Shown here in pieces: positions 1 through 32,000 of a stretch of DNA of 32,000 nucleotides. Under the pieces are notes generated by a model, which saw only the letters and a list, made by a program, of their open reading frames with translations, was not told the DNA's origin and searched no databases. A program made the position numbers and the translations under genes. The stretch is from Candidatus Omnitrophota bacterium (GTDB lineage: Bacteria > Omnitrophota > Gorgyraeia > 2-01-FULL-45-10), in NCBI GenBank assembly GCA_023818895.1, contig JAMWCX010000001.1:449789-481788 (forward strand), read 5' to 3'. Each line of letters starts with the position of its first letter. The stretch's first letter is position 1.

Positions 1-110
1 TGGCCATCGTGAAGATACCCCATAGTCGGTACGAAGCCTATGGTCTTACCTTCCTTCCTGACCATCTTTGAAAGCGTGGCCATCCTTTGTATGCTATCTA
101 CCAGCTTCAC
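1..110 (-). CDS. panC: Pantoate--beta-alanine ligase, N-terminal fragment (gene continues past the left edge)
   Basis: Minus-strand translation from GTG at 110 gives VKLVDSIQRMATLSKMVRKEGKTIGFVPTMGYLHDGH. The GFVPTMGxLHxGH motif is the PanC nucleotide-binding signature. An in-frame stop lies just upstream of the GTG. This fragment is not in the ORF track because it is truncated. Confidence 0.8.
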   Translation of the reverse strand, partial: MKLVDSIQRMATLSKMVRKEGKTIGFVPTMGYLHDG

Positions 111-139
111 CGCGCACCTTCTTCACCGGAGACCGCATC

Positions 140-553
140 CTACCTGATAAGGGACGGGGCAAGCTCCCTTAGCCCCTTAAGCACAAACTCCCTTTCCCTT
201 ATGCGGGGGTGCGGAACAATAAGTCCTTCTTCTTCTATTCTCTCGTTGCCGTAATAGAGTATATCAAGGTCTATCGTCCTTGGCATATTAATACCGTCTC
301 TTTTCCGTCCCAGATTGTCTTCTATCGCGTTCAACTTGCTTAAAAGCGTCTTCGGCCTAAGAGACGTCTTTATCTCGATGACACCGTTAAGAAACTTTCC
401 CTGGGGAGTATTGCTCACCGGTTCGGTCTCATAAATCGACGAAAGGCGCGTTACAATAACCCCAGGGGTGTTCCTCAAGGCCTCTATAGCCCTCTCTATA
501 TGAGAACGCCTGTCACCCAGATTAGAACCTATACCTATATAACAGGTGGTCAT
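140..553 (-). CDS. folK: 2-amino-4-hydroxy-6-hydroxymethyldihydropteridine pyrophosphokinase (HPPK)
   Basis: 137 aa. The N-terminus YIGIGSNLGDR, then ETEP, IDLDIL and LxVPHPRxxEReFVL are typical HPPK blocks. Confidence 0.88.
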   Translation of the reverse strand: MTTCYIGIGSNLGDRRSHIERAIEALRNTPGVIVTRLSSIYETEPVSNTPQGKFLNGVIEIKTSLRPKTLLSKLNAIEDNLGRKRDGINMPRTIDLDILYYGNERIEEEGLIVPHPRIREREFVLKGLRELAPSLIR

Positions 554-586
554 AACCGGTTGAGATCATCCGCCATACGCCGCGCA

Positions 587-1756
587 TTATCCTAATCGTT
601 TACCAATTCTATCCACCGCTTCTCTGATACGCCTTTTGTCAACGGTCAGCGCCATTCTGACATAACCTTCGCCACTCGCCCCAAAACCGTTGCCGGGCGT
701 AACAACGATATCGCATTTTTCAAGAAGCGCTTTTGCGAAGGTGGCGGAAGTATAACGCGGCGGTACTTTGCACCATACATAAAATGTGGCTTTCGGCTTA
801 ACCACATTCCAGCCCATTTTATTTAGACCATCCACCAGCAGGTCCCGACGCTCCTGGTATATCTTGATCGTAGTCCTTATGTGCTTGTCGTAATTCTCAA
901 AAGCGGCGACGCCAGCCCACTGGATGGCGAAGAACACTCCGGAATCTACGTTGGACTTCACCTTCGCCAGAGATTCCACAAGATGCTTATTGCCGCAGGC
1001 AAAACCTATGCGCCAGCCGGTCATGTTAAATGTCTTTGAAAGAGAATGAAACTCTATGGCGACATCTCGCCCGCCCTTCACCTCCATTATGCTGGGCGCC
1101 TTGTAGCCATCGTAACACATTTCCGAATATGCGGCGTCGCAAAGGACTACTATATTGTGTTTTAGGGCAAATTCCACGACGTGCTCAAGAAAGCGCTTAT
1201 CGCATACGGCGCCGGTTGGATTGTTCGGATAGTTGATGTACATGATTCTGGCCTTATGAAGTATGTTGTGACTTATCGCTTTTAGGTCAGGAAGAAAATG
1301 ATTGTTTTCTACGAGCGGCATTAGCGCCACCTCACCACCGGCAAACCATGTTCCGGACTTATATGGCGGATAGCAGGGGTCGGGAACGAGCGATATATCA
1401 CCGGGATTCATGACCGCAAGAGGCATGTGCGCTATCCCCTCTTTTGAGCCGATAAGCGGAAGTATCTCGCTGGCGGGATCCAGATCCACCTCAAAGCGCT
1501 TCTTAAACCACTTTGAGATCGCCTGCCTGAATTCTGGAAGTCCGGCATCGAGCGGATATCGGTGATTTCTGGGGTCGGCCAGCGCCTTTTTCATAGCCTC
1601 TATAATGAATCGCGGTGTAGGCATATCCGGATCGCCGATGCCGAGGTCTATGATATCGCGGCCTTCATCACGCGCCTTTTTCTTCGCTCTGTCAATCTCC
1701 ACAAAAAGATAGGGCGGCAGCTTCTTTAATCTTTCAGAACATTCGATCTTTATCAT
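587..1756 (-). CDS. dapL: LL-diaminopimelate aminotransferase (class I/II PLP aminotransferase, DapL type)
   Basis: 389 aa with LPPYLFxEID, GIGDPDMPTP, INYPNNPTG and the PLP-lysine block SLSKTFNMTGWR. It lies directly downstream of dapB/dapA/dapF/lysA, and no dapD/C/E is present in the window. Specificity is inferred from family resemblance and context. Confidence 0.8.
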   Translation of the reverse strand: MIKIECSERLKKLPPYLFVEIDRAKKKARDEGRDIIDLGIGDPDMPTPRFIIEAMKKALADPRNHRYPLDAGLPEFRQAISKWFKKRFEVDLDPASEILPLIGSKEGIAHMPLAVMNPGDISLVPDPCYPPYKSGTWFAGGEVALMPLVENNHFLPDLKAISHNILHKARIMYINYPNNPTGAVCDKRFLEHVVEFALKHNIVVLCDAAYSEMCYDGYKAPSIMEVKGGRDVAIEFHSLSKTFNMTGWRIGFACGNKHLVESLAKVKSNVDSGVFFAIQWAGVAAFENYDKHIRTTIKIYQERRDLLVDGLNKMGWNVVKPKATFYVWCKVPPRYTSATFAKALLEKCDIVVTPGNGFGASGEGYVRMALTVDKRRIREAVDRIGKRLG

Positions 1757-1765
1757 GGCCCCCCC

Positions 1766-2446
1766 TTAAAGAGAAAGGACATCCTTCATTGTGTACAACC
1801 CCGGCGCTTTTCCGGCTATGAACTTCGCTGCTCTAAGCGCTCCCCTCGCGAATATGTCGCGCGTCTTTGCGCTGTGCGTTATCTCCAAAGTATCAACGTC
1901 CGAATCGAAAGTTATAGTATGCTCACCGACGATATCGTCCTCTCGAATCGACTCTATAGGTATATCGATATCACTGCCTTTGGATTCTCTGACTATGCGC
2001 GCCATCTCCTTGGCGGTTCCGGATGGCGAATCCTTCTTGTTAACGTGATGCGCTTCAATGATCTCCACCGCATACTCGCTTCCCAGAACTTTTGCAGCAT
2101 CGGCTATCAGCTTAAAAAGAAGGTTCACGGCAATCGACATATTGGGAGATAACACAACTGGTATGTTTTTAGACGCGGCGGCCACTTTCTGCTGATCCGT
2201 CTCCGACAGGCCGGTCGTTCCGATCACCATCGCGATCCCCCGCTTTTCGCAGATCTCCAGGTGCTCCATTGTAGCCTCCGGCGTGGTAAATTCGATGAGG
2301 CAATCGCAGGAGTTTAAAGCGCCGCTGGCATCTTCACCGACATCAAAACTTCCGACAAGTTCAATCTCGGCGTCGTCCTTAGAAAGTTCGACTATCCGCG
2401 ATCCCATCCTTCCCTTACAACCGCTGACGCATATTTTGACCATCAC
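1766..2446 (-). CDS. dapB: 4-hydroxy-tetrahydrodipicolinate reductase (short form)
   Basis: 226 aa. Has an N-terminal GCKGRMG dinucleotide-binding loop and the EAHHxxKKDSPSGTA signature. Confidence 0.92.
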   Translation of the reverse strand: MMVKICVSGCKGRMGSRIVELSKDDAEIELVGSFDVGEDASGALNSCDCLIEFTTPEATMEHLEICEKRGIAMVIGTTGLSETDQQKVAAASKNIPVVLSPNMSIAVNLLFKLIADAAKVLGSEYAVEIIEAHHVNKKDSPSGTAKEMARIVRESKGSDIDIPIESIREDDIVGEHTITFDSDVDTLEITHSAKTRDIFARGALRAAKFIAGKAPGLYTMKDVLSL

Positions 2447-2453
2447 GCGCTCC

Positions 2454-3326
2454 TTATATAAGATTATACGCTTTAAGTTCCTTTACCAGCTTGTCCTTAT
2501 TTGAGTCCTCCATCTCACACATGGGCAGACGAAGCTGCGGATCTATCATTCCCATAAGACCCATAGCCGTCTTCACCGGTATGGGGTTAGTCTCCACAAA
2601 CATCGCCTTCACGAGGGGCAGCATCTTGTAATGAAGCTCCTGCGCCCTTTTTATATCTCCCCTTTCAAACGCATTACACATATCGGCCACATCGCGAGGT
2701 ATTATATTGGCAACCACCGAGATGATCCCGACTCCGCCTATCGCCAATACGGGGAGAGTCAGCGCGTCATCACCCGATATAAGAAGAAAATCCTTGGGGA
2801 CGAGCTTCTTCATCCTAGACATCTGCTCAAGGCTGCCAGAGGCTTCCTTTACCCCAATTATGTTCTTTATTTGAGCGAGTTTCGCAAAAGTTTCGGGCTC
2901 TATATTAACCCCTGTCCGCGACGCTATGTTGTAAAGTATTATCGGTATGTTTACGGCTTCAGCGATAGCCTTAAAATGCAAGTATAGGCCTTTCTGCGTG
3001 GGCTTATTGTAATAAGGACTTACCTGAAGACTGGCATCGGCGCCGCAGTTTTTTGCGTGCTTGGTAAGCATTATCGCCTCATCCGTGGAATTGGCGCCGG
3101 TCCCCGCTATGACAGGCACCCTGCCGTTAACTATTTTAACAGTAAGCTCTATCACACGATCGTGTTCTTCGTAGGAAAGCGTTGCGGACTCGCCGGTCGT
3201 GCCGCATGGAACTATGACGGAGGTGCCATTCTCTATCTGGAACTCTATAATATTTTTCAGCGCTTTCTCGTCCACCTTCCCATTGCGGAACGGCGTAACC
3301 AGCGCTACCATCGAACCTTTGAACAT
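2454..3326 (-). CDS. dapA: 4-hydroxy-tetrahydrodipicolinate synthase
   Basis: 290 aa with GTTGES, a Schiff-base lysine context (GVKEASG), and the overall DapA/NAL family pattern. Confidence 0.95.
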   Translation of the reverse strand: MFKGSMVALVTPFRNGKVDEKALKNIIEFQIENGTSVIVPCGTTGESATLSYEEHDRVIELTVKIVNGRVPVIAGTGANSTDEAIMLTKHAKNCGADASLQVSPYYNKPTQKGLYLHFKAIAEAVNIPIILYNIASRTGVNIEPETFAKLAQIKNIIGVKEASGSLEQMSRMKKLVPKDFLLISGDDALTLPVLAIGGVGIISVVANIIPRDVADMCNAFERGDIKRAQELHYKMLPLVKAMFVETNPIPVKTAMGLMGMIDPQLRLPMCEMEDSNKDKLVKELKAYNLI

Positions 3327-3341
3327 ACTAGAATCTCCTCA

Positions 3342-4181
3342 TTAAATACGTATCTTGCCTTCAAACACAAGCTGTGCCTTTCCCTCAAGATAGACGTTTT
3401 TAAAATTCCCGTCTATCAAATCAAAATAGACCTTGAGTTTCTCGCCGCTGCGCGTCTCGACGGTTATCGGCGATGACATCTTCTCGGCCTCCGCCGCGAT
3501 TATCGCGCTAGCGACCGAGCCGGTGCCGCAGGCAAGAGTCTCATCTTCGACACCGCGCTCGTAGGTCCTCACCCTTATGGTGTTCTTGTCCACCACCTTC
3601 ACGAAGTCCGCATTGGTTCCCGCCGGAGCAAACTCACCGTGGTTTCGTATATGGGAGCCAAGCGACCTAACATCGATATTTTCAAGATCATCCACAAAAT
3701 GGACCACATGCGGTACCCCGGTATTCACGAAATCAAGCTTATAGGGGCACTTATTGATCATAAGACAGAGATTCCATTTTATATCTTTCGGTTCCGTAAG
3801 AAGCACCTTTACCATATTCCCCTGAACGCTCGCCTTCAGCTCTCCGGCAACTGTGTCGATAGTCATTTGCCTCGGCGCGATTTTTTTCACCGCCGCGTAA
3901 AGGGCCGCGCATCGCGAGCCGTTGCCGCACATCTCCGCCTCACTGCCATCCCTATTAAAGATGCGCATCCTGAAGTCCGATCTCTTGGAGCGTTCAATGA
4001 CGAGCATGCCATCAGCCCCGACTGACCATTTACGGTCACAGAGGTTTCTGGCAAGGCCATTGAGATCATTTATTCGACGGGACCGATTATCAATTATTAT
4101 AAAATCATTCCCTGTCGCAACCGCCTTGGTAAATGTTATTGCTGCGCTTCTTGCCCGCTGCTTCAGACTTTCAATTTTCAC
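3342..4181 (-). CDS. dapF: Diaminopimelate epimerase
   Basis: 279 aa with both catalytic cysteine motifs (MCGNGSRC and ACGTGSVA). Its start overlaps the lysA stop by 4 nt. Confidence 0.95.
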   Translation of the reverse strand: MKIESLKQRARSAAITFTKAVATGNDFIIIDNRSRRINDLNGLARNLCDRKWSVGADGMLVIERSKRSDFRMRIFNRDGSEAEMCGNGSRCAALYAAVKKIAPRQMTIDTVAGELKASVQGNMVKVLLTEPKDIKWNLCLMINKCPYKLDFVNTGVPHVVHFVDDLENIDVRSLGSHIRNHGEFAPAGTNADFVKVVDKNTIRVRTYERGVEDETLACGTGSVASAIIAAEAEKMSSPITVETRSGEKLKVYFDLIDGNFKNVYLEGKAQLVFEGKIRI

Positions 4182-5434
4182 CTAAGCACCTTCGGTATTG
4201 TCTCTCCCCTCACAAGGTCCTTGTAGGTCTCGTGCCTGCGCACGATATAAAATTTCTTGCCCATGGCCATAACCTCGGACGGGCGCGGTCTCGAATTATA
4301 ATTGCTCGACATAACAAAACCGTAAGCGCCCGCGCCCATGACCGCTAGAAGATCTCCGCGGCCCACCTGCGGCATAAGCCTGTCCTTACCCAGAAAATCG
4401 CCTGATTCGCATATTGGGCCAACCACATCTACCCTCTCGGCTGTGTCAGAACTATTATGAGGCACCTTCACAGGCACTATTTTATGATATGCCTCATAAA
4501 GGCTCGGCCTGATAAGATCGCTCATACCGCCGTCAACGATCACGAACTTCTTGCGCGGCGTGCGCTTCGTATATATCACCCTGGTAACAAGTATGCCGCT
4601 ATTTCCGGAAATAAATCTGCCGGGCTCCAGGATTACCTTGACCCCCATCTTCTTTATAAGAGGAATGATCTTTCGGGCAAAACTCTTTGCCGTTTGAGGG
4701 TTCTCCACAGAATAGATGATGCCCAGCCCGCCGCCGATATTGAAATATTCTATTTCTATTCTTTTCGAGTTAAGGAAATCTATGACCTTTCTGATCGCTT
4801 CCTGAAACGGAAGGGCATCCGTTATCTGGGAGCCGATATGAATGTGAACTCCCTTAATCCGAAGATTCGGATATCTCCACCTCATATTGAAAATTTTGTG
4901 AGCCGTCTCGAAATCTAACCCGAACTTCGTCTCGCCCTTACCGGTAGTTATGTAGTGATGCGTCTTCGGTATAACATCGGGATTGATCCTTATAGCGACG
5001 TTAACCTTCCTGCCGTATTTTTCGGCGCATCTCTGAATCTCCTCAAGTTCGTCCTCGGATTCCGCGTTAAAGAACAATATCCCAAAATCGATCGCTTCTA
5101 TTATCTCTTCGCGCTTCTTGCCGACACCGGCATATACCACCTTGCGCGGGTCAACGCCGGCGAGCCTTGCCCTATAAAGTTCGCCGCCGGAGACCACGTC
5201 AAGGCCGGCGCCGTTCTTAACGAGGGCGCGGACAACGGCAATATTGGAATTGGACTTCATGGAAAAACATATAAGCGGATTAATGGCACTGAAAGCTGTC
5301 TTGAGCTTCCGGTAATGGTCAATAAGAGTGCCGTAACTGTAGAGATAGAATGGCGTCGGCACCTTCTTCGCGATATCCGACACTTTTATGTCTTCGCAAT
5401 AAAGTTCGTTATCCCTAAACGTGAACTTGTGCAT
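4178..5434 (-). CDS. lysA: Diaminopimelate decarboxylase
   Basis: Carries the PLP-lysine block FSMKSNSN plus GGGLGI and CESGD motifs. The ORF track extends to 5467, but the ATG at 5434 (MHKFTFRDN...) has AGGAGA 4-5 nt upstream and sits 1 nt after the argH stop. The 5467 start would overlap argH by 32 nt. Confidence 0.93.
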   Translation of the reverse strand: MHKFTFRDNELYCEDIKVSDIAKKVPTPFYLYSYGTLIDHYRKLKTAFSAINPLICFSMKSNSNIAVVRALVKNGAGLDVVSGGELYRARLAGVDPRKVVYAGVGKKREEIIEAIDFGILFFNAESEDELEEIQRCAEKYGRKVNVAIRINPDVIPKTHHYITTGKGETKFGLDFETAHKIFNMRWRYPNLRIKGVHIHIGSQITDALPFQEAIRKVIDFLNSKRIEIEYFNIGGGLGIIYSVENPQTAKSFARKIIPLIKKMGVKVILEPGRFISGNSGILVTRVIYTKRTPRKKFVIVDGGMSDLIRPSLYEAYHKIVPVKVPHNSSDTAERVDVVGPICESGDFLGKDRLMPQVGRGDLLAVMGAGAYGFVMSSNYNSRPRPSEVMAMGKKFYIVRRHETYKDLVRGETIPKVLR

Positions 5435-5435
5435 C

Positions 5436-6761
5436 CTATCTCCTGGCGATCGAACGCTTGGAATCAACCGAAGCTTTTGGGTTGAAAAGCTTCAATATCT
5501 GCTGACTCTTGAATTTATCTGAGAATTTATGCAATTCGGCTTCGCTCATGCTCTTTATCTCTATCTTGTTATCTAACGAATACCTCACAAGACGGCCGAC
5601 GATCGCGTGGGCGGTCTTGAAGGGCACGCCTTTATCTACGAGATAATAAACCAGATCCGTAGCGTAGAGCGATTCGTCTTCCAAATACGCCTCTATCCTG
5701 ACCTTCTTGAACTTTATTGTTCCAATAAGCCGTGAAAGGACCTTAAGTGACATAGAAACGGTCTCTATCGAATTAAAGAGGGGCTCTTTATCGAGCTGCA
5801 TATCCCTATTATAGGAAAGGGGCAGCCCCTTCATCATAGTGAGAACGCTTATGAGATTTCCGTTAAGGTGGCCGGCGTATCCCCTTATAAGCTCCAGCAC
5901 ATCGGCGTTTTTCTTATGGGGCATGAGGGAGCTTCCGGTACAGAAGGCATCGTCAATCTCCACAAAGTCAAACTCCTTTGTAGACCATATGATCAGGTCC
6001 TCCCCCAGCCTCGAAAGATGCACGCCGCATATAGCTAGCGCACTCAATATCTCGATGACGAAATCTCTGTCACTGACAGCATCTATGGAATTAACGGCCG
6101 ATTTAATTTTTAGCCCCTGAATACTGACGTTATATTTAGCCGAAGGTATAGGCGTTCCTGCAAGCGCCCCCGCGCCCATCGTCAGCTCGATATTATTGGA
6201 TATCGAAGCGAGTCGTGCTCTGTCACGCTCAAACATACGGATATAGGCACCCAGATAGTCTTTTAAGTACACTGGCTGGGCGTGCTGCATATGCGTAAAA
6301 CCGGGTATTACCATGTCCTCGTTCTTTTTTGACAATTTAGCAAGCGTTTCCTCAACAGCCGCAAGGTCCGCAATCAGTCCGGCAAGCTCCACCTTGCAAT
6401 AAACCTTTGTCGCCAATACAACCTGCTCGTTGCGGGACCGCGCAGTATGAAGTTTGAGCGCAAGATCCCCCACCTTGGCCTCGAGCTTGTTTTGGATATC
6501 AGTATGTATGTCCTCGGCCTTAGCGTCATATTTGAACACACCTCTAACGGTGGCCTTGTAAAGTGAGTCGAGCGCCATAGTGAGCTTTGCCGCCTCCTTC
6601 GGACTCAAGTACTTCGCTTTCTTTAGAACTTGAACGTGCAAGATAGACCCTAAGATATCGTATCTGGCCAGCTTGTGGTCGTAGTGGACTGATTTGGTAA
6701 ATTCCTCTACAAGCGGATCAGTCTCCTTCGAAAATCTACCGCCCCACAGTTTCTTAGTCAT
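5436..6761 (-). CDS. argH: Argininosuccinate lyase
   Basis: 441 aa. Starts MTKKLWGGRF and carries the fumarate-lyase signature GSSLMPHKKNAD. Confidence 0.95.
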   Translation of the reverse strand: MTKKLWGGRFSKETDPLVEEFTKSVHYDHKLARYDILGSILHVQVLKKAKYLSPKEAAKLTMALDSLYKATVRGVFKYDAKAEDIHTDIQNKLEAKVGDLALKLHTARSRNEQVVLATKVYCKVELAGLIADLAAVEETLAKLSKKNEDMVIPGFTHMQHAQPVYLKDYLGAYIRMFERDRARLASISNNIELTMGAGALAGTPIPSAKYNVSIQGLKIKSAVNSIDAVSDRDFVIEILSALAICGVHLSRLGEDLIIWSTKEFDFVEIDDAFCTGSSLMPHKKNADVLELIRGYAGHLNGNLISVLTMMKGLPLSYNRDMQLDKEPLFNSIETVSMSLKVLSRLIGTIKFKKVRIEAYLEDESLYATDLVYYLVDKGVPFKTAHAIVGRLVRYSLDNKIEIKSMSEAELHKFSDKFKSQQILKLFNPKASVDSKRSIARR

Positions 6762-6874
6762 ATTTTCTCCCCAATAAAAAACAGCAAAATAAAAACAACA
6801 ACCGATTTTTAAAGCGCCAAACGCGGTTCAGACTTAAGGACTCAAACCCGCCGTAATTTGCGTGCTTTTAAAAC

Positions 6875-8065
6875 TCATGCTTTATTCTTGTATGACCCTT
6901 TGTACGGCAGGCCCCACAGCTCTATAAATCCCTTCGCAAGGGACTGATCGAACTTATCACCCTCTTCATAGGTCGCGAGCTCTTCTCTATATAGGGAGTT
7001 CGGCGACTTTCTGCCCACAACCCTGCATGTCCCCTTATGAAGCTTAAGCCTCACCACACCATTGACGCGCTTCTGCGTATAGTCAATAAACTTATCAAGA
7101 GCCTCCCTAAGAGGCGTATACCAGAGGCCGTAATAGATAAGTTCCGCGTACTTAAGCGCCACCGCCTCTTTATAATGCGCGAGCTCCCTGTCGAGCACAA
7201 GGCTTTCGAGCCCCTTATGCGCCTCAAGAAGCGTCCAACCGGCCGGCGACTCATACACCTCCCGCGATTTTATACCGACGAGGCGGTTTTCGATAATATC
7301 GCTTCTGCCGACCCCCGCATTGCCTGCTATCTTAGATAGCCTGAGAATCAGGTCTACGCCGGACATCCATTTTCCGTTAAGTTTTACAGGAACACCTTCT
7401 TTGAACTCTATCTCCACATAGACAGGCTCCGCCGCAGAATCCTTCACTCCTTTCGTAAGTTGATATATATTTTCGTCAGGCTCGTAATAAGGATCTTCCA
7501 ACTTCCCACTCTCAATCGATATTCCCCAAAGATTAACATCAAGCGAGTATGGCTTCTTCTTTGATGCGTCAATGGGTATATTATTCTTCTTCGCATAGTC
7601 TATTTCTTCCGACCTTGTCTTCATTTCCCATTCTCTGACCGGCGCCATTATCTTAAGCCGTGGATCGAGAGATCTTATAGTGACTTCAAATCTTACTTGG
7701 TCATTACCTTTTCCCGTACAGCCATGAGCGACATAAGAGGCCTTCTGGGCCTGCGCCACTTTGACAAGCCCATTCGCGATTAGGGGACGGGAAAGAGCGG
7801 TCGCAAGAAGGTAGCCAGACTCATATACCGCATTGGCCTTTAGCGCCCTGAAAACGAAATCTTCCACAAACTCTTTCTTGAGATCATCTACAAATACCTT
7901 ACTGGCTCCGGTTGCAATGGCCCTCCTCCTATAAGCCTCGAAATCACAGCCCTGCCCGACATCGGCCATGTACGCAATAACATCATAACCTCTTTTGGTA
8001 AGCCATTTTATTATTACCGACGTATCTAGTCCGCCTGAATACGCAAGCACTACTTTTTCTTTCAT
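6875..8065 (-). CDS. argG: Argininosuccinate synthase
   Basis: 396 aa with the AYSGGLDTS ATP-pyrophosphatase motif and a GCTGKGNDQVRFE block. Confidence 0.96.
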   Translation of the reverse strand: MKEKVVLAYSGGLDTSVIIKWLTKRGYDVIAYMADVGQGCDFEAYRRRAIATGASKVFVDDLKKEFVEDFVFRALKANAVYESGYLLATALSRPLIANGLVKVAQAQKASYVAHGCTGKGNDQVRFEVTIRSLDPRLKIMAPVREWEMKTRSEEIDYAKKNNIPIDASKKKPYSLDVNLWGISIESGKLEDPYYEPDENIYQLTKGVKDSAAEPVYVEIEFKEGVPVKLNGKWMSGVDLILRLSKIAGNAGVGRSDIIENRLVGIKSREVYESPAGWTLLEAHKGLESLVLDRELAHYKEAVALKYAELIYYGLWYTPLREALDKFIDYTQKRVNGVVRLKLHKGTCRVVGRKSPNSLYREELATYEEGDKFDQSLAKGFIELWGLPYKGSYKNKA

Positions 8066-8143
8066 GGTTAACTCCCGCTATAAATTAAACACAGGCTAAG
8101 GCCACTGGTAAAGCTTCCGAGCCCAATCTCATAGTTGACCTTG

Positions 8144-9058
8144 TTACTTTAATAACTTAAGGAGAACTGCTTTCTGAACATGCATCCTGTTCTCCGCTTG
8201 GTCATACACAATCGAATGATTTGAATCCATAACCGAATCCGTAATCTCCTGCCCCCTGTGGGCCGGCAGGCAATGCATTACGACAGACATGGTCTTGGCC
8301 TTCTTGACAAGTTTATCGTTTATCTGAAAGTTCTTGAAGGCCTTTATTCTTTTAGCGGCTTCCTTCTCCTGCCCCATGCTCACCCATACATCTGTATAAA
8401 GGACATCCGCGTCCTTCGCCGCGCTCTCCGGACTACTTGAGATCTCCAGTCTGGCGCCAGATTCCGCCGAAAGGGCTCTGGCGAGCTTTACAATCCCCTT
8501 GTCAGGCGCGTAATTTTTCGGCGTGGCGGCTTTCATATTTATGCCTAGCTTCATCGCCGCTATCATCAAAGAATTAAGGACATTATTACCGTCGCCTATA
8601 TAAGCCAGCGTCAGCCCTTTCAGGAAGCCAAACCTCTCCCTCATGGTAAATACGTCGCCAAGAGCCTGACACGGATGCGACATGTCGCTAAGGCCGTTTA
8701 TTATCGGTATAGAGGCATGCTTGGCAAGCTCCACGACCGTAGCGTGTTCATGGGTCCGAGCCACGATTCCGTTAAGATAGCGCGACAAAACACATGCCAC
8801 GTCTTTAACAGACTCTCTGCCACCCATCCCTATCTCGCTCGAACCCAGATAGATAGAATAACCGCCCATCTGGTACATGCCGATTTCGAAAGAGACACGG
8901 GTCCTGTTGGAAGGTTTCTGAAATATCAGGCCTATTGACTTCCCCTTGAGCGCTCTTTCATATTTCCGAGGATTCTTCTTAATGTCAGCTGCAAGATCCA
9001 GTATTTCTACGATCTCTTCGGTCTTCAAATCCTGAACGGATAAAAGATCTTTTTTCAC
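8144..9058 (-). CDS. argF: Ornithine carbamoyltransferase
   Basis: 304 aa with the SxRTR carbamoyl-phosphate motif (SNRTRVSFE), HPCQ, the DVWVSMG (SMG loop) and HCLPAHRGQE. Confidence 0.92.
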   Translation of the reverse strand: MKKDLLSVQDLKTEEIVEILDLAADIKKNPRKYERALKGKSIGLIFQKPSNRTRVSFEIGMYQMGGYSIYLGSSEIGMGGRESVKDVACVLSRYLNGIVARTHEHATVVELAKHASIPIINGLSDMSHPCQALGDVFTMRERFGFLKGLTLAYIGDGNNVLNSLMIAAMKLGINMKAATPKNYAPDKGIVKLARALSAESGARLEISSSPESAAKDADVLYTDVWVSMGQEKEAAKRIKAFKNFQINDKLVKKAKTMSVVMHCLPAHRGQEITDSVMDSNHSIVYDQAENRMHVQKAVLLKLLK

Positions 9059-9071
9059 GAGCGTGCCTTCG

Positions 9072-10256
9072 TTAAAATTTTCCTAACACCTTGTCCAATA
9101 TGCTTACGGCCTTATCTATCTCTTCTTTCGTAACTGTTATGGGAGGCATTATCCTCAATACAGTATCCTGGGTGCAATTAATCAGAAGCCCTTCCTTGAG
9201 GCACTCTTTATACACATCCTCACCTTTTATTGAAAGCTCGACTCCCACGATGAGCGCCATGTTACGGATCTCTTTGATCAGTTTGTATTTGGCCTTGAGC
9301 GACTCAAGTCTCTTCCTTAGGTAGGCGCCCATCCTATTGGCGTTCGCCAGAAGCCTCTCTTTCTTTATGGAGTCGAAGACCGCAAGCGCGGCGGCGCAGA
9401 CGATGGGCGAACCACCAAAGGTCGAAGCATGCGTTCCCGGAGTAAGCACATCCTGGAATTTTCCCCGCGCCACTGCCGCCCCTATCGGAAGGCCTCCACC
9501 GAGGGCCTTGGCAAGCGTCATGACATCAGGCACCACGCCAAATACCTGAAAGGCAAACATCCTGCCTGAACGCCCCATACCGGTCTGCACCTCGTCAAAA
9601 ATCAAAACGAGGTCTTTCTCATCGCAAAGTTGGCGAAGCGCCTTCATATATTCAGGTCTCGGTATGTTTATTCCGCCCTCACACTGAACAGGCTCAAGCA
9701 TGACCGCGATGGTCTTCTCATTTACGGCCTCCCTTACAGCCTCTATATCGCCAAAGGGCACGTGTACGAAACCCGCCGGCAGCGGCTCGAAACCAAGCTT
9801 GACCTTGTCCTGTCCTGTAGCGGTAATCATAGCAAGGGTCCTTCCATGAAAAGACTTGGTCATCGTTATTACCTCGTATCGGCCTGTTGGGTGACCGTAC
9901 CTTCTGGCAAGCTTTACGGCCGCCTCGTTTGCCTCAGCACCCGAATTTCCGAAAAAGACTTTCCCATCAAACGAGTTCTCTATTATAGTCTTCGCCAGGA
10001 GCGCCTGGGCCTCTGAATAGTAGTTATTGGACACATGCATCAGCTTCTTCGCCTGGCTTTGAACAGCCTTGACCACTGCCGGATGGCAATGGCCGGTGCC
10101 TGATACCGCCCATCCCGGGAAAAGGTCCAGGTATTTATTCCCGTCGATATCCCATACGATCGAGCCCTTAGCCCTGTCCAGGCACAAAGGTACACGTTTA
10201 TAAGTGTTCATAACATACTTGTCATACATCCTGACGATCTTTTCAGTCTTGGTCAT
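9072..10256 (-). CDS. argD: Acetylornithine aminotransferase (class III PLP)
   Basis: 394 aa with GSGAEANEAA-like, DEVQTGMGR and TLAKALGGG (PLP lysine) motifs. Its position in the arg cluster supports the call. Confidence 0.9.
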   Translation of the reverse strand: MTKTEKIVRMYDKYVMNTYKRVPLCLDRAKGSIVWDIDGNKYLDLFPGWAVSGTGHCHPAVVKAVQSQAKKLMHVSNNYYSEAQALLAKTIIENSFDGKVFFGNSGAEANEAAVKLARRYGHPTGRYEVITMTKSFHGRTLAMITATGQDKVKLGFEPLPAGFVHVPFGDIEAVREAVNEKTIAVMLEPVQCEGGINIPRPEYMKALRQLCDEKDLVLIFDEVQTGMGRSGRMFAFQVFGVVPDVMTLAKALGGGLPIGAAVARGKFQDVLTPGTHASTFGGSPIVCAAALAVFDSIKKERLLANANRMGAYLRKRLESLKAKYKLIKEIRNMALIVGVELSIKGEDVYKECLKEGLLINCTQDTVLRIMPPITVTKEEIDKAVSILDKVLGKF

Positions 10257-11107
10257 TTTACTATCTCTGTCCCTATTCCTTGGTCTGTGAACATCTCCAA
10301 CAAGAGCGCGTGTGGAATGCTTGCATCAAGTATGTGCGCTTTTTTTACGCCGCCCTGTATGGCATTTATACACGCGCGCACTTTGGGTATCATGCCGCCA
10401 TCTATCACCTTTCTTTTGATAAGCGCCTCCGCTTTGGATGCTTTAAGCGTATTGTACAATGAAGACGGGTCTTTTTTATTGCGTAACACCCCTTTGACAT
10501 TGGTCAAAAGCACAAACTTCTCCGCATTTAACGCTATGGCCAGCTCACTCGCCACATCGTCCGCGTTTATATTATACGCGTGCCCATCACGTCCTGTCCC
10601 TAAGGGGAATATGACCGGAATGATGTTATCGCGGATGAGGCGCTTGACGACGGTGGTATCCACAGATGTTACCTCTCCCACATAACCGTAATCGATATCG
10701 CATCTCATCTTTTTACAGCGGATAAGGTTGTTCTCCCTTCCGCTTAGGCCAAACGCCTTGCCGCCCATATCGCGCAAGGTTTTTACTATCTTTCTATTGA
10801 TGACACGGAGAGCCTTTTCTATTATATTTATCGACGCAGCGTCAGTCACCCGGCGACCATGTATGAACTTCGGCTCCATGCCGTACTTTTTCATCATCCT
10901 AGAGATGAAAGGACCGCCGCCATGGACTATTACCGGATGCATGCCGGCATAGTTCATGAACATTATGTCCTCGAGGATATTCGGATCCAGGCCCTTCTCG
11001 TCAACGGCGGCGCCTCCGTATTTTATGACTATGGTCTTTTCAAAGAATTTCTTTATATAAGGCAACGCCTCGATGAGGACTCTGCTTTTTTTGATCGCCT
11101 CCCTCAT
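10253..11107 (-). CDS. argB: Acetylglutamate kinase
   Basis: 284 aa with VIKYGG, VIVHGGGP and the amino-acid kinase fold pattern. There are 4-nt overlaps with argD and with argJ. Confidence 0.95.
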   Translation of the reverse strand: MREAIKKSRVLIEALPYIKKFFEKTIVIKYGGAAVDEKGLDPNILEDIMFMNYAGMHPVIVHGGGPFISRMMKKYGMEPKFIHGRRVTDAASINIIEKALRVINRKIVKTLRDMGGKAFGLSGRENNLIRCKKMRCDIDYGYVGEVTSVDTTVVKRLIRDNIIPVIFPLGTGRDGHAYNINADDVASELAIALNAEKFVLLTNVKGVLRNKKDPSSLYNTLKASKAEALIKRKVIDGGMIPKVRACINAIQGGVKKAHILDASIPHALLLEMFTDQGIGTEIVK

Positions 11108-12324
11108 GTAGAATACTCCGAGTTTATCGAGACATACTCTTTAGAGAGATCGCAAGTCCACGCCTTCGCCTTGAGCCGTCCGCTTTTCAGATCAACTGTG
11201 ATATTGACCTTCTTGTCTTTTAAGGACTTTCTGGCCCTCTCCTTGTCAAAACTGCCGGAGATGGCGCCATTGGAGAGCGCCTTTACAGGCCCAAGATATA
11301 TATCCATTCTGTCTATATCGAATCTGACGCCGCTTGCGCCAGCCGCGGCAACCACTCTTCCCCAGTTAGGGTCCTCCCCAAATATGGCGCACTTGAGAAG
11401 GTTAGAGGTAGATATCTTTCTCGCTATAGCTTTCGCGTCGTGAGCGGTCCTGGCTCCCTTTACCTCTATCTCGACAAGTTTTGTCGCGCCCTCTCCATCC
11501 GCGGCAAGCATCTTGGCAAGCTCCGTCGCCAGAAACTTAAGGGCATCTGTAAATTTACGGTAATCGGCCCCCTTCGATAATATCTTCTTATTACCCGCAA
11601 GGCCATTTGCCATAATGAAGCAGGAATCATTAGTGCTCATATCGCCGTCAACGGACACCATGTTAAACGTGTCTGCTATCGCTTCATCAAGCGCGGCCTC
11701 GAGCATATTCTTAGAAATTGCCGCATCGGTCGTTATGAAAGCGAGCATAGTCGCGTGTCTTTCTGTTTTCATATCGGGATAGATCATTCCCACGCCCTTG
11801 CATGCCCCGCCGATTGTTATGACCGAGCCGCTGGCCTTGACCTTTACAGCAAATTCCTTAGGCCTGGTATCAGTGGTCATTATTGTTTCAGCGAATATAG
11901 AGCCGTTTTTCTCGGATAATCCTGATACCAGTCCGGGAATAGCCTTGATTATTTTTTCTATCGGAAGGTTCCGTCCTATAATACCGGTCGAAGCCACAAG
12001 CAGTGCCGTGTAATTCACACCTAATGCCATCGCGGCATTCTTTGCCATGGCAATAGCGTCGCGATCACCTGATCTGCCATTAGCGCAATTGGCATTACCG
12101 CTATTTACAATTATTGCCTGGTGATAGCGATATTTAAGATGTGTCCTGCTTATTCTGACAGGCGAGGCCTGGCATCTGTTTGTAGTAAAAGCCCCGGCCG
12201 CGACGGCCGGAACCTCTGAGTAGATAAGAGCGAGGTCTTTCCTGCCCGAATATTTTATTCCGGCCTTTACCCCGTTTGCCAAAAATCCTTTCGGTGAGGT
12301 AACCCCGCCTTTTATTATTATCAT
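11104..12324 (-). CDS. argJ: Bifunctional ornithine acetyltransferase / N-acetylglutamate synthase
   Basis: 406 aa with the autoproteolytic HATMLAFITTDA site and a C-terminal CDLSxEYVxINxxYxT. Confidence 0.95.
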   Translation of the reverse strand: MIIIKGGVTSPKGFLANGVKAGIKYSGRKDLALIYSEVPAVAAGAFTTNRCQASPVRISRTHLKYRYHQAIIVNSGNANCANGRSGDRDAIAMAKNAAMALGVNYTALLVASTGIIGRNLPIEKIIKAIPGLVSGLSEKNGSIFAETIMTTDTRPKEFAVKVKASGSVITIGGACKGVGMIYPDMKTERHATMLAFITTDAAISKNMLEAALDEAIADTFNMVSVDGDMSTNDSCFIMANGLAGNKKILSKGADYRKFTDALKFLATELAKMLAADGEGATKLVEIEVKGARTAHDAKAIARKISTSNLLKCAIFGEDPNWGRVVAAAGASGVRFDIDRMDIYLGPVKALSNGAISGSFDKERARKSLKDKKVNITVDLKSGRLKAKAWTCDLSKEYVSINSEYST

Positions 12325-13331
12325 AAAAGCGCCTCTGTCTCTTTAAAACCGCACATTATGTTCATATTCTGGACGGCCTGGCCGGCGGCACCCTTTTTCA
12401 GATTGTCTATGCACGAAACGGCTATGAGGGTCGAAGCTGTAACCTTCAGCCCTATGTCGCAGTAATTGGTGCCGACCACATCCCTTATCTGAGGAAATTT
12501 GCCAGCGTCACAGATCCGCACAAATGGTTTTCCATCATAAAATTTCCTGTAGATCTCTACCGCATCCTTGGTGTCAAGCGACTTGACCAGCTTCATATAT
12601 ATAGTCGAGAGTATGCCCCTGTTCATCGGAACAAGGTGAGGCGTAAAGATGATGTCCACATCCGCCCCAGCGACACGTGAAAGTATACGGTTTATCTCTG
12701 GCTTATGTTGATGCTCGTTTACCTTATAGGCCCTGAGGTTTTCGTTGACCTCGCAGAATATAAGCCCGATATCGGCTTTCCTGCCGGCGCCGGTGGCGCC
12801 GCTTTTTGAATCCGATATGATTCCGCAACGCTCTATTACTTTTCCGATTAACGCCGGCGCTATGCCCAGAATAATGCCTGTCGGATAGCAGCCCGGATTT
12901 GCCAAAAGCTTGGCCTTTTTAATCTCATCGCTATAAAGCTCCGGCAGACCGTATACCGCTCGCGGAAGATTCGCGATATCCTTATGTGAAGTTCCGTACC
13001 ACTTTTCGTACGTGTCGGCATCGAGTCGGTAATCAGCGCTTAAATCTATCACAAGCTTGCCGGCCTCCAGAAAGGCGGGGGCTATCTCCATAGATACCTT
13101 ATGCGGCAGCCCCAGAAAGACCAAATCTACTTTCGATGCCATCTCCACATTGGGCTTCTTGCAGACGATATCGAGCTTGCCCTTGAAGATAGGCAAAAGC
13201 GAGCTTATCGGCTCTTCTTTGTCTATAATAGCCGAAAGCTCGGTGATAGCGACGTCCTTGTGGTTCAGCAGTATCTTTATAACTTCCTCGCCGGCGTAAC
13301 CTGTAGCGCCGACAACGCCTACTTTGAGCAT
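12321..13331 (-). CDS. argC: N-acetyl-gamma-glutamyl-phosphate reductase
   Basis: Has GATGYAGEE and the catalytic cysteine motif NPGCYPT. The ORF track starts at 13370, which has no Shine-Dalgarno sequence. The ATG at 13331 (MLKVGVVGATGY) has AGGAG 5 nt upstream and matches the usual ArgC N-terminus. Confidence 0.94.
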   Translation of the reverse strand: MLKVGVVGATGYAGEEVIKILLNHKDVAITELSAIIDKEEPISSLLPIFKGKLDIVCKKPNVEMASKVDLVFLGLPHKVSMEIAPAFLEAGKLVIDLSADYRLDADTYEKWYGTSHKDIANLPRAVYGLPELYSDEIKKAKLLANPGCYPTGIILGIAPALIGKVIERCGIISDSKSGATGAGRKADIGLIFCEVNENLRAYKVNEHQHKPEINRILSRVAGADVDIIFTPHLVPMNRGILSTIYMKLVKSLDTKDAVEIYRKFYDGKPFVRICDAGKFPQIRDVVGTNYCDIGLKVTASTLIAVSCIDNLKKGAAGQAVQNMNIMCGFKETEALL

Positions 13332-13408
13332 ACGCACTCCTACGATTACTGCTTTAGAACAGGGTTCCATAAGTCGTTGACTATCCCGATGGAACCTCTG
13401 CTAACTTA

Positions 13409-13479
13409 TTACAAAACTCGACGGAAAATATAACTTTCTCTTGGACAGGTTTTCATAAATAACGACTTTCTCCGTCGAA
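13409..13479 (-). promoter_or_regulatory. Candidate attenuator in the arg leader: mini-ORF MKTCPRESYIFRRVL (13456->13409) overlapping a hairpin plus U-tract
   Basis: Minus strand. The 5' arm UUCGACGGAGAAA (13479-13467) pairs with the 3' arm UAUUUUCCGUCGAG (13430-13417), about 11-12 bp including G-U pairs. GUUUUGUAAUAAG follows. The 16-codon ORF (ATG at 13456, TAA at 13411-13409) places its tandem Arg codons CGU-CGA (13423-13418) inside the 3' arm. GGAG lies 13 nt upstream of the ATG, which is long spacing. Confidence 0.3.
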
Positions 13480-13522
13480 ACCTAACCCGGTCTATGACAA
13501 TTTCATACAAAATTATAAGTTT

Positions 13523-13551
13523 ATCTTAAATCAAAAGACCTACTGTGTCAA
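13523..13551 (-). promoter_or_regulatory. Sigma70-type promoter for the arg/lys/dap gene string
   Basis: Minus strand: TTGACA (13551-13546), a 17-nt spacer, then TAAGAT (13528-13523). It sits in the 264-nt gap between rpsI and argC. The same TTGACA-N17 architecture recurs upstream of rplM. Confidence 0.55.
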
Positions 13552-13634
13552 CTAAAATCGTCGTCGGAGTTGACCCGGTAGGTCTCTATTTTGCCGTCGG
13601 AAACCGCCCCTCGAATCCCTGCGGTCGCCGCTTG

Positions 13635-14030
13635 TTATCTCTTAGTAAACTGGAATCTTCTCCTCGCCCTCTTCCTGCCGTACTTCTTGCGCTCCCTAGC
13701 CCTCGGGTCCCGCGTTAAGAAACCCGCTTTCTTTATAAGAGGCTTCAGGCTCGGGTCCATCTTTACAAGAGCCCTCGCTATACCAAGCTTCATGGCGCCC
13801 GCCTGGCCGCTCAAGCCTCCGCCGCAGCAGTTGGCATGTATATCAAGTTTAGGGGCCATGTTCACAAGTTCCAGAGGCTGCATTATCACAAGCCGGTTAG
13901 ACTCCCTTGGGAAGTATTCGTTGAAAGGCCTCTTATTAACGAAAATCTTGCCCTCGCCGGACATGAGCCGCACACGCGCGATAGAACTCTTGCGTCGTCC
14001 CGTTGCCGCATATTGGATTTTTTCTGACAT
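13635..14030 (-). CDS. rpsI: 30S ribosomal protein S9
   Basis: 131 aa. Has YxATGRRKxSxARV at the N-terminus and ends RKKYGRKRARRRFQFTKR. Confidence 0.97.
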   Translation of the reverse strand: MSEKIQYAATGRRKSSIARVRLMSGEGKIFVNKRPFNEYFPRESNRLVIMQPLELVNMAPKLDIHANCCGGGLSGQAGAMKLGIARALVKMDPSLKPLIKKAGFLTRDPRARERKKYGRKRARRRFQFTKR

Positions 14031-14078
14031 CTTATGAGTCTTCCTTTTAATCCGTTAAAAATACTCCCACATGATTTT

Positions 14079-14510
14079 TTATTTTATTGCCAGCTCCTTG
14101 GGTTTCTGCGAAGCGTGAGGGTGCGCCTGGCCCGGATATACCCTGAGCTTTTTGAGCATCTTTCTGCCGAGCTTCGTCTTAGGAAGCATCCCCGCCACGG
14201 CGTGCCTTATTACATATTCCGGCTTTTTCTTCAATACAGTCTCAAGGTTCTCTATGTTAAGTCCTCCTGGATAGGCAGAGTAGCGCTGATAAGTCTTCTG
14301 TGACAACTTCTTTCCGGTAGTTCTTATCTGGCTTGCGTTTATGACTATGACCTCGTCACCTGTATCCTGGTGAGGCGAGAATATCACCTTGTCCTTACCC
14401 CTTAATATACTGGCCACCTTGGCCGCAAGCCGACCCAGAATTTTGTCCTTTGCATCGACAACATACCAGGTCTTTTGGATATCCTTTTCTTTAGCTATAT
14501 AGGTCTTCAC
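14079..14510 (-). CDS. rplM: 50S ribosomal protein L13
   Basis: Sequence KTYIAKEKDIQKTWYVVDAKDKILGRLA matches L13. The ORF track starts at a TTG (14528). The GTG at 14510 gives the canonical (M)KTY... N-terminus and has GGGAAGAAGGTG just upstream. Confidence 0.95.
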   Translation of the reverse strand: MKTYIAKEKDIQKTWYVVDAKDKILGRLAAKVASILRGKDKVIFSPHQDTGDEVIVINASQIRTTGKKLSQKTYQRYSAYPGGLNIENLETVLKKKPEYVIRHAVAGMLPKTKLGRKMLKKLRVYPGQAHPHASQKPKELAIK

Positions 14511-14558
14511 CGAACACCTTCTTCCCAATCGATCGTCTACGCAGAATTATGGCCGTAT

Positions 14559-14583
14559 AAAAAAAGCCTCTTTCTTTAGAGGC
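14559..14583 (-). terminator. Rho-independent terminator downstream of proS
   Basis: Minus strand: GCCUCU-AAAGAA-AGAGGC (14583-14566) followed by U7 (14565-14559). Confidence 0.8.
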
Positions 14584-14588
14584 GCTTG

Positions 14589-14617
14589 ATATTAACACAT
14601 AGCATACTAAATGTCAA
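14589..14617 (-). promoter_or_regulatory. Sigma70-type promoter for rplM-rpsI
   Basis: Minus strand: TTGACA (14617-14612), a 17-nt spacer, then TAATAT (14594-14589). The predicted start falls at or inside the 5' arm of the proS terminator hairpin. Confidence 0.55.
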
Positions 14618-14634
14618 ATAAAAATTTATAAATT

Positions 14635-16341
14635 TCAGACCTTGAGTAGAGTCCTGATCCTCTCGGGCAGCTCTTTGACGGCTACCTCCTCAACCTTACC
14701 TGTCTTCCTATCCTTTATCTCAACAATATCCTTCTTAGCATTTTTAGACCCTATGACTACCTTTACTGGTATTCCTATAAGGTCAGCGTCTTTGAATTTT
14801 ATACCCGCCGATTCATTCCTGTCATCATACAACACCTCGATGCCAGATTTTAAAAGCTTTTTATATATGTCTTCGGATAATTCCTTTACCTTTTTATCCT
14901 CAATATTGAGAGCTATAACAATTACGCTATAAGGGGATATCTCCATGGGCCATATAATCCCGTCCTTATCATTAGATGTCTCGATAACACTGGCGAGGAT
15001 CCTTGTAACACCTATGCCATAGCATCCCATCACAGCCGGGATTTCCTTGCCGTCCTTGTCGAGCACTTTCGCACCAAGGACATCCGAGTATTTTGTTCCA
15101 AGCTTGAAAGTGTGTCCCACCTCTATCGCCTGCTTTATCTCGATCGGCTTGCCGCACAACGGACAGCCGTCGTCCGCCTTTATCATCCTGAGGTCAGCGA
15201 ACTCTTTAGTCTCAAAGTCGCGTCCCATATTGACGTTTATAAGGTGCGTGTCTTTTTTATTGGCGCCTGTAACAAAGTTTGCCATGCCTAAGACGCTGTT
15301 ATCAGCGATTATCCTTATGTTCTTAAGCCCGACGGGGCCAGAGAATCCGACTGGTGCGCCGCTAACATCTTCTATCGTCTTGGCATCAGCAAGCTCAAGA
15401 GATGCGCACTTGAGATAGTTCTTGATCTTGGTCTCGTTCGCCTCGTAGTCACCTCTCAAAAGAAGCGCCACCACTTTGCCATCAGCCTTATAGAGAAGAG
15501 TCTTCACAAGCTTATCCGGCCCAACCTTAAGAAGCGCCGACACTTTCTCGATGGTGGTTATGCCGGGGGTCTCAACCTCTGCTATGGGCAGCTTCTTCTC
15601 CTTGGATGGCCCTTTTGCTTTTGGCTTACAGGGGACCACATCAACGCTTCCGGCATACTTGCACTTGCCGCAGATGACTATCCTGTCTTCGCCGGCATCC
15701 GAAGGCACCATGAACTCATGCGAAACACTCCCACCCATCATGCCGGGATCTGCTTCGACAGCCAGGTAAGGCAAGCCGCAGCGGGCAAATATCCTGCAGT
15801 AGGCGTCGTACATCTTCTTGTAGCTTTCCTCCATTCCGGCAACATCGCAGTCGAAAGAGTACGCGTCCTTCATTATGAATTCTGACGTCCTCATAACACC
15901 GAACCGCGGTCTAGGCTCATCCCTAAATTTTGTCTGTATCTGATAGAGTATCATCGGAAGCTCTTTATAGGAGCGCACATTGTTGGCCACAAGGTCTGTA
16001 ATGATCTCCTCGTGGGTAGGTCCCAAAACAAGCTCCTTGCCGTGCCTGTCTCTGAATTTGATCATAACCTCACCCAGCACTTCGTAACGGCCGGTCTGCT
16101 TCCATACCTCAGGAGGGTGAATAGCCGGCATAAGCACTTCAAGCGCCCCTTTTGAGTCCATCTCCTCCCTTATGATACGTTCTACCTTCTTAAGAACACG
16201 CAAGCCAAGAGGAAGATATGTGTAAGCGCCAGAGATGAGTTTGCGGATGAATCCACCACGGATCATCAGCTTGTGGCTTATTACCTCTGCATCCTGAGGA
16301 TCTTCTTTAAGTGTGGGAATAAGAGCTTTTGTCCATCTCAT
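14635..16341 (-). CDS. proS: Proline--tRNA ligase (bacterial type with editing insertion)
   Basis: 568 aa with class II aaRS motifs, the bacterial-type INS domain length, and a C-terminal anticodon-binding region. Confidence 0.97.
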   Translation of the reverse strand: MRWTKALIPTLKEDPQDAEVISHKLMIRGGFIRKLISGAYTYLPLGLRVLKKVERIIREEMDSKGALEVLMPAIHPPEVWKQTGRYEVLGEVMIKFRDRHGKELVLGPTHEEIITDLVANNVRSYKELPMILYQIQTKFRDEPRPRFGVMRTSEFIMKDAYSFDCDVAGMEESYKKMYDAYCRIFARCGLPYLAVEADPGMMGGSVSHEFMVPSDAGEDRIVICGKCKYAGSVDVVPCKPKAKGPSKEKKLPIAEVETPGITTIEKVSALLKVGPDKLVKTLLYKADGKVVALLLRGDYEANETKIKNYLKCASLELADAKTIEDVSGAPVGFSGPVGLKNIRIIADNSVLGMANFVTGANKKDTHLINVNMGRDFETKEFADLRMIKADDGCPLCGKPIEIKQAIEVGHTFKLGTKYSDVLGAKVLDKDGKEIPAVMGCYGIGVTRILASVIETSNDKDGIIWPMEISPYSVIVIALNIEDKKVKELSEDIYKKLLKSGIEVLYDDRNESAGIKFKDADLIGIPVKVVIGSKNAKKDIVEIKDRKTGKVEEVAVKELPERIRTLLKV

Positions 16342-16359
16342 AACTTTAAAAATGCGTAA

Positions 16360-17421
16360 TTAGTAATTAATAACGCGTAATTTTTTTATTTGCCTCAATA
16401 TTTCCTTTACGAAATCCTTCTCCTTTACCCTGCGCACAATCTTTCCCTTAACAAAAAGGGCTCCATACCCCCTGCCCGCCGCTATCCCGATATCGGCATC
16501 CTGAGCCTCGCCGGGGCCGTTGACCTCGCAGCCCATTATAGCGATACTTATATGGCGCTTTGTGCTCAGTGGAAAGCGGATGGCGGATATGGCCTTTTCC
16601 GCTTTTTTCACAACGGTAGCCAAGTCCACCTGACAGCGGCCGCATGTCGGGCAGGATATTATGTCCGGCCCAAAATTCCTAAGGCCCAAAGCGCCCAGGA
16701 TCCTTTTCGCGGCAATAACCTCCTGAACGGGATCCGCCGTTAATGATACCCTGATAGTATCCCCTATACCATCGAGAAGAAGGCTGCCTATACCTATCGA
16801 TGATTTCACTATCCCGGAGTCAAAAGGACCGGCCGCGGTCACCCCCAGGTGCAGAGGATAATCGCAAAGATCTGATATTTTCCTGTATGCCTCGACGGTC
16901 GAAACAACGTCAGAGGCCTTGAGGGATATGATTATATCACGAAAACCGAGCTCTTCAAGGATTTTGATAAAGCCGGTCGCGGCCTTTACAAGCGAAGAAG
17001 GCGCGCTTGATCCGGCCGAGCCGGAGTTCACTCCGACCCGTATGGGTATCTTAGCCCTTCTGGCGGCCTTGACGACCTGTGCGATCTCGCATCTTTTCCA
17101 GATATTGCCCGGATTAAGCCGCACCTTATCAACACCGGCCTCTATCGCCGCAAGCGCGAGCCGGTAATCGAAATGGATATCGCAGACGATAGGAACGCGC
17201 GATCTCTTCTTTACAGCCCTGATGGCCCGGGCGTCCTCGAGGTCCTTCACCGAAACCCTCACGATCTCGCAGCCGGCCGCCTCGAGCTTTCTTATTTCCG
17301 CGACGGTCTTTTTGACATCCGAAGTGTCGCACTTCGTCATAGATTGTATCGCGACCGGAGCGCCGCCGCCTATCGCGATGTTGCCGACCATTACCTGTCG
17401 TGTCTTACGCCGTTTGATCAT
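16360..17421 (-). CDS. ispG: 4-hydroxy-3-methylbut-2-en-1-yl diphosphate synthase
   Basis: 353 aa. Has the TIM-barrel half (VRVSV, NPGN) and a C-terminal 4Fe-4S half with CPTCGR and GCxVNGPGE. Confidence 0.95.
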   Translation of the reverse strand: MIKRRKTRQVMVGNIAIGGGAPVAIQSMTKCDTSDVKKTVAEIRKLEAAGCEIVRVSVKDLEDARAIRAVKKRSRVPIVCDIHFDYRLALAAIEAGVDKVRLNPGNIWKRCEIAQVVKAARRAKIPIRVGVNSGSAGSSAPSSLVKAATGFIKILEELGFRDIIISLKASDVVSTVEAYRKISDLCDYPLHLGVTAAGPFDSGIVKSSIGIGSLLLDGIGDTIRVSLTADPVQEVIAAKRILGALGLRNFGPDIISCPTCGRCQVDLATVVKKAEKAISAIRFPLSTKRHISIAIMGCEVNGPGEAQDADIGIAAGRGYGALFVKGKIVRRVKEKDFVKEILRQIKKLRVINY

Positions 17422-17526
17422 AATTCCGGTTCTTTAAAAAACTTAACGCCTTGGGAAGTTGGCAGATTTAAACGATATTTTCAACATTTGATATTTAGTA
17501 TACTACAAATGCCTTTTTATTAAAGT

Positions 17527-17554
17527 AAAAAAATAGGGCCCATCAAGGATGGCC
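17527..17554 (-). terminator. Second (distal) intrinsic terminator after the PEP-CTERM gene
   Basis: Minus strand: GGCCAUC-CUU-GAUG(G)GCC, a 7-bp stem with one bulged G (17554-17536), followed by CUA-U7 (17533-17527). Confidence 0.65.
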
Positions 17555-17565
17555 TTAACTTCGCG

Positions 17566-17608
17566 CAAAATAAAATATCGCCCGGCGCATCATCGCGCCG
17601 CGCGATAT
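17566..17608 (-). terminator. First (proximal) intrinsic terminator after the PEP-CTERM gene
   Basis: Minus strand: AUAUCGCGCGGCGC-GAUGAU-GCGCCGGGCGAUAU, 13 bp with one G-G mismatch (17608-17575), followed by UUUAUUUUG. Confidence 0.8.
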
Positions 17609-17680
17609 TTACTATTCGCGCCCCGATCACATTGCATACACTCGCACGAATCGCCTCGCGTCAATTCGTGCACATTCGCG

Positions 17681-18766
17681 TTAAACCTTTATCCTAATCC
17701 TCCTATACCCTATCGCAATAACCGCTACCAAAATCCCCACAACCGTGGCCGGCTCAGGGACGCCTCCACCGCTCAGAGGGCCGCCCATGCCGCTTCCGAG
17801 CTTTATATAATATCCAACATTCTCGTCAAAATAGGTGTCACCTACCTTCATACCGGAAGGCACCCAGTCGGGGTCAGTGGCGTAGTAGTTCCATGTAAAA
17901 CCACCTATCTCGACACCGGATTGCTGGCCGCTGTAGGCGGTGTAGAGCTGCGACATATCATCCGTATCGAAGCTCATATCATTGAGCAGAAATTCAAAGG
18001 CTTCCACGCCGAAGTTCCTCACTTGCGTGATCTCGGCTGAGGTAAGCTGCATCTCCCAGAGGGCCATATCGTCCATAGGTTGGTAGAATGGGTAGGGATA
18101 ATAATTACTACCATCTATGCCCATTACGCCGCCAATATAAAAAAACGGGGTAGAGGCGTCCGGAGGATCCCAATACCCTACAAAATTCGTAGAGTATGAC
18201 GAACTACCATTATATACCGTTACCGTTCCACTGCTCACATAATGCCATGTGTCAAAAACCGTATTCCAGGTCACCGCAATATGGGACCACACATTCAGAG
18301 GTACGGTCCCTATATTCTTATAGTACTGAGTATCATTTCCCATGCAGGCATAAAGGTTGGCTATCGAAGAGTCATTATATTCATTCCAAATTGAGTTACT
18401 TCCGTGAGTCTCATCATATACGCCAAAAATCCCAAGAGAATACGTGTTTTGAAGGTTTGGCTTAACCCATATTGTTATAGTGCCGCTCATCGGCGCAGGA
18501 TCCATGGCCTGGCTTATGCTGCTCGGGATGAGGGCATTACCGAATTTGCCTGGCGTCCAACTCGCAGCCCCTAATGACGCGTCGGTACCTTTAGAGGCAT
18601 ACGCCGTGGTTCCGCTTGTCTCATCGAATTTCCAATAATCGCGCAGGGAGCTTTCGTATGAAGCGAAAGAGGGCGGGGCGACGCCCGCGATCACGATACA
18701 TATGATTATGCCTATAAATATTTTCGTCCTCATCGCCCTCACCCCTCTCTGCGGTTTTATATTCAT
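17681..18766 (-). CDS. Secreted LamG (concanavalin-A-like lectin/glucanase fold) domain protein with a C-terminal PEP-CTERM sorting signal
   Basis: N-terminal signal peptide (MRTKIFIGIIICIVIAGVAPPSFA|SYE). LamG_3-like start (YWKFDETSGTTAYASKG...WTPGKFGNAL) and end (MDDMALWEMQLTSAEI). The C-terminus GGVPEPATVVGILVAVIAIGYRRIRIKV shows a VPEP motif, a TM helix and a basic tail, which together form a PEP-CTERM signal. The start is ambiguous: ATG at 18766 (GGGGAG 8 nt upstream) or ATG at 18733 (GAGGGG 8 nt upstream). Confidence 0.8.
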   Translation of the reverse strand: MNIKPQRGVRAMRTKIFIGIIICIVIAGVAPPSFASYESSLRDYWKFDETSGTTAYASKGTDASLGAASWTPGKFGNALIPSSISQAMDPAPMSGTITIWVKPNLQNTYSLGIFGVYDETHGSNSIWNEYNDSSIANLYACMGNDTQYYKNIGTVPLNVWSHIAVTWNTVFDTWHYVSSGTVTVYNGSSSYSTNFVGYWDPPDASTPFFYIGGVMGIDGSNYYPYPFYQPMDDMALWEMQLTSAEITQVRNFGVEAFEFLLNDMSFDTDDMSQLYTAYSGQQSGVEIGGFTWNYYATDPDWVPSGMKVGDTYFDENVGYYIKLGSGMGGPLSGGGVPEPATVVGILVAVIAIGYRRIRIKV

Positions 18767-18780
18767 TTTGGTGTCTCCCC

Positions 18781-18817
18781 CAACAAAAATCCCGACCTCC
18801 TACTCGGAGATCGGGAC
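18781..18817 (-). terminator. Intrinsic terminator inside the 5' leader of the PEP-CTERM gene (candidate riboswitch expression platform)
   Basis: Minus strand: GUCCCGAUCUCC-GAGUA-GGAGGUCGGGAU, 12 bp including two G-U pairs (18817-18789), followed by UUUUGUUG (18788-18781). It lies 15 nt (ATG 18766) or 48 nt (ATG 18733) upstream of the candidate start codons. Confidence 0.8.
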
Positions 18818-18987
18818 GCGTTCTCTCGACGAGAACAAGCTTTATGTTAGCTCTAAACGGCAACTGGCTACCCTGCTTTCGCGAGGGCCCTGTAGCTTTG
18901 CTACGGCCTGAGTCTTCGTCAGGCCGCAGTCCCTTTAGGGACGGCCCATCCTTTCGGATGGTGTGCGATTAATATTTCTCTTCTTAT
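18781..18987 (-). ncRNA. Structured 5' leader, a candidate riboswitch (class unresolved; partial resemblance to c-di-GMP-I/GEMM-I)
   Basis: Consecutive minus-strand hairpins: CCAUCC-GAAA-GGAUGG (18961-18946); GUCCC-UAAA-GGGAC (18942-18929); CGGCCUGA-CGAAGAC-UCAGGCCG (18926-18904); GUAGC-AAA-GCUAC (18904-18892); CCCU(C)GC-GAAA-GCAGGG (18887-18871); GAGCU-AACAUAA-AGCUU (18853-18837); GUUCUC-GUCGA-GAGAAC (18836-18820); then the terminator. The GNRA (GAAA) loops exist only on the minus-strand reading, which sets the orientation. GGGACUGCG (18933-18925) can alternatively pair with CGCGUCCC (18820-18813) at the base of the terminator. Confidence 0.55.
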
Positions 18988-18993
18988 ACTTCT

Positions 18994-19012
18994 ATTATAA
19001 GTCTACCTTATA
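18994..19012 (-). promoter_or_regulatory. Candidate -10 boxes for the leader/PEP-CTERM transcript
   Basis: Minus strand has TATAAT (18999-18994) and TATAAG (19012-19007) in an AT-rich stretch just upstream of the structured region. The -35 elements are poor (best is TTAAGC-N18-TATAAG), so confidence is low. Confidence 0.3.
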
Positions 19013-19201
19013 TTAATAAAACGACAAGGTGCTTAATCTACTTTTTGTGGACAGATTTCTACCTTTTTTCGTCTTAAAAAAAGACGGTTTTAGTAGCAAT
19101 TAGACAAAGGAATAACTTTTTGCGGTAGGCTAACGAACCGAAACAAAACGTTGGATTAAATTCAAATCTTACAGGATAGTAAACGGCTACTTAAAAGCTC
19201 C

Positions 19202-20314
19202 CTAATGGTGGAATAATCTCAGTATATTTTCAAATATCCCAAATTTCATAATGTCGCTGTAGAATATGAAAACAGTTAGTATCACCAAAAAGGTGATACC
19301 TATATTTGTTATTATCTCCTGCGCCTTGAGCGACAGCGGCCGCCCCCTCAGCTTCTCGAGCGCCAGGAATATCATGTGGCCTCCGTCGAGGACTGGCAGC
19401 GGCAGCACATTGAAAATCGCAAGAGATGCGCTTAATATCCCCATAAGATGAAAGATATAGACCAAGCCGAGTTTAGCGGCCTGACCTGTTATAACGAACA
19501 TCCCTATCGGCCCCGTCATTGACTCTTTAAGAGAAAGCCTGCCTGTAATTATTGACCAGAGCGCCTTGTAAGTTACACCAGTAAGCTGAAAAAGCTTTTT
19601 TGCGCCCATGTAAAACGCCTGGAAAAAACCGTAGCGCACCTTCTCGATATTCTGAGATGGTGTCACCCCGATCTGGGCTATCCTGACATCATTGCCAAAA
19701 ATATCTTTGGCTTTGCGCACCTTGGGCGTTATGGTCATGTCAAAAACTTTTCCACCGCGCTCAATCGTAATAGCAATATCGCCTTCTGTACGCTTGAATA
19801 TAGCCTCCGTCATCTCTTCCCAGTACTTTACGACTTTGCCATCCACAGAAACTATTTTATCTCCCGGCCGCATACCCATGCGCTCGGCCGGATAGTCCTT
19901 TATAAGACCACCCACCTCGGTCGTTAAGGTGGGACTGCCAAACATGAATATAATGGAAAATATGATAAAAGCGAGAAGATAGTTAAGAAAAGGGCCGGCA
20001 AAAATTATTTTAAACCTGTCACCGACACTTCTGGATAGAAACTCCCACTTCTGGTGCGTCAGTTTTTCCCACGGTTCATCTCCCGTCATCTTCACGTAGC
20101 CGCCAAGCGGTATAGCCGAGATTAAGTATTCGGTTTCCCCCTTCTTGAGGGACGCTATTTTAGGTCCGAAGCCGAAAGAGAATTTCTCGACGCGCACGCC
20201 CAGAATCTTGGCCACGATGAAATGGCCGAATTCGTGCACGAGAACAAGAACGCTCAACACGGCAAGAAATGATATTAAAGACAACAAAGCGACCTTGCCT
20301 CCTCTCTTGCCCAT
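19202..20314 (-). CDS. rseP: RIP (site-2) zinc metalloprotease with PDZ domain
   Basis: Has HEFGHF in TM1, a central PDZ region (GDKIVSVDG), and the NVLPLPVLDGGH motif. The ATG at 20314 has no Shine-Dalgarno sequence and overlaps dxr by 40 nt. A TTG at 20287 (LLSLISF...) has GGAGG 9 nt upstream and may be the true start. Confidence 0.9.
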   Translation of the reverse strand: MGKRGGKVALLSLISFLAVLSVLVLVHEFGHFIVAKILGVRVEKFSFGFGPKIASLKKGETEYLISAIPLGGYVKMTGDEPWEKLTHQKWEFLSRSVGDRFKIIFAGPFLNYLLAFIIFSIIFMFGSPTLTTEVGGLIKDYPAERMGMRPGDKIVSVDGKVVKYWEEMTEAIFKRTEGDIAITIERGGKVFDMTITPKVRKAKDIFGNDVRIAQIGVTPSQNIEKVRYGFFQAFYMGAKKLFQLTGVTYKALWSIITGRLSLKESMTGPIGMFVITGQAAKLGLVYIFHLMGILSASLAIFNVLPLPVLDGGHMIFLALEKLRGRPLSLKAQEIITNIGITFLVILTVFIFYSDIMKFGIFENILRLFHH

Positions 20315-21435
20315 CTGTCAGTATCGAGTATATCTTTTACAGAGAGGGCGTCTATCTTCACGTTTCTATGCCGGGATAGGACCTTCTCTATGATCTCAGC
20401 TATTCGGGAAAACTTGATATTGCCATCAAGATAACACTTCACCGCTTCTTCGTCTGCCGCACAAAGCGCCGCCGGGGCGGTGCCACCCGAAGAGGCAGCC
20501 GCCCGCGCCAGTCCAAGGCATGGAAACTTTACCTCATCCGGCTTGCGGAAGGTAAGAGCCCCTATTTTTATAAAGTCTAGCCTCTCAACAATCGCCCTCG
20601 CGCGCAACGGAAAATTCAAAGCATACTGTATGGGAAGGCGCATATCGGCAACGGCCATCTGCGCCAGTACCGAACCGTCAACGAACTCGACCATCGAGTG
20701 CACTATCGCTTCGGGATGTATTAACACCTCGATATCCTTCTCAGCAACGCCAAATAGATATTTTGCCTCAAGTATCTCAAGCCCTTTGTTCATCATAGTA
20801 GCGGAATCAACGGATATCTTCTTCCCCATCCTCCATCTGGGATGACGTAGAATAAACTTTCTCGAAAGCCTGTCAAATCTATTAAGCGGCACGTCAAGCA
20901 GCGGCCCGCCGCTACCGGTAAGATATATCTTTGAAACATCGCTGACCTTTCCGTTAATACACTGAAATATCGCACTATGCTCGCTATCGATAGGGATCAT
21001 CGCAGCTCGGTGTTTTTGCGCAAGGCTTTTCACCAGAGGTCCGGCGCTCACCAGGGCCTCTTTGTTCGCAAGCGCTACCGCCTTGCCCTTCTTTATCGCT
21101 TCTATAAGTGGAATAAGACAGACTGTCCCGCTTATAGCAAGAACGACGATATCTGTGTCTTTTTCACAGGCAATCTCAGTAAGGCCGCCTAACCCGTCCA
21201 ACACTAACGTTCCTGGCGGCACGGCCTTCTTCAGACGGTTGACAAGAGATTTCCTTCCTACTGAGACCGCCTTTGGACGAAAGTCATGTGCCTGCTTTGC
21301 GAGAAGCCCTATATTGGAATCCGCTGAAAGCCCCACAACTCTAAATCTGTCGGCCGATTGCCTTATAACATTAAGTGTATTTATACCTATCGAGCCGGTG
21401 GAGCCCAGTATCGCGACCGTCTTTTTTTTTGTCAT
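20275..21435 (-). CDS. dxr: 1-deoxy-D-xylulose 5-phosphate reductoisomerase
   Basis: 386 aa with the GSTGSIG NADPH loop and LANKE and DSEHSAIFQC blocks. Confidence 0.97.
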   Translation of the reverse strand: MTKKKTVAILGSTGSIGINTLNVIRQSADRFRVVGLSADSNIGLLAKQAHDFRPKAVSVGRKSLVNRLKKAVPPGTLVLDGLGGLTEIACEKDTDIVVLAISGTVCLIPLIEAIKKGKAVALANKEALVSAGPLVKSLAQKHRAAMIPIDSEHSAIFQCINGKVSDVSKIYLTGSGGPLLDVPLNRFDRLSRKFILRHPRWRMGKKISVDSATMMNKGLEILEAKYLFGVAEKDIEVLIHPEAIVHSMVEFVDGSVLAQMAVADMRLPIQYALNFPLRARAIVERLDFIKIGALTFRKPDEVKFPCLGLARAAASSGGTAPAALCAADEEAVKCYLDGNIKFSRIAEIIEKVLSRHRNVKIDALSVKDILDTDRWAREEARSLCCL

Positions 21436-21443
21436 TTACGCGG

Positions 21444-22271
21444 CTATCTCTTCATCAGTATTTCTACATAAAAATAAAATATAGGTACGGTAAAAAGCAG
21501 GCTGTCTATAAGGTCCAGCATTCCTCCAAAACCGGAAAGTATCGCTCCCGAATCCTTTACCCCACAATCTCTTTTCAGCAGCGATTCGGCAAGATCACCG
21601 ACCTGTGCTAGTATGCCAAGAAGAAATCCGAGCACTAGCAGGTGCCCATACGGAAAACTGGGTAGAAAGGATTTACTCGCGACTGCGGCGACAACACTGC
21701 AGATAAGACCTCCTATCGTGCCCTCCACGGTCTTGCGCGGGCTTATCCGGGGAATCAGATTATGCTTTCCAATAGTGCCACCTATGAGATAGGCACCCAC
21801 ATCGCCGATTTTAGTAACAAGGATAACAAATGCCACAAGCAGCGCCCCGTCCGGCATAAATTTCAGCTTTATGAAAAAGGAAAAAAACCAAGCTATGTAG
21901 AGAAGGCCGAAGAGGGTGACCGATATGCTCGCAAGGGCCTGTGAGCCATCGCGCCGCGTAAACTGCAGAACAAATATGAAGAGGCAGGCTATTACCAGGA
22001 AGAAAGGCTCAAGAGTAAAATACCCTTCTAGCCCTTTCTGGAAATATACAGTTATCGGAACACACATACCTATTATGATGCCGAAATGCTTGTAGACCTC
22101 TACGCCCTTTTTCTCCGCTATTTCGAAATATTCCGCCAGCGCCATACCTATCATGCTCGAGGCAAGGAGCGTAAAAACCCAGTTGGGGAACCAGAACATA
22201 ATAAGGCCGACGAGCGTTAGTATGAGAGCGCTTGTGACTATCCTGCTTAGAAGCGAGGCATTATCCACCAA
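21444..22271 (-). CDS. cdsA: Phosphatidate cytidylyltransferase
   Basis: 275 aa polytopic membrane protein with the C-terminal CDS signature (SxxKRxxxxKDxGxxxxGHGGxxDRxDS-like: SLLKRDCGVKDSGAILSGFGGMLDLIDS). Confidence 0.9.
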   Translation of the reverse strand: MVDNASLLSRIVTSALILTLVGLIMFWFPNWVFTLLASSMIGMALAEYFEIAEKKGVEVYKHFGIIIGMCVPITVYFQKGLEGYFTLEPFFLVIACLFIFVLQFTRRDGSQALASISVTLFGLLYIAWFFSFFIKLKFMPDGALLVAFVILVTKIGDVGAYLIGGTIGKHNLIPRISPRKTVEGTIGGLICSVVAAVASKSFLPSFPYGHLLVLGFLLGILAQVGDLAESLLKRDCGVKDSGAILSGFGGMLDLIDSLLFTVPIFYFYVEILMKR

Positions 22272-22968
22272 ACCTCCTTTCCCGAGACTGATATTCGGAA
22301 ATCGCTCTCTTAAAATCCTCTTTCCGGAAATCGGGCCAAAGCTTTTTCAGGATATATATCTCGGCATATGACAACTGCCACAAAAGAAAATTTGATATCC
22401 TGAATTCGCCTGAAGTGCGTATAACAAGTTCTGGATCCGGCATCCCCGCCGTGTAGAGATAGCGCGAAAAGCGCTCCTCATCTATATCGTCCGCCTGTAT
22501 CTTGCCCTTAGTGGCCTCATCGGCTATCGCCCTGACGGCGTCAACGATCTCGGCTCTTCCGCCGTAATTAAGCGCCAGGTTCAGGACAAGCGCGACATTA
22601 TCCTTCGTCCTATCCATAGCCCTTAAAAGCTTGGCCTTAAGCTGCTCCGGAAGGCCTTCCATCCTGCCGATAACATTTAATCTGATATTGTTTTCGTCAA
22701 GCTTTCCAGACTCTTTATCAAGATAATCTTCCAGAAGGCGAAAAAGAGCGGATATCTCAGATCTGGGCCTTTTCCAGTTCTCGGTCGAAAAGGTATAAAG
22801 AGTAATATACTTAATACCAAGTTCTCTCGCGGCATCAACGGCTTCCCGGACGGCCTTGACACCGGCGCGATGGCCCGCGATCCTGGGAAGCCCTCTTTTT
22901 GCCGCCCATCTTCCGTTGCCATCCATTATTATAGCTACATGGCGGGGTATATTTTTTGGAGTAGTCAT
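22261..22968 (-). CDS. uppS: Di-trans,poly-cis-undecaprenyl-diphosphate synthase
   Basis: 235 aa with HVAIIMDGNGRWA, FSTENWKRP and RTSGExRxSNFLLWQ motifs. Confidence 0.95.
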   Translation of the reverse strand: MTTPKNIPRHVAIIMDGNGRWAAKRGLPRIAGHRAGVKAVREAVDAARELGIKYITLYTFSTENWKRPRSEISALFRLLEDYLDKESGKLDENNIRLNVIGRMEGLPEQLKAKLLRAMDRTKDNVALVLNLALNYGGRAEIVDAVRAIADEATKGKIQADDIDEERFSRYLYTAGMPDPELVIRTSGEFRISNFLLWQLSYAEIYILKKLWPDFRKEDFKRAISEYQSRERRFGG

Positions 22969-23044
22969 CAGTAGGTCAATGATCGGTAAAAAGTAAGTTG
23001 TAATGAGTAAAAATTACCGGCCGCGCCAGAATCGCCAATAGCGC

Positions 23045-25156
23045 CTACTTCATAAGGGCGTTTGCCATTATGAATGAGGCAAACACTATCGACACCATCG
23101 ACATCAATTTAATCAATATATTGAGGCTGGGGCCTGATGTGTCCTTAAAAGGGTCGCCTACCGTGTCGCCCACTACAGCGGCCTTATGCGCGGCGGATCC
23201 CTTGCCGCCGTAATTACCATCCTCGACAAACTTCTTGGCATTGTCCCATGTGCCACCGGCATTCGCCATCATGATGGCCAGCACAAAACCTGAAACGACC
23301 GCGCCGGTAAGCATACCTGTGACGCTGTCAACGCCCGCCAATATTCCGAGAAGGATCGGCGCGATTATGGCCATTAGAGCCGGCAAGACCATCTCCCTCT
23401 GCGCCGCCGCCGTCACTATCTTGACGCATCTGGCGTAATCGGGCTTGGCGCGCCCCTCCATAAGCCCCGCTATCTCCTTGAACTGGCGCCTCACCTCCAC
23501 CACGATACCACCCGCCGCCCTTCCGACCGCCCTCATCGTCATGGCGCAGAAAAGAAACGGCAGCATCCCGCCCACGAAAAGGCCGATAAGTACTTTTGGA
23601 TTCATCAGCGAAAGGTTTATCTGTCCTCCTAATATATGGATCTGGTCACGGTATGCCGCTATAAGGGCCAGGGCCGTAAGCGCCGCGGAACCTATCGCAA
23701 ACCCCTTGCCCGTGGCTGCTGTAGTATTGCCGAGCGCATCCAGTGCGTCTGTCCTCTGCCGAACCTCCTTTGGCTGATGCGTCATCTCAGCGTTGCCACC
23801 CGCATTATCTGCCACCGGTCCATACGCATCTGTCGCAAGTGTTATACCGAGGGTTGAAAGCATTCCGACAGCGGATATAGCTACGCCGTACAAACCCATG
23901 TCCGGACTGGCCGCGCCGCCAGCAAGATAATAGCTCGCCATGATCGCTATAGCAACAACTATCACCGGAACGGATGTGGACATCATGCCAACGGCAATCC
24001 CGCCTATAATGACGGTCGCCGGACCGGTCAGGGACTGGTGAGCTACACCTTGAGTAGGCTTATAGGTGCTTGAAGTGAAGAACTCCGTTGAAAGCCCGAT
24101 AACAACGCCGGCAATAAGACCGGCCAAAACCGACCAGTATACCCCTATATACTGCATACCAAGATTAAATTTGATTATGAAAAACGACAATATAGCAACC
24201 AATATCGAACTCGAAAAAACACCTCTCCTAAGGGCTGCTAAAAGCGCGGCCTGCTCAGCCTTCTCCTTTGTCTTCACAAAAAACGTTCCGATAATAGAAG
24301 ATAGGACGCCAACAGCGGCCATTGTCATCGGTATTGTAACAGACTGAAGAGATAACCCCAGTCTTCCAAAGGCGGCCACGCCAAGAGCGGAGGTGGCAAC
24401 TATGGATCCAACATAGGACTCATAAAGGTCCGCGCCCATTCCGGCTACGTCACCGACATTATCACCAACATTATCCGCTATAACAGCCGGATTGCGAGGA
24501 TCGTCCTCAGGGATGCCAGCCTCGATCTTTCCTACAAGATCGGCGCCGACATCCGCAGCTTTCGTAAATATGCCTCCGCCGACCCTTGCGAATAGGGCCT
24601 GGGAACTTGCGCCCATACCAAAACATAGCATAGTGGAGGTAACGGCGCCGAGTTTATCCATTCCATGCGGTAGTGGGTGAGTCGTATAGTACCAGTTAAG
24701 AAAATAATACCAGACAGAAAGATCTAAAAGCCCCAGCCCAACAACAACAAGCCCCATGACAGCACCTGACGAAAAGGCTACATTAAGCGCAGCGTTAAGG
24801 GTGCTCTTGGCTGCGTTTGTGGTCCTAGCGCTTGAATTGGTGGCCATCGTCATGCCAATATAGCCCGAAAGCCCAGAGAAAAAACCACCTGTCAAGAATG
24901 CAAACGGGACGAATATCGGTAGATGGCCCATAAATGACAATCCCATCAACACGACAAACATGATGGCAAAAAAGATAGCCACACCCATATATTGCCTTTT
25001 GAGATAAGCGCGGGCGCCCTCTCTTACGGCGTCGGCTATCCGTACCATATCATCTGTCCCCTCGCTTTTCTTGAATATCTTAATCGCAAGGTACGCCGCG
25101 AAACCAAGCGCCAATATAGAACCGAGGGGGGCCAAGATAAGTAGGTCGAGTTGCAT
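23045..25156 (-). CDS. hppA: Membrane-integral cation-pumping pyrophosphatase (K+-dependent subfamily signature)
   Basis: 703 aa with about 16 TM segments. Has [35 protein letters not shown] and [16 protein letters not shown]. The Ala (not Lys) in GNTTAA marks the K+-dependent clade. Confidence 0.95.
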
Positions 25157-25158
25157 AG

Positions 25159-26448
<1,290 letters not shown>

Positions 26449-26482
26449 TTATTTATCCGCGCGCTCAAGCTTCTTTATCGCG

Positions 26483-27721
26483 CTACGGCGTCATGGTGAA
26501 TATCTTACGCGCTATGTCAGGATATTTCGCGATGAAACGGAGCTCATCCTCGGTGAGAGGCTTCTGCGTGTGCACATTGGCGTATCTGACAAGCTCGAGT
26601 ATCTTCGTCGCTTCCTTATCATTCTTGAATTTTATCTCCAGCTTGTCATATACGTTCCTGAATCCTTTGATACCGCTGTATTCACCCGCGGTTATCTGAC
26701 GGCCTGTCTCTATGATCTCGGGCTCGCCCCGGCCGAGCTCTTCATAATCATAAAGTTCGTAGTTACGCCTGTTCTTAAGCGCGCCGTCAGCGTGTATGCC
26801 GGACTCGTGCGCAAAAGCGTTCGCGCCAACCCCTGGCTGGTTTATTGGAATCGGCACGCCGAAAGCGTAAGAAGCATATTTGGCTATCTTCCAGGCATGG
26901 TTAAGCTTTACATTCTCATCTAATATATACTTGCCAGCTATTCCGCTGGCGTATTTTACCGCAAGAATAACGCTCACAAGGTCAGCATTACCCGCCCGCT
27001 CACCCATTCCGTTCACGGTAGTATTGATGTAGGCGTCCACGCCTGCATCTATGGCCGCTTTCGCACCCGCCACGGAATTTGCGACCACCATCCCCAGATC
27101 GTTATGACAGTGAAGCTCTATCGGCAATTTTACCTCTGAGGCGAGAATTTTCACTCTCTCGTAGATGGTAAAAGGATCGTCGTAACCAAGAGTGTCGCAA
27201 TAGCGTATGCGCACCGCACCAGCCTTCTTGGCTGCCCGCGCGAACTTTATAAGGTAGTCGAGGTGAGTCCGGGAAGCGTCTTCGGCGTTCACAGCCACAT
27301 GCTTTACACCGAGCTTCTTAGCGGTATGAACCGCCTCCGTCATCTCCCTGATAACATCCTCTTTGGTATATTTTCCAGCAAATTTGCTCGATATCATCTG
27401 GTCGGAAGTCGATATAGAAAGATTCAGGTTTTCTATCCTTGTCATCTTCCAGGCCTTCTCAACGTCTTCTCGTATAGCCCGAATCCAACCGCTAAGCATT
27501 ATGGGCTTAAGCACTCCCATCCTGGCAAGCTCGAGATTCGCATTGATATAGTTGGTCTCATGTCTTGTGACGGGAAATCCAAACTCCGATTGGGCAATGC
27601 CCATGTCATTGAGATAAAAGTTTATCATCGTCTTCTGAAGCTTCGCAAGCCCCAGCCTCGATGTCTGGACACCATCCCTGTTCGTCACATCAAGAATATA
27701 AATCTTATTCTGTTTTCCCAT
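26483..27721 (-). CDS. HMGL-like (DRE-TIM) 2-isopropylmalate / homocitrate / citramalate / Re-citrate synthase family protein, short form lacking the LeuA regulatory domain; substrate unassigned
   Basis: 412 aa. Metal and substrate motifs are present (LHCHNDLGMVVANS, NTTVNGMGERAGNA). The first motif reads DVTNRDGVQT rather than the usual DTTLRDGEQ. Confidence 0.8.
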   Translation of the reverse strand: MGKQNKIYILDVTNRDGVQTSRLGLAKLQKTMINFYLNDMGIAQSEFGFPVTRHETNYINANLELARMGVLKPIMLSGWIRAIREDVEKAWKMTRIENLNLSISTSDQMISSKFAGKYTKEDVIREMTEAVHTAKKLGVKHVAVNAEDASRTHLDYLIKFARAAKKAGAVRIRYCDTLGYDDPFTIYERVKILASEVKLPIELHCHNDLGMVVANSVAGAKAAIDAGVDAYINTTVNGMGERAGNADLVSVILAVKYASGIAGKYILDENVKLNHAWKIAKYASYAFGVPIPINQPGVGANAFAHESGIHADGALKNRRNYELYDYEELGRGEPEIIETGRQITAGEYSGIKGFRNVYDKLEIKFKNDKEATKILELVRYANVHTQKPLTEDELRFIAKYPDIARKIFTMTP

Positions 27722-27762
27722 ATTAAGTTCCTTCTTCTTTTTGTTGTCTACGTTATGTCTTT

Positions 27763-29352
27763 TTATAATTTCACCAGCTTGACACCGTAGACATTTTGCG
27801 CTTTTCTCAGCTCCTCAAGCACATTCTTTGGAACATCGCTGTCTATATTAAGCACGCTTACGGCCTTGCCACCTTTCGATTCGCGGCCGAAAGACATCCC
27901 GGCAATATTTATATTGTTCCTGCCAAGTATTGTCCCTATCTGACCTATTATACCGGGCACATCCTTATTTTGCATAAAGAGCATATAACCTTCGGGTACG
28001 GCATCTACATAAAAATCGTCTATTTTCACTATGCGGGGATCTACCTTGGTAAAAAGAGTGCCTGTAAGCGAGCTCCTCATTCGGTCGGTCTCAACGTCTA
28101 CCATTATAAGATTGGCGAAATCCTGTATCTGGTCTATCTTGGTCTCGATCACGCGTATACCACGTTCTTTAGCTATAACCATCGAGTTGACAAAGTTAAC
28201 TGTCTCCTGCAATATAGGCGTGAGCATTCCCTTTATAATAGAGAGCGTAAAAGGCGAGATGTCAAACTTTATAACATCTCCAACGTAGCGAATATTAACT
28301 TGCCTGATATGCCCTTCCACAAGCTGAGCCTGAATAGAGCCCATCTTCTCTGCCAATTTAAGGTATGGCTCTATGACCTTCCATATCTCGCTTTCCACGC
28401 ACGGTACATTAACGGCATTGCGTATACAACCAGTCATCAAGGCGTCGCGCACGGTGTTGGCGACCTCCACAGCGACATTCGTCTGCGCTTCTTCGGTCGA
28501 TGCGCCGAGATGCGGCGTTAAAACCACTTTATCCATCTTAAGGAGCGGATTTTCCTTCAACGGCGGTTCTTCCTCATAAACATCAAGCGCCGCCCCTGCG
28601 ATCTTGCCGGCCTCTAGGGCTCTTGCAAGAGCCGCCTCATCAATAATACCGCCCCTGGCGCAGTTGATAAGCCGTACGTCCTTTTTCATCATAGCGATCT
28701 CCTTATCGGAGATCATATGATTGGTCTCGTCCGTAAGTGGCGTGTGAACTGTTATATAGTCTGCGTTCTTATAAAGACCGGGCAAGTCCGAGGGCTCTAT
28801 GCCAAGCTCTTTGGCTTTGTCCATCGAAAGATAGGGGTCGTAGGCGAGTATCTTCATGCCGAAACTCAATGCCCTTTTTGCGACCTCCGTACCTATTCTG
28901 CCCAGCCCAATAATGCCGAGAGTCTTGCCGTATAATTCATGCCCCATGAACTTCTTGCGTTCCCACTCGCCCCTCCTCATTGAGGCGTCAGCTTGCGGAA
29001 TGTTCCTTGATAATGAAAGCATAAGGGCTAACGTCTGTTCAGCGGTAGATATAGTATTACCGGCCGGCGTATTGACTACCACTACGCCCTTTTTCGAAGC
29101 GGCTTCTACATCTACGTTGTCCAGCCCAACTCCCGCCCGACCAATTATCTTGAGCCGCTGGGCTGCTTCAATAACCTCTTTCGTCACTTTAGTGCTGGAG
29201 CGCACGACAAGGGCATCGTAATCCTTGATCGCTTTTTTAAGCTCATCCGGAGTGAGCTTAGTATTCACATCAACCGAGAACTCTTTCTCTTTCGTAAGTA
29301 TCTCCACCGCCTCCTTAGAAAGCGAGTCGCTTATAAGGACTTTATATGGCAT
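27763..29352 (-). CDS. serA: D-3-phosphoglycerate dehydrogenase (long type with ASB and ACT domains)
   Basis: 529 aa with the GxGxIG NAD loop (GIIGLGRIG), a catalytic R/E/H pattern (CARGG...HLGAST), and a C-terminal ACT-like region. Confidence 0.95.
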   Translation of the reverse strand: MPYKVLISDSLSKEAVEILTKEKEFSVDVNTKLTPDELKKAIKDYDALVVRSSTKVTKEVIEAAQRLKIIGRAGVGLDNVDVEAASKKGVVVVNTPAGNTISTAEQTLALMLSLSRNIPQADASMRRGEWERKKFMGHELYGKTLGIIGLGRIGTEVAKRALSFGMKILAYDPYLSMDKAKELGIEPSDLPGLYKNADYITVHTPLTDETNHMISDKEIAMMKKDVRLINCARGGIIDEAALARALEAGKIAGAALDVYEEEPPLKENPLLKMDKVVLTPHLGASTEEAQTNVAVEVANTVRDALMTGCIRNAVNVPCVESEIWKVIEPYLKLAEKMGSIQAQLVEGHIRQVNIRYVGDVIKFDISPFTLSIIKGMLTPILQETVNFVNSMVIAKERGIRVIETKIDQIQDFANLIMVDVETDRMRSSLTGTLFTKVDPRIVKIDDFYVDAVPEGYMLFMQNKDVPGIIGQIGTILGRNNINIAGMSFGRESKGGKAVSVLNIDSDVPKNVLEELRKAQNVYGVKLVKL

Positions 29353-29366
29353 AATATTTTTCTCCT

Positions 29367-30497
29367 TTAGCCCATTATTTTCGCCGCGGCCGCAACGCCT
29401 GAGCCCGCGCTGAACTTATACCCAAGTTTAGCAAGGGCCGCCTCCACAGCCTTTATAGATTCTATCGTATGTTCTCTGTCAATACCACCCATATGAGCCG
29501 CCCTAAATATCTTGCCCTTAAGAGTTTCCTGACCGCCCGCAAACGTAACGCCAAACTCGGTCTTGCAGGTCTTTATAATAGCGTCGGCATCTATCCCTTG
29601 GGGGGCATTTACGGCCGTTACAGCGTTTGAAGGCGACTTGGAGAATATTGTAAGGCCCAAGGCCTTCATCGCCTGACGAAACGCCTCCGCCTGCTTCGCA
29701 TGTTCAGCAATAACATTATCGACACCTTTCTTGTTTATTACGTCTAGGGCCTTCTTCAGCCCTATGACGAGCGTAATCGCCGAAGTGAATGGCGTATCGG
29801 TGTCAAGCATAGATTTCTTATACTTTTTGAAATTAAAATAGAACTTTGGGCACTTCGAGGCCTCAACCGCCTTCCACGCTTTTTCACTTACCGAACAGAA
29901 GGCAAGGCCGGGAGGTATCATAAGCCCTTTCTGTGAACCGCATACGGCTATATCGACACCCCAGTTATCATTTTCGAAGTTATCTGCACCTAGACCGCTT
30001 ATTACGTCAACAACATATAAAGCTTGTGTCTTTCTCACTATCTCGCCTATTGCCTTTATATCATAGACCGTGGCCGTGGACGTCTCGCACAACGTGGTAT
30101 AGACACCTTTCACATCTGGGTTCTTCTTTAAGATGCCCTCTATGTCCGCCGGACAGGGAGCGCTGCCCCATGGAATATCGAGCGCTATCACCTCAATACC
30201 ATAGGCCTTAGCTATCTCGCCAAATCTCTCGCCAAATTTTCCGCCGCGCACGACGACTATCTTGTCGCCAGGCGAGCAGACATTTACCACCGAAGCCTCC
30301 ATCGCTCCCGTGCCGCTTGAGGTAAACGTAAAGACATCGCCGCTCGTCTTGAATATCTTCTTGAGACCATCCGTCACTTCCTTGAATATCGCCTGATATT
30401 CCTTGGTCCTGTGATGTATTATCGGCTTGGACATTTCTATTCGGATCTCTTCAGGAACCGGCGTCGGCCCTGGTGTCATCAGATAGTTTTTTGTCAT
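29367..30497 (-). CDS. Class-V PLP aminotransferase (serine-pyruvate / alanine-glyoxylate family); likely acts as phosphoserine aminotransferase given context
   Basis: 376 aa. Has LMTPGPTPVP at the N-terminus and a PLP lysine in GSQKGLMIPPGLAF. It lies 14 nt upstream of serA on the same strand. The PSAT role is inferred from adjacency only. Confidence 0.85.
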   Translation of the reverse strand: MTKNYLMTPGPTPVPEEIRIEMSKPIIHHRTKEYQAIFKEVTDGLKKIFKTSGDVFTFTSSGTGAMEASVVNVCSPGDKIVVVRGGKFGERFGEIAKAYGIEVIALDIPWGSAPCPADIEGILKKNPDVKGVYTTLCETSTATVYDIKAIGEIVRKTQALYVVDVISGLGADNFENDNWGVDIAVCGSQKGLMIPPGLAFCSVSEKAWKAVEASKCPKFYFNFKKYKKSMLDTDTPFTSAITLVIGLKKALDVINKKGVDNVIAEHAKQAEAFRQAMKALGLTIFSKSPSNAVTAVNAPQGIDADAIIKTCKTEFGVTFAGGQETLKGKIFRAAHMGGIDREHTIESIKAVEAALAKLGYKFSAGSGVAAAAKIMG

Positions 30498-30515
30498 TTA
30501 GTCTCTCCTGCGGTT

Positions 30516-31109
30516 TTATTTTTTCTTCATATTTTCCACCACTTCATCTACAAGGCCGTATGCTTTTGCCTCCTCGGCCGACATATAGTAATCCCTGTCC
30601 GTATCTTTCCTTATCTTTTCGATTGGTTGCTTCGTGTGCTTGGCTAATATTTCTTCTATCCTGGCGCGAAGCCTCAATATCTCCTGCGCTTGAATACTGA
30701 TATCGGATGCCTGCCCCTGCACTCCTCCCCATGGCTGGTGTATCATTATCCTCGCATGAGGAAGGGCATAGCGCTTTCCTGGCGTGCCAGCCGCAAGAAG
30801 AACGGCCCCCATGCTGGAAGCCTGACCTACACAATAAGTATTAACGTCGGGCTTAACGAATTGTATTGTATCATATATCGCAAGCCCACTGGTTACCGAC
30901 CCGCCGGGCGTATTTATGTAAACATTAATATCCTTGTCCTGGTCTTCCATTTGGAGGAACAAAAGTTGGGCTATTATAAGGTTTGATACGGTATCGTCTA
31001 TAGCTGTTCCTATAAATACTATCCTATCCTTTAATAATCTCGAATAGATATCATAAGCCCTCTCCGCCCTGCCGGTCGTCTCTATCACCATGGGCACCAA
31101 TATACTCAT
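30516..31109 (-). CDS. clpP: ATP-dependent Clp protease proteolytic subunit
   Basis: 197 aa with the catalytic Ser (GQASSMGA), His (RIMIHQP) and Asp ([13 protein letters not shown]). AGGAGG lies 6 nt before the ATG. Confidence 0.97.
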
Positions 31110-31245
31110 GCGAACCTCCTACTTTAAATTGAAAAAATAACCACAGATAACGTTAATGTATTGCCCGACTGACCGGAACTTAAAAACGGCCAGACGGGCT
31201 GCTTCCATAGCCTATATATAAAGCTATGCTCATCGAGATACCATC

Positions 31246-32000
31246 TTATTCTTTTTCGGAGATCTTAGCATTATCCAGGAGGAAGCGTATCGTCTTTCCC
31301 TCACGTATCTTTTCCGCAAGGTTATCGACAAGTTCCTGGCTTTCATAATAGGCTCGAACCTCTTCCTCCTTCTTTCCATTCTGCGCCGCTATCGCCCTGT
31401 AGGCATTGTTCAGGTCTTCTTCGTCGGCTTTGATATGTTCGCGAGTAGCTATCTCATCTAGTATGAAGAGAAGCCTGACCTGCCGAACGGCGTCATTCTT
31501 GAAGCGCTCTTTGAATTCGGCATCTCTTTTATCAAGGTCTTCCTTTTTAAATCCCTTTTCTATAAGCCGCCTCTTGGCATCCTCTACCATGTAATCAAGC
31601 TGCCTGGTAACAAAAGCGGAAGGAACGCTGAACACATTGTCGTCCATAAGTTTGTTCAAAAGACTATTTTCCAGCTCGATATCCGCGTTGGCCTTCGCGT
31701 GAGACTCCATCTCGCTGGCGATTTCTTTCCGCAGCTCGTCAAGGTTTGCCTTGCCCATCTCTTTAGCAAAGTCATCGTTCAGGTCTGAAAGCTTCCGCTC
31801 CTTTATCTCTTTTATAAGGACATGGTATGTGGCGCGCTTTCCGGCGAAGGCCTTATCCGGATATTTTTCAGGCAACGTCACCTCGATGTCCTTCTCTTCG
31901 CCCTTCTTCATTCCTACCATATTTTCCGAAAGGCCCACCACAAAGGAATCTTTGTCGATAGCGACCCATAAGTTTTCTCTTTTCTTGTGGATTGGCTTGC
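31246..32000 (-). CDS. tig: Trigger factor, C-terminal portion (gene continues past the right edge)
   Basis: Shows the FKBP-domain tail (GLSENMVGMKKGEEKDIEVTLPEKYP) and the C-terminal helical arm domain. The reading frame stays open upstream of the ORF-track start (...KPIHKKRENLWVAIDKDSFVVGLSE) to the window edge. Confidence 0.9.
   Translation of the reverse strand, partial: KPIHKKRENLWVAIDKDSFVVGLSENMVGMKKGEEKDIEVTLPEKYPDKAFAGKRATYHVLIKEIKERKLSDLNDDFAKEMGKANLDELRKEIASEMESHAKANADIELENSLLNKLMDDNVFSVPSAFVTRQLDYMVEDAKRRLIEKGFKKEDLDKRDAEFKERFKNDAVRQVRLLFILDEIATREHIKADEEDLNNAYRAIAAQNGKKEEEVRAYYESQELVDNLAEKIREGKTIRFLLDNAKISEKE

Follow-up and report, generated by a model that had tools for sequence, protein, structure and literature searches.

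What RNA occupies the region between rseP and a gene for a secreted LamG/PEP-CTERM protein, and might it control that gene? The window, that is, the whole 32,000-nt stretch of DNA that was analyzed, carries on its minus strand a structured leader (18980-18781) that ends in a 12-bp intrinsic terminator ahead of the LamG/PEP-CTERM gene (17681..18766, minus strand), the gene presumed to be regulated. The product is a secreted Laminin_G_3 protein with a C-terminal PEP-CTERM sorting signal, which matched PF13385 (Laminin_G_3) in Pfam with E = 5e-10 and TIGR02595 (PEP-CTERM) in NCBIfam with 17.7 bits against a cut-off of 16. The upstream neighbor, rseP, matched Peptidase_M50 and PDZ. A Shine-Dalgarno-like GGGGGAG lies ahead of the LamG/PEP-CTERM gene (18781-18775, minus strand), and the ORF list gives two candidate start codons, 18766 and 18733 (minus strand), which are 15 and 48 nt past the U tract of the terminator, the same distances as those given in the first-pass annotation of this DNA.

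The folding of the region was analyzed with RNAfold. The minimum free energy (MFE) of 19012-18767 (minus strand) was -96.1 kcal/mol, in comparison with -67.0 +/- 4.5 kcal/mol for 200 dinucleotide shuffles (z = -6.4), and none of the 200 shuffles folded as well as the leader. The terminator scan placed an intrinsic terminator at 18817-18781 (minus strand), with a 12-bp stem GUCCCGAUCUCC-GAGUA-GGAGGUCGGGAU followed by UUUUUGUUG. The stem (18817-18789, minus strand) has 7 GC pairs, precedes TTTTTGTTG, and is strong and self-contained (-24.6 kcal/mol); six terminator-like sites were found in the scanned region against 0.8 expected. The earlier description of a riboswitch-type leader with a built-in terminator was borne out by these data, while two of its details stood only in part. 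The MFE structure is a series of local hairpins, two of which have GAAA caps, and includes spacer hairpin 1 (GAGCU-AACAUAA-AGCUU, 18853-18837, minus strand) and spacer hairpin 2 (GUUCUC-GUCGA-GAGAAC, 18836-18820, minus strand), but of the seven hairpins that had been counted, GUAGC-AAA-GCUAC is an MFE alternative only. This hairpin is incompatible with the fold that has comparative support, since its arms are part of two of the helices described below, hpB and P3. The reported -10-like boxes came down to a single TATAAT (18999-18994) whose -35 is poor, and the sigma-70 scan of the minus strand from 19012 to 18980 found no promoter.

The family of the RNA was investigated using Rfam, a check that had been proposed with the annotation. 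No Rfam family reached its gathering score in the whole 32,000-nt window, but RF01051 (c-di-GMP-I) matched the 3' half of the aptamer (18918-18856) below threshold, with 25.4 bits and E = 0.0069 in a 511-nt search (gathering score 35). Model positions 12-35 of RF03167 (c-di-GMP-I-GGC) matched P2 (18965-18942) with 18.4 bits in Rfam E-value mode. The two sub-threshold matches stand in the correct order, P2 and then the 3' half of GEMM-I, and they show that the resemblances to the V. cholerae Vc2 GEMM-I aptamer, which the first-pass annotation had pointed out, were real. A covariance model (R1) was also built from 35 aptamers with the hpA/hpB insertion described below, with the leader left out. 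R1 gave a single match in the window, at full length (model positions 1-138 of 138), with 60.1 bits and E = 6.3e-14, and 0 matches in 625 kb of control loci. The R1 scores of members outside the training set were 42-94 bits, a range that includes the score of the leader. Of the 29 columns with a conservation of 90% or more, the leader agreed with 27, among them A47, C92, and G21-C46, and its primary-sequence homology to three metagenomic aptamers (L180, L185, and L131) was clear along the entire aptamer. The aptamer portion (18980-18855, minus strand) very probably belongs to the GEMM-I (c-di-GMP-I) family, and among the options left by the first-pass annotation the R1 match upholds a divergent GEMM-I.

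All parts of the aptamer are on the minus strand. The J1/2 strand is UUAAUC (18967..18972), where the family consensus is AUAAAG or UAAGGG. P2, the hairpin GCACACC-AUCC-GAAA-GGAU-GGGCCG (18942..18966), was aligned by the local RF03167 match and by R1; it is made up of G21 and C22, a 3-nt internal loop, a 6-bp stem, and a GAAA tetraloop, and C22 pairs with G45 (18942). The segment 18966-18942, read as GC-ACA-CCAUCC-GAAA-GGAUGG-GC-CG, has the design of the GEMM-I 5' hairpin, namely a 2-bp stem, a 3-nt internal loop, a 6-bp stem, and a GNRA loop (PMC1950547), but its outer G-C pair, although retained, spans an insertion. The first inserted hairpin, hpA (UCCC-UAAA-GGGA, 18930..18941), begins immediately after G45, and the second, hpB (CUGCGGCCUGA-CGAAGAC-UCAGGCCGUAG, 11 bp, 18901..18929), is flush with both hpA and C46. 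Folded alone, the insertion UCCCUAAAGGGA|CUGCGGCCUGACGAAGACUCAGGCCGUAG gave ((((....))))(((((((((((.......))))))))))), that is, two flush hairpins (z = -5.8). C46 (18900) pairs with G21 across the junction and is followed by the AAA linker J2/3 (A47 = 18899) and the start of P3 (18895..18900); this CAAAGC (18900-18895) contains the linker present in 320 of 322 GEMM examples (PMC1950547). P3 (AGCUACAGGGCCCUCGCGAAAGCAGGGUAGCCAGUU, 18862..18897), which was aligned by RF01051 and R1, is short and GAAA-capped, and the 3' junction strand GCCGUUU (18855..18861) contains, at 18860, the C equivalent to C92. RF01051 aligned P3 and the 3' ..UGCCG as AGCC-AGUUGCCG. All five helices have standard pairs, including 6 of 6 in P2, 4-5 bp in hpA, and 11 bp with one G-U in hpB.

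In comparison with RF01051 and Vc2, the leader has the same P2 (2-bp stem, internal loop, 6-bp stem, GAAA), the same AAA linker with A47, the same P3 base AGC../..GCCAGUUGCC, and the same C92-equivalent C, and it too lies in the 5' UTR of a cell-surface gene with an intrinsic terminator after the aptamer. It differs by a 41-nt two-hairpin insertion that splits the two basal P2 pairs, by C in place of G20, by the lack of P1 and of a tetraloop receptor, and by a score (25.4 bits) lower than 35. The first-pass annotation had found no convincing closing P1, and its absence is real: UA stands opposite CG in the leader. The CG:CG pairs of P1 are formed in just 75% of aptamers family-wide; they are absent too in L180, L185, and L131, and P1 is missing also in relatives with G20. 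A P3 tetraloop receptor is usual, not universal, when the P2 loop is GAAA. The P3 of the leader is a nearly continuous helix without the receptor internal loop despite the GAAA loop of P2, whereas L129 and L161 have the 11-nt receptor, CCUAAG..UAUGG, at the corresponding site. The receptor occurs in only about half of GEMM RNAs (PMC1950547).

The two extra hairpins, which had stood in the way of a GEMM-I assignment, proved to be the signature of a subclass. A metagenome scan with one exact pattern, limited to 120 loci, found at least about 45 distinct metagenomic GEMM-I aptamers with the layout P2-hpA-hpB-CAAAGC-P3; the same pattern scan over viral contigs gave no match. Two hairpins placed flush between G45 and C46, at the base of P2 and without linker nucleotides, are a recurrent feature that defines a GEMM-I subclass. 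As the insertion is flush, P2, hpA, hpB, and G21-C46 meet in a perfect four-way junction, and this junction adjoins the ligand pocket. The four-way-junction layout of the leader is identical to that of the metagenomic aptamers L154, L180, L185, L131, L191, and L197, although these have G (or A) at position 20. GCACACC..GGGCCG of the leader is common to L191 and L197, and its P3 base and 3' strand AGCCAGUUGCCGU are common to L180 and L185. The UCCC..GGGA of hpA was also found in 11 aptamers (L083, L117, L151, L154, L156, L161, L166, L174, L187, L191, and L197), and the hpB base CUGC..GUAG in L154. Most metagenomic hpA/hpB relatives have longer P3 arms than the leader, and several have the 11-nt tetraloop receptor.

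Covariation was counted after re-alignment with the covariance model and by alignment-free folding, and the MAFFT alignment was set aside for these counts because hpA was misaligned in it. In the alignment 90% of cells were paired, in comparison with 66% in shuffles, and none of 500 shuffles was as high; in slid-control alignments 28-46% were paired. Compensatory changes were found in all 7 pairs of hpA (90.7% of cells paired) and in 8 of the 9 pairs of hpB, while P2 was 99% paired and had 4 covarying pairs, family-wide. The G21-C46 column pair was GC in 51 of 52 rows, and GCAAAGC was invariant in alignment A1. Alignment-free folding gave two flush hairpins for 42 of 46 insertions, against 4.4% of shuffles. 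RNAalifold on the MAFFT alignment recovered P2, P3, and part of hpB. Its suggestion that G21 pairs with the first inserted nucleotide was rejected, since the first inserted nucleotide covaries with the 3'-terminal one of hpA (UA 32, CG 10, GC 3).

A sizeable, covariation-supported subclass of a well-studied riboswitch family is thus absent from the Rfam consensus, and a limited literature search found no published description of the hpA/hpB insertion or of C20 variants. The insertion splits two base pairs that are stacked directly on the ligand pocket, which raises the question of how a high-affinity pocket tolerates the added architecture. Among 20 tested loci with insertion-type aptamers, 12 reached the RF01051 gathering score, in alignments that treated the two extra hairpins as an unaligned insert, so that this score is insensitive to the hpA/hpB subclass. 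As the leader was missed as well, c-di-GMP regulons are under-annotated in uncultured phyla, for example Omnitrophota.

The origin of the leader was examined in related genomes. In all Omnitrophota relatives, among the 80 rseP loci fetched, rseP adjoins ispG and the leader and the LamG gene are absent; no homologue of the leader was found in the rseP loci of relatives by blastn, nhmmer, or the covariance model. The leader and the LamG/PEP-CTERM gene are a lineage-specific insertion into the dxr-rseP-ispG operon, and the leader consequently has no within-lineage conservation signal. The LamG protein had only 4 homologues among 5.8e9 proteins, two of which are paralogues from the source genome, and the upstream region of one homologue locus (L001) contained no such motif. 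The proposed covariation check on upstream regions of LamG homologues therefore gave no homologous leader, there or at the rseP loci, and it was the metagenomic aptamers that covaried. An identical leader, with the same base at position 20, is present in a second assembly (GCA_023818765.1).

G20 of GEMM-I contacts the Hoogsteen edge of the first ligand base and is A in cGAMP-sensing members; A20 retunes GEMM-Ib to 3'3'-cGAMP, and A47 intercalates between the ligand bases. The leader has neither G nor A at this position but C (18967, minus strand). G20 reads G-alpha of c-di-GMP and C92 forms a Watson-Crick pair with G-beta (PMC6140456), and a G-to-A change at position 20, which reads one ligand base, switches specificity (PMC6140456; PMC9481103). 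In column 14 of alignment A2, 49 rows had G, 4 had A, and the leader alone had C; C20 together with the neighboring U occurred in no other of the 54 aligned rows. At position 20, about 100 non-redundant GEMM-I aptamers listed had G (85), A (11), C (1), or U (1), and C20 recurred in an otherwise canonical aptamer (L101/L181). The C92 column (346) of A2 was C in 53 of 54 rows and in the leader, and column 347 was C in 52 of 54. GEMM-Ib (3'3'-cGAMP), c-di-GMP-I-GGC, and c-di-GMP-I-UAU (RF03167, RF03168) share the scaffold and carry substitutions at positions 20, 47, and 92; their triplets are A-A-C, G-G-C, and U-A-U, in comparison with C-A-C in the leader. To our knowledge, which here includes a limited set of papers, C-A-C (20/47/92) has not been described as a variant. 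By analogy with protonated A20, a protonated C20 could still recognize guanine by its Hoogsteen edge. Ligand specificity is set at position 20, and the naturally occurring C is a ready candidate for specificity studies.

We also analyzed the coupling between the aptamer and the terminator, for which the first-pass annotation had proposed the standard layout of mutually exclusive anti-terminator and terminator. The complementarity that it cited exists: GGGACUGCG (18933-18925) can pair with CGCGUCCC (18820-18813) over 8 bp with one bulge. However, a fold forced to contain this pairing was about 10.5 kcal/mol less stable than the unconstrained one, even at the stage when the 3' arm of the terminator has yet to be made, and shuffles of the terminator 5' arm paired with the aptamer at least as well in 521 of 1000 cases. 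On the grounds of the energy cost and the shuffle result, GGGACUGCG:CGCGUCCC was rejected as evidence of an anti-terminator, and the proposed standard layout is not supported by it; complementarity beyond chance between aptamer segments and the terminator was not found in 1000 shuffles. Two other switching helices, P3 distal with spacer hairpin 2 and the P3 3' strand with spacer hairpin 1, were within the shuffle range of the terminator arm, had no link to the terminator, and were rejected. In contrast, a significant 17-bp anti-terminator is present in L180, where the 3' strand of P2 can pair with the terminator (-23.4 kcal/mol, 6 of 1000 shuffles); the leader has no counterpart. The leader also departs from the classical ON-switch arrangement (PMC1950547) in that its terminator and P3 do not overlap. 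Aptamer, small hairpin, and separate terminator follow one another in this order in the nearest relatives too, L180, L185, and L131, in which a small hairpin GUGG..CCAC directly follows ..UGCCG, as the spacer hairpins do in the leader. Secondary structure alone predicts termination as the default outcome.

These results bear on whether the aptamer is still functional and what it would recognize. If it had arrived with the LamG cassette and then decayed, the leader would now serve only as a structured 5' UTR whose terminator is constitutive and leaky. The cassette is indeed a lineage-specific insertion, C20 co-occurs with a missing P1 and a missing tetraloop receptor, the Rfam score is under threshold, the terminator is strong and self-contained (-24.6 kcal/mol), and its complementarity to the aptamer is not significant. 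However, stem-breaking changes are expected of a relic, and the leader retains standard pairs in all five helices and the conserved nucleotides at 27 of 29 highly conserved columns, A47, C92, and G21-C46 among them; relatives with G20 lack P1 as well, and about half of GEMM-I aptamers have no receptor (PMC1950547). We consider such decay unlikely. That the RNA belongs to an unrelated or undescribed class with coincidental GEMM-like segments, as the first-pass annotation had allowed, agrees with the absence of any Rfam family at gathering score, but it is scarcely credible in view of the 60-bit full-length match to a model made of other GEMM-I aptamers only, the whole-aptamer homology to L180, L185, and L131, and the 27 of 29 matching columns. 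Family-level homology effectively excludes this option.

The other doubt concerns the ligand. A functional GEMM-I aptamer in which C20, together with U19, retunes recognition to a ligand other than c-di-GMP, such as another cyclic dinucleotide, would fit the role of position 20 in reading the ligand base and the switch of specificity from G to A (PMC6140456; PMC9481103), the rare yet recurrent C20 in the otherwise canonical L101/L181, and the intact state of all other conserved positions in the leader. In contrast, the two C20 cases listed are independent and mutually unrelated, with no C20 clade or gene association visible, and a protonated C might still pair with the Hoogsteen edge of G; we regard this variant as rather improbable. 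There is a slim chance that either the C20/U19 pocket recognizes another ligand (a pyrimidine-containing or unusual cyclic dinucleotide) or the hpA/hpB junction adds a second regulatory input, for instance when a protein or a further ligand docks on the inserted arms. If so, the leader would found a new GEMM-I class, of specificity or of architecture, which would control PEP-CTERM surface proteins in Omnitrophota.

The reading that we prefer is a divergent GEMM-I aptamer that would bind c-di-GMP, modulate the terminator, and set LamG/PEP-CTERM expression, and as a whole we consider it likely; ligand-responsive switching by the leader is reasonably probable. The leader RNA would bind c-di-GMP or, because the G20 position is C, possibly a closely related cyclic dinucleotide. 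Binding would alter the frequency with which RNA polymerase terminates at the self-contained terminator (18817-18781), and the altered termination would set the expression of the LamG/PEP-CTERM surface protein. The leader is thereby predicted to tie cyclic-dinucleotide signaling to a PEP-CTERM/exosortase-type surface protein in a candidate phylum without cultured genetics. Other members of the subclass precede genes for pilins, Flp pilin, PilM/N, PorV-like, and PATR-repeat proteins, which fits the link to surface and biofilm genes suggested in the first-pass annotation.

The 435-nt gap between rseP (19202-20314, minus strand; Peptidase_M50 and PDZ) and the LamG/PEP-CTERM gene (17681-18766, minus strand; Laminin_G_3, and TIGR02595 PEP-CTERM at 17.7 bits, cut-off 16) held a GC-rich structured block with AT-rich flanks. 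RNAfold gave -96.1 kcal/mol for 19012-18767 (-), against -67.0 +/- 4.5 kcal/mol in shuffles (z = -6.4). The terminator scan found a self-contained intrinsic terminator whose 12-bp stem (18817-18789, -) precedes UUUUUGUUG, about 35 nt 3' of the aptamer described below, with two small hairpins between them; 3' of the terminator lie a Shine-Dalgarno-like GGGGGAG and candidate start codons at 18766 and 18733. The first-pass annotation had described this arrangement accurately. Another hairpin, just 3' of rseP (19069-19087), was terminator-like on the plus strand only, where there is no gene; read on the rseP strand, it is followed by an A-run, so transcription from rseP may or may not continue into the leader.

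Across the whole window, no Rfam match attained the gathering score of its family. In E-value mode over 18700-19210, two sub-threshold matches stood in the correct order: 18965-18942 (-) corresponded to the P2 hairpin of c-di-GMP-I-GGC (model positions 12-35; 18.4 bits), and 18918-18856 (-) matched c-di-GMP-I with P2 deleted (25.4 bits, E = 0.0069; gathering score 35). With the intervening 41 nt excised, GGGCCG would run directly into CAAAGCUAC; at this point the family consensus reads GGGACG-CAAAGCC.

JGI metagenome contigs were scanned with the pattern GCAMACC-N4-GNRA-N4-GGGNCG-N{22,52}-GCAAAGC, which combines GEMM-I P2, an insertion and the J2/3 motif. At least 120 loci matched, and about half of the matches listed were canonical GEMM-I aptamers with a second GCAAAGC by chance. 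At least about 45 distinct sequences had exactly the layout of the window: GGGNCG, two inserted hairpins (hpA and hpB), then CAAAGC-P3 and UGCCG. In these the junction was flush, hpA following G45 (Vc2 numbering), hpB following hpA, and C46 following hpB, with no gaps. The hpA of the window (UCCC-loop-GGGA) was common to many members; its hpB base (CUGC..GUAG) recurred in comparison locus L154, and its P3 base and 3' strand in L180, L185, and L131. P2, hpA, hpB and the G21-C46 pair, which have no linker nucleotides between them, form a perfect four-way junction; P2 could remain stacked on G21-C46 as in Vc2 and hpA could stack on hpB, which would leave the pocket intact. RF01051 reached its gathering score in 12 of 20 tested insertion-type loci (35.4-58.7 bits), and in these Rfam left hpA and hpB as an unaligned insert; the four-way-junction type is therefore a subclass within the family, missing from its consensus structure. 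The insertion-type aptamers of the other eight (L083, L084, L086, L094, L115, L135, L151, and L156) did not reach that score, so the curated threshold under-detects the subclass. The subclass has no Rfam model, and no description of it was found in the literature searched. Two GEMM-I aptamers per contig were seen in L083, L174, L129, L186, L144/L201, L098, and L145, some in tandem and some about 1-4 kb apart, and on some of these contigs both insertion-type and canonical aptamers occur.

The inserted fold was also examined by alignment-free MFE folding. In 42 of 46 distinct insertions, against 102 of 2300 shuffles, the fold consisted of two adjacent top-level hairpins and left no more than 2 top-level nucleotides unpaired, and the insertion in the window gave a perfectly flush two-hairpin fold (z = -5.8). 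On the covariance model (CM) alignment of 54 hits, which is itself fitted to the structure, 90.0% of cells held standard pairs versus 66.2% when shuffled (0/500 shuffles as high) and 28-46% in slid controls, with compensatory changes in 7/7 pairs of hpA and 8/9 pairs of hpB. The first and last nucleotides of hpA were UA in 32 rows, CG in 10 and GC in 3, and G21-C46 across the junction was GC in 51/52 rows. As a check, RNAalifold on a structure-blind MAFFT alignment independently recovered P2, P3 and five pairs of hpB, showing many compensatory changes.

A model of 138 positions and 41 pairs (R1), built from 35 MAFFT-aligned members with the window excluded, gave a single full-length match in the 32-kb window, at 18980-18852 (-) (60.1 bits, E = 6.3e-14). 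R1 scored 42-94 bits on non-training subclass members and at most 44 bits on canonical aptamers lacking the insertion, and had no match in 625 kb of unrelated loci. Of the 29 columns with at least 90% conservation across 47 other members, 27 were matched by the window, the two mismatches being A24 to C and G20 to C. These results bear out the earlier lead to GEMM-I, and we regard it as very likely that the leader element is a divergent member of the c-di-GMP-I riboswitch family, of the four-way-junction subclass. The A24 to C change was common to the window, L112, L191, and L197, together with a change at position 43: in these the P2 internal loop (18962 and 18944 in the window) reads GCACACC..GGGCCG (the form of the window, L191, and L197) or GGGUCG, for GCAAACC..GGGACG. 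The paired changes suggest a covarying, non-canonical A24/A43 contact.

Position 20 (18967) is a rare C in the window. The CM alignment column held G 49, A 4, and C 1 (the window), and in a non-redundant set of about 100 GEMM-I aptamers from the fetched loci the counts were G 85, A 11, C 1, and U 1. C92 pairs with G-beta of the ligand, and A20 leads to cGAMP recognition (PMC6140456). The nucleotide beside position 20 is U in the window, not A or G. Besides the window, the only natural C20 among the roughly 100 aptamers examined was in L101/L181 (L101 8640-8741, +), where ACAAAC followed by GCAAACC stands in an otherwise canonical GEMM-I aptamer (RF03167, 51.8 bits). An aptamer with altered ligand specificity is improbable in our estimate. 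The short CG:CG P1 was absent from the window, and also from L180, L185, and L131, in which a small GUGG..CCAC hairpin directly follows UGCCG (about 4620-4645, 2110-2132 and 655-678, all minus strand); its counterpart in the window is GAGCU..AGCUU at 18837-18853 (-). In the clade closest to the window, it may stand in for P1 by stacking. P3 in the window is short and GAAA-capped and lacks the 11-nt tetraloop receptor, whereas L129 and L161 have it; only about half of GEMM RNAs carry this receptor (PMC1950547). The insertion, C20 with its U neighbour, the missing P1 and the short receptor-less P3 account for the sub-threshold Rfam score. A non-switching relic is unlikely, though slightly less so than altered specificity, and the element probably still works as a cyclic-dinucleotide-responsive switch.

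The proposed anti-terminator, 18933-18925 with 18820-18813, did give the best complementarity to the terminator foot, but energies and shuffles did not support a switching role. Enforcing it cost 10.5 kcal/mol in the transcript to the terminator loop (-59.2 vs -69.7 kcal/mol for the free fold) and 14.4 kcal/mol in the full leader, and in 521/1000 cases a shuffled terminator 5' arm equalled or exceeded the real one in pairing with the aptamer. The nearest-neighbour MFE structure preferred a GUAGC-AAA-GCUAC hairpin that buries A47, with an advantage of 12.7 kcal/mol over the aptamer fold; this hairpin could be the ligand-free state. A path from it to the terminator was sought in the window leader and none was found. 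Switching logic was heterogeneous among relatives. The P3 3' strand doubles as the terminator 5' arm in L166, L112, L113, and L108 (ON type), and in L193 and L122 the P3 3' strand pairs with the terminator as an anti-terminator of about -23.7 kcal/mol (OFF type). A predicted OFF-type anti-terminator in L180 (4500-4800, -) uses the aptamer centre, not P3 or P1: its 17 bp (-23.4 kcal/mol; 6/1000 shuffles) would pair ACGUCCCAACCUCAUUUCGG, the 5' arm of the terminator, with the P2 loop, the P2 3' arm and GGGACGU.

The genes downstream of subclass members include those for prepilin-type N-methyl pilins (L129, L169, and L174), a Flp pilin (L119), PilM/PilN (L178), PorV-like outer-membrane proteins (L166 and L187) and a PATR-repeat protein (L185). 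They show the "environment, membrane, motility" association classical for GEMM (PMC1950547), with which a secreted LamG/PEP-CTERM protein agrees.

The gene order dxr-rseP-ispG-proS was found in more than 20 Omnitrophota genomes. Since only 5-50 nt separate the rseP stop from the ispG start in these relatives, the leader and LamG/PEP-CTERM gene (about 1.78 kb, 17422-19201), lying inside an operon contiguous elsewhere, are a lineage-specific insertion. No leader homologue was found in Omnitrophota rseP-ispG loci by blastn, nhmmer or CM. The LamG protein had four relatives only among 5.8e9 proteins, and the motif was absent from the one upstream region examined among them. An identical leader occurs in a second assembly, GCA_023818765.1, although both assemblies may come from one sample. 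A likely terminator (17575-17630, -) lies 3' of the LamG stop codon, where UAUUUUG comes after a GC-rich hairpin (AAAUAUCGCGCGGCGC..GCGCCGGGCGAUAUUU), and an AT-rich stretch with TTTACT..TATACT then lies 5' of ispG (17480-17540, -). From these sequence features, the insertion appears to carry a putative terminator of its own and a putative new ispG promoter.
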